Source of the DNA: an uncultured Actinomycetes bacterium
GTDB lineage: Bacteria > Actinomycetota > Thermoleophilia > UBA2241
Direction: 5' to 3'
DNA: 64,000 nt
NCBI GenBank assembly: GCA_963767005.1
Contig: CAVYCN010000002.1
Span: forward strand, 224,001-288,000
Numbering within the stretch: position 1 is the first letter of the stretch; every line of letters starts with the position of its first letter. Positions 1 through 64,000 of the stretch are shown one piece after another. Both the position numbers and the translations under genes were made by a program. The notes under the pieces were generated by a model. That model was not told where the DNA came from. It made no database searches and saw nothing but the letters and a program-made list of their open reading frames with translations.

Positions 1-1304
1 GCCAGGCGCAGCGGGGCGCCGCCGCCGGCGGCGAGGGCGACGAGTACGGCGCCGGCCAGGGCGCACAGGGCGGCGCGGCCGCGCGGCAGCGGCCGGTCGG
101 CTACGAGGCGCGCGAGCGCGCCGGCCACCAGGATCGCGAGGAACGGGATCGCCGGCGTGAGGTAGTAGATGTAGGACTGGCGGCTCGTGGCCAGCCAGGG
201 CAGGTAGAGGCAGGCGGCGAGCAGCGCGGGGGCGGTGCCGGCGAGGTCGCGCCGGCGGGCCGCGAGCCAGACCACGGCGACGAGGGCGACGATCGAACCC
301 CAAAGCAGCAGCGGGTTGCCGATCGCGACGAGACCGACGACGTCGCCGTGCGGCGCGAGCGCCCAGCGATACCAGATCGGCGTCGCGTCGAAGATCCAGG
401 TGAGCGGTCGCGAGGCCATGGTCGAGACGCCCTGCACGTTCCAGTTGAAGGTCGCCATGTAGCGCTGCAGGTGGAGCCACTGGCCGAGCGTGTGGCCGCT
501 TGCGAAGTAGTCGGCATAGCTTGCCACGTAGACGGCGAGCGGCAGGACGACGAGGCACGCGAGGGCGGCCGCGGCGCGGCCTGCCGCGCCGCCGGCGACT
601 TCGCCTGCCGGCCGCGCCCGCCGCTCGCGCACCACGGCCACGGCCACGATGCCGGCCGCGGCCACGAGGGCGAACAGGCCGGACCATTTGCTGGCGACCG
701 CGCAGCCGCCGGCGAGTCCGGTGAGCACGAGCCAGCGCGCCGGACGTCTTGGGCTGCCCGACTGCACGAAGCGCAGAGCGCAGTAGATGCAGACGGCCGA
801 CCAGAGGGCGACGAAGGGGTCGAGCACGCCGATGCGCGACTCGGTCATCAGCATAGTGTCGGCCGCGGCGAGCACGAGGGCCACGAAGGCCCAGCGCGGC
901 GCCAGGCCGAGGCGGCGGGCGAGCGGGTAGACGAGCGCGATCAGCAGCGTCCCGGCGATGGCCGCCGGCACGCGCCAGCCCCAGGGGCCGTCGCCCAGGA
1001 CCTCGACGCCGGCGGCGATCGCCAGCGTGCCGAGCTCCGGGTGGGCGAGCGAGCGGGCCGCGCCCGGCTTCCAGGGCGCCGATCCGCGCGGTCCGAGGCC
1101 GCCGTGCACGATCACGCCGGCGTCGTGTGCGTAGTAGTGCTCGTCGAAGACGTAGGTGCGGTAGACGCCGAGGTTCACAAAACGCACGGCGGCCGAGAGG
1201 GCGACGACGACGAGCACGCCCGCGAGCAGGGCGCGCGCCGACGGCGCGCGCCCGCGCGGCGCGGCCGCCGGCGTCAGGCGGACGGGGGCCGCGGGCTCGG
1301 TCAT
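1..1304 (-). CDS. Protein O-mannosyltransferase (PMT/GT39-like) paralog 2, 3' end outside the window
   Basis: Not in the ORF track. Manual translation from ATG 1304 (overlapping the upstream TGA): MTEPAAPVRL...VRFVNLGVYRTYVFDEHYYAHDA...HPELG...ESRIGVLDPF...ASKWSG...GNPLLLWG. These motifs parallel the upstream PMT. Confidence 0.85.
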   Translation of the reverse strand, partial: MTEPAAPVRLTPAAAPRGRAPSARALLAGVLVVVALSAAVRFVNLGVYRTYVFDEHYYAHDAGVIVHGGLGPRGSAPWKPGAARSLAHPELGTLAIAAGVEVLGDGPWGWRVPAAIAGTLLIALVYPLARRLGLAPRWAFVALVLAAADTMLMTESRIGVLDPFVALWSAVCIYCALRFVQSGSPRRPARWLVLTGLAGGCAVASKWSGLFALVAAAGIVAVAVVRERRARPAGEVAGGAAGRAAAALACLVVLPLAVYVASYADYFASGHTLGQWLHLQRYMATFNWNVQGVSTMASRPLTWIFDATPIWYRWALAPHGDVVGLVAIGNPLLLWGSIVALVAVVWLAARRRDLAGTAPALLAACLYLPWLATSRQSYIYYLTPAIPFLAILVAGALARLVADRPLPRGRAALCALAGAVLVALAAGGGAPLRL

Positions 1305-3022
1305 CAGATCCAGTTGCGGAACCACATGAGGTGGTAGAAGTGGGGGATCGCGATCGGCAGGTCGATGAGGATCGGCAGGAACGCGAGGCAGACGCCGGTG
1401 ACGGCGCCGGCGTAGACCCACGTGACGTAGGGCCACAGGCGTTTGGCCGGCGCCCAGAAGAACAGGCCGAGGGTGACGAGCACCGCCACGGTGATGCCGA
1501 CGGCCAGGGTCACGCGGGCGAGGTCGACCGAGAGGATGGCGGGGTCGCGCCAGAACAGCCAGTCGGCGGCCACGCCGATCTGGTACCAGAACAGCGCGAC
1601 GACCACGCAGGCGGCCGCGTAGCAGGCGGCCGCGAGCTGCCAGCGCGGCACGCGGCTCGCGGCGAGTTCGCGAAGCATGGCGGCCACGGCGAGGGCCATG
1701 AACGGCGCGACCGGCGTCATGTAGTACATGAACGACGTGCGGGTCGTGCGCAGCCAGGGCAGGTAGAGCAGGGCTACCATGATCGGCAGTACGGCGAGCT
1801 CGCGGTCGCGGCGGCGCACGGCGAGCACGACGAGGCCGACCAGGGCGGCGATGGAACCCCACCAGAGCAGCGGGTTGCCGATCGAGATGATGCCGTGCAC
1901 GCGCCCACCGATCTGCTCGTAGTAGTACCAGACGGGGCGGTAGTCGAAGATCCAGGTGTAGGCGCGCGAGGCGTAGGTGTGGGTGGCGTGGAGGCTCTCG
2001 TTGAACCACCACATCTCCTGCTGGAGCTGCCACCACTGCGAGAGCGTGTGGTGGCCGACGGCGAAGTAGTCGACGTAGCTGGCGAAGTAGAGGCCGGCTG
2101 GCAGGGCGACCAGCGACAGCGACGGCAGGCGCACCTCGGGCACGCCGACCTCGAGCGTCACGACGCCGGCGGCCGCGAGGGCGATCGCGAGCGAGACGTG
2201 CGGCAGGAGCCCGGGAGCGCGGATGCCGAGCGCGGTGAACGCGCCGCCGGCGACCACCAGGCCCACACCGGCGGCGAGCCAGGGCCAGCGCCGCCAGGCC
2301 GCGTCGGGCCGGCGCCGGTGCAGCAGGATGTAGGCGGCCGCCGCGGCGATCGCGAAGGCGCCCGACCACTTGGTGCCGAGCGCGAGGCCGCCGGCGAGGC
2401 CGCACAGCACGAGCCAGCGGGTGCGGTGCCCGCTTTGCACATAACGCAGCGCCAGGTAGACGCAGAGCACCGACCAGAAGGCGACGAAGATGTCGAGCGT
2501 GGCGATGCGCGACTGCACGATGCCGAGAAAGTCGGAGGCGGCCAGCACGAGGCCGAGCAGCGCCCAGACGGGCGGCAAGCCGAGGCGTCGGCCGATGGGG
2601 TAGACGAGGCAGAGGAGCAGCGTACCGACGATCGCCGCGACGATGCGCCAGCCGAAGGAGTGGTAGCCGAAGGCGGCCTCGCCGGCGGCGATCGCGTACT
2701 TGCCGTACTCGGGGTGCGGCCACGAGATCTCCTTGCCGGGCTCCCAGGGGTAGACGGCGGTGCCGGCGAGCGCGCCCTGCAGGATCGCGTGGGCGTCCTT
2801 GGCGTAGTAGACCTCGTCGAAGACGAGCGTGGCCGGTCGCTGGAGCTCGTACAGGCGCACCGTCGCCGACGCGATGAGGACGAGCAGGACCAGGACGACG
2901 ATCACGCCGGGGGCGCGGTCGGGACGGCGCGGCCCGTCTTCGGGAGGAGGGTCGGCGACCCGGTCGGCGACCTTTCGGGGACGCCTGGTGGGCCTGCTGC
3001 GCGGCTCTCGGGTCTTGACCAT
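1304..3022 (-). CDS. Protein O-mannosyltransferase (PMT/GT39-like, phospholipid-carrier-dependent glycosyltransferase)
   Basis: FDEVYY, HPEYGK, QSRIATLDIF, TKWSG, HTYAS and GNPLLWW motifs; polytopic membrane protein. TATAAT at 3030-3035 (minus) lies 7 nt before ATG 3022, suggesting a leaderless start. Confidence 0.88.
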   Translation of the reverse strand: MVKTREPRSRPTRRPRKVADRVADPPPEDGPRRPDRAPGVIVVLVLLVLIASATVRLYELQRPATLVFDEVYYAKDAHAILQGALAGTAVYPWEPGKEISWPHPEYGKYAIAAGEAAFGYHSFGWRIVAAIVGTLLLCLVYPIGRRLGLPPVWALLGLVLAASDFLGIVQSRIATLDIFVAFWSVLCVYLALRYVQSGHRTRWLVLCGLAGGLALGTKWSGAFAIAAAAAYILLHRRRPDAAWRRWPWLAAGVGLVVAGGAFTALGIRAPGLLPHVSLAIALAAAGVVTLEVGVPEVRLPSLSLVALPAGLYFASYVDYFAVGHHTLSQWWQLQQEMWWFNESLHATHTYASRAYTWIFDYRPVWYYYEQIGGRVHGIISIGNPLLWWGSIAALVGLVVLAVRRRDRELAVLPIMVALLYLPWLRTTRTSFMYYMTPVAPFMALAVAAMLRELAASRVPRWQLAAACYAAACVVVALFWYQIGVAADWLFWRDPAILSVDLARVTLAVGITVAVLVTLGLFFWAPAKRLWPYVTWVYAGAVTGVCLAFLPILIDLPIAIPHFYHLMWFRNWI

Positions 3023-3033
3023 TCGCGACATTA

Positions 3034-3086
3034 TAGTGCCGGCGAGCGACTTCGTCGTCGCCGCTCAGGCAAGCGTGACTGCGTCG
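3034..3086. repeat. Dispersed ~55-bp repeat, copy 1
   Basis: tagtgccggcgagcgacttcgtcgtcgccgctcaggcaagcgtgactgcgtcg aligns with the copies at 21824 and 25221. Confidence 0.75.
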
Positions 3087-3098
3087 GGCGCGGTCGGC

Positions 3099-3695
3099 TC
3101 AGGCGCCGTCGGCCCGTTCGCGGGCCGGCTGTCGCGGTCCCGCTGCGGGCGCCGCCAGGGCGGCGCCGGCGCCGCGCATGCCGGCCGCGATCAGCCAGGC
3201 CAGGCCGACGGCGATCAGCAGGTCGCCCGGACTGAAGACGTTGGCGAGCGGCACGGCGTGAGGCAGGGCGAAGACGTCGCCGAGGAAGCCGAGATGCGTG
3301 GCCGCGCCGGCGACCTCGGAGTTGTTGTGGTGCCCGGTCGCCTCGACCAGGCCGGCGAGGCGCAGGGCGGCCCGGCTGGCCGGCATGTAGCCGCCGTTCA
3401 CGACGATCGTCACGGCGTTGCTGATGACCCCGGCGCCAAAGCAGACGACTGGCCGGCGGCGGATGTTCGCGGCCACGAAGGTCAGCAGGAGCGCATACGA
3501 GGCGAGGTGGAGCGCGATGATCGCGGCCCCCGGGAGGCGTTCGCCGAGCGGCGAGAAGGCGACGAGCTGCAGGGCCAGGGCGAGCACGACGAGCGCTGCG
3601 AGGCGCAGCGAGAGCCGCTCGAGGTTGCCGAGCGAGCCGCCGAGCAGCGTGCCGGCGAGCAGGCCGCCGACGACGGCTACGACGAGGACGAACAC
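3099..3695 (-). CDS. DUF5317-family membrane protein (putative LspA-like aspartic peptidase)
   Basis: GTG 3695 overlaps the end of the HD-GYP gene. MFVLVVAVVGGLLAGTLLGGSLGNL...SNAVTIVVNGGYMP...LGDVF...VFSPGDLLIAVG motifs are typical of DUF5317. Confidence 0.8.
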   Translation of the reverse strand: MFVLVVAVVGGLLAGTLLGGSLGNLERLSLRLAALVVLALALQLVAFSPLGERLPGAAIIALHLASYALLLTFVAANIRRRPVVCFGAGVISNAVTIVVNGGYMPASRAALRLAGLVEATGHHNNSEVAGAATHLGFLGDVFALPHAVPLANVFSPGDLLIAVGLAWLIAAGMRGAGAALAAPAAGPRQPARERADGA

Positions 3696-4996
3696 GACTC
3701 GCGCGGGGTCGAAGGCAGCGCCACGAGACGGGGCTTGGCCGGGTTGCGCCAGCAGCCGATGAAGGCGTCGACGAGATCGGGGTCGAACTGGCGCCCGGCG
3801 CCGCGGCGCAGCTCGGCGAGCGCGATCTCCGACGACAGGGCCGCGCGGTACGGACGATCGGACGTCATGGCGTCGTAGGCGTCGGCGACGGTGATGATGC
3901 GCGCCCCGAGCGGGATCTGCGTGCCGGCCAGGCCGTCGGGGTAGCCACGCCCGTCCCAGCGCTCGTGATGGTGGCGGATGTAGTCGCGCCCCTTGCGGTA
4001 CATGCTGAACTGTCCGGCGAGCTCGCTGCCGTCGGCCGGATGGGCGATGATCGCGCGGCGCTCCTCTTCGGTCAGCGACGCCTGCTTGTAGAGGATGCGG
4101 TTGTCGGTCGCGATCTTGCCGAGGTCGTGCACACGCGCGGCCGAGATGACGAGGTCGATCTCTTTGCGCGGCAGGTCGAGGGCGCGGGCGATCTCGCCGG
4201 CGTACTCGGCCACCCGCAGGGAGTGGGCGTAGGTGTACTCGTCGCGCTTGTCGACGGTGTCGGCGAGCAGGGCGAGGGCGTGGTCGGTCTCGCTCTGCAG
4301 GTTGGCGTAGAGCTTGAACCCCGTGTAGATGACGAGGATCAGGAACGGGAAGTAGAGGATGTTCCAGGGGCTGTCCTGGTAGGCGAAGGCCAGCAGGGCG
4401 CCGAGCGGTGTCATCGACACGTAGAGGATGCCCATCTCGCGGAACGACGCCGTCCATTCGTGGAAGAAGGAGCGGCCCGAGAGCGTGATGATGCCGGCCA
4501 CCAGGGTGTCGTTCACGAGCAGGAAGATGGCCGCCGAGACGACGATCGCGGGCGCGTCGCGGCGCAGATCGACGGGGCCGGACACGGCGAGCAGCCGGTA
4601 GACCACGGCGGCGAGCGCCGAGGTGAGGCAGACCTGGCTGCTGTTGAACAGGACGCGGCTCCAGTGGCGCCGCGAGAGGACGAGGTCGCTGCCCACGACG
4701 CCGCCCATGGCGACGACGCTGGCGAAGGCCGGTCCGTAGAGGATGGTGGCCGCGAAGGCCACGGTGAGTGACAGCGACATGCTGCCCTCGAAGCTCGACG
4801 CGACCGCCCAGCGTTCGCTCGCGATGGCCGCGCCGAGGAGCACGACGAGGTCGGTCCAGTGGTGGCTGGGGAACGTGTGGAAGGTGGCGGCCAGGAGGAG
4901 GGCCGCGCCGGCGGTGACGCCGCCGATGTACGTTGCCACCGCAGGCGACACCCGGGTCGGGGTGGTGGGTGCCGCCTGCGGTGGCTGCTCCGTCAT
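3677..4996 (-). CDS. Membrane-anchored HD-GYP c-di-GMP phosphodiesterase (multi-TM N-terminal sensor plus HD-GYP domain)
   Basis: About 230 aa of hydrophobic N-terminus, followed by HSLRVA, HDLGK, HHERWDGRGYP and ADAYDAMTSDRPYR motifs. Confidence 0.92.
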   Translation of the reverse strand: MTEQPPQAAPTTPTRVSPAVATYIGGVTAGAALLLAATFHTFPSHHWTDLVVLLGAAIASERWAVASSFEGSMSLSLTVAFAATILYGPAFASVVAMGGVVGSDLVLSRRHWSRVLFNSSQVCLTSALAAVVYRLLAVSGPVDLRRDAPAIVVSAAIFLLVNDTLVAGIITLSGRSFFHEWTASFREMGILYVSMTPLGALLAFAYQDSPWNILYFPFLILVIYTGFKLYANLQSETDHALALLADTVDKRDEYTYAHSLRVAEYAGEIARALDLPRKEIDLVISAARVHDLGKIATDNRILYKQASLTEEERRAIIAHPADGSELAGQFSMYRKGRDYIRHHHERWDGRGYPDGLAGTQIPLGARIITVADAYDAMTSDRPYRAALSSEIALAELRRGAGRQFDPDLVDAFIGCWRNPAKPRLVALPSTPRESCSSSS

Positions 4997-5054
4997 GATT
5001 CAGATGTCAGGCTGGCTTGCTGCCTGCGCCGGATCGACGCGTGCTACGCGCGCG

Positions 5055-5147
5055 TCAGTCCCACTTGAGCCAGGCGCCGCTCGTGACGGCGAGCGCCACG
5101 ACCAGGGCCAGCGTGATGACGACTTTGTTCGTGAGGATGCTCTTCAT
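5055..5147 (-). CDS. 30-aa signal-peptide-like small protein MKSILTNKVVITLALVVALAVTSGAWLKWD
   Basis: Manual translation; strong SD (GGAGAGGGAG) upstream of the ATG; paralogous to 5194-5289. Confidence 0.8.
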   Translation of the reverse strand: MKSILTNKVVITLALVVALAVTSGAWLKWD

Positions 5148-5193
5148 GTTGGATCTCCCTCTCCCAAGGTGACGAGTCGCGTGCGCCCGAGTG

Positions 5194-5289
5194 TCAGCTC
5201 CACTTCTTGAAGGCGCCGCTCGCGAGCGCGAGTGACACGATCAGCGCCACCATCGCGAGCTTAGGGTAGGTGCCTTTCAGCAACCTCAT
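5194..5289 (-). CDS. 31-aa signal-peptide-like small protein MRLLKGTYPKLAMVALIVSLALASGAFKKWS
   Basis: SD (AAGGGAGGG) just before ATG 5289; shares the C-terminal LA(L/V)(A/T)SGA[FW]xKWx motif with 5055-5147. Confidence 0.8.
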   Translation of the reverse strand: MRLLKGTYPKLAMVALIVSLALASGAFKKWS

Positions 5290-5385
5290 GAGCCCTCCCT
5301 TCGTGCGTCGGTCCCCACCAGACCGGTCGGGCCGTCCGTGACGTTGCCAGGCGTCGTGCGGACGGTCATGTCCGAGTGCTTCTGG

Positions 5386-5413
5386 ATATCGGCACCGGCT
5401 TTGCCGTTCTTTA
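5386..5413 (-). promoter_or_regulatory. Sigma28 (FliA/SigD/WhiG)-type promoter
   Basis: The minus strand reads TAAA-gaacggcaaagccggt(16)-GCCGATAT, matching the sigma28/SigD consensus, ~100 nt upstream of the first small ORF. Confidence 0.75.
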
Positions 5414-5543
5414 ACTTGGAACGAGGCTCTCGTGAAAGGAACAGGCGTGCGTCGGCGCTGGCGGCCCGGCACGTCGTGTGATATCACTCTCACGGCTCGA
5501 GCGTCCGCCGCGCCGCCGGTCCGGCCGGCGGCCTCTTCCGAGC

Positions 5544-5557
5544 CGAACGTCTGTTCG
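5544..5557. promoter_or_regulatory. Possible LexA (SOS) box
   Basis: CGAACGTCTGTTCG fits GAAC-N4-GTTC, like the boxes at lexA and dinB. Confidence 0.4.
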
Positions 5558-5612
5558 TCGAGTGCACCCGAGCCGCGCCCGGGCGCGACAGGACCAAGGA
5601 GGGAACCGCAAC

Positions 5613-6251
5613 ATGACCGACCAACAGCACGAGGTCCTCGCCACGGTGAGGGACAAGATCGCCAACCCGGCGCCGCTCGGGCTCATGGCGTTCGGCATGA
5701 CCACCGTGCTGCTCAACCTGAGCAACGCCGGCCTCTTTCCGCTGAACAGCGTGGTCCTCGCCATGGGCGTCTTCTACGGCGGCGCGGCGCAAGTGATCGC
5801 CGCCCTGCAGGAGTACAAGAAGAACAACGTCTTCGGGGCGACCGCCTTCGCTTCGTACGGCTTCTTCTGGATGAGCTTCGTCGCGATCTTCGCCTTCCCG
5901 AAGTGGATCGGCATCGAGGCCGCGAGCACGACGGCGCTCGGCTGGTACCTGCTCGCCTGGGGCGTCTTCACCGGCCTCATGTTCGTCGCCACGCTGCGCA
6001 TCAACGTGAGCCTGCAGGTGGTGTTCGGCAGCCTGACGATCCTGTACGTGCTGCTCACGCTCCATTTCTGGACCGGCAACGCGATGCTCGGCAAGGTCGC
6101 CGGCTGGGAGGGCGTCTTCGTGGGCCTGTCGGCCATGTACGGCGCGATCGCCCAGATCTGGAACGAGGTCTACGGCGAGGTCGTGCTGCCGCTCGGCCAG
6201 GTCGAGCGGCCGCGCGCCGTCAAGGTGATGCCGTCGACGAGCGGCAAGTAG
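5613..6251 (+). CDS. satP: Acetate/succinate transporter, GPR1/FUN34/YaaH (SatP) family
   Basis: ANPAPLGLMAFGMTT signature, FYGG and AFASYGFFW; SD AAGGAGG before ATG 5613. Confidence 0.9.
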   Translation: MTDQQHEVLATVRDKIANPAPLGLMAFGMTTVLLNLSNAGLFPLNSVVLAMGVFYGGAAQVIAALQEYKKNNVFGATAFASYGFFWMSFVAIFAFPKWIGIEAASTTALGWYLLAWGVFTGLMFVATLRINVSLQVVFGSLTILYVLLTLHFWTGNAMLGKVAGWEGVFVGLSAMYGAIAQIWNEVYGEVVLPLGQVERPRAVKVMPSTSGK

Positions 6252-6272
6252 CCGGCTCCGTCACGCCGCCTC

Positions 6273-6320
6273 GACGGGGGCGGGCCGCTCCGCACGGAGC
6301 GGCCCGCCCCCGTCCCTTTT
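6273..6320 (+). terminator. Intrinsic terminator
   Basis: gacgggggcgggccgctcc-gcac-ggagcggcccgcccccgtc stem followed by cctttt. Confidence 0.75.
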
Positions 6321-6437
6321 CCGCGCTCGACCAGACGGCCGCCCTTGCCGGCGGCCAGGTATATCCTAGGTAGAGAGAGTGAACGCGCCGCGCCCGGTCG
6401 CGGGCGCGGCGTTCGTGCACGAGACGTGGAGGTCGCC

Positions 6438-8105
6438 ATGAGCGTCGTCGGATCGGATCGGGTCGTACGCGCGCCGCGGGGCACGCAGCTGTCGTGCCGC
6501 GGCTGGCAGCAGGAAGCCGCCCTGCGCATGCTCATGAACAACCTCGACCCCGAGGTCGCCGAGCGGCCTCAGGACCTCGTGGTCTACGGTGGCGCCGGCA
6601 AGGCGGCGCGCAGCTGGGAGGCCTTCGACGCGATCGTCGCCACCCTGCGCCGCCTGGGCGACGACGAGACGCTGCTCGTGCAGTCGGGCAAGCCGGTCGG
6701 CGTGTTCGAGACGCACCCCTGGGCGCCGCGCGTGCTGATCGCCAACGCCAACCTCGTGGGCGACTGGGCGAACTGGGACGAGTTCCGTCGCCTCGACGCT
6801 CTCGGCCTCACCATGTACGGCCAGATGACGGCCGGCTCGTGGATCTACATCGGCACGCAGGGCATCCTGCAGGGCACCTACCAGACCTTCGCCGCGGCCG
6901 GCGAGAAACACTATGGCTCAGACCTGGCAGGTCGCCTCGTGCTCACGGCCGGCCTGGGCGGCATGGGCGGCGCTCAGCCCCTGGCCGTCACCATGGCCGG
7001 CGGCGTGGCACTGTGCGTCGAGGTCGATCCCGTGCGCATCAAGCGGCGCCTCGAGACCGGCTACGTCGACCAGTCGACCGAATCCCTGGACGAAGCGCTG
7101 CGCTGGGCGGCGGCCGCCGCCAATGCCAGGCAGTCGCTCTCGATCGCCCTGCTGGGCAACGCCGCCGACGTCTACCCCGAGCTCGTGCGACGCGGCGTCG
7201 TGCCCGACCTCGTGACCGACCAGACCTCGGCGCACGACACGCTCAACGGCTACATCCCGAACGGCATGTCCTACGACGAGGCCCTCGCGCTGCGCGCGAG
7301 CGACCCGGGCGAGTACGTCAAGCGGGCCGTCGCGGCGATCGTCGAGCACGTGCAGGCGATGGTGGCGCTGCAGAGGGCGGGCTCAAACGTCTTCGACTAC
7401 GGCAACAACATCCGCGGCGAGGCTAAGGCGGCCGGCTTCGCCGACGCCTTCGCCTTCCAGGGCTTCGTGCCGCTCTACATCAGGCCGCTCTTCTGCCGCG
7501 GCAACGGTCCCTTCCGCTGGGCGGCGCTGTCGGGCGATCCGGCCGACATCACGCGCACCGACCGCGCCGTGCTCGAGACCTTCCCTGACAACGAGATGGT
7601 GACCCGCTGGATCCGCATGGCCGCCGAGAAGGTCCATTTTCAGGGGCTGCCCTGCCGCATCTGCTGGCTCGAGTACGGCGAGCGGGCGAAGATGGGCAAG
7701 GTCTTCAACGAGCTCGTGCGCTCGGGCGAGGTCAAGGCGCCGATCGTGATCGGCCGCGACCACCTCGACTCGGGCTCGGTGGCCTCGCCCTATCGCGAGA
7801 CCGAGGCCATGCGCGACGGCTCCGACGCGATCGCCGACTGGCCCATTCTGAACGCGCTCCTGAACACGGCCGCCGGCGCCTCGTGGGTGAGCTTCCACCA
7901 CGGCGGCGGCGTGGGCATCGGCAAGAGCCTGCACGCCGGCATGGTGGTCGTCGCCGACGGCACCGACATGATGGCCGAGCGCCTGCGGCGCGTGCTCACC
8001 ACCGACCCCGGCACGGGCGTGATGCGCCACGCCGACGCGGGCTATCCCGAGGCGCTCGAGGCCGCGCGTGAGTACGGCATCGACCTGCCGATGGCGGGGG
8101 CGTGA
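6438..8105 (+). CDS. hutU: Urocanate hydratase
   Basis: [34 protein letters not shown] and [18 protein letters not shown] motifs; SD GGAGG before ATG 6438. Confidence 0.97.
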
Positions 8106-9439
8106 GCAGGCCGACGAGCGTGGGTGGCCCGCCGCCGACGCCAGAGGGACGCGTGCCGGCCGACTTCGTTCTGCGGCACGCGAGCGAGCTCGTCACGATG
8201 GCGCCGGGCGCCGCCCCGGCCGCCGGCGCCGGCCTTGGGCCCGGCGATGACGGCCTCGGCGTGCTGGCGGACGCGGCCCTGGCCGCGCGCGACGGACGCG
8301 TGGTGTGGGTGGGGCGCGACGTCGAGCTCGGCGGCGCCGTCGAGGTGCTCGCCGGCGCCGCCGAGCTCGACGCGGCCGGCGCCTGCGTGCTGCCCGGCTT
8401 CGTCGACGCGCACACGCACGCCGTCTTCGCCGGCTCGCGCGCCGGCGAGTACGCGGCCCGGCTCGGCGGCGTGAGCTACGCCGAGATCCTGGCCTCGGGT
8501 GGCGGTATCAACGCCACGGTGAGCGCGACGCGGGCGGCGAGCCTCGCCGAGCTCACATCCGCGACCCGCCGGCGCCTCGACTCGTTCCTCGCCCACGGTA
8601 CGACCACGCTCGAGGTCAAGAGCGGCTACGGTGCGACCACCGTGGACGAGGCGCGCATGCTCGACGCGGCGGCGGCGGAGCATCCGACGCGCCGCCGCCT
8701 CACCCTGCTGGGGGCCCACTTCACGCCGCCCGAGTTCGCCGGCCGCGACGACGACTTCATCGCCTACGTCTGCGACGACATGCTGCCGGCGCTGCGCGGC
8801 CGTGCCGACTTCGTCGACGTGTTCTGCGACGAGGGCGCCTTCAGCGTGGCGCAGTCGCGCCGGGTGCTCGAGGCGGGGAAGAGGCTCGGCTTCGGCCTCA
8901 AGGTCCACGCCGACGAGCTCGCTCGCTCGGGCGGCTCGCTCCTGGCGGCCGAGCTCGGCTGCATGTCGGCCGACCACCTCGTGCACGCCGGGCCCGCCGA
9001 GATCGCGGCCCTGCGCGACGCCGGCGTGGTCGCCGCGCTGCTGCCGGGCACGAGCTTCACGCTGCACCAGGCCTACGCCCCCGCTCGTGAGATGCTCGAA
9101 GCGGGCCTCGAGATCGCCCTGGCGACCGACTTCAACCCCGGTACCTGCTACTGCGAGAGCATGCAGCAGGTCATCGCCCTGGCCTGTCAGGAGATGCGTC
9201 TCACCCCGGCCCAGGCGCTGCGCGCCGCGACCGCCGGCGGCGCCGCGGCGCTCGGTCTGCGCGGACGGGTCGGCGGCCTCGCACCCGGCATGGCCTGCGA
9301 CCTGATCGTGCTCGACGCGGCCAGCCGCCACGAGCTGCCCTACCACTTCGGCGTGAACCTGGCGGCGGTCGTGGTGGCCGGCGGCCGGGTGGTCGCCCGG
9401 AGCGGCGCGCCCTGGCACGAGGGCGAGGAGTCGCGATGA
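8102..9439 (+). CDS. hutI: Imidazolonepropionase
   Basis: [34 protein letters not shown] and ATDFNPG motifs. Confidence 0.95.
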
Positions 9440-10338
9440 CGCTGGTCGAGTGCGTGCCCAACTTCTCCGAGGGCCGGCGGCCCGAGGTGATCGACGAGAT
9501 CGGTGGCGCGATCTCAGCGACGCCGGGCGTGACGCTGCTCGACAGCCAGAGCGACGCCCACCACAACCGCTGCGTCCTGACGTTCGTCGGCGAGTCCGGG
9601 GCCGCGCAGGAGGCGGCCTACCGGGCGATCGCCACGGCGGCTCGCCTGATCGACCTCACCCGTCACGAGGGCGCGCACCCGCGCTTCGGGGCGGCCGACG
9701 TCGTGCCGTTCGTGCCGGTCAGAGCCGGCGACATGGCGGTCTGCGTCGAGGCGGCCCATCGGCTGGGCGCCCGGGTGGGCGCCGACCTCGCCATCCCCGT
9801 GTACTTCTACGAAGAGGCGGCGCGCCGCCCCGAGCGGCGCAACCTCGCCGACGTGCGACGCGGCGAGTTCGAGGGGCTGCGCGAGGCGATCGGACGCGAC
9901 CCGGAGCGGGCGCCCGACGAGGGGCCGGCGGCCGTCCACCCGCAGGCCGGGGCGGTGGCGATCGGCGCCCGCGCGCCGCTCATCGCCTACAACGTCAATC
10001 TGGTCTCCAGCGATCTCGCACTCGCCAGGCGCATCGCGACCGAGATCCGCGAGCGCGACGGCGGCCTGCCCTGCGTGAAGGCCATGGGCCTCGCGCTCGA
10101 CGACGGCGTCCAGGTCTCGATGAACCTGACCGACTTCCGCCGCACGTCCGTGCTGACCGCCTTCGAGGCGGTGCGCAGCCGGGCCGCGGCGGCCGGCGTC
10201 GCCGTACGCGAGAGCGAGGTCGTCGGGCTGCTGCCCGAGGACGCCCTCACCGGCCTCGCCCGCGAGGTGCTCGCCGCGCCGCAGCTCACGCGCGCCCAGG
10301 TGCTCGAGGCCAGGGTGCTCGACAACCTGCTGTCGTAG
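9436..10338 (+). CDS. ftcD: Glutamate formimidoyltransferase
   Basis: LVECVPNFSEGRR, HHNR, HPRFGAADVVPF and QVSMNL motifs. Confidence 0.93.
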   Translation: MTLVECVPNFSEGRRPEVIDEIGGAISATPGVTLLDSQSDAHHNRCVLTFVGESGAAQEAAYRAIATAARLIDLTRHEGAHPRFGAADVVPFVPVRAGDMAVCVEAAHRLGARVGADLAIPVYFYEEAARRPERRNLADVRRGEFEGLREAIGRDPERAPDEGPAAVHPQAGAVAIGARAPLIAYNVNLVSSDLALARRIATEIRERDGGLPCVKAMGLALDDGVQVSMNLTDFRRTSVLTAFEAVRSRAAAAGVAVRESEVVGLLPEDALTGLAREVLAAPQLTRAQVLEARVLDNLLS

Positions 10339-10470
10339 CCGGCCGGCCCGGGCGGGCCGGCTCGTCGCCTCGCTGCGCGGGCCGGCGCGATCGCCCTCGC
10401 GGTTCGTGCCTGGGTCGTGCGTCGTCTCGTGGCCGGCTCTTTCCGTCCGACCCCCCCTGTAGCATCCCGC

Positions 10471-10517
10471 TTGACACGAACACGTGTTCCGCCCTATAGT
10501 CAGGCGAACATATGTTC
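10471..10517 (+). promoter_or_regulatory. lexA promoter with two SOS boxes
   Basis: TTGACA(10471)-N18-TATAGT(10495); GAACACGTGTTC (10478-10489) and GAACATATGTTC (10506-10517). Confidence 0.9.
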
Positions 10518-10534
10518 GAGACAAGGAGAGGGGC

Positions 10535-11128
10535 GTGACTGGTCTGACCGCACGACAGGAGCAGGTGCTTCGGTTCATCCGCGAGTTCACCCGCGCCAAC
10601 GGCTACCCGCCCACCGTCCGCGAGATCGGCAGTCAGCTCGAGCTGTCGTCGCCCTCAACGGTCCACGTGCACCTCGGCAACCTCGAGCGTCTCGGCCTCA
10701 TCCGTCGCGACCCCAGCAAGCCCAGGGCGCTCGAGCTGGTCGACGCGCTCCGGCCGCTCAAGCCCCTGCCGCTCGTCGGCCAGGTGGCGGCGGGCGTGCC
10801 CATCCTCGCCGAGCAGAACATCGAAGACTACGTCGACGTCCCGGCCCTTCTGCGCCGCAGCGACGACGACTTCCTGCTGCGGGTCGAGGGCGACTCCATG
10901 GTCGACGCCGGCATCCACAACGACGACCTCATCGTCGTGCATCGCCAGGCGACCGCCGACAACGGCGATATCGTCGTCGCCCTGGTCGGCGACGAAGCCA
11001 CCACCAAGCGCTTCTACCGCGAGTCCGGGCATGTCCGCCTGCAGCCGGCCAACGACCTCTACGAGCCCATCGTGCTCGACGACGTCGAGCTCGTCGGGCG
11101 GGTCGTGGGGGTGCTGCGCAGGCTATGA
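10535..11128 (+). CDS. lexA: SOS repressor LexA
   Basis: GYPPTVREIG HTH, VAAG cleavage site, GDSM catalytic Ser, TTKRF Lys; SD AAGGAGAG before GTG 10535. Confidence 0.97.
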   Translation: MTGLTARQEQVLRFIREFTRANGYPPTVREIGSQLELSSPSTVHVHLGNLERLGLIRRDPSKPRALELVDALRPLKPLPLVGQVAAGVPILAEQNIEDYVDVPALLRRSDDDFLLRVEGDSMVDAGIHNDDLIVVHRQATADNGDIVVALVGDEATTKRFYRESGHVRLQPANDLYEPIVLDDVELVGRVVGVLRRL

Positions 11129-11367
11129 GTCTCGTCGCCCTCGCCGAACCGTCCCGCACCCTGGCTCAGGCCGTCGACGACCTGGTCGTGCTCACGCGCA
11201 ACCAGGCCGGCGGCACCTGTCTGTGGTGCGGGTCGCGCGACCTGTGGGTCGCTGCGGCGGGCGGCGGCGCGACCACCGACGGGCCCTGCCTGGTCGTGAC
11301 CTGCCGCGACTGCGGCGCCGAGCTCGTCACCGAACCGCTTTCCACGTCGAGGGGTCGGTGCGCATGA
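11125..11367 (+). CDS. 80-aa zinc-ribbon protein (CLWC...CRDC)
   Basis: ATGA overlaps with both the lexA stop and the next start; two CxxC pairs. Confidence 0.65.
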   Translation: MSLVALAEPSRTLAQAVDDLVVLTRNQAGGTCLWCGSRDLWVAAAGGGATTDGPCLVVTCRDCGAELVTEPLSTSRGRCA

Positions 11368-11783
11368 CCGACGCACCGAGCCGCTACGGCCCTGCCATCG
11401 GCCCCTCGCCGGTCGCGCCGGCTCCCGCTCGGGAGCCCGCGGCCCCAGCGCGCAGACGGTACCCCCCCGAACGGCGGCGGCGTGCGGCCGCACGCCGCCG
11501 CCGGCTGCGCGGCCTTGCCCGGCTTGCCGTGCTGCTGCTCGTCCTGCTCGTCGCGATCTGGGCGGGCGCGCGCATCGCCAACGCCACGAGCAACGGCGCG
11601 GCCTTCACCGAGCACCGGTACGTGGTGCACGCCGGCGACACGCTGTGGAGCGTCGCGACTCGAGCCTACCCGGGTCAGCACGATCCGCGCCGCCTGGTGT
11701 TCGCGATCGAGCAGCGCAACCACCTGGCGGGGGCCGACGTTCACCCCGGACAGGTGCTCATTCTGCCGATCCAGGCGCAGTAG
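11364..11783 (+). CDS. Single-TM LysM protein, YneA/ChiZ/DivS-like SOS cell-division inhibitor
   Basis: Arg-rich N-terminus, one TM helix, C-terminal LysM (YVVHAGDTLWSVA...VHPGQVLILP); lies in the lexA operon. Confidence 0.8.
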   Translation: MTDAPSRYGPAIGPSPVAPAPAREPAAPARRRYPPERRRRAAARRRRLRGLARLAVLLLVLLVAIWAGARIANATSNGAAFTEHRYVVHAGDTLWSVATRAYPGQHDPRRLVFAIEQRNHLAGADVHPGQVLILPIQAQ

Positions 11784-11832
11784 CGCGGGCGGCCGCCGGG
11801 CGCGGCCGGCCGGCAAGGGCGGATAGCTTCGG

Positions 11833-12810
11833 CTAGAGCCAGTTGCGCCGCTTGAAGAAGGCGTACAGACCCACCGCACTGCCGGCCATGAGCGCCAAGG
11901 CATAGGGGTAGCCCAGTTCCCAGTGCAGCTCGGGCATGTGGTCGAAGTTCATACCGTAGATGCTCGCGATCACCGTGGGCAGGGCGATGATCGCCGCCCA
12001 CGAGCTCACCTTCAGCACGACCTCGTTCATGTTGTTCGAGATCACCGACAGGTGGGCTTCGAGCGCCGCCGAGATCAGGTCGTGCATGGTGTCGAGGTCC
12101 TCCGACACGCGCACCACGTGGTCGTACAGGTCGCGCACGTAGGCGTCGAGGTCGAGCGACAGCACTTCCTCGTCGCGGCGCAGCAGCACGTTCAGTACCT
12201 CGCGCATGGGCGCCACGGCGCGGCGGAACAGAATGACGTCGCGCCGCGCTGCGAAGGCCGGCTCCAGGCCGCTGCCGCTCGCGGCCTGGGGGCCGTAGAT
12301 GAGGTGCTCCTCGAGCGCCTCGACTTTGTCCTGCAGGGCATCGACGGCCACGAAGTAGCCGTCGACCACGTGGTCGAGGAGGACGTAGGCGAAGAAGCCG
12401 CCGCCGAAACGCTCGAGCTGCTCCGGGGCGTGGTCGACCCGGTCGCGCAGGTCCGACAAGCCGTCGTCACCGTCGTGGCGGACCGTGATCGCGTAGTCCC
12501 GCGACACATAGCTCGTGATCTCGCGCAGGTCGATGGGGGCGTCGTCGACCGCGGCGGAGTAGGCAACGAGCGAGAAGAACCCCTCATACTGGTCGATCTT
12601 CGGCCGTTGGCGCGCAAGCACCGCATCCTCGATGGCGAGTGGGTGCAGGTGGAACGCGCTCTGCAGACGGCTCAGGACCTCCGCATCGGGCTGGGGCAGG
12701 TCGATCCAAGCGAAGGTCGCGGGGTCGCGACACTCGTTCGCCGCCTGGTCGAGCGTCCACTGCTCATCGACGCGGCGCCCTTGCCGATAGGCGATGACGC
12801 TGGGCTCCAT
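11833..12810 (-). CDS. corA: Mg2+/Co2+ transporter CorA
   Basis: LHPLAIED, QRPKID, YGMNF and MPEL motifs. Confidence 0.93.
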   Translation of the reverse strand: MEPSVIAYRQGRRVDEQWTLDQAANECRDPATFAWIDLPQPDAEVLSRLQSAFHLHPLAIEDAVLARQRPKIDQYEGFFSLVAYSAAVDDAPIDLREITSYVSRDYAITVRHDGDDGLSDLRDRVDHAPEQLERFGGGFFAYVLLDHVVDGYFVAVDALQDKVEALEEHLIYGPQAASGSGLEPAFAARRDVILFRRAVAPMREVLNVLLRRDEEVLSLDLDAYVRDLYDHVVRVSEDLDTMHDLISAALEAHLSVISNNMNEVVLKVSSWAAIIALPTVIASIYGMNFDHMPELHWELGYPYALALMAGSAVGLYAFFKRRNWL

Positions 12811-12959
12811 CTCACGGCAGGAGTTCGCCGCACGTGGGGCCTCTCCCTGCCGGCCCGGCCGGCGTGTCCAGGCCCGCAGGCGGGGCGCGGCGCCGGGCTG
12901 CGCCTGTCGTGAATGCCGGGAGCCCGCACGATGCCCGGTGGTATACTGCGCCGCAGGCG

Positions 12960-13036
12960 CGGGACGTGGCGCAGCCTGGTAGCGCACCTGCTTTGGGAGC
13001 AGGGGGTCGGCGGTTCGAGTCCGCCCGTCCCGACCA
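12960..13036 (+). tRNA. tRNA-Pro (TGG)
   Basis: Cloverleaf CGGGACG...CGTCCCG-ACCA with anticodon loop TT-TGG-GA; -10 TATACT at 12942. Confidence 0.96.
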
Positions 13037-13055
13037 GGCATCCCGTCGCATGCGA

Positions 13056-13132
13056 GCGGGAGTAGCTCAGTTGGCTAGAGCATCAGCCTTCCAAGCTGAG
13101 GGTCGCGGGTTCGAGGCCCGTCTCCCGCTCCA
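13056..13132 (+). tRNA. tRNA-Gly (TCC)
   Basis: GCGGGAG...CTCCCGC-TCCA with anticodon loop CT-TCC-AA. Confidence 0.96.
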
Positions 13133-13165
13133 ATTCGATCTTCCGTCCGTTCCGTCACCGCGCGT

Positions 13166-13242
13166 GCGCCCGTAGCTCAGCCGGATAGAGCGTCGGACTT
13201 CTAATCCGAGGGTCGCAGGTTCGAATCCTGCCGGGCGCGCCA
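13166..13242 (+). tRNA. tRNA-Arg (TCT)
   Basis: GCGCCCG...CGGGCGC-GCCA with anticodon loop CT-TCT-AA. Confidence 0.96.
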
Positions 13243-13530
13243 GTAGGTCTGCGCCTGACCACATCGGCCGTAACCTGAGAGGAGCCGTTGGCGCCTTGTC
13301 TCCTGGCAAGGCGTCCGCAGACGCATCACCGGGGCGCCGGCGTGAGAGCCGCCCACCGGTTCGTGTCGGGGCCGCGCGCGCGCGATTCCCGCTCGCGTGA
13401 CTCGATGCCCGAGCCACAGTCGCAGACGTCGACGGGTTACACCATCGCCTCCGAGGGGAGGTTGAGCAGTGACGGTGACGCGACGAGCTCGTTCGGCGGG
13501 CGGCGTCCCCGGCCCCACGAGAGGCCCACC

Positions 13531-13830
13531 ATGATCCTCATGCTGCAGCACACCGTGCGCGACTACGAGGCCTGGAAGCCCGTCTTCGACGAGCACGAAG
13601 GCACGCGCGCCAAGTACGGCTGTCTTGGTCACACGACCTACCGCGCCACGGACAAGCCGAACGACTTGACCGTCCTGCTCAGGTGGGAGTCGCGCGAGCG
13701 CGCCGAGGAGTTCCTGCACGATCCGTCGCTGGCCGATGCCATGCAGCGTGGCGGCGTGGTCAGCGAGCCGCACGCGACGTGGGTGGACAAGAGCGATACC
13801 GTTACCTACGCGGCACGCAAGGCCGCCTGA
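13531..13830 (+). CDS. Small dimeric alpha/beta-barrel (cyclase/ABM-like) protein
   Basis: HTVRDYEAWKPVFD...AMQRGGVVSEP pattern; GAGAGG SD before ATG 13531. Confidence 0.7.
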   Translation: MILMLQHTVRDYEAWKPVFDEHEGTRAKYGCLGHTTYRATDKPNDLTVLLRWESRERAEEFLHDPSLADAMQRGGVVSEPHATWVDKSDTVTYAARKAA

Positions 13831-13843
13831 CTTCGACCGGCTT

Positions 13844-13882
13844 CAGGCCCGCCTGCGTGGTGCACACCCGCAGGCGGGCCTG
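13844..13882 (+). terminator. Hairpin terminator
   Basis: caggcccgcctgcg...cgcaggcgggcctg inverted repeat after the stop codon. Confidence 0.6.
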
Positions 13883-14063
13883 TCTGCGTGCTACCAAAGT
13901 CCACCGCGAACGCGCGGCACCGGAGCGCGGCAGAGGGTCGAACGCCAAGCGGCGTCGCCCCCGATACCGGTCTTCGGCATCTTCGCGGCGGCCGGGCGAC
14001 GTGCTATCCTTACTCGCCGCTTTCCAAGGCGAGCGGCGTGCCACAAGGGTCGACGGATACCGT

Positions 14064-14140
14064 GGTGGGGGTAGCTCAGCTGGTAGAGCTCCAGGTTGTG
14101 GCCCTGGCGGTCGCGGGTTCGAATCCCGTCCCTCACCCCA
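14064..14140 (+). tRNA. tRNA-His (GTG)
   Basis: G(-1)GTGGGGG...CCCTCAC-CCCA with anticodon loop TT-GTG-GC. Confidence 0.95.
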
Positions 14141-14165
14141 GCACCTCCCGCGTCCCGAAACGCCT

Positions 14166-14252
14166 GCGGGTGTGGCGGAACTGGTAGACGCGCTAGACTT
14201 AGGATCTGGTGGGCCAAAGCCCGTGGAGGTTCAAGTCCTCTCACCCGCACCA
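14166..14252 (+). tRNA. tRNA-Leu (TAG)
   Basis: GCGGGTG...CACCCGC-ACCA with a long variable arm and anticodon loop CT-TAG-GA. Confidence 0.95.
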
Positions 14253-14344
14253 GCCGTTTCAGCCCCACTCGCCCCTGGCGCGAACGGGATTTGCCGTTCG
14301 TCGGCCGAGGGCAAGAACTCGAAGACGAGGACGGAGACTCCAAA

Positions 14345-15772
14345 GTGAAGACAGAGGTCAAGCCGGTCGCCGAGAACGAGGTCGAGCTCGCGGTCGAGGT
14401 GCCGCGCGTCGACGTCGAAGCCAAGGTCGAGCGCACCATCTCGCGCTTGCAGCGCGAGAGCTCGGTGCCCGGTTTTCGCAAGGGCAGGGTCCCTCGGCAG
14501 ATCGTGCTCAGCCGGCTCGGCCAGGACTACGTCCTGAGCCAGACCCTGAACGACTTCCTGCCCGAGTGGTACGAGAGCGCGATCGACGAGGCCGACATCG
14601 ACCCGGTGTCGCAGCCCGAGATCGACTTCGGCGACTTTACCGGCGAAGGGGACTTCGCCTTCACTGCCAAGGTCCAGGTGCGCCCTGAGCCCACGCTCGG
14701 CCAGTACACCGGCCTCGAGGTCGTGAAGGACCCGGTCGAGATCACCGACGCCCAGGTCGACGCCCAGTTGACCATGCTCCAGGAGCGCTTCGCGAGCCTC
14801 GGGCCGGTCGAAGGCAGGGCCGCCGCCAGGGGCGACTTCGTGCAGATCGACTTCGCCGGCACGCTCGACGACGTCCCGCTCGAGGGCGCGCAGGCCGACG
14901 ACTACATGCTCGAGGTCGGCCAGGGCAACCTCATCCCGGGTTTCGAGGAGCACCTCGAGGGTCTCGCGGCGGGGGAGACGACGACCTTCGACATCGTGTT
15001 CCCCGACGACTACCAGGCCGAGGAGCTGCAGGGCAAGGACGTCACCTTCGCCGTGACCATGAAGGAGATCAAAGAGAAGGTCGTGCCGGCGCTCGACGAC
15101 GAGTTCGCCCAGCAGGCGAGCGAGTTCGACACGCTCGCCGCCCTGCGCGACGACATGCGCGAGCGCCTGACCAAGGCGCGCGAGCAGATGGTCGAGCGCG
15201 AGTACCGCGGACGGGTCATCGAGAGGGCCGTCGAGAACGCCACCGTGAACATCCCGTCGGCCATGATCGACCGCCAGGCTCACGCCCTCTTCCACGAGCT
15301 CGAGTCGAGCATCGGCGAGCGTGGCCTCGAGATGGCCGGCTACCTCGAGGCGCTCGGCAAGACCGAGGCCGAGGTCGAGGCCGAGCTGCGACCGCGGGCC
15401 GAAGCCGAGGTGCGCCGCGGCCTCGTCCTGGCCGCCATCCGCGACGCCGAGAAGATCGAAGTCTCAGACGAAGAGCTCCGGGCGCGCATAATGGAGGACG
15501 CCGAGCTGCTGCAGCGCGACCCGAACCAGCTCGTGCTCGACGTGTACGCGTCCGGAAGGCAAAACATGCTGCGCGACGAATTGGTCATCGCCAAGACGGT
15601 CGACTTCCTCGTCGAGCACGCCGTGGCCATCGCGCCCGCACCGGGCGGAGAGAGTGCGCCCAAGGACAAGGCCGGCGCAGCGCCCAAGGCGGGCAAGGCC
15701 GGCGGTAAGGCGGCCGTCAAGACGGCCGGCAAGGCGGCGCCGAAGCGGCGCCCGAAGAAGGCAGCCGAGTAG
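14345..15772 (+). CDS. tig: Trigger factor
   Basis: [10 protein letters not shown] ribosome-binding motif, FKBP domain ([13 protein letters not shown]), Lys/Ala-rich tail. Confidence 0.95.
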
Positions 15773-15828
15773 CGAAGATCACGATGTCCCGGGCAGGCGC
15801 GCGGGCCGGGCACCGAAAGGAGACGAAC

Positions 15829-16413
15829 GTGAGTCCACTGGTCCCGATGGTGATCGAGCAGACGAGCCGCGGCGAGCGGGCCTTCGACATCTACTCGCGC
15901 CTCCTGAACGAGCGGGTCATCTTCCTCGGCACGCCGGTCAACGACGACATCGCCAACCTCGTGGTCGCCCAGCTCATCCACCTCGAGTCCGACGACCCCG
16001 ACAAGGACATCAGCATCTACATCAACAGCCCGGGCGGCTCGGTCTACGCCGGCCTGGCGATCTACGACACGATGCAGTTCATCAAGCCCGACGTGTCGAC
16101 CATCTGCGTGGGCATCGGCATGAGCATGGGGGCGCTGATCCTGGCCGGCGGCGCCAAGGGCAAGCGTTTCGCGCTGCCCAACGCCAAGATCCTGATCCAT
16201 CAGCTCGCCGGCGGTTTCGAAGGCCAGGCGGCCGACATCGAGATCCACGCGCGCGAGGTCATCCAGGTGCGCAAGACGCTCGACGAGATCCTCTCCAAGC
16301 ACACCGGACAGCCCGTCGAGAAGGTCTCCAAAGACACCGATCGCGACTACTTCATGACGGCTCTCGAGGCCAAGGAGTACGGCATCATCGACGACGTCAT
16401 CTCGCATCGATAG
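15829..16413 (+). CDS. clpP: Clp protease proteolytic subunit
   Basis: [22 protein letters not shown] and IHQ motifs; SD GAAAGGAG. Confidence 0.97.
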
Positions 16414-16424
16414 GAGGAGTGGGC

Positions 16425-17696
<1,272 letters not shown>

Positions 17697-17737
17697 GCGA
17701 AGGCCGCGACCGGCTGCGCGAGAGCCGGGACCTGGTA

Positions 17738-17777
17738 GACGAGACGGGGGCGGCCCAGCGGCCGCCCCCGTCTCGTC
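17738..17777 (+). terminator. Hairpin terminator / palindrome
   Basis: gacgagacgggggcggcc-cagc-ggccgcccccgtctcgtc. Confidence 0.6.
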
Positions 17778-17837
17778 CGCACCCGGGGCGGCCGGGTATA
17801 CTTTGCCGGCCTCCAGGACAAGGAACGACGCGAGCCC

Positions 17838-20504
17838 ATGACCGACGACACGAACGACCTGCAGACCCAGACGCGGTTCGAGCCCGGACCCGTCGAGGAG
17901 CGCTGGATGCGGCGCTGGCTCGACGGGCACCTGTTCCACGCCGCGCCCGACCCCGGCCGGCCGGCCTACTCGATGGTCATCCCGCCGCCGAACATCACGG
18001 GCAACCTGCACATGGGTCACGCGTTGAACGACGCCGTCCAGGACGTCCTGACCCGCCACCAGCGCATGCTGGGCGCCGACGCCTGCTGGCTGCTGGGCAC
18101 CGACCACGCCGGCATCGCCACGCAGAACGTGGTCGAGAAGCGGCTGCGCGCCGAGGGGCTCACGAAGGAGGACCTGGGCCGCGAGGAGTTCGTGCGCCGT
18201 GTGTGGGCCTGGCGCGAGCAGTACGGCAACACCATCGTCGGTCAGATCAAGCGCCTCGGCTGCGCCTGCGACTACGAGCGCGAGCGCTTCACGTTCGACG
18301 ACGCCTACGTGCGCGCCGTCGTCAAGGTCTTCGTCGCCCTGCACGCCAAGGGCTACATCTACAAGGACCACTACATCGTCAACTGGTGCCCGCGTTGCGG
18401 CACGGCGATCAGCGATCTCGAGGTCGAGTACGTCGAAGTGGCCGGCCACCTGTACCACGTGCGCTACGAGCTCAAGGGCGGCGGCTCGGTGACGATCGCC
18501 ACGACGCGGCCCGAGACCATGCTGGGAGACACGGCGGTCGCGGTGAACCCCGCCGACGGGCGGTACGCCGGCGTCGTCGGTCGCACGGCGGTGCTGCCGC
18601 TGCTCGGGCGCGAGCTCGCCATCGTGGCCGATGAACGGGTCGACCCTGACTTCGGCACCGGCGCCCTCAAGATCACCCCGGCCCACGACTTGACCGACTT
18701 CGACATCGGCCGCGACCACAGGCTGCCGACGGTGCAGGCGATCGGCCCCGACGGCCGCATCACCGCCGAGGGCGGCCCCTACGCCGGTCTCACGATCGCC
18801 GCGGCGCGCGAGCGCGTGGTCGCCGACCTGCGCGCCGCCGGCGCGCTCGAGAAGGTCGAGGATTACACCCACAGCGTGGCCACCTGCCAGCGCTGCGGCA
18901 CGCACATCGAGCCGCTCATCTCGCTGCAGTGGTTCATGCGCATGGACGAGCTCAAGCGACCGGCCATCGCGGCCGTGCGCGACGGTCGGGTGCGTTTCGT
19001 GCCGGAGCGCTGGGGCCGTGTGTACCTCGACTGGATGGAGAACCTGCGGCCCTGGTGCATCTCGCGCCAGCTCTGGTGGGGTCACCAGCTCCCCGTGTGG
19101 TACTGCGAGAGCGAGGGCTGCGACGAGATGATCGTGGCCGAGCGCGCGCCGCAGGCGTGCCCCGCCTGCGGCGGCACGCGCCTGCGGCGCGAGACCGACG
19201 TGCTCGACACCTGGTTCAGCTCGGCGCTGTGGCCGTTCGCGACCTGGGGCTGGCCCGACGAGACGCCGGACCTCGCCTACTTCTACCCGACCAGCGTGCT
19301 CAGCACGGCGCGCGACATCATCTTCCTGTGGGTCGCGCGCATGATCATGATGGGTCTCGAGTTCAGGGGCGAGGTGCCCTTCCGCGACGTCTACATCCAC
19401 TCGGTGATCCAGGCGGCCGACGGCCGGCGCATGAGCAAGTCGCTCGGCACCGGCATCGACCCGCTCGAGATGATCGACAAGTACGGCGCCGACGCGACGC
19501 GCTTCGGCCTGCTGCTCATGTCGAGCAGCCAGGACGTGCGCTTCTCCGAAGAGAAGATCGCGATGGGCCGCAACTTCGCCAACAAGCTCTGGAACGCCGG
19601 GCGCCTCGTGCTGCTCGCAGCCGACGGCGCCGCGCCGGCCCGGTCCGACGACGACCCGGTCGACCGCTGGATCACGAGCCGCCTGGCGCGGGCTACGGCG
19701 GCCGTGCGCGAGGCGCTCGACGGCTACGCCTTCTCGGTCGCGGTCGACGAGCTCTACCACTTCGTCTGGGACGAGGTCTGCGACTGGTACCTCGAGCTCG
19801 TGAAGGCGCGTCTCTACAGCGACGACGCCGCCACGCGCGCCGGCGCCGCCGGACACGCCATGTACGTCCTCGACGGCGTCGTGCGGCTGCTGCACCCCTT
19901 CCTGCCGTTCGTGACCGAGGAGATCGCCGCGCACTACGGCGCGGCGCCGCTGCTCGTAGGCCCTTACGCGGTGGCCGCCGAGAGCGACCGCCGGCCTGCC
20001 GACGAAGCCGACCTCGATCGTCTGCGCGCCGCCGTGCAGGCCCTGCGCGCCTACCGCGCCGACCACCGTATCGCCCCCGGCGAGGTGCTGGGCGCGACGT
20101 TCGTGGCCGACGCCGGCGATCCGGCGGGCGACGGCGCGACGGCGCTCTACGGGTCGTTCGCCTTCGCCTTCAGAGCGCTCGCCAGGGTCGAGCTCGCGCC
20201 GGCGGGCGCCGGGCCGGCCGCGGCGGTCGCGACCGGCGCCGACGCCGACACGGCCGTCGTGCTCGTGCCCGGCGGGCGCGTCGAGGTGGCGGCGCCGACC
20301 GTCGATCGCAGCGAGGAGCTGCGCCGCCTGCGCGCCCAGCTCGAACGGCTCGAGGGCGAGGTGCGCCGCAGCGAGGCCAAGCTGGCCAACGCCGGCTTCG
20401 CCGAGCGCGCCCCCGCCGCCGTGATCGACAAGGAGCGCGCCAAGCTCGCCGCCTACAGCGCCGACCGCGACGAGCTCGCGGCGCGCCTCGCCGGCCTCTC
20501 CTAG
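17838..20504 (+). CDS. valS: Valyl-tRNA synthetase
   Basis: PPPNITGNLHMGH, WCISRQLWWGH and RMSKS motifs plus the C-terminal coiled coil. Confidence 0.97.
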   Translation: MTDDTNDLQTQTRFEPGPVEERWMRRWLDGHLFHAAPDPGRPAYSMVIPPPNITGNLHMGHALNDAVQDVLTRHQRMLGADACWLLGTDHAGIATQNVVEKRLRAEGLTKEDLGREEFVRRVWAWREQYGNTIVGQIKRLGCACDYERERFTFDDAYVRAVVKVFVALHAKGYIYKDHYIVNWCPRCGTAISDLEVEYVEVAGHLYHVRYELKGGGSVTIATTRPETMLGDTAVAVNPADGRYAGVVGRTAVLPLLGRELAIVADERVDPDFGTGALKITPAHDLTDFDIGRDHRLPTVQAIGPDGRITAEGGPYAGLTIAAARERVVADLRAAGALEKVEDYTHSVATCQRCGTHIEPLISLQWFMRMDELKRPAIAAVRDGRVRFVPERWGRVYLDWMENLRPWCISRQLWWGHQLPVWYCESEGCDEMIVAERAPQACPACGGTRLRRETDVLDTWFSSALWPFATWGWPDETPDLAYFYPTSVLSTARDIIFLWVARMIMMGLEFRGEVPFRDVYIHSVIQAADGRRMSKSLGTGIDPLEMIDKYGADATRFGLLLMSSSQDVRFSEEKIAMGRNFANKLWNAGRLVLLAADGAAPARSDDDPVDRWITSRLARATAAVREALDGYAFSVAVDELYHFVWDEVCDWYLELVKARLYSDDAATRAGAAGHAMYVLDGVVRLLHPFLPFVTEEIAAHYGAAPLLVGPYAVAAESDRRPADEADLDRLRAAVQALRAYRADHRIAPGEVLGATFVADAGDPAGDGATALYGSFAFAFRALARVELAPAGAGPAAAVATGADADTAVVLVPGGRVEVAAPTVDRSEELRRLRAQLERLEGEVRRSEAKLANAGFAERAPAAVIDKERAKLAAYSADRDELAARLAGLS

Positions 20505-20518
20505 GGGGCGCGACGGCG

Positions 20519-21826
20519 GTGGGCGCCGGCGGCCGCGGCGGCGGCTGGCAGGACTACCTTCACTCGCTGGCCGTCTTTGGCATGCGGCCCGGTCTCGAGC
20601 GCGTGGCGGCGTTGCTCGCTCGCCTCGATCACCCCGAGCATACGTTTCGCGCCGTCCACGTCGTCGGCACCAACGGCAAGTCCTCGACCACCCGGTACGC
20701 GGCGGCGATCCTGCGCGAGGCCGGGCTGCGCGCCGGCGCCTACCTGTCGCCGCACATCACCGGCTTTAACGAGCGGGTGCTCGTCGACGGCCGGCCGATC
20801 GCCGCCGCCCGGCTGGGGGCGGCCGTCGAGCTCGTGCGTGCCGAGTGCGGGCGGTTGCCGGCCGAGCTCGGCGACTGCACGCAGTTCGAGGTGCTGACCG
20901 TGGCCGCCCTCGCGGCGCTGCGCGAGGCCGGGGTGCGGGCGGCCGCGATCGAGGCGGGGCTGGGCGGCCGTCTCGACGCCACCAACGTGCTCGCCGCGCC
21001 GGTCGTCGTGCTCACCACGATCGGCCTCGAGCACACTGCCGTGCTGGGCGACACCCGCGAGCTGATCTTCGCCGAGAAGGCGGCCGTGATAGGGCGCGGC
21101 GCCGACGCGGTGTTCGGGCCGCTCGAGGGCCTCGAGGGCGCGGCCGAGCAAGCCTGCGCCCGCGCCCGCGCCCGCGCCCACCTGTTCGGCCGCGACGTCA
21201 TCGTCGAGGGGGAGCCCACGGCCTTCTCGGTGACCGTCGGCGGCGAGCGCTTCGCCGATCTCGCCGTGCCGACTCCCGCGCGCTACCAGACGGTCAACGC
21301 CGGCCTCGCCGTGGCGGCCTGCCGGCTCCTGCTCGGTGCGCTCGAGCCGGCGACGGCGCGCGCGGCTCTCGCCGCCACGGCGGTGCCCGGCCGTCTGCAG
21401 GTGGCCGGGCGCCGCCCGCTGCTGCTCGCCGACGGCGCCCACAACCCCGACGGCGTGCGGGCGCTGTCCGGCGCGTTGCAGGCGCTCGTCCGGCCGGCGC
21501 CGCGCGTGGGAGTCTTCGCCGTAATGGCCGACAAGGCGGTCGACGAGATGCTGGCCGGTCTCGTGCCGCTCGTCGACCGCGTCGTCTGCACGAGGGCGAG
21601 CGAGCCGCGCAGCCTGAGCGGCGACGCGCTTGCGGAGCGCGTGCGGCGCGTCGCCGCCGCGACCGGCGCCGACGTTCGCGTCGAGGACGACCCGCACGCC
21701 GCCGTCGCTCTCGCCCGCGGTCTGGCGGGGCCGTCGGGCTCGGTGCTCGTGGCTGGGTCGCTCTACCTGCTCGCCGACCTGGCCGACCTGCTCGCCCCGG
21801 CCGGCCGGGGCGGTGCGGTATACTAG
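20519..21826 (+). CDS. folC: Folylpolyglutamate/dihydrofolate synthase
   Basis: VGTNGKSST, SPHI, EAGLGGRLDATNV, DGAHN and GSLYL motifs; start approximate. Confidence 0.93.
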   Translation: MGAGGRGGGWQDYLHSLAVFGMRPGLERVAALLARLDHPEHTFRAVHVVGTNGKSSTTRYAAAILREAGLRAGAYLSPHITGFNERVLVDGRPIAAARLGAAVELVRAECGRLPAELGDCTQFEVLTVAALAALREAGVRAAAIEAGLGGRLDATNVLAAPVVVLTTIGLEHTAVLGDTRELIFAEKAAVIGRGADAVFGPLEGLEGAAEQACARARARAHLFGRDVIVEGEPTAFSVTVGGERFADLAVPTPARYQTVNAGLAVAACRLLLGALEPATARAALAATAVPGRLQVAGRRPLLLADGAHNPDGVRALSGALQALVRPAPRVGVFAVMADKAVDEMLAGLVPLVDRVVCTRASEPRSLSGDALAERVRRVAAATGADVRVEDDPHAAVALARGLAGPSGSVLVAGSLYLLADLADLLAPAGRGGAVY

Positions 21827-21877
21827 CCGACGATCGACTCCGTCGTGGTCGCTCAGGCTGGCGCGACTTCGTCGCGC
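21824..21877. repeat. Dispersed ~55-bp repeat, copy 2
   Basis: tagccgacgatcgactccgtcgtggtcgctcaggctggcgcgacttcgtcgcgc. Confidence 0.7.
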
Positions 21878-21916
21878 AGCTCGTCGGCAACCCGCTGGAC
21901 CGTGGAGGCGTAGACC

Positions 21917-22045
21917 GTGGCCCGAGGCTCCTCAAGCCTTATCGTGCGACTGCTCCTGTGGCTGCTGTTCCTGGCCGCCGCCGCCGTCGTCGCCTTTTTC
22001 GTGGGGTACCTGCTCGGGCCGTACGTGGTCACGCACGTGCTGTAG
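21917..22045 (+). CDS. 42-aa single-TM small protein MARGSSSLIVRLLLWLLFLAAAAVVAFFVGYLLGPYVVTHVL
   Basis: SD GGAGG at 21904, GTG start, -10 TATACT embedded in the end of folC; strongly hydrophobic. Confidence 0.65.
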   Translation: MARGSSSLIVRLLLWLLFLAAAAVVAFFVGYLLGPYVVTHVL

Positions 22046-22326
22046 GCACCGCCGCTCGGCCTGCGGCGATCGCCGCGGGCCGGCCCGCCCGCGACATGTC
22101 CCGTCGACCGCTTCCTGAAGGGTTGCGCGGGTGACGTCGCGAACCTAACCGCGGACTCGTTCGTCGCGACGGTCGGGTATGATGGTCAAGCCGACCGGTC
22201 GTGCGACGGACCGCCCGCCGGACGTATTCCGGCCTCTCGGGGCCGGTCGGCAGACTGCGGAAAGGTTCAAACGATGCCGTGGCGGAGCGTCGGGGTCGAC
22301 GCCCGGCCGCGCGAGAAGGAGAGGAC

Positions 22327-22842
22327 GTGCCAAGCCGTCTGCTCGTCGCCGCTTCCGATTCGACCGACCCGTTCGGCTCCATCAAGAGCTTCTTCCACTC
22401 GTCGACCTGGCACTTCGCCGTGCTCATGTTCTGGTTCTTCCTCGCGGTCGTGTGGCTCTCGTGCGCTTACTGGGTGTACAAAGACGCCCGGCGCCGCATC
22501 GACGACCGCATCGTCATCATCGTGGCGGTGCTCACGGGTCTCGTGTTCGGCCCGTTCGGCCTGTTCGTGTACGCCATCCTGCGGCCGCCCGAGTACCTCG
22601 AAGACGCCCGCGAGCGTGAGCTCGAGATGCGCATGCTCGAGCAGCGCCTCGACGGCGACACGCGCTGCCCCTTCTGCAAGACTCCCGTGAAAGACGACTT
22701 CCTCGTCTGCCCGCACTGCATGCGGCGCCTGCGCGAGGTCTGCTCGAGCTGCCACCGCCCGGTCGAACCGGGCTGGCGCATCTGTCCGTACTGCGAAAAG
22801 CAGATCCCGCAGGCGCAGGCGCTCGGGCTCGAGATCAGCTGA
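22327..22842 (+). CDS. Membrane protein with a C-terminal double zinc ribbon
   Basis: TM segments followed by four CxxC (CPFC, CPHC, CSSC, CPYC); SD AAGGAGAGG. Confidence 0.8.
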   Translation: MPSRLLVAASDSTDPFGSIKSFFHSSTWHFAVLMFWFFLAVVWLSCAYWVYKDARRRIDDRIVIIVAVLTGLVFGPFGLFVYAILRPPEYLEDARERELEMRMLEQRLDGDTRCPFCKTPVKDDFLVCPHCMRRLREVCSSCHRPVEPGWRICPYCEKQIPQAQALGLEIS

Positions 22843-22885
22843 CGACGACGGCGCGCCGGCCGGGACCGGCGTGACCGTGACGATC

Positions 22886-22933
22886 GGCCGGGCGGCGGCC
22901 CCGGGCCCGCGGGCCCGGGGCCGCCGCCCGGCC
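22886..22933. terminator. GC-rich palindrome
   Basis: ggccgggcggcggccccgggccc-gc-gggcccggggccgccgcccggcc. Confidence 0.45.
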
Positions 22934-22961
22934 ACATCCGCGACAGCGAAAGGAAGCAGCG

Positions 22962-23375
22962 GTGGAACGGACCTTCATCATGGTCAAGCCCGACGGCGTG
23001 CGCCTGCGCCTCGTCGGTGAGGTGGTAGGGCGCTTCGAGCGGCGCGGCTTCACGCTGCGCGCCATGAAGGCGCTGCACATCGACCGCGACCTGGCGACGC
23101 GGCACTATGCCGAGCACGTCGGCAAGCCCTTCTTCGAGCCGCTGGTCGAGTTCATCACCTCGGGCCCGGTCGTGGCCATGGTGTGGGAGGGGCGCGACGC
23201 GATCTCGGTGGCGCGCGCCATGCTGGGCACGACCGACGCGGCCCAGGCGGCGCCCGGCACGATCCGCGGCGACTTCTCGCTGTCCAAGGAGCAGAACGTC
23301 GTGCATGGTTCCGACGGGCCCGAGAGCGCGGCCCGCGAGATCGCGCTGTTCTTCGCCGACGACGAGCTCGTCTGA
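22962..23375 (+). CDS. ndk: Nucleoside diphosphate kinase
   Basis: [18 protein letters not shown] and NVVHGSD motifs. Confidence 0.97.
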
Positions 23376-23418
23376 GCCTTCGTCCGCGACGACGAGCTCG
23401 TCCCACCCGCGCCGCCAC

Positions 23419-24075
23419 GTGGCCGCCACGCCGCCCGACCCGCTCCTGGTCCTCGCCTCGCGCTCGCCCCAGCGCCGCGCCATCCTTAACCAGCTCGGCC
23501 TGCCGTTTCGCGTCACGCCGAGCCGGCACGACGAGACCGTCGTCCCCGGCGACCCGGTGGCGACGGTGGTCGACAACGCCCGCGGCAAGGCCGCCGAGGT
23601 GGCCGGGCGCGCGCCCGGCGGCGGCGGCGCCTCCGGCGACGGGCCTGCCGGCGGCGGCGCCTCCGCCGACGGGCCCGCCCCGCTCGTGCTCGGCGTCGAC
23701 ACCGTCGTCGTGCTCGGCGAGCGGGTGCTCGGCAAGGCGGCGTCGACGGCCGAGGCGGCGGCGTACCTCGAGGCCCTGTCGGGCCGCACCCACGACGTCT
23801 ACAGCGGCATCTGGCTGATCGGCCCGGAGGGTCGCGCAATCGCTGCCCACGCGGTGACGGCGGTGACCTTCCGGTCGTTGCCGGCCGCGGCGATCGCCGC
23901 CTACGTGGCGAGCGGGGAGTGGCGCGAGCGCGCCGGCGCCTACGCCATCCAGGGCCTCGGCTCGGCCTTGGTCACGGCGATCGCGGGCGACTACTGGAAC
24001 GTGGTCGGCCTGCCCGTGCCGCGGCTGCTCGATGCCCTCGAGACGTTCGGCCTGAGCCCGTTCTCATGGCTGTAG
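23419..24075 (+). CDS. maf: Maf-family NTP pyrophosphatase
   Basis: LVLASRSPQR, GVDTVV, LGK, AGAYAIQG and NVVGLP motifs; start approximate. Confidence 0.9.
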   Translation: MAATPPDPLLVLASRSPQRRAILNQLGLPFRVTPSRHDETVVPGDPVATVVDNARGKAAEVAGRAPGGGGASGDGPAGGGASADGPAPLVLGVDTVVVLGERVLGKAASTAEAAAYLEALSGRTHDVYSGIWLIGPEGRAIAAHAVTAVTFRSLPAAAIAAYVASGEWRERAGAYAIQGLGSALVTAIAGDYWNVVGLPVPRLLDALETFGLSPFSWL

Positions 24076-24092
24076 GCGGCCGGCGATTCCGT

Positions 24093-24121
24093 TTGGCTCC
24101 GCTCGGAGCGGCGTGTAGTAT
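24093..24121 (+). promoter_or_regulatory. Housekeeping promoter of the mre operon
   Basis: TTGGCT-N17-TAGTAT. Confidence 0.55.
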
Positions 24122-24162
24122 GGATGGTCGAACCCGATGAACCCGATCGAAAGGAGCACGTC

Positions 24163-25209
<1,047 letters not shown>

Positions 25210-25220
25210 GGGTCCCCGCC

Positions 25221-25276
25221 TAGTGCCGACGCTCGACTTCGTCGTCGCCGCCCAGGCCGGCGTGACTTCTTCGCGC
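25221..25276. repeat. Dispersed ~55-bp repeat, copy 3, bracketed by a CCTAGTG direct repeat
   Basis: tagtgccgacgctcgacttcgtcgtcgccgcccaggccggcgtgacttcttcgcgc; CCTAGTG at 25219-25225 and 25278-25284. Confidence 0.75.
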
Positions 25277-25281
25277 CCCTA

Positions 25282-26112
25282 GTGGCTCGTCAGCGCGCCC
25301 TGCGGCGGCGCATCGTCGTCGCCACCCTGGTCCTGCTCTCCGTCGCTCTGCTCACGGTGTACTTCCGCGAGTCGTCCGACGGGCCGGTGCACCGGCTCGA
25401 AGCGACGACCATGAACGTCGTCGCGCCGCTGCAGTCAGGCACGGCGCGTCTCATCCAGCCCTTCCGCGGCGGCTGGAACTGGGTGACCCGGCTGTTCAGC
25501 GCGCAGTCGCAGAACCGCGCGCTGCGCTCCGAGGTGCAGCAGCTGCGCTCGCAGCTCGCCCAGGAGCTCGTCGTCCAGCAGCAGGACGCCGAGCTCAAGG
25601 GGATAGCCAAGATGGCCGCCTCGCCGATCTTCCCCAAGGGCGCGCGCTTCGCCCAGGCCCGCGTGATCGCGCGATCGCCGACGGTGTGGTACTCGACCGT
25701 GACGATCGACGCCGGCAGCGACCAGGGTGTCCGCGTGAACGACGCGGTCGTGAACGGCCAGGGTCTCGTCGGGCGCGTGTCGGCGGTCACGCCGGCCGCC
25801 TCCGAGGTGACCCTGATCACCGACCAGGACAGCTACGTCGACGCCATGGCCGTGCCCAACCTCGCCCAGGGCCTCGTCGCCGGCAGCGTGACCGGCGACG
25901 TCACCATGCAGTACGTCGACCGCTCCGAGAAGGTCGTGGCCGGGCAGGTGGTCGTGACGAGCGGCATGCAGAGCTCGATCTTCACGCGCGGCATCCCGAT
26001 CGGGCAGGTCTCGGCCGTGGCCCAGCAGGACGTCGAGCTCTACCAGAGCATCTCGGTCACGCCGTACGTCGACTTCCACACCCTCGACCTCGTGATGGTG
26101 GTGCTGCCGTGA
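25282..26112 (+). CDS. mreC: Rod shape-determining protein MreC
   Basis: N-terminal TM, coiled coil, TIDAGS, GLVGRV, VVTSG and GIPIG motifs. Confidence 0.92.
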   Translation: MARQRALRRRIVVATLVLLSVALLTVYFRESSDGPVHRLEATTMNVVAPLQSGTARLIQPFRGGWNWVTRLFSAQSQNRALRSEVQQLRSQLAQELVVQQQDAELKGIAKMAASPIFPKGARFAQARVIARSPTVWYSTVTIDAGSDQGVRVNDAVVNGQGLVGRVSAVTPAASEVTLITDQDSYVDAMAVPNLAQGLVAGSVTGDVTMQYVDRSEKVVAGQVVVTSGMQSSIFTRGIPIGQVSAVAQQDVELYQSISVTPYVDFHTLDLVMVVLP

Positions 26113-26666
26113 GGCAGCGCGTGCCGGCGATCGAGAAGCCCGCCGAGGGGCCCCACATCGCGCTCGAGCTCGGCCGTCTCGCGGTGCTGCTCGTCGTGGC
26201 CACGCTGCTCCAGACGGCCGTGGCGGCGAACGTCCGCATCATCGGCGCCAACCCCGACTTCGCGCTGCTCATCGTGGTCGCCGTCGCCCTCCTGCGCGGC
26301 GCCGAGGTCGGCGCGATCTTCGGCTTTGTGACCGGCGGCATCGTGTCGATTGCGCTGTTCGAGCCGCCGGGCGTGCGCTCGCTCGCGCTCGTCGCCGTCG
26401 GCTTCCTCGCCGGCCGCTACGCCGAGACGGCCGATCTATCGCCCAACGTGGCGCCGATCGTCTCGGTGTTCGTCGGGACGCTGATCGCCGGGACCCTGTC
26501 GCTGATCGCCCAGTTCCTGCTGGGCCGCGAGGCGCCGCTCGTGTACCTCGTCGACCACTGGCTCGTCCCGGTCCTCATCCTCAACTGCCTGCTGGCCGTG
26601 CCGCTCTACGTGGCGACGCGGTGGTGGCTGAAGGGAGAGTGGCATGTCCGGATATCAGAGACGTAG
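26109..26666 (+). CDS. mreD: Rod shape-determining protein MreD
   Basis: Hydrophobic, PDFALLIVV...GAIFGF; position between mreC and mrdA. Confidence 0.85.
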   Translation: MRQRVPAIEKPAEGPHIALELGRLAVLLVVATLLQTAVAANVRIIGANPDFALLIVVAVALLRGAEVGAIFGFVTGGIVSIALFEPPGVRSLALVAVGFLAGRYAETADLSPNVAPIVSVFVGTLIAGTLSLIAQFLLGREAPLVYLVDHWLVPVLILNCLLAVPLYVATRWWLKGEWHVRISET

Positions 26667-28647
26667 CCGGCCCGGCGCCGACCGCCACTGGATCCGCACG
26701 GCGCGCGGCGACCGGGTGGTGCAGCCGCCGTCGGTCGCGCTGCGCGTCGTGCTGCTCGCCACGCTCGCGGTCTGCCTGATCGGCATCATCGTCTTCCGCC
26801 TCTGGTTCCTGCAGATCCTGTCGGCCCAGCAGTACGTCGCCCAGGCCAACGACAACCGCCTGCGCACGGTGACCGTGCTCGCGCCCCGCGGCACGATCCT
26901 CGACAGCACCGGCAAGGTGCTCGTCGACAACCGGCCCGGTCTCGCCGTCGGCATCAGGCCGATGGATGTGCCGGCCGGTCCCGGGCAGCTCGACCACCTG
27001 GTCGTGCGCCTTGCCCGGCTGCTCGACATGCACCCCTACGAGGTCCGGCAGGCGCTGGTGCGCCAGGTGGGCGTGCCCTGGAAGCAGGTCGTGGCCGGCC
27101 AGGGCATCCAGTACGACTTCGTGACGGTCAAGCAGGACACGAGCCGGCGGACCGTCTCGTACCTGCTCGAGCACACCCAGTTCTACCCCGGCGTCGAGGT
27201 GCGCCAGAACTACCTGCGCGACTACCCGCTGGGCGACCTCGGCGCGCATCTGCTCGGCAGCCTCGGCGAGATCAGCCAGCAGGAGCTCACCGAGCCGTCC
27301 TTCCACGGCTACAAGGCGGGCGACGTGGTGGGTCAGTCGGGCGTCGAGTACACCTACGACCGCTGGCTGCGCGGCGTGAACGGCTCGGTGCGGGTCGAGG
27401 TCGACGCCAGCGGCAAGCCCAAGCAGGTCGTGCCGGGCGGGACCCTGCCGCAGGCGGGCGACAACCTCGAGCTCACGATCGACGCGCGGGTGCAGCGCGC
27501 CGCCGAGAACGCCCTGAACTACGGCGTCGAGCTCGCCCACGAGAACGGTGAACTTGCCGCCGACGGCGGCGCGGCGGTCGTGCTCGACGCCCACACCGGC
27601 GCCGTGATCGCCATGGCGAGCGACCCGACGTACGACCCGGCGTGGCTCGTCGGCAGCGTCTCCCAGAAGCACTGGCGCAAGCTGAACGTCAAAGCCGCCC
27701 CCATGCTCGACCGTACGATCCAGGGGCAGTACCCGATGGGCTCGACGTTCAAGGTCATCGACTCCGTCGCCGCCCTCGAGAACGGCGTGCTTTCGCCGAG
27801 CACGATCATCGACTGCGGCCCGACCTACACGCCGCCGCACACGACCGGCGGGCTGACCTGGAAGGACTGGACGTATCCGAGCGGCTTCGGCCCGATCGAC
27901 ATCACGCAGGCCCTCGCCCAGTCGTGCGACGTGTTCTTCTACAACGTCGGCTACGACTTCTACCGGCAGAAGGGTGAGGGGCTCGAGGACTGGGCCAAGC
28001 GCCTCGGACTGGGGCACCCGACCGGCATCGACCTGCCCGGCGAGGTCGCCGGCCTCGTGCCGACGCCCGAGTGGAAGGACCAGGCCTTCACCAAGAAGAC
28101 CGACCCGAAGGGCTGGCAGATCGACCGCATCTGGAAGCCGGGCGACTCGATCAACCTGGCGATCGGCCAGGGCAACCTCGAGGCGACGCCCATGCAGGCC
28201 GCCGTCGCCTACGCGGCCATCGCCAACGGCGGCTACCAGGTGACGCCCCACCTGGGCGCCAAGATCCTCGACACGCACGGCGACCTCGTGCGCCGCGTGC
28301 CCTACGCGAAGCCCAGGCGACTCAGTATCTCCACCGAGACCCTCAGCGTGATCCAGAACGCCCTGCACGAGGGCGCGAGCACGCCGACCGGCACCTCGTA
28401 CCCGGTGTTCGGCCACTATCCGGTCCAGGTCGCGGGCAAGACCGGCACCGCCCAGGTCTTCGGGCAGAGCGACTACGCCTGGTACTGCAGCTACGCGCCG
28501 GCCAACGACCCGAAGTACGTGGTCGTCGTCATGATCCAGCAGGGCGGCCACGGCGGCGTGAGCGCCGCGCCGGCCGCCCGCATGATCTACGACGCCCTCT
28601 TCCACCTGAAGGTCACAGAGTCGACCGGCGCCGTGCACAGCGACTAG
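26644..28647 (+). CDS. mrdA: Penicillin-binding protein 2
   Basis: RLWFLQI, APRGTILD, GSTFK (SxxK), SCD and KTGT motifs. Confidence 0.93.
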   Translation: MSGYQRRSRPGADRHWIRTARGDRVVQPPSVALRVVLLATLAVCLIGIIVFRLWFLQILSAQQYVAQANDNRLRTVTVLAPRGTILDSTGKVLVDNRPGLAVGIRPMDVPAGPGQLDHLVVRLARLLDMHPYEVRQALVRQVGVPWKQVVAGQGIQYDFVTVKQDTSRRTVSYLLEHTQFYPGVEVRQNYLRDYPLGDLGAHLLGSLGEISQQELTEPSFHGYKAGDVVGQSGVEYTYDRWLRGVNGSVRVEVDASGKPKQVVPGGTLPQAGDNLELTIDARVQRAAENALNYGVELAHENGELAADGGAAVVLDAHTGAVIAMASDPTYDPAWLVGSVSQKHWRKLNVKAAPMLDRTIQGQYPMGSTFKVIDSVAALENGVLSPSTIIDCGPTYTPPHTTGGLTWKDWTYPSGFGPIDITQALAQSCDVFFYNVGYDFYRQKGEGLEDWAKRLGLGHPTGIDLPGEVAGLVPTPEWKDQAFTKKTDPKGWQIDRIWKPGDSINLAIGQGNLEATPMQAAVAYAAIANGGYQVTPHLGAKILDTHGDLVRRVPYAKPRRLSISTETLSVIQNALHEGASTPTGTSYPVFGHYPVQVAGKTGTAQVFGQSDYAWYCSYAPANDPKYVVVVMIQQGGHGGVSAAPAARMIYDALFHLKVTESTGAVHSD

Positions 28648-28652
28648 GCGTG

Positions 28653-29780
28653 ATGGACCTGCGCGCGTATCTGCGCCATCTCGACTACCTGCTCCTCGCG
28701 GCGATGGTCTGCCTGCTCGTCTACGGCGTCATCATGGTCTATTTCGCGACGCGGTACGACACGGCGACGCCGACTTACTACGCGCGCTCCCAGGTGATCT
28801 ACGCCGCAGTCGGCCTGGTGGCCCTCGTCGTGCTCTCGCGTCTCGACTACGAGCTCTTCCGGCGCTGGCAGTGGCCGCTGTACGCCTTCGCGCTGCTGTC
28901 GATCGCCGCCGTCTTCGCGCTCGGCCCCGTCACGCGCGGCTCGCGCCGCTGGCTGTCGCTGGGCTTCGTCAAGTTCCAGCCGTCCGAGCTCGCCCTGGTG
29001 ATCGTCACGGTGACCCTGGCGGCCTACCTCACCGACCGGCTGCAGAACATCGGCATGCGTCGCATGACGGTCATCGCGCTCGCCTACGTGGCCCTGCCGG
29101 CGGCGCTCGTCTTCGCCCAGCCCGATCTCGGCACGGCCATGGTGTTCGTCGTCCTCGCTCTCACGCTGCTGCTCTTCTACGGCACGTCGTGGACGCATTT
29201 CGCCGCGCTGCTGGGCGCCGCGGCCGGCCTGGCGGTGCTCGTGCTGAAGGTGCTGCCCGCGGTCGGGCTGAGCGTCGTGCACGGCTACCAGATGCAGCGC
29301 CTCACGGTGTTCCTGCACCCCGGCCACGACACGCAGGGGGCGGGCTACAACCTGACGCAGTCGCTGATCGCGGTGGGCTCGGGCGCCCTGCGCGGTCGCG
29401 GCGACCAGGCGACCCAGACCGTCCTCGACTTCCTGCCCGAGCACCACACCGACTTCATCTTCGCCGTCATCGGCGAGCGCTACGGGTTCGTCGGCGCGGC
29501 CGTGCTGCTGCTGCTCTTCGGCATCGTCATCTGGCGCGCGCTGCGCATCGCGACGATCTCGCGCGACCTCTACGGCAGCCTGATCGCGGGCACGATCGCC
29601 GCGATCTTCCTGTTTGAGGTGTTCGTGAACATCGGTATGACTATTGGTATCATGCCGATCACCGGCATCCCGCTGCCGTTCATCAGCTACGGCGGCGCGG
29701 CACTGATCACAGACCTGATGCTGGTCGGTCTCCTCGAGAGCGTTCACCTGCGAGGCCGGCTGGCGGGAAGCGGCGGCTGA
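28653..29780 (+). CDS. rodA: SEDS glycosyltransferase RodA
   Basis: FQPSEL, QPDLGTA, LPEHHTDFIF and GIPLPFISYGG motifs. Confidence 0.94.
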   Translation: MDLRAYLRHLDYLLLAAMVCLLVYGVIMVYFATRYDTATPTYYARSQVIYAAVGLVALVVLSRLDYELFRRWQWPLYAFALLSIAAVFALGPVTRGSRRWLSLGFVKFQPSELALVIVTVTLAAYLTDRLQNIGMRRMTVIALAYVALPAALVFAQPDLGTAMVFVVLALTLLLFYGTSWTHFAALLGAAAGLAVLVLKVLPAVGLSVVHGYQMQRLTVFLHPGHDTQGAGYNLTQSLIAVGSGALRGRGDQATQTVLDFLPEHHTDFIFAVIGERYGFVGAAVLLLLFGIVIWRALRIATISRDLYGSLIAGTIAAIFLFEVFVNIGMTIGIMPITGIPLPFISYGGAALITDLMLVGLLESVHLRGRLAGSGG

Positions 29781-29783
29781 CCC

Positions 29784-30713
29784 ATGGCGCTCACCAACGT
29801 CCGCACGATCCTCAAGGCGCTCGCCGACGTGCGCAAGCACACCCCGAGCGCGAGCCGCATCTGCCTGGTCGGCACGCCCGACCTGCTGGCCGACGCCGCC
29901 CGCATGCTGTCGGCCGGCGCCGACGACGCGAGCGCCGGCCTGAGCCGGGCCTTCGACGTGCTCGAGCGCGCCGACTTTCCCGGCCGCCCCGAGGCGCTGG
30001 CGCGCTGGGCGGTCATCGTGTTCCTCGAAGACGCCCAGGCGCCCGTGCGTCCCGAGCTCGGGCCGACCGTGGCGTTCTGCCGGGCCGCTCACGTGCCGGC
30101 CGTGGTCGCGGCCGTGCGCGACACCGAGGCCGTCACGCTCGACCGGCACGCCTTCATGACCCTCGCCGGGCTGTCGGGGCGCGAGCTCGTGCTGCACACC
30201 CGCGGCACGCCGGCCGGCAAGTCGGCCCTGGCCCGGCGCATCGCGCAGGTAGCCGGGCAGGACGGCCTTGCCCTCGCCGCGGCGCTGCCGGCCCTGCGCC
30301 CGGTGGTCATCCAGCACACGATCGACGCCACCGCTCGCCAGAACGCCGTGGTCGGCGCCGTCATCTTCCTGCCCGGCGCCGACATGCCGGTCATGACCGT
30401 GAACCAGCTCAAGATGGTGCTCCGCATCGGCGCCGCCTACGGCTACAAGCCCGACCTGCAGCGCACCGTCGAGATGCTGGGCGTGATCATGTCCGGCTTC
30501 GGCATGCGCGCCCTGGCGCGCCGCGCCGTCGACTCCGTGCCCGGCCTGGGTTGGGCGATGAAGGCGAGCGTCGGCTACGTCGGCACCGAAGCCATCGGCC
30601 GATCCGCGGTGCTCTACTTCGAAAATGGAGCGCCGCTCACGGCGAGCCGGTTCCCCCGCCTCGCCAGCCAACTTGGAAAGTTTGAGAAGATTGCCAGAGG
30701 ACTCACCCCGTGA
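29784..30713 (+). CDS. DUF697-like protein
   Basis: QNAVVGAVIFLPGADMPVMTVNQLKMVLRIGAAYG...VPGLGWA pattern. Confidence 0.7.
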   Translation: MALTNVRTILKALADVRKHTPSASRICLVGTPDLLADAARMLSAGADDASAGLSRAFDVLERADFPGRPEALARWAVIVFLEDAQAPVRPELGPTVAFCRAAHVPAVVAAVRDTEAVTLDRHAFMTLAGLSGRELVLHTRGTPAGKSALARRIAQVAGQDGLALAAALPALRPVVIQHTIDATARQNAVVGAVIFLPGADMPVMTVNQLKMVLRIGAAYGYKPDLQRTVEMLGVIMSGFGMRALARRAVDSVPGLGWAMKASVGYVGTEAIGRSAVLYFENGAPLTASRFPRLASQLGKFEKIARGLTP

Positions 30714-32508
30714 GGACCACCGCCCGCAGCAGCTGACCGACCTCCTCGCGCGCGTCGCCCGGCCCGGGCGCTACGTCGGCGGCGAGTTTCACGCCCGCCA
30801 CAAGCCCGCCGGCCGGCCGCGCGTGGTGCTGTCGTACCCCGACGTCTACGAGATCGGGATCGCCAACCTCGGGCTCCAGATCCTCTATGCGCAGATCAAC
30901 GACGCGTCCCCGGCCGCGGCCGAGCGCGCCTACTGCCCATGGCCCGACATGGCCGCTCTCATGCGCGCCCACGGCGTACCGCTGTGGACTCTCGAGAGCG
31001 GCGCGCCGGTCGGCGACGCCGACCTGTGGGGCTTCACGCTCCAGCACGAGCTGACCTACACGAACGTCCTCGAGATGCTCGACCTGGCCGGCGTGCCGCT
31101 GCACGCGGCGGAGCGCTCCGCCGGCGATCCGATCGTGCTCGGCGGCGGGCCCGGCACGGCCAACCCCCTGCCGCTCGCGCGGTTCTTCGACGCCTTCTTT
31201 GTCGGCGAGGCCGAGGGCCGCATCGGCGACCTCGTCGCGGCCCTCGAGGCCCCCGACCGGACCGCGCGCCTGCGCCGTCTGGCCGCGGTGCCCGGCGTGT
31301 GGGTGCCGTCGAGCGCCGCGGACGCGCGCGTGCGGCGTCAGGTGTTCAGCGAGTTCTCTCGCACGCCACCGCTCACGGCGCCGCTCGTGCCCCTGATCGA
31401 AGGCGTCCACGACCGCGCCGTGATCGAGGTCATGCGCGGCTGCACCGCCGGCTGCCGCTTCTGCCAGGCCGGCATCTGGTACCGGCCCGTGCGGGAGCGC
31501 CCCGCGGAGATGGTCGTCGAGGCGGCGGCCGGCGCCCTGCGGGCCACCGGCTGCGACGAGGTCTCCCTCATCTCGCTCTCGTCGTGTGACTACGGTGGCG
31601 TGCGCGCGGCGATCGCCGGCATCCGCGAGCGCTTCCCCCACGTGCGCGTCTCGCTGCCCTCGCTGCGCGTCGATTCGGCCGCCGTCGTGCTCGCCGGCCT
31701 CGGCGCGGAGCAGCGCGGCTCGGTCACCCTCGCCCCCGAGGCGGGCAGCCAGACGCTGCGCGACGCCGTCAACAAGCGGGTCGGCGAGGACGAGTTCACC
31801 GCCGCCGTCGAGGCGGTCTTCCGCGCCGGCTACAGCGGCCTGAAGCTGTATTTCATGGTCGGCCTGCCGGGCGAGACCGACGACGACGTCGCGGCGATCG
31901 CGGGCCTGACCCGCAGGGCGCTCGAACGCGCCGCTGCGACGGCTCCATCGAGGGCGCGCGTCTCCCTGGCGGTCTCGTCGTTCGTGCCCAAGGCGCACAC
32001 CGCCTTCGAGCGCGCCGGCTTCGCCGGCGAGGCCCTGATCAGGCGGCGGCAGGAGCTCCTCCGGCAGCGCCTGCCGCGCCAGACGAGGGTGCGCTTCCAC
32101 GACGTCGAGACGTCGCTCGTCGAGGCGACCTTGGCGATGGGCGGGCGCGAGGTCGGCGCGCTCGTCGAGGCGGCCTGGCGCGGCGGGGCGCGCTTCGACG
32201 GCTGGAGCGAGTCGTTCGACGCCGGCGTGTGGCGGCGCGCGGCCGACGAGCTCGGCCTCGAGCTCGGCGGCCGCGCCTGGGCGGCGGCCGACGACCTGCC
32301 CTGGCGGACGGTCGACCCGCTCGTCGACGACGCCTTCCTGCGCGCCGAGGCGGCGCGTGGGGCCGAGGGCGTGACGACCGACGACTGCCGCGACGGGGCC
32401 TGCGCGTCCTGCGGGGTGTGCGGCGCTGAGATCGAGATGGACCTCGTGGCGGGCGGCGACCGGCGGACCGCTCGCTTGCAGACGAGCGCGGGCGGGGAGG
32501 AGCGGTGA
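30691..32508 (+). CDS. TIGR03960-type B12-binding radical SAM protein
   Basis: PGRYVGGE, YPDVYEIG, EVMRGCTAGCRFCQAG (CxxxCxxC), APEAGS and a C-terminal Cys cluster; start approximate. Confidence 0.88.
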   Translation: MPEDSPREDHRPQQLTDLLARVARPGRYVGGEFHARHKPAGRPRVVLSYPDVYEIGIANLGLQILYAQINDASPAAAERAYCPWPDMAALMRAHGVPLWTLESGAPVGDADLWGFTLQHELTYTNVLEMLDLAGVPLHAAERSAGDPIVLGGGPGTANPLPLARFFDAFFVGEAEGRIGDLVAALEAPDRTARLRRLAAVPGVWVPSSAADARVRRQVFSEFSRTPPLTAPLVPLIEGVHDRAVIEVMRGCTAGCRFCQAGIWYRPVRERPAEMVVEAAAGALRATGCDEVSLISLSSCDYGGVRAAIAGIRERFPHVRVSLPSLRVDSAAVVLAGLGAEQRGSVTLAPEAGSQTLRDAVNKRVGEDEFTAAVEAVFRAGYSGLKLYFMVGLPGETDDDVAAIAGLTRRALERAAATAPSRARVSLAVSSFVPKAHTAFERAGFAGEALIRRRQELLRQRLPRQTRVRFHDVETSLVEATLAMGGREVGALVEAAWRGGARFDGWSESFDAGVWRRAADELGLELGGRAWAAADDLPWRTVDPLVDDAFLRAEAARGAEGVTTDDCRDGACASCGVCGAEIEMDLVAGGDRRTARLQTSAGGEER

Positions 32509-33242
32509 GCTGGTGGCTGCTGAGCTTTGCCCGCGGCGGTCCCGCGCGCTACATCTCGCACCTCGACACCATGCGCGTCGTGCAGCGCACCTTCGCGCGG
32601 GCCGGCATCGAGCTCGCCTTCTCACAGGGCATGCGGCCCAAGCCGCGCCTTTCGCTGCCGCTGCCCTTGCAGACCGGTGCGGCCGCGCTCGACGAGCTCG
32701 CCGTGGTCGAGGTCGCCGAAGAGACGCCGGCGGCAGCGCTCGGGGAGCGCCTGCGGGCACTGCGCGCAGGCGCGGCCGATGGCTTCTCGTTCGAGCGGCT
32801 CAGCCTGGCCGAGGCGCGCGTGCGACCGCAGCCGGTCGCGGCGGCATACGAGTGCCGCCTGGCGGCGCCGGTCGCGGCGGTCGACGAGGCGCTCGCGGCG
32901 CTTGCCGCCGCGCCTCAGTCGCCGGTCGAGCGGCGCTCGCCGAAAGGGAGTCGCACGTTCGACTTGAAGAAGTACGTCAGTGGCCTGGCGGCGTGCCCGC
33001 ACGACGCCGGCACCAAGGTTTCTTTCACACTGCGCTACGGGCCGGACGGCTCGGCGCGCGTCGACGAGGTCGTCGCCGCGCTCGCCGCCCGCCTGGGGAT
33101 CGAGCCCGTCGTGCTCGGCCTCGTGCGCACGCACGTGGACTGGAAGGGTTTGCGGCCGCGGCCATCCGGCGCGGCCGAGCAGGTTTCGTCCGACGACGCA
33201 GCGAGCGTCGCGGACCTAAAGGAGATGACGACACGTGAGTGA
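32505..33242 (+). CDS. TIGR03936-type radical SAM-associated protein
   Basis: RYISHLD...FSQGMRPKPRLS motif; GTGA coupling to the upstream gene. Confidence 0.85.
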   Translation: MSWWLLSFARGGPARYISHLDTMRVVQRTFARAGIELAFSQGMRPKPRLSLPLPLQTGAAALDELAVVEVAEETPAAALGERLRALRAGAADGFSFERLSLAEARVRPQPVAAAYECRLAAPVAAVDEALAALAAAPQSPVERRSPKGSRTFDLKKYVSGLAACPHDAGTKVSFTLRYGPDGSARVDEVVAALAARLGIEPVVLGLVRTHVDWKGLRPRPSGAAEQVSSDDAASVADLKEMTTRE

Positions 33243-36200
33243 CGAACAACCCAAGCGCCGCCGCCGTGCGGCGCGTCCGCGACGCGCGGCTGTCGAAGGC
33301 GACGCCGCGCTCGAGCCGGCCAAGACCGCTGCGGGCGAGAGCGACGAGCCTTCTGCTACCGTCGCGCCGCCGCCTCAGGGCGCCGCGACGCCCCCGTCGC
33401 CCGACGCCGGCGGTGCGGACCGCGATGAGCGGCCCCGGCGCGGAGCGCCGGAAGCAGCCGGCGACGACGACCGCGAGGCCGGCGACGGCGGACCCGAGAT
33501 CCGCGTGACCGAGCCCGGTGCGTGGGCCGCGCTTCACGCGCGCCGCACGCGGGGGCGCCGTCCCGTCCGGCGCGGCCGGTCCGCGACACCGTCGAGCGAC
33601 GCGGGCGGCGAAGCCCCGCCGGCGGCGGCCGCGACCACAGCAGGAGCCGCGACCGCGGCAGAGACGGCGACCACGACCGGGCCCGCCCGCCCGGCGGCCA
33701 CCACCGCCGTCGAGGAGGCCCGCGTCGCGGGCGCGAGCGAGGCGCCGCCGCCGGCCGCCGGTCCGGCGACCGCGCGCGACGAGGAGCGTGACGTGATCGT
33801 GGCCACGGCGGCGCCCGACGAGGCGCTCCTCGAGCGCTCGCCGACGCCCGTGTCCGACGAGGCCATGGCCGCCGCCGCAGCCGACCGTGACGTGGCGCCG
33901 TCGCGGCGTCGCCGGCGCGGCCGTCGCGGCCGCGGCGGGTCGGCGGCGGCCGAGGCGCGACCCGACGAGGGCGTCGCTGCGCCGGCGCAGGCCCAGGTCG
34001 AGGGCGGTGGTGACGCCGCCGGCAAGGCGGCGCCGACCGACGCCGACGCGCGCCCCGCGTCGGGCGGCGGCGAGCCGTCGGTCGTCGAGCCGCAGGCGAC
34101 GGCCGCGCCAGACGCGACGGCCGCGCCGGAGGCGACGGCTGCGACGACGGCCGACGCGACGACCGAGGAAGAGGGCGACGACGGACACCGGCGCCGGCGT
34201 CGCGGACACCGCGGCGGGCGTCGGCATCGCCGTCACAACGGCGACGGCGAGGCGCCGGTCGAGACGGCGGTCGCCGAGACCGGCGACGTAGAGCCGGCGG
34301 CCACCGGCGCCGACGCCGCGGCCCTGGCCGGCGAGGCCGTCGTCGGCGACGATGCGACGCCGCCCGCCGCCGTCGAGACGGCGGTCGCCGAGAGCGAGCA
34401 GGGGGAGGAGCCCTCCGAAGGCGGGCCGAGTCGACGCCGTCGCCGCCGTCGCCGGGGCGGCGGCAGCGGTGAGACCGACGAGGCCGCCACCGAGCCGGCG
34501 ACCGCCGAGCCCGCCGCCCGGGCGCAGGCGGGCGAGGCCGAACCGGCCGAGGGAGTCGGTCGCCGCCGTGGCGGCCGCCTGCGGCGTCCGAAGGACACCG
34601 GCGTCACCGCCGACCTGCCGGGCCACAAGGAAATCCTCGTGAGCGAGGACGCCGGCGAGATGCGCGTAGCCCTGGTCGAGGACGGCCGCCTGGCCGAGAT
34701 CTACATCGAGCGCCCGGGTAAGCGCTCGTACGCGGGCAACATCTACCGCGGCAAGGTCGACAACGTGCTGCCCGGCATGGACGCCGCGTTCGTCGACATC
34801 GGCCTCGAGCGCAACGGCTTCCTGTATGTCGACGACGTCGCCGATCCCGAGGACGGCGAGAAGCGCCCGCACAAGATCACGCAGATGCTCAAGCCGGGCC
34901 AGGAGATCATGGTCCAGGTGTCCAAGGACCCGATGGGCAGCAAGGGGGCGCGCCTGACGGGCCAGCTGTCGCTGGCCGGACGCTACCTCGTCTACGTGCC
35001 CGGCGGCTCCGGCGTGGGCGTGTCGCGCCGCCTGCCGACCGACGAGCGCGACCGTCTGCGCGAGCTCTGCAAGTCGCTCAAGGCCAAGGACGCCGGCTTG
35101 ATCGTGCGCACCGTCGCCGAGGGCAAGAGCGTCGAGGAGATGAAGGGCGACCTGCGTTTCCTGTCGCGCCTCTGGACCCGCCTCAAGGCCAAGGCCGACA
35201 AGGTCAAGGCGCCCGGTCTCGTCTACGCCGAGGCCGACGTGTCGCTGCAGGTCGCGCGCGACCTGTACGACGAGTCGTTCGCGGCCGTGCTCGTCGACGG
35301 CGAGAAGCGCCGCAAGGAGCTCGTGGGCTACCTCGACAAGGTCGCTCCCGAGCTGGCCACCCGCGTCAAGCTGTACGAAGACGACGAGGCGCTGTTCAAG
35401 GCGCACGGCATCGAGGAGCAGATCGCGCGCGCCCTGGAGCGCCGGGTACCGCTGCCGAGCGGCGGCAACCTCGTGATCGACCACACCGAGGCGCTCACCG
35501 TGATCGACGTGAACACGGGCCGCTTCACCGGCGGCAAGGGCCTCGAGGACACGATCACGCGCAACAACCTCGAGGCCGCCCGCGAGGTCGTGCGCCAGCT
35601 CCGGCTGCGCGACATCGGCGGCATCATCATCATCGACTTCATCGACATGGAGTACGCGCGCAACCGCGAGGCGGTGCTGGCCAAGCTCCAGGCCGAGCTC
35701 GCCACCGACCGGACCAAGACCTACGTCGTCGAGATCTCGCCGCTCGGCCTGGTCGAGATGACGAGGCAGAACATCACCGACGGCGCGCGAGGCATCCTCA
35801 CCCAGACCTGCCCGGTCTGCGAGGGGAAGGCGCGGGTGCTGTCGGCCGAGACCATGGCGATCACGATCGAGCGTCGGCTCGGCGAGCACGCCGCCGACAC
35901 GCAGGCGCGGGCCCTGCTGATCGAGGTCAACACCGCGGTCGCCGAGCGGCTTACCGTCGGCGGCCGCGTGAAGCGTCTCGAGCGCGCCACCGGCAAGCGC
36001 ATCTTCCTCGAAGGCTCGCGCTTCCTGCCGATCGAGACCTTCCGCATCGTGGCGGAAGGGTCGCTCGAGGCGGTCGAGTCGCACCGCATCCCGGTCCGCG
36101 AGGACGAGGAGGTGGCCGTCGAGCTCGAGTACGCCCTGACCTACAGCCCCGGTGATGCCGTCGCTCACGTGAGCGGGTATCAGGTGATCGTGCTGAACGG

Positions 36201-36282
36201 CCGGCGAGCGCTCGGCGAGAAGCGCAAGGTGCGCATCACGTCGCTCACCCGGGCGGGTGCGATGGGCGTGATCGTCTCGTAG
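33235..36282 (+). CDS. rne: Ribonuclease E/G with a long disordered N-terminus
   Basis: GNIYRGKV, AAFVDIG, TEALTVIDVNTG, RLRDIGGIIIIDFIDM and CPVC motifs; ~460 aa of Ala/Glu/Arg-cluster N-terminal region. Confidence 0.92.
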   Translation: MSDEQPKRRRRAARPRRAAVEGDAALEPAKTAAGESDEPSATVAPPPQGAATPPSPDAGGADRDERPRRGAPEAAGDDDREAGDGGPEIRVTEPGAWAALHARRTRGRRPVRRGRSATPSSDAGGEAPPAAAATTAGAATAAETATTTGPARPAATTAVEEARVAGASEAPPPAAGPATARDEERDVIVATAAPDEALLERSPTPVSDEAMAAAAADRDVAPSRRRRRGRRGRGGSAAAEARPDEGVAAPAQAQVEGGGDAAGKAAPTDADARPASGGGEPSVVEPQATAAPDATAAPEATAATTADATTEEEGDDGHRRRRRGHRGGRRHRRHNGDGEAPVETAVAETGDVEPAATGADAAALAGEAVVGDDATPPAAVETAVAESEQGEEPSEGGPSRRRRRRRRGGGSGETDEAATEPATAEPAARAQAGEAEPAEGVGRRRGGRLRRPKDTGVTADLPGHKEILVSEDAGEMRVALVEDGRLAEIYIERPGKRSYAGNIYRGKVDNVLPGMDAAFVDIGLERNGFLYVDDVADPEDGEKRPHKITQMLKPGQEIMVQVSKDPMGSKGARLTGQLSLAGRYLVYVPGGSGVGVSRRLPTDERDRLRELCKSLKAKDAGLIVRTVAEGKSVEEMKGDLRFLSRLWTRLKAKADKVKAPGLVYAEADVSLQVARDLYDESFAAVLVDGEKRRKELVGYLDKVAPELATRVKLYEDDEALFKAHGIEEQIARALERRVPLPSGGNLVIDHTEALTVIDVNTGRFTGGKGLEDTITRNNLEAAREVVRQLRLRDIGGIIIIDFIDMEYARNREAVLAKLQAELATDRTKTYVVEISPLGLVEMTRQNITDGARGILTQTCPVCEGKARVLSAETMAITIERRLGEHAADTQARALLIEVNTAVAERLTVGGRVKRLERATGKRIFLEGSRFLPIETFRIVAEGSLEAVESHRIPVREDEEVAVELEYALTYSPGDAVAHVSGYQVIVLNGRRALGEKRKVRITSLTRAGAMGVIVS

Positions 36283-36323
36283 GCGTCGGCGGCGCGGGAC
36301 CGTGGTCCCGCGCCGCCGACGCC
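36282..36323 (+). terminator. Hairpin after rne
   Basis: ggcgtcggcggcgcgggac-cgtg-gtcccgcgccgccgacgcc. Confidence 0.6.
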
Positions 36324-36362
36324 CTCCGGGTGGCCTCCGGCGCCGCGGCGCCGGAGGCCGCG

Positions 36363-36391
36363 TTGACAGTCCGAAGGCTATCGACTAGCAT
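36363..36391 (+). promoter_or_regulatory. Housekeeping promoter of rplU
   Basis: TTGACA-N17-TAGCAT. Confidence 0.75.
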
Positions 36392-36419
36392 CGTTGGCCG
36401 TTGTCTTACGGGAGAAGGC

Positions 36420-36773
36420 ATGACTGACACCTCCGCGCCGTACGCCATCGTGCGAGTCGGCGGCAAGCAGTACAAGGTGGCCAAGGGCGACTCGATCGTG
36501 GTCGACCGCGTCGCCGCCGACGAGGGCGCTCACATCGAGCTCGTACCGCTCGCCGTGCGCGACGAGAGCGGTGAGATGCACGCCGGCAAGACGGCGCGCG
36601 CCAAGGTCAAGGCCACGGTCGTCGAGCACCTGCTGGGCGACAAGATCGACGTGTTCACCTACCGGCCGAAGTCGACGTACAAGAAGTCGCACGGCCATCG
36701 CAGCCGGCTCACCAAGCTCGACATCGACGCGATCGACATCGCCGGCCAGAAGGAGAAGAAGAGTGGCTCATAA
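36420..36773 (+). CDS. rplU: 50S ribosomal protein L21
   Basis: [13 protein letters not shown]...GHR. Confidence 0.95.
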
Positions 36774-37017
36774 GAAGGGCGCCGGTACCAGCCGCAACGG
36801 CCGCGACTCCGAAGCCAAGCGCCTCGGCGTCAAGGCCTTTGCCGGGCAGGTCGTGCCGGCCGGCTCCATCATCGTCCGTCAGCGCGGTACGCGGTTCCGT
36901 CCCGGCGTCGGCGCCGGCATCGGCGTCGATCACACCATCTTCGCCCGCACGACGGGCCGCATCGAGTTCGGGCGCAGCGGTAGCGACCGAATCATCTCGA
37001 TCGTCCCCGAGGCCTAG
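36763..37017 (+). CDS. rpmA: 50S ribosomal protein L27
   Basis: [24 protein letters not shown]. Confidence 0.97.
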
Positions 37018-37053
37018 CGCCCTCGTCCGGCCGGGTCGGCCGGGTCCGTCCTT

Positions 37054-38331
37054 ATGCTGAGCGACCACGCGACCATCAACGTCCGCGGCGGTAGCGGGGG
37101 GGCTGGGGCGGTCAGCTTCCGGCGCGAGAAGCACGTGCCGCGTGGCGGCCCCGACGGCGGCAACGGTGGGCCCGGCGGCGACGTCGTGATCGTCGCGAGC
37201 CGCCAGCACCGCGACCTCGCCTACTTCCGCCACAAGGTCCATTTCCGCGGGCAGCGCGGCGGCCACGGCATGGGGCAGAACCGCCACGGCAAGGCCGGCG
37301 AGACGACCGTGGTCGAGGTGCCGGTCGGCACCGAGGTGCACGATGCCGAAGGGCTCCTGCTCGCCGACCTCACGCGTGAGGGCCAGCGCTACCTCGCGGC
37401 CCGCGGCGCCGAGGGCGGCCGCGGCAATGTGTGCTTCGTTTCGCCCACGCGGCGCACGCCGCGCTTCGCCGAGAAGGGCCTGCCGGGCGACGAGCGCTGG
37501 CTCACGCTGCAGCTCAAGCTGCTCGCCGACGTCGGTCTCGTCGGCCTGCCCAACGCCGGCAAGTCGTCGCTGCTCGCGGCGCTCACGCGCGCACACCCCA
37601 AGGTCGCGGCCTACCCCTTCACGACGCTCGAGCCCAACCTCGGCACGATGAGCCTGGGCGAGCGCGTCGTCGTGCTCGCCGACATCCCCGGCTTGATCGA
37701 GGGCGCGAGCGCGGGCAGTGGGCTCGGCGACCGGTTCCTGGCGCACATCGAGCGCACCGCCGTGCTGGTCTACGTGGTCGACGGCTCGCTCGGCGTCGAG
37801 GCCGCGCGGGCGGCGGCCGCGACCGTGCGCGGCGAGCTCGCCGCGTTTCGCGCCGAGCTCGCCGATCACCCCGGCCTGATCGCCGTGAACAAGGCCGATC
37901 TGATCGACGAGGACACGGCCGGCAAGGTCGCCGCGGCGCTTGCGACCGATGCGGCCCGGGCCGGCGACGCGGTGGTCGTGGTGTCGGCCGTCGAGCAGCA
38001 GGGCCTCGACGCGCTGCGGCGCGCCCTCGCCGACGTCGTCGAGCGTGTCACGCCGCCGCCCGAGGCCTTCGAGGAGGCCGAGCCCGTCCTGCTGCGGCCG
38101 GCCGAGGGCCGCCTCGGCGACTTCACGGTGCGGCGCGACGGCGTCGCCTGGCGCGTCGAAGGACGCGTGCTGGAGCGCCTGGTCGCCAAGGCCGAGCTCG
38201 GCAACGACGAGGCGGTGCGCTACCTGCAGGACGTGATGGAGCGGGCCGGCGTGTCCGACGCGCTGCGCAAGGCCGGCGCCGTCGACGGCGACACCATCGT
38301 GATCGGTGCCGCGGAGTTCGTGCTCGCGTGA
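37054..38331 (+). CDS. obgE: GTPase ObgE
   Basis: GGPDGGNGG, GLPNAGKS, YPFTT, DIPG and NKAD motifs plus the C-terminal OCT domain. Confidence 0.96.
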   Translation: MLSDHATINVRGGSGGAGAVSFRREKHVPRGGPDGGNGGPGGDVVIVASRQHRDLAYFRHKVHFRGQRGGHGMGQNRHGKAGETTVVEVPVGTEVHDAEGLLLADLTREGQRYLAARGAEGGRGNVCFVSPTRRTPRFAEKGLPGDERWLTLQLKLLADVGLVGLPNAGKSSLLAALTRAHPKVAAYPFTTLEPNLGTMSLGERVVVLADIPGLIEGASAGSGLGDRFLAHIERTAVLVYVVDGSLGVEAARAAAATVRGELAAFRAELADHPGLIAVNKADLIDEDTAGKVAAALATDAARAGDAVVVVSAVEQQGLDALRRALADVVERVTPPPEAFEEAEPVLLRPAEGRLGDFTVRRDGVAWRVEGRVLERLVAKAELGNDEAVRYLQDVMERAGVSDALRKAGAVDGDTIVIGAAEFVLA

Positions 38332-38372
38332 GGGGCCGTTCGAGCCGGCGGGCTGATGAGTAGAATGAAGAC

Positions 38373-38405
38373 ATGAAGATTGGCGTCGTGGAGCCGGACG
38401 TATGA
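38373..38405 (+). CDS. Putative leaderless uORF MKIGVVEPDV
   Basis: TAGAAT (38361) lies 6 nt before ATG 38373; its TGA overlaps the proB ATG. Confidence 0.35.
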   Translation: MKIGVVEPDV

Positions 38406-39505
38406 AGACCGTGGTCGTGAAGCTGGGCTCGAGCACGGTGGCCGACGGCCGCGGCAGGCTGCGCCGCGCCGTGCTGGCGGCGCGGGTGGCCGAAGTGGCC
38501 GCCCTGGCCACCGACGGCCACCGCGTGGTCGTGGTCTCGAGTGGCGCGATCGCCTGTGGGCAGAGCGCGCTCGGTCTGCGCGAGCGGCCCGAACGCATGG
38601 CCGAGCTGCAGGCGGCGTCGGCCGTGGGCCAGGGCCGCCTGTTCGCGGCCTACGCCCGGCTCTGCGCCGGGCACGACCTGACCGCGGCGCAGGTGCTGCT
38701 CACGAGCACCGATTTCGCCCAGCGCATCAGCTACGTAAACGCGCGCGCCACGCTGCGCCGCCTGCTGGCCTGGCGCATCGTGCCGATCGTCAACGAGAAC
38801 GACACGACGGCGACCGACGAGATCGGCTTCGGCGACAACGACGTTCTGGCCGCCCAGGTAGCGATCATGCTGCGCGCCGACTTGCTCCTGCTGCTCACCG
38901 ACCGCGACGGCCTCTACACGTCCGACCCGAGGCGCGATCCCGGCGCGCGACCGATCGCCGTGCTCGGCTCCGACGACGACCTCGTGGGCGTGAGCTGGCG
39001 CTCCGCCAAGCGCGGCGCCGGCGGTATGAGCGGCAAGACGGCCGCCGCCCTCATGGCGGCCGGTGCCGGCGTGCGCGCCGTGATCGCCCGCGGCGAGCGC
39101 GAGGGCGTGATCGCCGACGCGCTCGCCGGACGCCCGGTGGGCACGGTGGCGCCGGCGCGGCGCAAGGACGATTCCGCCTTCAAGCTCTGGTTGCGCTACG
39201 CCAAGCCCGTGCGCGGCACCCTCGAGGTCGACGACGGCGCGGCGCGCGCCCTGGCCGAGGCCGGCGGCAGCCTCTTGCCGGTGGGCGTCACCGGGGTGCA
39301 CGGCGCCTTCGCGGCCGGCGACGCGGTCTCGGTCGTGCGCCCAGGGCGCGGCGAGATCGCTCGCGGCCTCGCCGCGATCGGGGCGCGCGACCTGCGGCGC
39401 GTCGCCGGCCTGCGCAGCGCCGAGGCGCGCCGTCTCGTGCCGCACGCGGGCGAAGAGGTCGTGCATCGCGACCATCTGGTGCTGATCGACGAGGAGGACA
39501 CGTGA
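38402..39505 (+). CDS. proB: Glutamate 5-kinase
   Basis: VVKLGSS, VSSGAI, NENDT, FGDND and GGMSGK motifs plus a PUA domain. Confidence 0.95.
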   Translation: MKTVVVKLGSSTVADGRGRLRRAVLAARVAEVAALATDGHRVVVVSSGAIACGQSALGLRERPERMAELQAASAVGQGRLFAAYARLCAGHDLTAAQVLLTSTDFAQRISYVNARATLRRLLAWRIVPIVNENDTTATDEIGFGDNDVLAAQVAIMLRADLLLLLTDRDGLYTSDPRRDPGARPIAVLGSDDDLVGVSWRSAKRGAGGMSGKTAAALMAAGAGVRAVIARGEREGVIADALAGRPVGTVAPARRKDDSAFKLWLRYAKPVRGTLEVDDGAARALAEAGGSLLPVGVTGVHGAFAAGDAVSVVRPGRGEIARGLAAIGARDLRRVAGLRSAEARRLVPHAGEEVVHRDHLVLIDEEDT

Positions 39506-40749
39506 CGGTCGAGGAACAGGTCCGCAAGGCGAGAGCGGCGTCGCGCACGCTGGCGGCGCTGTCGCGCGCCGACAAGGACGAGGCCCTCGTGCTCATCGCC
39601 GAGGCGCTCGACCGCCGCGCCGGCGAGATCCTCGCCGAGAACGCCGAGGACGTCGCGCTCGCGCGCGCGAGCAAGCTGAGCTCGGCCCTGGTCGATCGTC
39701 TGTACCTGGACGAGGACCGTCTGCGCGACGTCGCGCGCAGCGTGCGCGAGATCGCTGCGCTGCCCGATCCGGTGGGCGAGACCGAGGAGGGGCGTCGCCT
39801 GCCCAACGGCCTCGAGCTCACCCGCCTGCGCGTGCCGCTCGGCGTGGTCGCTGTCGTCTACGAGGCGCGGCCCAACGTGACGGTCGACGCCGCCGCCCTG
39901 TGCCTCAAGTCGGGCAACGCGGTGGTGCTGCGCGGCGGCAGCGCGGCCAAGCACTCCAACCGCATGCTCGCCGAGGTGGTGCAGGGCGCCATCCTCGAGG
40001 CCGGCCTGCCGGCCGAGGCCGTGGCCTTCGTCGCCGGCCCGCGCGAGGTGCTGCTCGAGCTCGTGGCGCTCAAGGATCTCATCGACGTGGTCATCCCGCG
40101 CGGCGGCGACGAGCTCAAAGAGCTGCTCGCCGAGCATAGCCGCGTGCCCGTGATCGCGGCCGCCGGCGGCAACTGTCACGTGTACGTCGACGCGGCCGCC
40201 GATCTCGACATGGCGCTCGCCGTGACGGTCAACGCAAAGTGCCAGCGGCCCGGCGTCTGCAACGCCGCCGAGACCCTGCTCGTGCACCGCGCGGTCGCGG
40301 CGCGGTTCCTGCCACCGGCCGTGGCCGAGCTCCAGCGCCGCGGCGTCGAGCTCGTCGTCGACCGTCCGACGAGCGAGTTCGTGCCGGACCAGACGCTCAA
40401 GCGGGCCAACCGCACGCACTACGAGACTGAGTTCCTCGACCTCAAGATGGCCGTGCGGGTGGTCGACTCGCTCGACGAGGCCATCGACCACATCGCGACG
40501 TTCGGCAGCGGCCATTCCGAGGCGATCCTCACCGGCGACCTCGAGGCCGCGCGCCGCTTCGCCCGCGAGGTCGACGCGGCCGCCGTCTACGTGAACGCCT
40601 CGACCCGCTTCACCGACGGCGCGCAGTTCGGTCTGGGCGCCGAGATGGGCATCTCCACGCAGAAGCTGCACGTCCGCGGCCCCATCTCGCTGCGCGAGCT
40701 CACCTGCCTCAAGTACGTCGCCTGGGGCGATGGTCAGGTGCGCGGGTAG
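39502..40749 (+). CDS. proA: Gamma-glutamyl phosphate reductase
   Basis: YEARPNVT, PGVCNAAET, VNASTRFTDG and STQKLH motifs. Confidence 0.96.
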   Translation: MTVEEQVRKARAASRTLAALSRADKDEALVLIAEALDRRAGEILAENAEDVALARASKLSSALVDRLYLDEDRLRDVARSVREIAALPDPVGETEEGRRLPNGLELTRLRVPLGVVAVVYEARPNVTVDAAALCLKSGNAVVLRGGSAAKHSNRMLAEVVQGAILEAGLPAEAVAFVAGPREVLLELVALKDLIDVVIPRGGDELKELLAEHSRVPVIAAAGGNCHVYVDAAADLDMALAVTVNAKCQRPGVCNAAETLLVHRAVAARFLPPAVAELQRRGVELVVDRPTSEFVPDQTLKRANRTHYETEFLDLKMAVRVVDSLDEAIDHIATFGSGHSEAILTGDLEAARRFAREVDAAAVYVNASTRFTDGAQFGLGAEMGISTQKLHVRGPISLRELTCLKYVAWGDGQVRG

Positions 40750-40761
40750 GGCGGCTCCGAA

Positions 40762-41400
40762 GTGACGGCGCTGCGGGCCATCGGCGTGCTGGGCGGCAGC
40801 TTCAACCCGCCGCACGTCGGCCACCTTGCGATCGCCTCCGACGCGGCCGCCGCCCTCGACCTCGAGCAGGTCCTGTTCGTGCCGGCGGCGGCGCCGCCCC
40901 ACAAGGACGTGGCCGACGACGTGCCCGCGGCCGTGCGCCTCGAGATGACGCGTCTCGCCGTCGACGACGATGAGCGCTTTGCGACGTCGGCGGTCGAGAT
41001 CGAGCTCGGGCTGCGCTTCACGAGCGACACGCTCGCCGCACTCGCCGCGCGCCGTCCGGGCCACGAGCTCGTCTTCATTGGCGGCTCCGACACCCTGTTG
41101 CAGCTCGAGACCTGGCACGAGCCCGGGGCCATCCTCGAGCGGGCGCGGCTCGTGGTCGCTCCGCGTCCCGGCGACGCCCCCGCGGCGATCGAGCGGGCCG
41201 TGGCGCGGTGGGGGAGGGGCCGGGCGACGATCCTGCCGAGCGTGGCCATCGACATCTCCTCGAGCATGGTCCGGGCCCGGGTGCGGGCCGGACGGCCGAT
41301 CCGCTACCTCGTGCCGCCCGCGGTCGAGCGCTTCATCGAGGAGCGCGGGCTGTACCGCTCACCGTCGACCCATCCGTCTCCGGCCGCGGCGGGCTCGTGA
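40762..41400 (+). CDS. nadD: Nicotinate-nucleotide adenylyltransferase
   Basis: GGSFNPPHVGH, PPHK and ISSSMVR motifs. Confidence 0.94.
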   Translation: MTALRAIGVLGGSFNPPHVGHLAIASDAAAALDLEQVLFVPAAAPPHKDVADDVPAAVRLEMTRLAVDDDERFATSAVEIELGLRFTSDTLAALAARRPGHELVFIGGSDTLLQLETWHEPGAILERARLVVAPRPGDAPAAIERAVARWGRGRATILPSVAIDISSSMVRARVRAGRPIRYLVPPAVERFIEERGLYRSPSTHPSPAAAGS

Positions 41401-41978
41401 CGTCACCTCTCATGGAGGAGCGCCGTCGTGCCGAACAGATGCTCGAGGCACGCGGACTCTCGGAGAGCCTCGTCGAGCACTGTCGCGGCACGGCGCGCCA
41501 GGCCGAGGCGCTCGCCCGGCGCTGGGGCGCCTCGCCCGACGACGCCGTCACGGCGGGCCTGCTGCACGACCTGTGTCGCGAGCTGCCGCGGCAGGAAGTC
41601 CTCGCGCTCTCGCGAAAGCACGGACTCGAGACCGACCCTATCGAGGAGGAGTACGCGGTGCAGTTGCTGCACGCCCGACTGGCCGCCGCCGAAGCGGGTG
41701 CGGCCGGCTTCTCGCCGGCCGTGGTCGAGGCCATCGCCCGGCACACGCTGGGCGGGCCGGGCATGAGCGCGCTCGACGCCTGTGTCTATGTGGCCGACGC
41801 GACCGAGCCCGGGCGCACCTGGAAAGGGGTCGACGACGTGCGCCGTCTCGCCCTCGAGTCGCTCGACGGCGCCGTGCTGACCCTGGTCGAGCGCGACGTG
41901 GCCCGCCTGCGCGAGCGCGGCCGGGCGCCCCACCCGCTCATGCTGGCGCTGCTCGAGGAGCGACGTGCCGGGCGCTGA
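41397..41978 (+). CDS. yqeK: HD-domain Ap4A hydrolase YqeK-like
   Basis: H...GLLHD...LLH...HT...VADATEPGR; follows nadD. Confidence 0.8.
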   Translation: MTSPLMEERRRAEQMLEARGLSESLVEHCRGTARQAEALARRWGASPDDAVTAGLLHDLCRELPRQEVLALSRKHGLETDPIEEEYAVQLLHARLAAAEAGAAGFSPAVVEAIARHTLGGPGMSALDACVYVADATEPGRTWKGVDDVRRLALESLDGAVLTLVERDVARLRERGRAPHPLMLALLEERRAGR

Positions 41979-43110
41979 GGGCTATCGCGCGAAGCGGCTG
42001 GCCGCGCGGCGCAGCCGGCGCTGGGGCGCCTACCAGAACCTGGCGCTCTACGCCCTCGCGGCCGCCGTCGCCTTCGGCGCGGTGCTGGGCGCCGTGCACC
42101 TGGCTCACTCCCTGCGCCAGCATCACGTGCTGCCGAGCGCCGCGAACTACCTCGCGCTGGTGCAGGTCGGCGGCGGCCGCGACGGCTCGCCGACGGCCGC
42201 CGTGCTCGTCAACAACGCCGCTCAGGGCACGACCACGCTCTACACGATCCCGCCCGACCTGCTGCTCACGAGCGCGAGCGGCGAGTACATGATGGCCGGC
42301 GACGTGGCGGCCGAGGACGAGCTGCCCTCGTACCTGGCACGCCTGCTCGGCGCGTCGCTCAGCTACCGGCTCCACCTCTCGTACGCCGACCTTGGCCGCC
42401 TGGCCGGAGGCGGCGCTCTCACGGTCACCGCGCCGACGCCCTTCAGCCTGCAGATGGGCAGCGTCTCCCGGCTCTTCGGGGGCAGCTTCGCGCTGCCGGC
42501 TGCTCAGCTGCGCACCGTGCTGACCGCGGCCGGCAAGGGCGACGGTGACCAGGCGAGCGCCCAGGTCGCGGTCGTGGGCGCGGTGCTGTCGGCGGCCGCC
42601 GCGGTGCCCCAGTCACGGCGCTCGGCGACGATCGACAAGCTGGCCGGCGAGCAGAAGGGCATCGCCAGAGTCGACGCCCGCGACCTGCTGCGCACGCTGG
42701 TGTCGGGGCGCGTCACGGTCGCCCGCCTGCCGTCGGTCGGGCAGGTCTCCTACGGCCAGTTCGCCTGGCGACCCGACCCGGCGGCCATCATGGCGCAGAT
42801 CACCCGCGACGCGCGGGGCTTCGTGGCGCCCTACACCGTGATCGTCGAGAACGGCTCGGGCGCCGTCGGCATCGGCCGGCTCGTGGTCGCCCAGCTCGCG
42901 AGCATGGACGTCAACCTGCCGGCCGTGCGCAACGCGAGCTCGTTCGACTACCAGGACACGCAGATCGAGGCGGGCTCGAAGGCCTTCGGGGTGGCCACGC
43001 AGGTGCGTGCTATACTCGGCCACGGCGTCGTCCTGACCGGCAGCGGGTTGCCGGCTACGACGGTGATCGTCATCGTCGGCAAGGACATCACGGCAAAGGA
43101 CCTGCAGTAG
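41965..43110 (+). CDS. LCP/LytR C-terminal domain membrane protein
   Basis: N-terminal TM; C-terminal VENGSG...VIVGKD (LytR_C); nadD-yqeK-LCP-rsfS synteny. Confidence 0.7.
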   Translation: MPGAEGYRAKRLAARRSRRWGAYQNLALYALAAAVAFGAVLGAVHLAHSLRQHHVLPSAANYLALVQVGGGRDGSPTAAVLVNNAAQGTTTLYTIPPDLLLTSASGEYMMAGDVAAEDELPSYLARLLGASLSYRLHLSYADLGRLAGGGALTVTAPTPFSLQMGSVSRLFGGSFALPAAQLRTVLTAAGKGDGDQASAQVAVVGAVLSAAAAVPQSRRSATIDKLAGEQKGIARVDARDLLRTLVSGRVTVARLPSVGQVSYGQFAWRPDPAAIMAQITRDARGFVAPYTVIVENGSGAVGIGRLVVAQLASMDVNLPAVRNASSFDYQDTQIEAGSKAFGVATQVRAILGHGVVLTGSGLPATTVIVIVGKDITAKDLQ

Positions 43111-43508
43111 CAGCAGCCGATCAGAACGAGCGCACGCTGGACCTGGTCCGCCGGGCCGTGCAGCTCGCCGCCGACAAGAAGGCCCACGAGCCCGTCGTGC
43201 TCGACATGGCCGACGCGGTCGGCTACACCGACTACTTCGTCATCGTGAGCGGCGGCAGCACGCGTCAGGCCAAGGCGATCGCCGACGCCATCGTCGAGGG
43301 CCTGCGCGTCGCGGGGGCGCGGCCGGCGCGCTCCGAGGGCGAACGCGAGGCCGAGTGGATCCTGCTCGACTATCTCGACCTCGTCGTGCACATCTTCACC
43401 CCCGGGGCGCGCGACTTCTACCGGCTCGAGGCCCTCTGGCGCGACGTGCCGCGGGTCACGGTCGCCGTCGATCCCCCAGACCAAAGCAGCGCTTCGAGCA
43501 GCGGCTGA
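43107..43508 (+). CDS. rsfS: Ribosome silencing factor (start uncertain, 43107-43158)
   Basis: DKKA, DYFVIVSG, WILLDY, VVHIF, RDFYRLE and LW motifs. Confidence 0.92.
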   Translation, partial: VAAADQNERTLDLVRRAVQLAADKKAHEPVVLDMADAVGYTDYFVIVSGGSTRQAKAIADAIVEGLRVAGARPARSEGEREAEWILLDYLDLVVHIFTPGARDFYRLEALWRDVPRVTVAVDPPDQSSASSSG

Positions 43509-43649
43509 AGCTTCGGGGCGGCGGGGGAGGGGCGGCCGGCTCCGGGACCGACCTTCCGCAGGGCTGCGCGGTCGACCCTCCGCAGCGCCCTCCACGATCG
43601 TCAACCGAGAAAGCGCCATCCGACGCTGTCACTCCTCCCCGGCCGCGGG

Positions 43650-43670
43650 TATACTACGAACGTATGTTCG
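43650..43670 (+). promoter_or_regulatory. dinB -10 box and SOS box
   Basis: TATACT (43650), then CGAACGTATGTTCG overlapping ATG 43664. Confidence 0.85.
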
Positions 43671-44842
43671 TTTCAGCGCCGTCCATCATCCACATCGACA
43701 TGGACGCCTTCTTCGCGTCGGTCGAGCAAGCACGCCGTCCCGAGTTGCGCGGCAAGCCCGTCATCGTCGGCGGTCGGGCCGAACGGCGCAGCGTGGTGGC
43801 CACCGCCTCCTACGAAGCACGGGCCTGCGGCGTGCGCACCGCCATGCCGATCGCCCGGGCGCGGCGCCTGTGCCCGCAAGGGGTGTACCTGCCCACCGAC
43901 CTGCACGCCTACACGGCCGTGCATCGCGAGCTGCTCGAGCTGTTCGGCCGCTTCACCGACCTGGTCGAACCGGTGTCCATCGACGAAGCTGTCCTCGACG
44001 TCGCCGGCAGCCGCCGGCTCTTCGGGCCGCCACGGGCCATCGCCGGCCGCATCCAGGAGCTCGTCTACGATGAGCACGGCCTCACCTGCACGCTGGGCGT
44101 CGCCCCCAACAAGCTGCTCGCCAAGCTCGCCGCCAACCTGAACAAACCGGCCGGCATCGGCGTGCTCGACGAAGCCGACGTCCACGGCCGGCTGCGCGAC
44201 CTGCCGGTCGGCGAGCTCTACGGGGTCGGACCGGTCACGCAGGAGCGCCTGCACTCCCTCGGCCTCACCACCGTGGGCATGCTGCAAGACGTCCCCCTGT
44301 CGTTCCTCGCGGCGGCCTTCGGTCGGGGCGCGCGGCCGCTCAAGCAGCTCGCCTTCGGCCGCAGCCTGTCGTCCGTGCGGTCCGCGGCCGCGGCGCCCGC
44401 GTCCATGGGCCACGAGACCACCTTCGCCGTCGACACCGCCGAGCCCGTCGTCCTGCGGGGCGCCCTGCTCGCGCTGACCGACCAGCTCATGACGCGGCTG
44501 CGCGGGCACCACTACGCCGCCCGCACGGTGACCCTCAAGGTGCGCGACGGCTCCTTCCACACCTTCGAGCGTCACGTCACGCTGCCGCGCGCGACCACGA
44601 GCACCCGCGTCGTCTACGACGCCGTCGCCGGTCTGCTCGATGCCGTCGACCTCGGCCCCCGGCGCGTCCGCTTGCTCGGCGTCGCGGTGAGCGGCATCGT
44701 GAGCGGCGCCTGGCAGCTCACCTTCGACGACGGCTGGAAACACCTCGCCGTCGACGAGGCGGTCGACGCCGTGCGGGCCCGGTTCGGCAGCCGTGCCATC
44801 CGTCCAGCCGCCACCTGCACAGCCGGCGTGGGCTTGTGCTAG
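43664..44842 (+). CDS. dinB: DNA polymerase IV
   Basis: HIDMDAFFASVE, ASYEAR, SIDEA and NKLLAKLA motifs. Confidence 0.95.
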   Translation: MFVSAPSIIHIDMDAFFASVEQARRPELRGKPVIVGGRAERRSVVATASYEARACGVRTAMPIARARRLCPQGVYLPTDLHAYTAVHRELLELFGRFTDLVEPVSIDEAVLDVAGSRRLFGPPRAIAGRIQELVYDEHGLTCTLGVAPNKLLAKLAANLNKPAGIGVLDEADVHGRLRDLPVGELYGVGPVTQERLHSLGLTTVGMLQDVPLSFLAAAFGRGARPLKQLAFGRSLSSVRSAAAAPASMGHETTFAVDTAEPVVLRGALLALTDQLMTRLRGHHYAARTVTLKVRDGSFHTFERHVTLPRATTSTRVVYDAVAGLLDAVDLGPRRVRLLGVAVSGIVSGAWQLTFDDGWKHLAVDEAVDAVRARFGSRAIRPAATCTAGVGLC

Positions 44843-44845
44843 ACT

Positions 44846-45015
44846 CCTGCGGTTGCGGGCACGAGTCCCGAACCTCTGAGCACCCTCCGGTCCGGTCGCG
44901 CCGGGCAGCCGCCGGGCGTTTGGCCACGCCGCCTTCAGGCGGTCGGCGGGGGTACGGGCACGAGTGCCGCCAGACGAAAGGCAGGACGTCCGGGCCCATG
45001 ACGCAGGCACAGCCG
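44846..45015 (+). ncRNA. Candidate structured ncRNA (6S/Ms1-like?)
   Basis: ~300-nt intergenic gap with an extended -10 (TGnTAGACT) at the dinB stop; end-to-end complementarity cctgcg/cgcagg, gggc/gccc, gtcc/ggac; internal hairpins. Confidence 0.3.
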
Positions 45016-45149
45016 ACACGGAGGTCTGTCCCCCACGGGGGCTCATCCGGCCGCCATCCGGTCAGCATCTCGCCGCGCGCGACAGTCGACCGTCGCGCGC
45101 GTTTGCGCTGCGCCCTGGGCCCGCACGCAAGCGATCCGAGGAGACCAGC

Positions 45150-47222
45150 ATGAACGAACCCGGCAAGATCAGGAACGTCGCGCTCGTGGGCCACCGCGGC
45201 ACAGGCAAGACGTCGCTGCTCGAGGCGCTCCTGTTTCGCGCCGGCGCCATCAACCGCCTCGGCAAGATCGAGGACGGCAGCACCGTGGGCGACTGGGACG
45301 ACGACGAGAAGCGCCGCCAGCTCAGCCTCGCCTCGTCGCTCGCCCACGTCGAGCACGGCGGGCTCACCTACAACCTCATCGACACCCCCGGCGATCCGAG
45401 CTTTCAGGCCGACACGATCGGCGCGCTGCGCGTCGTCGAGACCGCCCTCGTCGTCGTCAACGCCGTGATGGGCGTCGAGGTGCAGACCGAGCGCCTCTGG
45501 TCGCGGGCCGCCGACGCCGGCCGGGCCCGAGTGCTGTTCTGCAACATGCTCGACCGCGAGCGGGCCGACTTCGATCGCTGCCTGGGCAGCCTGCGCGAGG
45601 CCTTCGGCCACGAGGTCGTGGCGGTGCAGCTTCCGATCGGCGCCGAGCACGACTTCGCCGGCGTCGTCGACGTCCTCAAGATGAAGGCCTACATGCTCGA
45701 CGGCCAGAAGGTCGTCGAGGGCGACGTGCCGGCCGACCTCGCCGATCGCGCCAAAGAGCTGCGCGACGCGCTCACCGAGGTCGTCGCCGAGTCCAGCGAC
45801 GAGCTCACCGAGAAGTTCCTCATGGAGGAGGAGATCTCAGACGACGAGCTGCAGCGCGGCTTCGCCGAAGCCGTGCGCGACGCCAAGGTGTTCCCCGTCG
45901 CCGTGGGCTCCGCCACGCATCTCGTCGGCGTCGACCTGCTGCTCGACCTGCTCGCGCTGTCGCCGTCGCCGGCGGCCGCGCCGCCGGCCGTGGCGCTCGC
46001 CGCCGACGGCGCCGAGGTCGAGTTCCCGTGCGATCCCGACGCCGCGCCGGCTGCCTTCGTGTTCAAGACGGTGGCCGACCCGTTCAGCGGCCGCATCAAC
46101 ATCTTCCGCGTCTTCAGCGGCGCTATCGGCAGCGACAGCAACCTCACGGTGGCGCGCGACGGCCACAAGGAGCGCGTCGGCGCGCTGCTCAAGCAGCAGG
46201 GCAAAGAGACCAAGCCGGCCGACAAGCTCGCGGCCGGCGATATCGGCGCCGTGGCCAAGCTCAAGGACGTCGTCACCGGCGACACGCTGTCGGCCGACGG
46301 CGCCGCCGCCTTCCCGGCCATCGGGTATCCCGCGCCGCTCATGTCGTTCGCCGTCAAGGCCAAGACCAAGGGCGACGAAGACAAGGTCGTGAGCGCCCTG
46401 CGGCGGCTCGCCGAAGAAGACCGCATGGTCCACGTGCAGCGCGACGCCCAGACCGGCGAGATGATCGTCTCGGGCATGAGCCAGGTGCACGTCGAGGTCA
46501 CGGTCGAGCGCATGAGGCGCCGCTTCAACGTCGACGTCGACCTCAAGCCGCCGCGTGTGCCCTATCGCGAGACGATCCGCGGCTCGGCCAAGGCGCAGGG
46601 CAAGCACAAAAAGCAGACCGGCGGCCGCGGCCAGTTCGCCGACACCTGGATGGAGGTCGCCCCGCTCTCCGGCGACGACGACTTCGCGTTCGTCGACAAG
46701 ATCGTCGGCGGCGCCATCCCGCGCAACTTCATCCCGGCGGTCGAGAAAGGCGTGCGGGCGGCCATGACCGAAGGCTTCCTGGCCGGCTACCCGATGGTCG
46801 GTGTCCAGGTCACCCTCTACGACGGCAAGTACCACCCGGTCGACTCGTCGGACATGGCCTTCCAGATTGCCGGCTCGATCGGCTTCAAGGCGGCCGTCGA
46901 AAAGGCCCAGCCGGTGCTGCTCGAGCCCATCATGAACGTCGAGGTCACCGTGCCCGAAGAAAACGTCGGCGACATCATCGGCGACATGAACTCGCGGCGC
47001 GGCAGGGTGCTCGGCACCACGCCGCGTGGCCACAGCAGCGTGATCGCCGTCGAAGCGCCGCTCGCCGAGATGGTGAGCTACGCGCCCGACCTCACGTCCA
47101 TGACCGGCGGGCGCGGCGACTACCACATGGAGTTCCTGCGCTACGAAGAGGTGCCGGCGCACATGGCTCAGAAGGTCATCGACGAGGCGCGCAAGGCACG
47201 CGAGGAGGCGCAGAAGAGCTAG
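45150..47222 (+). CDS. Elongation factor G-like protein (EF-G2)
   Basis: GHRGTGKT (divergent G1), DTPG, KKQTGGRGQF, HPVDSS and LLEPIM; not in the str operon. Confidence 0.9.
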   Translation: MNEPGKIRNVALVGHRGTGKTSLLEALLFRAGAINRLGKIEDGSTVGDWDDDEKRRQLSLASSLAHVEHGGLTYNLIDTPGDPSFQADTIGALRVVETALVVVNAVMGVEVQTERLWSRAADAGRARVLFCNMLDRERADFDRCLGSLREAFGHEVVAVQLPIGAEHDFAGVVDVLKMKAYMLDGQKVVEGDVPADLADRAKELRDALTEVVAESSDELTEKFLMEEEISDDELQRGFAEAVRDAKVFPVAVGSATHLVGVDLLLDLLALSPSPAAAPPAVALAADGAEVEFPCDPDAAPAAFVFKTVADPFSGRINIFRVFSGAIGSDSNLTVARDGHKERVGALLKQQGKETKPADKLAAGDIGAVAKLKDVVTGDTLSADGAAAFPAIGYPAPLMSFAVKAKTKGDEDKVVSALRRLAEEDRMVHVQRDAQTGEMIVSGMSQVHVEVTVERMRRRFNVDVDLKPPRVPYRETIRGSAKAQGKHKKQTGGRGQFADTWMEVAPLSGDDDFAFVDKIVGGAIPRNFIPAVEKGVRAAMTEGFLAGYPMVGVQVTLYDGKYHPVDSSDMAFQIAGSIGFKAAVEKAQPVLLEPIMNVEVTVPEENVGDIIGDMNSRRGRVLGTTPRGHSSVIAVEAPLAEMVSYAPDLTSMTGGRGDYHMEFLRYEEVPAHMAQKVIDEARKAREEAQKS

Positions 47223-47332
47223 GGCCTCCTGCTCTTTGCCGCAATTTGCGGGTATTTTAGAGGAGTGACCGTTGGAAGCCGGTGCGGGGCTACGGTAGAA
47301 TCGACTCCTCGGGCAAACGACGGAGGTATCCC

Positions 47333-48217
47333 GTGAGCGACATCGGGACGATGCGTGTGAAGAGTGGTCTCGCCGACATGCTGAAGGGCGGCGTGATCAT
47401 GGACGTCACCAACGCCGAGCAGGCGCGGATCGCCGAAGAGGCCGGCGCCTGTGCCGTCATGGCGCTCGAGCGCGTGCCCGCCGACATCCGCCGCGACGGC
47501 GGCGTGGCGCGTATGGCCGACCCCCTCAAGGTCAAGGAGATCCAGGCGACCGTGACCATCCCGGTCATGGCCAAGGCGCGGATCGGTCACTTCGTCGAGG
47601 CCCAGATCCTCGAGGCGCTCGAGGTCGACTACATCGACGAGTCCGAGGTTCTGACGCCGGCCGACGAAGCCAACCACATCGACAAGTTCAAGTTCACGGT
47701 GCCGTTCGTGTGCGGCGCGATCGACCTCGGTCAGGCGCTGCGGCGCATCGGCGAGGGCGCCGCCATGATCCGCACCAAGGGCGAGGCCGGCACCGGCGAC
47801 GTCGTCGAGGCCGTCCGCCACATGCGCACCATCATGGGGCAGATCCGTCGTCTCACCTCCATGGACGAAGACGAGCTCTACAACGCGGCGGCCAAAGACC
47901 TGCTCGCGCCCTACGAGCTCGTGCGCTGGGTTGCCGAGCACGGCAAGCTGCCGGTCGTCAACTTCTCGGCCGGCGGCATCGCGACGCCGGCCGACGCCGC
48001 GCTCATGATGCAGCTCGGGGCCGAGGGCGTGTTCGTCGGCTCGGGCATCTTCAAGAGCGCCGACCCGGCGAGCCGCGCGGTAGCCATCGTGCGCGCCACG
48101 ACCAACTACAACGATCCCGCGGTGCTCGCCGAGGTGTCGGTGGGCCTGGGCGACGCCATGGAGGGCATCGAGGCGGCCAAGATGACCGCCGACCAGAAGA
48201 TCCAGTACCGCGGTTGA
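47333..48217 (+). CDS. pdxS: PLP synthase subunit PdxS
   Basis: [18 protein letters not shown] and [16 protein letters not shown] motifs. Confidence 0.97.
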
Positions 48218-48951
48218 CCAAGGCGGCACCCGACATCCGCAGGCTGAGCTTCGCGCCGGGCGCCCGGCGCGACGCCATCCTGTCGCCGGCCTACGAGCAG
48301 GCCGCGCCGACCGAAGCGCCGCGCGTGGGCGTGCTCGCCTTGCAGGGCGACTTCCGTGAGCATCGCGCCACGTTCGCGCGGCTTGGCGCGGCGACCGTCG
48401 AGGTGCGCAAGCCGGCCGACCTCGAGCGGGTCGACGGCCTCGCCATCCCCGGCGGCGAGAGCACCACGATCGGCAAGCTCATGACTCACTTCGGTCTCAT
48501 CGCGCCGATCAGGGCGCGCCACGCCGCCGGCATGCCGGTGCTGGGCACCTGCGCCGGGCTCATCACCGTGGCGCGCACCATCGCCGAGGGCGACCAGCCG
48601 CTGCTCGGGCTCATCGACATCGTCGCCCGGCGCAACGCCTTCGGCCGTCAGGTGCACAGCTTCGAGGTCGACCTCGACATGCCGGCCTTCGGGCCGCCGC
48701 CGCTGCGCGCCGTGTTCATCCGCGCGCCCTGGATCGACGCCGTGGGGCCGGGCGTCGAGGTGCTCGCCTCCTTCCAGGGGCACGCCGTGGCGGCCCGTCA
48801 GGGTCACGTGCTGGTCACGGCCTTCCACCCGGAGCTGACGGGTGATACAAGGGTGCATGACGCGTTCCTCGCCATGGTGCGCGCCGCATCGAGCAAGACG
48901 GGGGCGACCGGCTCGCGCGCCGGGTCGCCGACCGAGGAGGTGGTCTCGTAG
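48214..48951 (+). CDS. pdxT: PLP synthase glutaminase subunit PdxT (start approximate)
   Basis: GVLALQG, PGGESTT, GTCAGLI, FIRAP and FHPEL motifs. Confidence 0.93.
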
Positions 48952-49700
48952 TGTCCGGGCACTCGAAGTGGTCCACGATCAAGCACAAGAAGGGCGCGGC
49001 CGATGCCAAGCGGGGCCAGCTCTTCTCAAAGCTCGCCCGCGCCATCATGGTGGCCGCCAAAGAGGGTGGTCCCGATCCGGCCGCCAACGCGACACTGGCA
49101 GCGGCCATCGAAAAGGCACGCTCCTACAGCATGCCGAAGGACAACATCGACCGGGCGATCGAGCGCGGCGCGGGCAAAGAGGGCGGCGCCTCGTTCGAGG
49201 CGATCGTCTACGAAGGCTACGGCCCGAACGGCGTGGCGGTGATCGTCGAAGCCCTCACCGACAACCGCAACCGTTCCGCGGCCGACGTGCGCAACATCTT
49301 CACTAAGCACAACGGCAGCCTCGGCGGACCGGGCTCGGTCGCCTGGATCTTCGAGCGTCGCGGCTCGCTCACAGTCGACGCCGGGCGCTTTACCGAAGAC
49401 GCCGTCATGGAGGCCGCGATCGAGGGCGGCGCCGACGACGTCACGCTCGACGGCGACACCATCCAGATCGTCACCGAGCCGAGCGCGCTGACCGCCGTGC
49501 GCGAGGCCCTCGACGCCGCGGGCATCGAGTGCGAGCAGGTCGAGCTGACCATGATCCCCAAGACCACCGTCAAGCTCGACGAAACCGACGCGCGCAAGAC
49601 CCTGCGCCTGATCGACGCGCTCGAAAGCAGCGACGACGTGCAAGAGGTCTACGCCAACTTCGACATACCCGACGAGGTCCTCGAGGCCGTCGCGGGGTAG
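48951..49700 (+). CDS. yebC: YebC/PmpR family protein
   Basis: MSGHSKWSTIKHKK, YEGYGP and TDNRNR motifs. Confidence 0.96.
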   Translation: MSGHSKWSTIKHKKGAADAKRGQLFSKLARAIMVAAKEGGPDPAANATLAAAIEKARSYSMPKDNIDRAIERGAGKEGGASFEAIVYEGYGPNGVAVIVEALTDNRNRSAADVRNIFTKHNGSLGGPGSVAWIFERRGSLTVDAGRFTEDAVMEAAIEGGADDVTLDGDTIQIVTEPSALTAVREALDAAGIECEQVELTMIPKTTVKLDETDARKTLRLIDALESSDDVQEVYANFDIPDEVLEAVAG

Positions 49701-49772
49701 CCCGCACGCGGCGCGGGGGGTCACAGCGCCCGACGGCGGCCAGCCGGCGGTCAGAGGCCGAGGGGAGAGGTC

Positions 49773-50294
49773 ATGCGACAGGAGCCAACCGACGGACGGC
49801 CCACGGTCGTCCTGGGCATCGATCCGGGCACGGCCAGCACCGGCTGGGGCGTGATCGAGCAGCAGGGCAACAAGATCCGCTCGCTCGGTCACGGCTGCAT
49901 CGTCACGTCGGCGCGTACAGAGACGCCCCTGCGGCTGCGCCAGATCCACGACGAGGTACTCAGCCTTATCGATCGCTTCCAGCCATCGGTCGTCGCGCTC
50001 GAGGAGCTCTTCGTCAACGTCAACGTGAAGACGGCGCTCGCGGTGGGCCACGCCCGTGGCGCCATCATCCTCGCCGCCGGCGAGCGCGACCTGCCTTGCG
50101 TCGACTACACGCCGCTCGCCATCAAGCAGGCCGTGACGGGTTACGGCCGGGCCAATAAGGTACAGGTCCAGGAGATGACCAAGGTGCTGCTCGCGCTGCC
50201 CCGCATCGTGCAGCCCGATCACGCCTCCGACGCCCTGGCCGTGGCGATCACTCACGTGCACACGACCGCGCTGCTCGGAGCGCTGCGCAGGTGA
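49773..50294 (+). CDS. ruvC: Holliday junction resolvase
   Basis: LGIDPG, IKQAVTGYGRA and DHASDALAVA motifs. Confidence 0.95.
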   Translation: MRQEPTDGRPTVVLGIDPGTASTGWGVIEQQGNKIRSLGHGCIVTSARTETPLRLRQIHDEVLSLIDRFQPSVVALEELFVNVNVKTALAVGHARGAIILAAGERDLPCVDYTPLAIKQAVTGYGRANKVQVQEMTKVLLALPRIVQPDHASDALAVAITHVHTTALLGALRR

Positions 50295-50373
50295 GAACGG
50301 CGGGCTATCGGTCCCAGCCCGATCGAGTCGCGGCCGCGACGCGCTCGGGCGCGTCCCCGCGGGGACGCACGTC

Positions 50374-50982
50374 GTGATCGTCTCGCTGCGCGGCTTCGTG
50401 GCCGACGCCGACGCCGAGCGCGTCGTGATCGAGACGGCCGGCGTCGGCTACGCGGTGCTCGTGCCCGGCCGGCTCTCGTCGGACCTGTCGCGTCGCGTCG
50501 GCGACGAGGTCTTCGTGCACACCTACCTGCACGTGCGCGACGACGCCTGGCAGCTCTTCGGCTTCGAGTCGTCGCGCGAGCGGCGCTTCTTCATCACCCT
50601 GATCGGGGTGAACGGCGTGGGCCCCAAGGTCGCCCTCGCCATCATGTCGGCCTACCCGGTCGACGACCTCGAGACCGCCGTCATGCGGGGCGACGACAAG
50701 CGCTTCGAATCCATCCCCGGCATCGGCCGCAAGCTGGCGCAGCGCCTGGTGATGGAGCTCAAGGACAAGGTCGGGGTCGAGCTCGCGGCCGGGCCGGCGC
50801 CGGCGCCCGACGGCGCCGGCCCGGCCGTCGACTCGTTCCTGCAGGCGCGGGTCGCGCTGCAGCACCTCGGCCTGCAGCTGCGCGAGGCCGAGGCGGCCCT
50901 GCAGGGCGCGCCCGACGACACCTCGGTCGAGGAGCTCGTGCGCTACGCGCTGAGCCGCAAGGTCGCCGGGGGCGAGCAATGA
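50374..50982 (+). CDS. ruvA: Holliday junction branch migration protein
   Basis: GVGY, LFGF, VNGVGPK and IPGIGRKLAQR motifs. Confidence 0.95.
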   Translation: MIVSLRGFVADADAERVVIETAGVGYAVLVPGRLSSDLSRRVGDEVFVHTYLHVRDDAWQLFGFESSRERRFFITLIGVNGVGPKVALAIMSAYPVDDLETAVMRGDDKRFESIPGIGRKLAQRLVMELKDKVGVELAAGPAPAPDGAGPAVDSFLQARVALQHLGLQLREAEAALQGAPDDTSVEELVRYALSRKVAGGEQ

Positions 50983-51045
50983 TGAGGCGCCGCGCGACAG
51001 GGGCTCCGGCGCGGGTCCGGCCCCTTGGGTGAGGATGAGCGGGGC

Positions 51046-52077
51046 GTGACCGACGACGACTCGAAACGTCTGGGCGACCCCGCCGAGCTCCCCGACGAGG
51101 GCGAGTTCGACACTTCGCTGCGGCCGCGACGCTTCGCCGACTTCGTCGGCCAGACCAGCGTCAAGGAGCAGCTCCAGATCTTCGTGCAGGCGTCGCGCAA
51201 CCGGGGCGACACGCTCGACCACGTGCTGCTGGCCGGTCCGCCCGGCCTGGGCAAGACGACGCTCGCCGGCATCATCGCCACCGAGCTCGGCGTGAGCATC
51301 CACACGACGTCGGGGCCGGCGCTCGAACGCAAGGTCGACGTCGCCGGCATCCTTACGAACCTGCAGCAGGGCGACGTGCTGTTCGTCGACGAGATCCATC
51401 GCCTGAACACCGCGATCGAAGAGGTGCTCTACCCGGCGATGGAGGACTACGAGATCGACATCATGATCGGCGAGGGCCCGGCGGCGCGCAGCATCCGGTT
51501 GTCGGTGCCGCCCTTCACGCTGATCGGCGCGACGACGCGCAGCGGCCTTCTGACCACGCCGCTGCGCGACCGTTTCGGTGTGACCCAGCGCCTCGAGTAC
51601 TACACCGAACCCGAGCTCGCCGCGATCGTGCGGCGGTCGGCCGGCATCCTCGGCGTCGCGCTCGACGACGAGTCGGCGGTACAGCTCGCCGCCCGCTCGC
51701 GCGGCACGCCGCGCGTGGCCAACCGCCTGCTGCGCCGCGTGCGCGACTTCGCCGAGGTGCGCCACGAGGGCGCCATCGACGTCGAGATCTGCCTGGCCGC
51801 CCTCGAGCTCTTCCAGGTCGACCACGAGGGCCTCGACAAGCTCGACCGCGACATCCTGCTCACCATCGTGCACAAGTTCGACGGCGGCCCCGTGGGCCTC
51901 GACACGCTCGCCGTCGCGCTCGGCGAAGAGGCCGACACGCTGATGGACGTCTACGAGCCCTACCTCATCATGCGCGGCTTTCTCAAGCGCACGCCGCGCG
52001 GCCGGATGGTCACTTCGTCGGGCTTCCGTCACTGCGGCCTCGAGCCGCCCGCCGCGTTCGGCAAGCTCTTCGACTGA
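51046..52077 (+). CDS. ruvB: Holliday junction helicase
   Basis: [18 protein letters not shown] and [11 protein letters not shown] motifs. Confidence 0.97.
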
Positions 52078-52190
52078 AGGAGAGCGACGACCGCGTGCGC
52101 CGCGCCCGCGCGCCCGGCGGCCGCCGAGCCCGGCGCCGCGAACGTCGTCGCGGCGCGGCCCGCCGCGACCGCCCGCGTATAATCGCCGGC

Positions 52191-52768
52191 ATGGAGCGCG
52201 TCCTCATGCACGCCTGCTGCGGTCCCTGTAGCACCGTCGCCGTGCCGTACCTGCGGGCCGAGGGGCTCGAGCCCCTCGCCTTCTTCGCCAACCCCAACGT
52301 GCAGCCGCCCGACGAGCACGAGCGCCGGCTCGGCGCCATGCGCCGCTACGCGGCCGCCGCCGAGCTCGAGCTCGTGATCGACCCGGGCGCCGGCGTGCGC
52401 GAGTGGGCGGCGGGGGCGGGGCGCACGGCCGCGCGCCCCGCCCCCGACTCGCGTGAGCGCTGCCGGCAGTGCCTCGAGACGCGCCTCTCCGAGGCGGCCC
52501 ATGCCGCCGCCGCCCGCGACATCGGCCTGTTCTCGACGTCGCTCAGCGTGAGCCCCTGGCAGCATCACGACCTGATCGCGCGGGCGGGCCTCGCGGCGGC
52601 CGCGGCCGCCGGGGTCGAGTTCGTCTATGCCGACCTGCGCCGCGCCTACCCGCGCAGCATCGACGAGAGCCGCCGCCTCGGCCTCTACCGGCAGCGCTGG
52701 TGCGGCTGCGTGGCGGGGCGCTGGGATGCCTGGCACGAGCGCCGGGCGCGGCGCCGAGCGCCCGCTGC

Positions 52769-52772
<4 letters not shown>
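52191..52772 (+). CDS. queH: Epoxyqueuosine reductase QueH
   Basis: HACCGPCS, NPNVQP, RCRQC and LYRQRWCGC motifs; TATAAT 7 nt upstream (leaderless). Confidence 0.88.
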
Positions 52773-55625
<2,853 letters not shown>

Positions 55626-55673
55626 CGGCCGGCCCGATCCGCAGGTGACGCGGCGGTCCCACGACAGTGACGC

Positions 55674-55732
55674 GTGACGAGGGGCGCGGCGGCGGGGCAT
55701 TCGTGATGCCCCGCCGCCGCGCCCCTCGTCAC
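55674..55732. terminator. Long GC palindrome after yajC
   Basis: gtgacgaggggcgcggcggcggggcat-tcgtg-atgccccgccgccgcgcccctcgtcac. Confidence 0.6.
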
Positions 55733-55900
55733 AGGCACAGCCACACGTCCGGCGGCGCCTCGGGCGCAGGTGGCGAGACCGGTCCGGGGCGTGTCGCCGG
55801 CGGACGGCGGGACGAGGCCGTCGCAGGCGTGGTTTTGCAGGGTTTCCCCGGTGCGGCAAGAATGCTAGCAGGAACCGGTCTCGAGACAGGAGCATGACCC

Positions 55901-56659
55901 ATGGCTCAGGTTCTGGCTTTCGCGAACCAGAAGGGTGGCGTAGCCAAGACGACCTCCACCGTCAATCTCGGCGTGGCCCTGACCGAGATGGGCAAGAGTG
56001 TGCTGGCCGTCGACATGGACCCCCAGGGCAACCTGACCATGAGCCAGGGCATCGACCCCGAGAACCTCGAGAAGAGCATGTACGACGTGCTCGTCCACCG
56101 GTTGCCGATCACCGAGGTCATCCTGAGCAACGAGATCGACGTGGCCTGCTCGACGATCGACCTGGCCGGCGCCGAGATGGCGCTGTCCACGCAGATCGGC
56201 CGCGAGCGGGCCCTCGAGAAGGCGCTGCGCCCGGTGCGCGACCGCTACGATTTCATCCTGATTGACACGCCGCCGTCGCTCGGCCTGCTCACCATCAACG
56301 CGCTCACCGCCGCCGAGGGCGTGATCGTGCCGGTGCAGTGCGAGTACCTGTCGTTGCGCGGTCTGCTGCAGCTCGAGCGCACCCTCGAGATGATCCGCGA
56401 GAACATCAACCCGAAGGTGCGCATCAAGGGCATCCTGCCGACGCTGCTCGATTCGCGCACGATCCACGGGCGCGAATCGATCGAGGTGCTGCGCGAGAAC
56501 TTCGGCGCGCTCGTCTTCGACACGGTGGTGCGCAAGACGATCAAGTTCGCCGAGGCGCCCGTGCAGGGCTCCTCGGTCCTCAAGTACGATCCCAGGGGGA
56601 AGGGTGCCGAGGCGTACCGCAGCCTCGCTCGGGAGGTGCTGAATGGCAAATCGGCCTAG
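55901..56659 (+). CDS. ParA/Soj family ATPase
   Basis: [10 protein letters not shown] deviant Walker [16 protein letters not shown] and PVQCEY motifs. Confidence 0.93.
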
Positions 56660-57821
56660 CATGCGCGACGGCCTGTCGGAGCTGTTCCGGCGTACCGACG
56701 TCGGTCGCGACCCTGCGCCGCCGGGGGGCGACGCCGACGAGCCGGTCGCGAGGGGCAAGGCCTACGTCACGACCATCAAGGTCGTAGGCGTGGGCGGCGG
56801 CGGCACGAACGCCGTCAACCGCATGGTCGACGCCGGCATCCGCGGCGTCGAGTTCATCGCCGTCAACACCGACTCCCAGGCGCTGCAGGCCTGCGACGCC
56901 GACGTGAAGATCCACGTGGGCCAGGAGATCACGCACGGCCTCGGCGGCGGCGCTGTGCCCGACGTGGGCCGGCAGGCGGTCGAGGTGTCGCGCGACCAGA
57001 TCAAGCAGGCGCTGCGCGGCGCCGACATGGTGTTCGTGACGGCCGGCGAAGGCGGCGGCACCGGCACGGGCGCCGCGCCCGTCATCGCGGCCGTGGCGCG
57101 CGAGATCGGCGCGCTGACCGTCGCCATCGTCACCCGGCCGTTCTCCTTCGAGGGGCGCAAGCGTGAGGCTCAGGCGCAGGCCGGCATCGACGAGCTCAGG
57201 GCGGCGGTCGACACCGTGATCGTCATCCCCAACGACCGCCTCCTGCAGGTGGTCGACCGCACGACCACGATCGTCGAGGCGTTCCGCTACGCCGACGACA
57301 TTTTGCGCCAGGGCGTGCAGGGCATCTGCGACCTGATCACCGTGCCCGGCCTGATCAACCTCGACTTCGCCGACGTGCGCACCATCATGAGAGACGCCGG
57401 CACCGCGCTGATGGGCATCGGCAGCGGCCGCGGCGAGGCGCGCGCCAACGAGGCCGCCCGCATGGCGGTGAGCTCGCCGCTGCTCGAGACCTCGATCAGC
57501 GGGGCACGCGGCATCCTGCTCAACATCACCGGCGGGCGCGACCTCTCGCTCTACGAGGTAAACGAGGCGGCCGGCGAGATCGCCCTCGCCGCCGACGACG
57601 ACGCCAACATCATCTTCGGCGCGGTGGTCGACGAGCGGCTCGAGGGCCTCATGAGCGTGACCGTGATCGCCACGGGGTTCGGCCCAGAGGCCCTGGCCAA
57701 GGCACCGCCGGCACCCTCGCAGCGAGCGATCGAGCCGCTGAGCACGCCCTTCGAGCGGCCGCCCGACTTCGACGCCGGCGACCTCGACATCCCGCCGTTC
57801 GTCCGCCACCCCGACGAGTGA
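56643..57821 (+). CDS. ftsZ: Cell division protein FtsZ with an N-terminal extension
   Basis: [28 protein letters not shown]7 loop, C-terminal DLDIPPFVR peptide. Confidence 0.95.
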
Positions 57822-57858
57822 CGCAGCTCCGCGTGACCGGCGCGCCCAGGACCCGCCT

Positions 57859-58662
57859 GTGAGCCCGGCTGCCCGGGTCGCGGCGCCACCCGGTCCGCTC
57901 GACGGCCTGCACGTCGACCTCGACGTCTTCGATGGTCCCTTCGACCTGCTCGTCACTCTCATCCTGCGCGACGAGGTCGACCTGTGGGAGATCCGCGTGT
58001 CGCGGATCGTGGCCGAGTACATCCTGCGTCTCGCCGAATCCGACGAGTTCGACATCGACGCGACCTCGCACTTCGTGCTGCTGGTCGCCGGGCTGCTCGA
58101 GCTCAAGTCGCGTCGCCTGCTCGACACCGGCCATCCGTTCGAGGAGCTCCTCGAGATCGACGAGGAGACCGCCGGCGAGGAGCTGCTCGCCACCCTGCTG
58201 CGGTTCGCTCGCTTCAAGGGTGCGGCCGAGCGCCTGCGGGAGCGGTTCGACGAACACGCGGGTCGCATCTACCGCACGGCTCCCGTGCCGGAGCGCTTCC
58301 TGCGGACGGCGAGCGCCGGGCCGGCGCTGCCGGTCGGAGCGCTCGCTCGCGCCCTCGAGGTGCTGCTCGCCGAGCCGCCCGCGCCCGACATGCGCCACAT
58401 CACCGACATCGCCGTCACGCTGGTGGCCGAGCTGCGCCGCCTGCGCGACCTGCTGGCGGCCGCCGAGAGCTTCACGTTCTCCGCGGTCGCGCCGCGCGAC
58501 CGGCTCGAGAAGGCGGTCACGTTCTTCGCGCTGCTCGAGCTGCACAACCGCGGCGAGGTGAGCCTGCGGCAGGCGCGGCCCTTCGCCGAGATCACGGTGA
58601 CACGGGCCGCGGCGCCGGCCGTCGTGCGGCCGCCCGATGACGCGGCCGCCGTGGTGGGGTAG
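57859..58662 (+). CDS. scpA: Segregation/condensation protein A
   Basis: FDGPFDLLVTLI, LKSRRLL and FFALLEL motifs. Confidence 0.9.
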   Translation: MSPAARVAAPPGPLDGLHVDLDVFDGPFDLLVTLILRDEVDLWEIRVSRIVAEYILRLAESDEFDIDATSHFVLLVAGLLELKSRRLLDTGHPFEELLEIDEETAGEELLATLLRFARFKGAAERLRERFDEHAGRIYRTAPVPERFLRTASAGPALPVGALARALEVLLAEPPAPDMRHITDIAVTLVAELRRLRDLLAAAESFTFSAVAPRDRLEKAVTFFALLELHNRGEVSLRQARPFAEITVTRAAAPAVVRPPDDAAAVVG

Positions 58663-58731
58663 GATGGTCGCCTGAGCGACGCCGACCGACTCCCCGCAAG
58701 CTTGCGAGCCTCTGATACCCTCGGACTCCTG

Positions 58732-59307
58732 ATGGACGATATCGCCCGCCGCCTCGAAGCTGTGATCTTCATCGCGCCCCGGCCCGTCGCGCTCGACGAG
58801 CTCGCCGCCGCGTGCGACGAGCCCGGCGAGCGCGTGCGTGAGGGTCTCGAGAGACTGGCGGCAGAGTACGCCGGCGCGCGTCACGGGATCGAGCTTGCCG
58901 AGGTGGCCGGCGGCTGGGCCTTTCGCGTCGCCGCCGACTGCGAGGCGCCGGTCGAACGCTTCGCGGGCGCCCGGCGCCCCGACGACCTCTCGCCAGCCCT
59001 GCTCGAGACGCTCGCCGTGGTCGCCTACCTGCAGCCCACGACCCGCGCCGAGGTCGCTCAGGTGCGCGGCGTCTCGTCGGAGTGGGCCCTGACCTCGCTC
59101 GTCGAGCGCGGCCTGGTCGAGGAGCGCGGCCGCGCGGACACGCCCGGCGCGCCCATCCTCTACGCGACCACCGGACGGTTCCTGCAGCTCTTCGGGCTGC
59201 GCGACCTCGCCGATCTCGACGACCTCGAGGCGTTCGCGCTGTCGGCCGACGAGACCGAGGAGCTGCGCGCCCGGCTGCTGGCCAACGCCGAGCGGAGGCG
59301 ACCGTGA
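58732..59307 (+). CDS. scpB: Segregation/condensation protein B
   Basis: LEAVIF, LETLAVVAYLQP, RGV and LYATT..FL..FGL motifs. Confidence 0.92.
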   Translation: MDDIARRLEAVIFIAPRPVALDELAAACDEPGERVREGLERLAAEYAGARHGIELAEVAGGWAFRVAADCEAPVERFAGARRPDDLSPALLETLAVVAYLQPTTRAEVAQVRGVSSEWALTSLVERGLVEERGRADTPGAPILYATTGRFLQLFGLRDLADLDDLEAFALSADETEELRARLLANAERRRP

Positions 59308-60521
59308 GCGACGAGCCGCGCGACGAGACGCGCGACGATCGGCCGGCGAGCGACCCTCAGGGTGGAGGCGCCGGCGGCGAAAGCGGCGCCGGGCCCGAGA
59401 CGCCGGCCGCGGGCGGCCGCGGGCGCGGTCGCCGCGAACGCGGCGGCCGCGGGCGGCGCGGCCGCGGACGCGGCGAGCGCCACGACGAGCGTCGCGACGA
59501 GCGTGCGGGTGAGCAGGCTTCCGCCGCCCGCGCCGGCGAGCGTCGCGAGGAGCGCGCCGACAACAGCCTCGTCGTCTACCTGGCGCGCTCTGGGGTGGGC
59601 TCGCGGCGCCGTTGCGACGAGCTCGTGCGCGAGGGTCACGTCACGGTCGACGGCGCGCCTGTCACGTTCCCCCGCGAGAAGCTTGCCGAGGGCGTCGAAG
59701 TCGTCGTCGACGGCGAGGTCGTCACCCCCCGCGAGTATCGGTACGTGCTCGTCAACAAGCCGCGCGGCGTCGCCTCGACCCGCTACGACCCGCACGCCGA
59801 CAAGGTGCTGGTCGACCTGGTGCCCGACGGACGCGTGCTGTTCCCGGTCGGCCGGCTCGACCTCGACACGACCGGCTTGATCATCCTCACGAACGACGGC
59901 GTGCTGGCCAACCGTCTCATGCATCCCCGCTACGGCGTCAGCAAGACCTACGTGGCGCGAGTGCGTGGCCAGGCCGGCAAGCGCGCGCTCGGCGAGCTGC
60001 GCGACGGCATCGAGCTCGAGGACGGCCGCACGTCGCCGGCCGAGGTGCGGGTCGAAAAGCAGGCCGGGAAGTCGACCGTGGTCGAGCTCACGATCCACGA
60101 GGGCCGCAAACGGCAGGTGCGGCGCATGCTCGCGGCCGTGGGCCTGCCGGTCGAGGAGCTCCACCGCCGCCGCTACGGGCCGATCACCGACAAGAACCTG
60201 AAGATCGGCGCCTGGCGCACGCTGGCGGGCGACGAGGTCGAGGCGTTGCGCCGCGCGGCCGAGGAAGTCGAGCGTAACCTCGAGGGCGACGACCCCGGAC
60301 AGGCCGTCGATCTGGCCGCCCACGACGGCGAGGCCGCCCGCGGCGCGGCCGTCCGCCACGATCGCCCCGCCGACGGCGCGGACGCCGGCGACGATCCCGC
60401 CGATGGCGACGCTGCCGGCGACAGTCGCCCCGCCGACGGCGCGGACGCCGGCGACGATCTTGCCGACGGCGACGCGGCCGGCGACGCCGGCCCCGACACG
60501 CCCGAGCACGGCCTGACGTAG
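59304..60521 (+). CDS. rluB: 23S rRNA pseudouridine synthase (RluB-like)
   Basis: S4 domain (GSRRRCDE), NKPRGV, GRLDLDTTGL and EGRKRQVRRM motifs; low-complexity termini. Confidence 0.88.
   Translation: MSDEPRDETRDDRPASDPQGGGAGGESGAGPETPAAGGRGRGRRERGGRGRRGRGRGERHDERRDERAGEQASAARAGERREERADNSLVVYLARSGVGSRRRCDELVREGHVTVDGAPVTFPREKLAEGVEVVVDGEVVTPREYRYVLVNKPRGVASTRYDPHADKVLVDLVPDGRVLFPVGRLDLDTTGLIILTNDGVLANRLMHPRYGVSKTYVARVRGQAGKRALGELRDGIELEDGRTSPAEVRVEKQAGKSTVVELTIHEGRKRQVRRMLAAVGLPVEELHRRRYGPITDKNLKIGAWRTLAGDEVEALRRAAEEVERNLEGDDPGQAVDLAAHDGEAARGAAVRHDRPADGADAGDDPADGDAAGDSRPADGADAGDDLADGDAAGDAGPDTPEHGLT
60363..60486 (+). repeat. 63-bp tandem duplication in the rluB 3' tail
   Basis: cgccccgccgacggcgcggacgccggcgacgat... 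at 60363 and 60426. Confidence 0.75.
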
Positions 60522-60591
60522 GCCCCCGGGCGCGAGCGTGGGGCATCGGCTATAATCGCTGTCCGCCCTGCTCGTGGCACCGGAGGGACCT

Positions 60592-60969
60592 GTGATCGAC
60601 GCTCAGAGGACCAGACTGGTCGCCTTGCGCGGCGCGACGACCGTCGACGCCGACTCGCAGAGCGACATCAAGCTGCGCACCGAGGAGCTCCTCACACAGC
60701 TGCTCGAGCGCAACAGCCTGGCGGTCGACGACATCGTGAGCATCCTGTTCACGGCGACGCCCGACCTGCGCTCCGACTTTCCCGCGGCGGCCGCACGGAC
60801 GCTGGGTCTCTCGCACACGCCGCTGCTGTGTGCGCAGGAGATCCCCGTCGAGGGCGCGGTGGAGCGCTGTATCAGGGTGATGATCCACTGCTACGCGCCG
60901 GTGGAGGGCGAGCGCCATCACGTCTATCTGCACGAGGCGCGGCAGTTGCGCCTCGACCTGCCCGCGTGA
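60592..60969 (+). CDS. aroH: Chorismate mutase, AroH class
   Basis: ALRGATTV, FPAAAAR, CIRV, HVYL and LRLDL motifs; TATAAT at 60551. Confidence 0.92.
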   Translation: MIDAQRTRLVALRGATTVDADSQSDIKLRTEELLTQLLERNSLAVDDIVSILFTATPDLRSDFPAAAARTLGLSHTPLLCAQEIPVEGAVERCIRVMIHCYAPVEGERHHVYLHEARQLRLDLPA

Positions 60970-61018
60970 GCGCGGCGGGCACGAGGGCGGCGCGCCGACC
61001 GAGGAGGGACCGCTGAGC

Positions 61019-62035
61019 ATGCTGATCGTCATGCAGGAGGGCGCGACCGACGAGCAGATCGCGCACGTGGTCGCGCGCATCGAAGAGGTCGGCGCGAGCG
61101 CCCACGTGTCGGTCGGCGAGCGCGTCGCCGTGATCGGCGCGCTCGGCGATCGCGAGGAGCTCGCCGGCGTGCCGCTCGAGGCGTGCCCCGGCGTCGACCG
61201 GGTGGTCGCCGTCCTCAAGCCCTACAAGCTCGTCGGTCGCGAGTTCCACCCCCACGACACGGTCGTCGAGGTGCGCGGCAAGCGCGTCGGTGGCGGCCAC
61301 TTCGGCCTGATCGCGGGGCCCTGCTCGGTCGAGACCGAGCAGCAGGTCATGGCCGCGGCGCGCGCCGTGGCCGCCGCCGGCGGCACCATGCTGCGCGGCG
61401 GCGCCTTCAAGCCGCGCTCGTCGCCGTACGCCTTTCAGGGCCTCGGCGTCGACGGCCTCAAGATCCTGGCCGCGGCGCGCGACGAGACCGGCCTGCCGAT
61501 CGTCACCGAGCTCATGGACCCGCGCGACCTCGACGACCTGCTCGAGTTCGCCGACGTCGTGCAGATCGGCGCCCGCAACATGCAGAACTTCCAGCTCCTG
61601 TCCGAGGTGGGGCGCTGCGACGCGCCGGTGCTCCTCAAGCGCGGCCTGGCGGCCACGATCGAGGAGTGGCTGATGGCGGCCGAGTACATCGTCAAGGAGG
61701 GCAACCGCCAGGTGATCCTCTGCGAGCGTGGCATCCGCACGTTCGAGACGGCCACCCGCAACACGCTCGACCTGAGCGCCGTGCCGATGGTGCGCCTGGC
61801 CAGCCACCTGCCGGTGATCGTCGATCCGAGTCACGCGACCGGGCGCCCCGATCTCGTGCTGCCGCTGTCGCTGGCGGCCGTCGCCGCCGGCGCCGACGGC
61901 GTGCTGGTCGAGACGCACCCCAACCCCGAGCACGCGCTCTGCGACGGTCCGCAGTCGCTCCCGCCGGCGGCCTTCGCCGAGTTCGCCGAGCGTGTGGCCG
62001 AGCTGGTCCGCTGGACCGGCAAGGCCCTGTCCTAG
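61019..62035 (+). CDS. aroF: DAHP synthase (type I-beta)
   Basis: IAGPCSVE, GGAFKPRSSPY, IGARNMQN and DPSH motifs. Confidence 0.94.
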   Translation: MLIVMQEGATDEQIAHVVARIEEVGASAHVSVGERVAVIGALGDREELAGVPLEACPGVDRVVAVLKPYKLVGREFHPHDTVVEVRGKRVGGGHFGLIAGPCSVETEQQVMAAARAVAAAGGTMLRGGAFKPRSSPYAFQGLGVDGLKILAAARDETGLPIVTELMDPRDLDDLLEFADVVQIGARNMQNFQLLSEVGRCDAPVLLKRGLAATIEEWLMAAEYIVKEGNRQVILCERGIRTFETATRNTLDLSAVPMVRLASHLPVIVDPSHATGRPDLVLPLSLAAVAAGADGVLVETHPNPEHALCDGPQSLPPAAFAEFAERVAELVRWTGKALS

Positions 62036-62042
62036 GGTCGTC

Positions 62043-63161
62043 GTGGCCACGCGGCCGGGCTCGGGCGCCGTCGTCGCCGTCGTCGGCGTCGGTCTCATGG
62101 GCGGCTCGCTGGGGCTCGCCGCCCGCGAGCTGGCCGGCGTGCGCCGCGTGGTGGGGTACAGTCGCAGCTCCGAGACCGTGCGTGCCGCGCTCGAGCTGGG
62201 CGCGATCACCGAGGCGGCGGCCAGCCTCGAAGAGGCCGCCGCCGCCGCCGACCTCGTCTTCGTGTGCACGCCGGTGCGCCTGGTCGTGTCGCACGTGCGC
62301 CGCGCCCACGCGGTCGCCGGGCCCGACGCCGTGGTGAGCGACGTGGGCAGCACCAAGGCCATGCTCATGGACACCCTGACCGCCGACGAGCAGCGTCGCT
62401 GCGTGGGCGGCCATCCGCTGTGCGGCTCAGAGACGGCCGGCGTGCGCAACGCCCGCGCCTCGCTGTACGAGGGCGCGACCTACTTTCTGACGCCGGGCGC
62501 CCATGTGAGCCCGGCCGCTTTCCAGCGCCTCTACGACTTCCTGCTGCAGATCGGGGCGCGGCCGGTGGCGGTCGAGCCGCACGAGCACGACCGCGTGCTG
62601 GCGCTGGTGAGTCACCTGCCCCACGTGCTGGCCAACGTGCTCATGACCCAGGCCGGCGAGCACGAGGGCTCGCGCGACCCCCTGCTGTGCGCCGGACCGA
62701 GCTTTCGCGACATGACCCGCATCGCCGGCAGCAACGCGCGCGTGTGGGCCGACATCTTCCTCGAGAACCGCGAGGCGCTGCTCGCCGCCCTCAGCGGCTA
62801 CCGCGAGGGGCTCGACGACCTGACTCGCGCGCTCGAGGCGGCCGACGAGCAGCGCCTGACGGCCTTCGTTGGCCGGGCCGCCCTGCAGCGCCAGCGCATG
62901 CTCGCCGCCGAGAGCCTCGCCGCCGAGAAACTCTTCCGCATCATGGTGAAGCTGCCCGACCGTCCCGGACAGCTCCAGCGCATCACTGTGGCGCTCGGCG
63001 ATGCCGCCATCAACATCGAGGACCTCGCCCTGCATCACATGAGCGCCGAGCTGGGCGGCGAGCTCACCGTGTACGTGCTCGGGACCGAGGTGTGCGAGCG
63101 CGCCACGACGCTGCTCGAGGGGCTCGGCTACCAGGTCACGAGCGGGCGCGGCGTGCAGTGA
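62043..63161 (+). CDS. tyrA: Prephenate dehydrogenase with an ACT domain
   Basis: GVGLMGGS, DVGSTK, GGHP, HD..SHLPH and RDMTRIA motifs; C-terminal PDRPG ACT domain. Confidence 0.92.
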   Translation: MATRPGSGAVVAVVGVGLMGGSLGLAARELAGVRRVVGYSRSSETVRAALELGAITEAAASLEEAAAAADLVFVCTPVRLVVSHVRRAHAVAGPDAVVSDVGSTKAMLMDTLTADEQRRCVGGHPLCGSETAGVRNARASLYEGATYFLTPGAHVSPAAFQRLYDFLLQIGARPVAVEPHEHDRVLALVSHLPHVLANVLMTQAGEHEGSRDPLLCAGPSFRDMTRIAGSNARVWADIFLENREALLAALSGYREGLDDLTRALEAADEQRLTAFVGRAALQRQRMLAAESLAAEKLFRIMVKLPDRPGQLQRITVALGDAAINIEDLALHHMSAELGGELTVYVLGTEVCERATTLLEGLGYQVTSGRGVQ

Positions 63162-64000
63162 GCGGACAGGCCGACGACAGGCCGCAAGCGGCGGCCGCTC
63201 GGAGCGGCGCCGACGTCGTCACGTTCCGGCCGGCGGGGCCGCTGCGCGGCACGGTGCGCGCCCCGGGCGACAAGTCCATCACCCAGCGCGCCCTGCTGAT
63301 CGCCGCCGTCTGCGATGGTCCCGTGGTCGTCGAGGACCCCGTGTGGGCGGGCGACCCGCTCGCCACCGCGGGCATGGTCACGGCCCTGGGCGCCGCGGTC
63401 GACGGCCTCGCCGGCCGCGAGCGCCGCGCCGTCGTCCACGGCGTCGGCCTGCGCGGCCTGCGCGCGCCGGCGGGGCCGCTCGACGCCGGCAACTCGGGCA
63501 CCGGCATGCGCCTGCTGGCCGGCCTGCTGGCCGGCCAGCGCGGCAGGTTCGTGGTCGACGGCGACGCCTCGCTGCGCCGCCGACCGATGGGCCGCATCGT
63601 CGCGCCGCTGCGCGCCATGGGGGCGCGTATCGCGGCCCGTGACGGCGACCTCGCGCCGCTTGCGATCGAGGGTGGGCCGCTCACCGGCGTGCGCCACGAG
63701 TCGCCGGTGGCGAGCGCCCAGGTGAAGTCGTGCTTGCTGCTCGCCGGCCTGCTGGCCGAGGGCGAGACCGTGGTCGCCGAACCGGCGCCCAGCCGTGATC
63801 ACACCGAGCGCATGCTGGCGGCGGCGGGGGCGGCGCCGCGCCGGCGCGGCGCCGAGGTCGCGGTGCGCGGCGTCGAGCGCCTGTCGCTCGAGCGGGTCGT
63901 CGTGCCCGGCGACCTGTCGTCGGCCGCGTTCCTCGTGGCCGCCGCGCTGCTCGTGCCCGGCTCGCACCTGCGCGTCACCGACGTCGGCCTCAACCCGACG
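63158..64000 (+). CDS. aroA: EPSP synthase, partial (continues beyond the window)
   Basis: Manual translation: PGDKSITQR, DAGNSGTGMR, RRPM, SAQVKS, RDHTERML, VPGDLSSA. Confidence 0.95.
   Translation, partial: MSGQADDRPQAAAARSGADVVTFRPAGPLRGTVRAPGDKSITQRALLIAAVCDGPVVVEDPVWAGDPLATAGMVTALGAAVDGLAGRERRAVVHGVGLRGLRAPAGPLDAGNSGTGMRLLAGLLAGQRGRFVVDGDASLRRRPMGRIVAPLRAMGARIAARDGDLAPLAIEGGPLTGVRHESPVASAQVKSCLLLAGLLAEGETVVAEPAPSRDHTERMLAAAGAAPRRRGAEVAVRGVERLSLERVVVPGDLSSAAFLVAAALLVPGSHLRVTDVGLNPT

Follow-up and report, generated by a model that had tools for sequence, protein, structure and literature searches.

A minus-strand unit within the window (the whole 64,000-nt stretch of DNA analysed, from an uncultured bacterium of the class Thermoleophilia) comprises a sigma28-type site, two micropeptide ORFs, a gene encoding a MASE9-HD-GYP protein and a DUF5317 gene that overlaps the latter by 19 nt (Table 1). 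The cluster is flanked by genes for an acetate-uptake transporter and a protein O-mannosyltransferase. All parts of the five-part, co-oriented unit described in the original prediction are present in the sequence; the sigma28 pattern occurs seven times in the whole 3.44-Mb genome, and only 3 of 27,849 candidate small ORFs genome-wide reach at least 12 bits against the peptide profile (ORF1, ORF2 and one paralog). The interpretation that had been placed on the unit, as a peptide-pheromone system acting on c-di-GMP, is partly supported by the data presented here.

Table 1. Features of the cluster, with positions in the window
Feature	Position	Strand	Details
Sigma28/WhiG-type promoter site	5386..5413	-	-35 TAAA at 5413-5410, 16-nt spacer, -10 GCCGATAT at 5393-5386
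5′ leader, genus-level conserved hairpin	5290..5380	-	Without an Rfam family
Micropeptide 1 (ORF1), 31 aa, basic class	5194..5289	-	Tag G-A-F-K-K-W-S; purine-rich RBS 5294-5300
Micropeptide 2 (ORF2), 30 aa, hydrophobic class	5055..5147	-	Tag G-A-W-L-K-W-D; RBS 5155-5165
MASE9-HD-GYP protein, 439 aa	3677..4996	-	MASE9 and HD_5 profile matches
DUF5317 membrane protein, 198 aa, GTG start, candidate peptidase	3099..3695	-	96 bits

Both micropeptides have the same build, with a basic N-region, a hydrophobic core and a C-terminal tag, and represent conserved, signal-peptide-like genes found in several phyla and ending G-A-x-x-[KR]-W. Among close relatives, third codon positions dominate the variable columns (14/8/20 by codon position for ORF1, seven sequences; 9/9/21 for ORF2, six sequences). 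Conservation is concentrated in the C-terminal tag and is low in the helix (mean column identity 34 %); just after the helix, an Ala is invariant and a Gly near-invariant. Every tandem pair (21/21) combines one basic and one hydrophobic member, and some pairs have no sensor gene nearby. Cultivated carriers include Euzebya pacifica DY32-46 and Kineosporia sp. R_H_3. After the Trp of the tag come anywhere from none to three or more residues. Not all peptides have this Trp: several that precede MASE9 genes end without it. No Cys is found at the tag positions of 79 peptides, which therefore do not carry a lipobox Cys. The S-G-A and A-S-G junctions also satisfy the small-residue rule of the housekeeping signal peptidase I. 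We infer that the ORFs are translated and that the micropeptides are likely cut to release short Trp-containing peptides.

The promoter site agrees with the published sigma28/WhiG-type consensus (PMC8325347), and a sigma-70 promoter scan returned 0 sites. Both boxes are kept in relatives, with a variable spacer between them, and the site is present with at most one mismatch at 11 of 14 same-family peptide loci; it is confined to the family of the source organism and was not found at most loci outside it. Alongside the TAAA-N16-GCCGATA site expected of a WhiG regulon, the source genome encodes both WhiG (277 bits) and RsiG (59.9 bits), the latter with His replacing Gln in its motif. A flagellar reading of the site was rejected, as no flagellin match was obtained in the source genome, which is rated 100 % complete. 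The sigma28 promoter originally proposed is retained as a site, but one limited to the source family and probably belonging to WhiG rather than to a flagellar regulon. A c-di-GMP-dependent RsiG-WhiG switch is known for Thermoleophilia and Rubrobacter (PMC8325347), and the presence of WhiG and RsiG together with the lack of a flagellin match makes a c-di-GMP feedback loop likely here. According to the available text on the known WhiG regulon, WhiG-type promoters likewise precede pilin genes and c-di-GMP enzymes, with feedback loops proposed, whereas no peptide input is described in that text. The hairpin of the leader has a weak consensus energy (-5.9 kcal/mol) and was not found in more distant loci, its conservation being at genus level only; a riboswitch search of the window and 14 other loci returned none at gathering score.

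The 439-aa protein matches the MASE9 profile (PF20972; 34.8 bits, cut-off 24.3) N-terminal to its signalling domain, which matches HD_5 (119 bits) and carries both elements of the HD-GYP motif, defined as an HD dyad plus HHExx[DN]GxGYP (HD at residues 290-291; HHERWDGRGYP at 343-353). On these sequence motifs, it is predicted to be a c-di-GMP phosphodiesterase, and a Tyr at the position expected of the third-metal Glu would suggest the binuclear type. The output originally proposed, degradation of c-di-GMP, fits this protein but does not extend to the whole module, as scanning DUF5317-module loci for GGDEF partners, a check the prediction had called for, revealed GGDEF-EAL and HD-GYP-GAF-GGDEF sensors elsewhere.

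The model of the MASE9 domain (pLDDT 85.7) suggests that this membrane domain has an ECF S-component fold. The top 15 rows of a VIA search were all ECF S-components or their kin BtuM (best match Z 16.6, rmsd 2.9 Å, 160 aligned residues), and Foldseek agreed (best E value 0.008, TM by target 0.70, probability 1.00); an Atlas search gave no usable match for MASE9. ECF S-components are outward-facing small-ligand binders. The solved examples matched bind vitamins or metals, judging from the titles of the structure matches, so the fold gives no reason to prefer a peptide ligand to a metabolite. RibU (5KBW), 4HZU chain S, FolT, ThiT and CbiM resemble the predicted MASE9 fold with Z 12-16.6 over 150-187 residues; however, identity is 5-15 %, and here the domain is fused to a signalling enzyme and its proposed ligand is a peptide. 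Complex prediction for MASE9 residues 16-233 with full-length micropeptide 1 gave no answer (score 0.01, controls not folded) and counts neither for nor against binding.

The earlier suggestion that small ORFs would accompany DUF5317 in other genomes was borne out, with peptide ORFs in 14 of 52 held-out DUF5317 loci and in 60 of 94 non-redundant training-set loci, the latter count being circular since the profile was built from those loci. The micropeptides track the MASE9 sensor and not DUF5317 alone: a peptide was present in 14 of the 29 held-out loci with a MASE9-like gene versus 0 of the 23 without, these 23 of 52 having neither gene type within the stretch fetched (neighbours classed by Pfam and custom profiles). 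MASE9 itself occurred in 44/59 DUF5317-positive genomes versus 23/92 negative ones. With a looser peptide detector (controls: 6/2000 random windows and 0/140 other genes positive), 2 of 26 motif-matched c-di-GMP frames of the source genome were positive, both of them MASE9, and a peptide preceded the MASE9 gene in 6 of 18 loci from genomes without a DUF5317 match (94-98 % complete). Directly upstream of each of the three MASE9 genes in the source genome lies a candidate source of peptide. This tight linkage, together with the predicted fold, lends support to the idea that the membrane domain of the HD-GYP protein is the receptor. Of 25 loci encoding secreted subtilases with Trp-pentapeptide tails, 20 have a MASE9-like gene following the subtilase gene, and tail units such as ATKW and ARRW resemble the micropeptide tags. 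Nothing anchors these tails in the membrane, which suggests that the ligand is short and soluble and thus favours a Trp peptide of that kind.

DUF5317, originally cast as the processing enzyme, has five predicted membrane helices and two near-invariant aspartates (D140 in 145/147 sequences, D158 in 144/147), both placed on the outer membrane face by the positive-inside rule and reminiscent of the aspartate pair of LspA (peptidase A8). The LspA profile gave a 37-column local match (score 26; highest of 60 shuffles 19.9), in which D158 falls on the FNxAD Asp and D140 no more than one column away from the second conserved Asp. Like LspA (PF01252), DUF5317 is a small membrane protein with a locally alignable C-terminal Asp...Phe-[Ser/Asn]-x-x-Asp segment; however, the profile-profile probability over these core columns is weak (16 %, or 30 % for the C-terminal half), the N-terminal half is different, and LspA substrates have the lipobox Cys that the micropeptides lack. 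The source genome also encodes its own LspA. A Pfam scan of the protein at E value ≤1 matched DUF5317 alone and not PF01252, Foldseek gave no match at E value ≤0.001 and no LspA among the matches listed, and VIA gave nothing at Z ≥8, its rows being generic helical hairpins that span residues 18-80 and barely cover the C-terminal half. A PDB sequence search returned one match at chance level, and an Atlas search none that was usable. On the outcome of these searches, homology to LspA was dropped as a family assignment. Many of the invariant DUF5317 residues are Asn, Gln and Gly. Fusions link the domain to an MFS transporter in 11 loci and to sensor proteins in three, as well as in Euzebya pacifica. 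A single DUF5317 gene accompanies five candidate micropeptide genes in the source genome, and its product could thus act in trans. On sequence grounds, DUF5317 is a candidate, though unproven, membrane peptidase for the micropeptides; the aspartates and the MFS fusions sit well with a processing role, which is weakened by fold searches without a clear match and by the peptides in genomes without a DUF5317 match.

Our preferred explanation, which as a whole we hold tentatively and at a little under an even chance, is that the cluster is a peptide-signalling unit with DUF5317 probably as the cutter, MASE9 as the sensor and a loop through WhiG. Both micropeptides would enter the membrane and be cut near the Gly-Ala junction, probably by DUF5317. 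This would release Trp-containing peptides of 4-6 residues, which would bind in the predicted S-component-like pocket of MASE9 and tune the attached predicted phosphodiesterase. Transcription of the cluster in the source lineage is likely due to sigma-WhiG, a factor that RsiG would keep inactive only as long as c-di-GMP is high. If the peptide activates the phosphodiesterase, c-di-GMP would fall, WhiG would be freed and more peptide would be made, an autoinducing loop that would also reach pilin genes located behind a similar site. A more far-reaching version is possible but rather doubtful: MASE9 would be a peptide-receptor family derived from the vitamin-binding S-component fold, its Trp peptides coming both from hidden signal-peptide-like genes, whose products would be cut by DUF5317 as a novel class of membrane aspartyl peptidase, and from secreted subtilases that shed their repeat tails. 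The basic and hydrophobic pair would then be two distinct signals, and in Thermoleophilia the system would close a loop of quorum type that runs by way of c-di-GMP, RsiG and WhiG. The whole would amount to communication by peptides across phyla, coupled directly to c-di-GMP.

The micropeptides might instead stay uncut in the membrane as small regulatory subunits, the Trp tag plugging the outer MASE9 pocket and DUF5317 removing or resetting them, for which MgrB, a small membrane protein acting on PhoQ, offers an analogue. A single hydrophobic helix of membrane length, a very short tail that varies in length after the Trp, the Lys-Trp of the tag (a typical membrane-interface anchor) and the position of the genes directly upstream of the sensor gene would all suit such subunits, but the Ala and Gly that follow the helix resemble a cleavage site, the helix is poorly conserved and the anchorless subtilase tails pair with the same sensors; we regard this arrangement as unlikely, if deserving of attention. 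It is rather improbable that MASE9 senses short peptides released by signal peptidase I or another protease, with DUF5317 serving to degrade, modify, export or co-bind the peptide. Peptide-MASE9 loci without a DUF5317 match, the fusions of DUF5317 to sensor proteins and its invariant Asn, Gln and Gly residues agree with this division of labour, and the near-invariant, predicted outward aspartates in an LspA-like local arrangement speak against it; in addition, the Pfam profile may have missed divergent DUF5317 genes, and a single DUF5317 could serve all five micropeptide genes.

We give little credence to MASE9 sensing a vitamin-like or aromatic metabolite, with the small ORFs as accessory assembly factors or transcript regulators that carry no signal. 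The predicted S-component fold would suit it, as would the 12 of 18 MASE9 loci in DUF5317-less genomes at which the looser detector found no peptide and the riboswitch or hairpin leaders before the ORFs in some lineages. However, genes of two unrelated types, both situated immediately before MASE9 genes, carry a common short Trp tag; the retention of two tag classes in all tandem pairs would be superfluous for an attenuator; and some pairs are remote from any sensor gene. That the ORFs are functionless chance frames is scarcely tenable in the face of their conservation across phyla, ribosome-binding sites, third-position bias and rarity in the genome-wide control.

A literature search found no description of such a peptide/MASE9/DUF5317 module. 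ComS/ComR, Rap-Phr, agr and ComCDE group with the SHP/Rgg system for the peptide-signalling likenesses that they share with the cluster. In the SHP/Rgg system of streptococci (PMC3150281), as in the proposed reading of the cluster, small hydrophobic pro-peptide genes adjoin a receptor gene, the active part is C-terminal, two similar peptides lie side by side and autoinduction is likely. The receptors of all of these systems are cytoplasmic RRNPP proteins supplied via Opp, or histidine kinases, in contrast to the membrane S-component-like domain on a c-di-GMP enzyme proposed here; neither Eep nor AgrB is related to the candidate cutter of the cluster, and no Cys is conserved in the tags. The large genes at the cluster encode MASE9-HD-GYP and DUF5317, with no histidine kinase or AgrB/ComA-type protein, and no cytoplasmic TPR-type receptor is adjacent in the cluster flanks; the 90 neighbours scanned for kinases were drawn from one sequence cluster and represent that cluster only. 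Thermotoga maritima TM1467 and Streptomyces venezuelae HdgA have, from the available text, the same MASE9-HD-GYP architecture. The accessible portions of the papers on such proteins name no ligand and mention neither DUF5317 nor peptides (bioRxiv 10.1101/2021.11.05.467447, Galperin and Chou, with 0 occurrences of either in the preprint text available; PMC6205966, Al-Bassam et al.). In the available text of the latter, hdgA mutants are without a developmental phenotype, and the authors suspect that activating signals are missing (PMC6205966).

The activating signal whose absence is suspected for Streptomyces HdgA/HdgB may be such a peptide, and the tags can be synthesized as specific candidate ligands for MASE9, a widespread sensor domain whose predicted fold would explain how binding could work. 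For DUF5317, an unstudied family and possibly a new class of peptidase, the micropeptides provide a candidate substrate. If our preferred explanation is true, the cluster would represent an undescribed kind of bacterial signalling, in which a peptide acts straight on c-di-GMP, and many lineages of Actinomycetota, Chloroflexota, Bacillota and Bipolaricaulota would gain a peptide signal into c-di-GMP, a switch for pili, biofilm and development.

All five parts of the minus-strand unit described in the original prediction are present, in that order, at 5413-3099 (table below), and the catalytic motifs of the HD-GYP domain are intact as had been claimed, with both the HD dyad and HHExxDGxGYP kept. 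Judging by how close relatives are labelled, the host is an actinobacterium, likely of class Thermoleophilia. The two micropeptide ORFs share a common build (basic N-region, hydrophobic core, then the tag G-A-x-x-K-W-x). A leader hairpin whose base segments are conserved across the genus returned no match in Rfam. The protein O-mannosyltransferase-like gene immediately downstream of the cluster, found in the same position in several same-family relatives, is likely a separate unit; the five tRNA genes elsewhere in the window are ordinary.

Features of the cluster, its surroundings and related loci (window positions, unless prefixed by G000, the window's own genome, and its contig C2 or C10; L-numbers are locus handles)
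Feature	Position	Strand	Remarks
sigma28-type site, TAAA-N16-GCCGATAT	5413-5386	-	
Leader hairpin	5290-5380	-	
Micropeptide ORF1, 31 aa	5289-5194	-	Purine-rich ribosome-binding site
Micropeptide ORF2, 30 aa	5147-5055	-	Purine-rich ribosome-binding site
MASE9-HD-GYP gene, 439 aa	4996-3677	-	
DUF5317 gene, 198 aa	3695-3099	-	19-nt overlap with MASE9-HD-GYP gene
O-mannosyltransferase-like gene	1304-3031	-	
Five tRNA genes	12960-14249	+	
Subtilase with tandem Trp-pentapeptide tail, then MASE9-SpoIIE, further on STAS protein (L136)	G000:C2:589357-593691		Secreted subtilase
Second tandem micropeptide pair (L137)	G000:C2:654565-654790		
MASE9-HD-GYP gene and divergent MFS gene (L138)	G000:C10:139238-142291		sigma28-like site each
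Two pilin-like genes (L140)	G000:C2:500797-502088		sigma28-like site and c-di-GMP-I-GGC riboswitch (63 bits)

A peptide profile was built from DUF5317 loci: 19 regions taken from relatives plus the top 80 of at least 526 confirmed stretches in genome contigs, the window's own locus and five duplicates being removed to leave 94 loci. It returned 79 peptides of at least 12 bits in 60 of the 94, a circular count in that the profile derives from those very loci; many of the 34 negative loci are short contigs or Chloroflexota loci with a solitary DUF5317. The DUF5317 matches listed cover Actinomycetota, Chloroflexota, Bacillota, Bipolaricaulota and others, going by record titles.

With the profile unchanged, we then scored one DUF5317 locus in each of 52 held-out genomes (the 59 DUF5317 positives of 151 searched, minus the own genome and six unpublished genomes), and 14 of the 52 carried a peptide. 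The expectation that small ORFs accompany DUF5317 loci held for 14 of the 29 with a MASE9-like gene and failed at all 23 without one. A looser detector, which lost its independence by being tuned after a look at results, placed a peptide ahead of the first MASE9-like gene in 39/53 training and 17/28 held-out cases, at 6/18 MASE9-like genes in genomes without a DUF5317 match (21 of the 23 genomes of this kind were retrieved) and in 4/7 other MASE9 loci; its controls gave 6/2000 random windows, 0/140 other genes and 2/26 motif-matched c-di-GMP frames of the own genome, both MASE9. By these counts and the held-out split, the peptide belongs primarily to the sensor. By genome, DUF5317 and MASE9 co-occurred in 44, DUF5317 alone in 15, MASE9 alone in 23 and neither in 69, a tally that treats related genomes as separate data points, rests on a MASE9 profile of low sensitivity and counts in six unpublished genomes; among control genomes, both matched in the same 2 of 14. 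Outputs among 90 neighbours scanned, drawn from one sequence cluster, were HD-GYP, GGDEF-EAL, GAF-GGDEF and HD-GYP-GAF-GGDEF, and in the cultivated Euzebya pacifica two genes, one for a membrane GGDEF-EAL protein and one for a DUF5317-EAL fusion, follow an unannotated micropeptide-type ORF.

Several loci depart from this arrangement. DUF5317 lacks a MASE9-like neighbour at Chloroflexota loci L027, L029, L030, L043, L060, L063, L065, L069, L073, L075, L085, L094, L095, L097 and L100, some with downstream peptides tagged Glu-Ala-Gly-x-Arg-Trp. In some assemblies (L023, L024, L051 (G008)) the module is apparently broken or split, by assembly error or decay, with a sensor gene that is absent or spread over two frames and DUF5317 in two pieces. 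Many micropeptides (L037, L039, L041, L046, L047, L054, L081, L084, L086, L091) also carry an N-terminal second Lys-Trp(-Gly) motif mirroring the C-terminal tag.

Each of the 21 tandem pairs, counting that of the window, combines a peptide with K/R/H and one with a hydrophobic residue two positions before Trp, the pairs being mostly kin from about four lineages; among single peptides this residue is basic in 13/39. The basic and hydrophobic peptides can fairly be read as two distinct signals. The own genome has a second pair (L137), one peptide of basic class and one with a longer hydrophobic tail, preceded by a weaker sigma28-like site. Neither a sensor nor a DUF5317 gene was recognised nearby, and these peptides are possibly orphan signals served in trans.

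Of the 60 peptide loci, 12 have a sigma28 site with at most one mismatch, and 11 of the 14 same-family loci belong to this set; across relatives the boxes are kept and the spacer varies. The own genome encodes one FliA/WhiG above cut-off and a single-motif RsiG, and a search of it for flagellin gave no match; RsiG-family matches occur in 37/41 related genomes. According to PMC8325347, RsiG with a single motif binds both c-di-GMP and WhiG; for Rubrobacter, the paper predicts WhiG promoters ahead of pili and c-di-GMP enzymes. Seven sigma28-type sites were found genome-wide, among them sites ahead of pilin genes, of a second MASE9-HD-GYP gene and of the MFS gene divergent from it. Judging by its upstream elements, the pilin-like pair L140 is under double c-di-GMP control; at L138, a 25-aa micropeptide ORF without Trp lies between the two genes, upstream of the genome's third MASE9 gene. 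In Chloroflexota, 5/9 loci scanned have a c-di-GMP-I riboswitch at the peptide genes in place of the sigma28 site, and peptide output therefore appears to be linked with c-di-GMP along two distinct routes.

How the module works is best weighed part by part. On sequence evidence both small ORFs are genes: genome-wide, 3 of 27,849 candidate small ORFs pass the profile, and substitutions between close relatives concentrate at third codon positions; that they are chance frames is highly improbable. A second candidate source of Trp peptides is a subtilase family matched in 35/151 genomes (30 loci returned, 25 examined, five from unpublished genomes excluded). By eye, all 25 carry Trp-repeat tails, with units such as ATKW and ARRW that look like micropeptide tags, and downstream lies a MASE9-like gene in 20, none in three and a contig edge in two; at L136, a partner-switching output is attached to this sensor type. 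We infer that the currency shared by micropeptides and subtilase tails is a short soluble peptide; a rival reading, in which the micropeptide stays uncut as a membrane subunit, is rather unlikely. For the cutting step, DUF5317 is a candidate peptidase. Its model, a confident one (pLDDT 90.8), has five long helices, and among 147 aligned sequences N77, G89 and N93 are invariant, with D140 kept in 145 and D158 in 144, both predicted outside by the positive-inside rule. Against a 24-sequence LspA (signal peptidase II) profile, a 37-column segment aligned better than 60/60 column shuffles at a probability of only 16 %, and membership of the LspA family was not adopted. Fusions join DUF5317 to an MFS transporter in 11 loci, reminiscent of known peptidase-exporter fusions, and to sensor proteins in three, which would also allow a co-receptor role. 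Release of the peptide by some other cutter is unlikely.

On the sensing side, the predicted structure of residues 1-233 of the MASE9-HD-GYP protein (pLDDT 85.7) retrieved ECF S-components in all top 15 rows of a VIA search (best Z 16.6, rmsd 2.9 Å, 160 residues; first unrelated row Z 7.0); Foldseek also placed them first, yet with no row reaching E 0.001, and domain databases may already record this kinship. S-components hold small ligands in an outward-open pocket, so a receptor role for MASE9 is plausible from the model, although the fold itself does not point to a peptide. That MASE9 senses a metabolite, with the small ORFs as accessories, is distinctly improbable. A functional link of some form between peptide and sensor is highly likely. 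Our preferred mechanism, to which we give slightly less than an even chance, is that the precursors are cut, probably by DUF5317, releasing Trp peptides that would bind MASE9 and tune the attached enzyme, with WhiG feedback on the cluster in the window's lineage.

Full-text searches, with most subscription journals outside their range, found no mention of DUF5317 and nothing on subtilase Trp repeats or on S-component sensors, and titles and abstract openings gave no account of a small-protein/HD-GYP/pheromone module of this kind. The nearest sources are bioRxiv 10.1101/2021.11.05.467447, PMC8325347, bioRxiv 10.64898/2026.01.14.699351, PMC6205966 and PMC3150281. The module is real, widespread and, within reach of these searches, undescribed, a novelty on which a MASE9 alignment figure and WhiG target tables could bear. 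It would work like peptide signalling but has no part in common with agr, RRNPP or LspA-based systems, and its candidate ligands are directly testable.

Follow-up and report, generated by a model that had tools for sequence, protein, structure and literature searches.

Two tandem micropeptide genes at the head of an operon

In the genome of an uncultured Thermoleophilia bacterium, two very short reading frames lie in tandem ahead of a gene for a predicted phosphodiesterase of cyclic di-GMP (c-di-GMP), and this arrangement raises the question of whether the frames are genes and, if they are, what their products do. We analyzed the window, meaning the whole 64,000-nt stretch in which they lie, together with loci from other genomes and metagenomes. 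The features of the locus, read along the minus strand, were as follows.

5413–5387, minus strand: predicted sigma-28/WhiG promoter (TAAA, 16 nt, GCCGATA), 97 nt ahead of the start of peptide A
5289–5194, minus strand: putative precursor peptide A, 31 aa, with basic N-region, hydrophobic helix, ASGA box and tail FKKWS
5147–5055, minus strand: putative precursor peptide B, 30 aa, with basic N-region, hydrophobic helix, TSGA box and tail WLKWD
4996–3677, minus strand: MASE9-HD-GYP, 439 aa, Pfam PF20972 and PF13487 (HD_5) above cut-off; predicted c-di-GMP phosphodiesterase
3695–3099, minus strand: DUF5317 membrane protein, 198 aa, Pfam PF17248, overlapping the stop of MASE9-HD-GYP

A and B come first in this operon, followed by the MASE9-HD-GYP and DUF5317 genes on the same strand, with a Shine-Dalgarno-like GGAGG run 4 nt upstream of A and GGGAG 7 nt upstream of B. 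An earlier note on this DNA had placed both frames here, each behind such a run, and had remarked that the ORF track omitted one and mis-started the other; both observations were borne out, as the mechanical ORF list with its 60-aa limit lacked B and hid A within a 99-aa GTG frame (5493–5194). Searches of A and B against Pfam and NCBIfam returned no family at cut-off, and Rfam gave no match at E ≤ 5 over positions 2900–5700. The module is neighbored by genes for a protein O-mannosyltransferase (PMT) and YaaH and by hut genes; the PMT-like gene (window 1304–3031, same strand) lies directly 3' of DUF5317 and is syntenic in several loci of the genus and family.

Peptides A and B are conserved coding genes

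Where the earlier note had looked to frameshifts in homologous loci as a refutation, both frames proved intact in 11 genomes of the genus, and the dN/dS comparison among relatives that it had proposed revealed purifying selection, with pooled Nei-Gojobori values over these 11 genomes of 0.30 for A and 0.23 for B. Third codon positions were variable in 24/30 columns of A and 21/29 of B, compared with 9–14 at the other positions; the spacer between A and B ranged from 46 to 65 nt, and TGA and TAG were interchanged as the stop codon of A. A rule for such ORFs matched 5 times in the 3.44 Mb of this genome, 3 of them family members, but in 52 of the 67 DUF5317 loci whose flanks were complete (0.55 Mb in total, some near-duplicates included). 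That the ORFs are chance frames or a non-coding regulatory leader, a reading favored by their shortness and by the blank family searches, is highly improbable in view of the low dN/dS, the third-position bias, the intact frames with interchanged stops and a peptide family that spans phyla. On the comparative sequence evidence, A and B are genuine conserved genes.

Selection was unevenly distributed along the peptides. The ASGA box of A had no amino-acid change at a pS of 0.60, whereas the A tail had a pooled dN/dS of about 1.0 over few synonymous sites, its first residue being F or A, its last free and KKW fixed. The proposal in the earlier note that selection acts on the C-terminal motif was thus supported for the box and the C-terminal KW, while the A tail is not uniformly constrained. 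The helices had dN/dS of 0.34 (A) and 0.11 (B), and helices and N-regions overall ranged from 0.11 to 0.41, a conservation that would also suit a membrane-anchored role.

A wider peptide family accompanies DUF5317

In 149 genomic and metagenomic DUF5317 loci, filtering without any requirement on the C-terminal motif yielded 106 distinct small basic-hydrophobic ORFs, of which 78 ended in [KR][WF]x0-4, compared with 6/90 ORFs in this genome as a control. Ala stood exactly three residues ahead of the K/R in 76/78 family members, giving the family ending A-x-x-[KR]-[WF], and this Ala, fixed at the helix end, makes the box resemble a cleavage site. The tail after Ala comprised 4–8 residues; the "exactly five" of the earlier note held for A and B and for 43/78 members. 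Its F or W directly after the box did not generalize, since this residue was Gly in 47/78 members (and Pro in 7/78). The box is lipobox-like in its small residues (position -3 was S, L, V or A in 68/78), but Cys was absent from A and B and occurred in 1/78 members, where it replaced the Ala. Downstream of the box, the 78 share no conserved nucleophile of the Cys, Ser or Thr type.

The three-part module of peptide, sensor and DUF5317 was recorded in Actinomycetota, Chloroflexota, Bacillota and Bipolaricaulota, and tandem peptide pairs recurred outside the family to which the genus belongs (for example at loci L056, L059, L184 and L204). Among the 67 full-flank DUF5317 loci, a peptide was present in 52 and a MASE9-like gene in 52; the two occurred together in 45 and were both absent in 8, leaving 15/67 without a peptide. 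Some of these loci had gone into building the sensor profile, and a few are near-duplicates. In 61 relatives, all 20 DUF5317-positive genomes matched the peptide profile at E ≤ 1.1e-4, and five others gave only weak matches, within frames of 215–521 aa; the profile was built partly from close genomes, so that this comparison is partly circular.

We then extended the scan to 151 genomes of the phylum, 59 of which carry DUF5317 (six of the 59 are unpublished). Stop-terminated peptide matches were found in 17 other genomes, all 17 DUF5317-positive. Seven further profile matches fell within long proteins, and DUF5317 was absent from the genomes of five of these; one more weak match was not translated. 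The profile search gave no stop-terminated match in 40/59 DUF5317-positive genomes, suggesting either that the profile is insensitive or that other precursors exist. At 19 true peptide loci, a count that leaves out two loci of one unpublished genome, a MASE9-like gene lay within 1.5 kb in 16 and DUF5317 in 6, indicating a pairing of peptide with sensor and a DUF5317 able to act in trans. The phylum scan, together with the LspA and subtilase-pattern tallies below, includes the unpublished genomes G061, G077, G105, G143, G172, G198, G222, G271 and G284. Close homologues of the window's DUF5317 were labeled Actinomycetota or Thermoleophilia. The association of the peptides with HD-GYP and DUF5317 genes suggested by the earlier note is therefore supported by operon layout, by the 52/67 loci and by the phylum scan.

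A and B are two lineages with genome-specific tails

Within the genus, A and B formed two separate, stable lineages, present together and in the same order in 11/11 main loci. Most genus genomes carried one or two further A+B pairs without an adjoining sensor or DUF5317. The tails fell into two dialects, with this genome (G000), G006 and G011 combining FKKW and [WF]LKWD, and the remaining nine genomes of the genus combining AKKW and WWKWD; G010, with a genome 56% complete and no main pair found, was left out of the dialect counts. The four-residue core of a stand-alone copy equaled that of the main copy of its own genome in 12/12 cases for A and 12/13 for B. The leaders behaved differently: those of the stand-alone copies in this genome were 44% (A) and 46% (B) identical to its main copies, and more similar to main copies of other species that have a different tail (56–76% for A, 54–75% for B).

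The F-dialect genomes form one clade, which indicates a single dialect switch. Sensor-domain divergence was 0.24–0.29 between dialects and 0.13–0.19 within them, a ratio of 1.65, compared with control ratios of 0.93 for HD-GYP, 1.04 for DUF5317, 1.01 for HutU, 1.09 for PMT and 1.21 for YaaH (G008, which has a truncated sensor frame, and very close genome pairs are left out). Of 16 dialect-diagnostic residues, 15 lay inside the sensor, at a Fisher p of 0.11 against ordinary variation. A sensor diverging in step with the tails is suggestive of ligand-receptor co-evolution, as seen in one event on one branch.

The earlier note had proposed that A and B might be two pherotypes. We rejected this reading because the two are always co-encoded, and pherotype-like variation runs between genomes instead. 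We regard A and B as two non-redundant signals; our leading guess assigns them to different sensors (this genome encodes four MASE9-like proteins), and it is possible that they act as agonist and antagonist on one sensor.

The stand-alone A+B pair of this genome (L141:5567–5843; G000:C2:654566–654842) has a separate WhiG-like site and is followed by a hairpin. In its B copy, WLKWD lacks the preceding Ala and the peptide is six residues longer; G011 (L254) shares this form, and G006 (L246) has a related one with Cys. One B copy reads TMG-C. In all, five stand-alone copies lack the SGA box, namely three B forms with tails 3–6 residues longer and no Ala and two short A forms, the latter being 23-aa copies (L241:3739–3810 and L243:3678–3749) that have lost the box and most of the helix and kept AKKW and a good Shine-Dalgarno run. 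Such deviating copies may undergo different processing, act as inhibitors or be in decay. In G022 (L255:1108–1367 and 7642–7901) and G010 (L253:3511–4566), the pair is repeated exactly or almost exactly within a few kb, which could reflect recent duplication or an assembly artefact. A lower-GC3 region before the stand-alone pair of this genome holds a 535-aa Cas1-family ORF (PF01867; L141:664–2271) with a C-terminal extension, near which no other cas genes were recognized.

The sensor is predicted to have an S-component fold

The MASE9 domain matched PF20972 at 34.8 bits (cut-off 24.3). The HD-GYP motifs were intact (HDLGK at 290, HHERWDGRGYP at 343, RPYR at 381, and D252 as the N-terminal acidic metal ligand) by the definitions HD, HHExxDGxGYP and RxY[K/R] given in the accessible text of Galperin and Chou (bioRxiv 10.1101/2021.11.05.467447), and the domain is predicted to break down c-di-GMP. 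A model of the sensor domain, approximately residues 18–235, had a pLDDT of 87.5. In a VIA search, its top 14 matches were all ECF S-components, led by RibU (Z 16.7, rmsd 2.7, 158 residues aligned), and Foldseek likewise returned an ECF S-component (probability 1.00, E 8e-3). MASE9 is thus predicted, from this model, to have the six-helix S-component fold, resembling RibU, FolT, ThiT, BioY, PanT and CbiM at Z 10.9–16.7 over 153–190 residues. Identity to these proteins is 8–16%, and a fold in common is by itself no proof of function. Unlike S-components, which serve as transporter subunits for vitamins and metals, MASE9 is fused to a signaling enzyme, and its locus has no ECF module. S-components bind small solutes in an outward-open pocket, and such a pocket would suit a short soluble peptide.

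The MASE9-HD-GYP architecture (PF20972 with HD_5) is shared with Thermotoga maritima TM1467 and Streptomyces venezuelae HdgA. In their accessible parts, Galperin and Chou (bioRxiv 10.1101/2021.11.05.467447) give no MASE9 ligand, and the HdgA report suspects that activating signals were missing (PMC6205966); the main texts on these proteins do not contain the word "peptide", and we did not meet the precursors, the DUF5317 partner or the S-component fold in them. Across the DUF5317 loci, the sensor was joined to HD-GYP, GGDEF-EAL or GAF-GGDEF-EAL outputs.

Other MASE9 genes of this genome provide further candidates. A paralogous MASE9-like HD-GYP (L127:3030–4412; G000:C4:445071–446300) is 51% identical and is a candidate second receptor; the filters used found no peptide gene beside it, and similar paralogues occur in G002, G003, G005 and G011. 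At L129:1888–5045 (G000:C2, ~589.4–592.5 kb), a secreted subtilase ending in about eight SRYSW repeats is directly followed by a MASE9-SpoIIE phosphatase sensor, an anti-sigma-like gene and a STAS-like gene. A pattern search of the phylum found a subtilase with a Trp-pentad tail at 15/30 loci, 11 of the 15 adjoining a MASE9-like gene; the 11 pairs outside this genome all come from one family. The SRYSW-repeat subtilase is a possible second source of Trp pentapeptides.

DUF5317 as a candidate processing enzyme

The DUF5317 model had a pLDDT of 90.6. D140 and D158 were invariant in alignments of 99 and 66 sequences, alongside the invariant polar residues Q43, N77, N93, N100 and N125. By the positive-inside rule, the two aspartates would lie at the outer membrane face, where an N-in precursor would present its box. 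LspA (PF01252) likewise has two invariant aspartates in the pattern D...F-[SN]-x-[GA]-D running into the last membrane helix, and D140 and D158 aligned with LspA D114 and D128 when DUF5317 was compared with a profile of 26 LspA proteins (alignment A3), over 37–39 columns only and at HH probabilities of 32% and 15%. The other invariant residues of LspA (DQxxK, N-x-G, GN-xx-DR) fell outside the aligned stretch, and PF01252 gave no match to DUF5317 at E ≤ 1. In fold searches, VIA gave helical hairpins at a best Z of 7.0 and Foldseek nothing at E ≤ 0.001, with LspA listed by neither, and sequence searches of PDB and Atlas returned nothing usable; these blank searches are no evidence of a new fold. 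DUF5317 may work like LspA, and we do not class it as a member of that family. The genome also encodes an LspA of its own.

The putative substrates show a parallel pattern, in that A and B have a basic-hydrophobic leader ending in small residues, as LspA substrates do, but lack the lipobox Cys, which occupies position +1 according to the accessible text of PMC9360617. A cut before Ala would place it where the lipobox has this Cys; the cut may lie before or after Ala. Among the loci scanned, DUF5317 was fused to an MFS transporter in four (L020, L027, L033 and L077) and to GAF-GGDEF-EAL in one (L056), fusions that tie it to export and to signaling.

A predicted WhiG promoter and feedback loop

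Upstream alignment revealed a single conserved island, TAAA-N16-GCCGATA at 5413–5387. It differs in the last base of its -10 box from the WhiG consensus T(A/C)AA-N16-GCCGATAA, as given in the accessible text of PMC8325347 and bioRxiv 10.64898/2026.01.14.699351, and is predicted to be a WhiG-type promoter; no sigma-70 promoter was found at the locus. The strict pattern occurred at 11 sites genome-wide and 0 in a reversed control, other sites preceding a type IV pilin-like gene (recognized by eye) and another MASE9-HD-GYP gene. A looser pattern, defined after seeing the alignment, lay ahead of 14/18 main loci and 8/14 stand-alone pairs, 0/29 distant peptides and 0.3% of random 300-bp windows.

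The genome encodes WhiG (277 bits, cut-off 189.6) and a single-motif RsiG homologue (E 1e-9) with His for Gln in the RsiG motif, which together with the promoter suggests a feedback loop. Because RsiG holds WhiG when armed by c-di-GMP, peptides that activate the phosphodiesterase would increase their own expression; an effect of opposite sign would give negative feedback. In known RsiG-WhiG systems, as far as the accessible texts go, WhiG promoters precede type IV pilus genes and genes for diguanylate cyclases and phosphodiesterases, feedback loops have been proposed, and the systems extend to Rubrobacter, with single-motif RsiG in Thermoleophilia; unlike the loop proposed here, those texts name no peptide input.

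The predicted 5' UTR (window 5310–5385, minus strand) contains two conserved blocks, CACT-GG-AC and a GGTCGATCTGGTGGGGATC-like one, that flank a variable hairpin; it had no Rfam match, and the blocks are a possible translational control element. The other MASE9-HD-GYP gene, at L128:3709–5295 (G000:C10:140644–142291), has two divergent perfect WhiG-type sites upstream. A doubtful 25-aa hydrophobic ORF before it, situated between these two sites, was considered as a third peptide and rejected, as it has no KW motif and lies upstream of the gene's WhiG-type site.

Released pentapeptides and the alternatives

We propose that the precursors would insert N-in/C-out in the membrane and that DUF5317, with its two aspartates, probably frees their tails at the outer face, giving FKKWS and WLKWD, or each with a leading Ala, as predicted mature peptides. 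Their likely binding site would be the MASE9 domain, S-component-like in its model, of the neighboring HD-GYP enzyme, and their binding would alter c-di-GMP breakdown. Lower c-di-GMP would in turn free WhiG from RsiG, leading to more expression of the peptides and of the type IV pilin gene. In which direction the peptide acts on the enzyme is our guess; activation would give autoinduction. We give about an even chance to this proposal, in which pentapeptides are exported, likely through a cut by DUF5317, and MASE9 senses them to change c-di-GMP breakdown. A more far-reaching version is tentative and well short of even: MASE9 would be a peptide-receptor family built on the S-component fold, reading into c-di-GMP the Trp peptides cut from micro-precursors (with DUF5317 as a new class of aspartyl peptidase) or from subtilase repeats, and in this genus two co-evolving peptides and RsiG-WhiG would form a two-signal, dialect-specific quorum-sensing loop over type IV pili.

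The peptides might instead be uncut single-helix membrane regulators, with the helix docking on MASE9 and offering the KW tail to its pocket, and with DUF5317 as a co-receptor or a signal-ending protease. We consider this possible if rather doubtful. The purifying selection on the helix would fit it, Trp and Lys are typical of membrane interfaces, some copies lack the box, and tail specificity with co-divergence of the sensor would fit a tethered ligand equally well. Against this, the Ala keeps one distance from the K/R across phyla in 76/78 members, leaders drift to 44% identity and two copies have lost most of the helix, and the DUF5317-MFS fusions suggest that a product is exported. A released peptide is the likeliest reading of the A and B tails.

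If the tails are released, another enzyme could do the cutting. Housekeeping signal peptidase I (SPase I) might release them for a Phr-like export, DUF5317 then trimming, importing or degrading the product, and S-G-A and A-G-A do fit its rule of small residues at -3 and -1, as does the -3 residue in 68/78 members. A cut after Ala in this manner clashes with the 7/78 members that have Pro right after it, a register in which SPase I is blocked, and the restriction of peptide matches to DUF5317-positive genomes likewise argues against a housekeeping enzyme; we consider this route unlikely. Improbable, too, is a DUF5317 that acts as a transferase or cyclase, with an acylated or cyclized peptide as the mature signal in the logic of AgrB. 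Its extra invariant polar residues, the absence of a fold match to a solved peptidase, the Cys that replaces Ala in one family member and the TMG-C of one B copy would fit such an enzyme, but no conserved nucleophile follows the box and no conserved modifying enzyme was found in the loci scanned.

Relation to known peptide signaling

Peptide quorum sensing is represented in Bacillota by the AgrBDCA, ComCDE, Phr/Rap and SHP/Rgg systems. As in those systems, a small precursor here stands beside a candidate processing membrane protein and a putative receptor, the mature peptide would be short and C-terminal or internal, signal variants appear matched to the receptor by strain, and autoinduction is likely. 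Unlike the histidine kinases AgrC and ComD or the cytoplasmic RRNPP receptors, the putative receptor has a c-di-GMP output, and unlike Agr and Com the locus has no double-Gly leader, thiolactone Cys, AgrB or peptidase-ABC exporter; in Pfam and NCBIfam, neither the peptides nor the proteins encoded with them in the operon gave an AgrD-, ComC- or Phr-type match. By this comparison, the system most likely works like peptide quorum sensing, yet lacks the features that define membership of the Agr, Com, Phr or lipoprotein systems.

A literature search found no description of the module, with the bioRxiv supplements (MASE9 alignment, WhiG target tables) and a PNAS appendix as places where the loci could be mentioned, and no paper on DUF5317. 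Among inputs to c-di-GMP catalogued in 2022 (PMC8846402), DSF and AI-2 are the quorum signals given as sensed directly, and the accessible text names no peptide pheromone. New here are the paired A and B lineages, the genome-own tails of the stand-alone copies, the divergence of the sensor with the tails, the predicted S-component fold, and the predicted WhiG promoter and loop. If the proposal is true, direct reading of a peptide by a c-di-GMP enzyme would open a new route of input to this messenger and constitute an undescribed form of peptide signaling between bacteria. The proposal supplies exact, cheaply synthesized candidate ligands for the orphan MASE9 sensor family and, for DUF5317 with its two invariant aspartates, a candidate substrate, and the two natural dialects provide a built-in specificity control. 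DUF5317 and MASE9 are both present in Thermus thermophilus and Thermotoga maritima, where the module would be testable.
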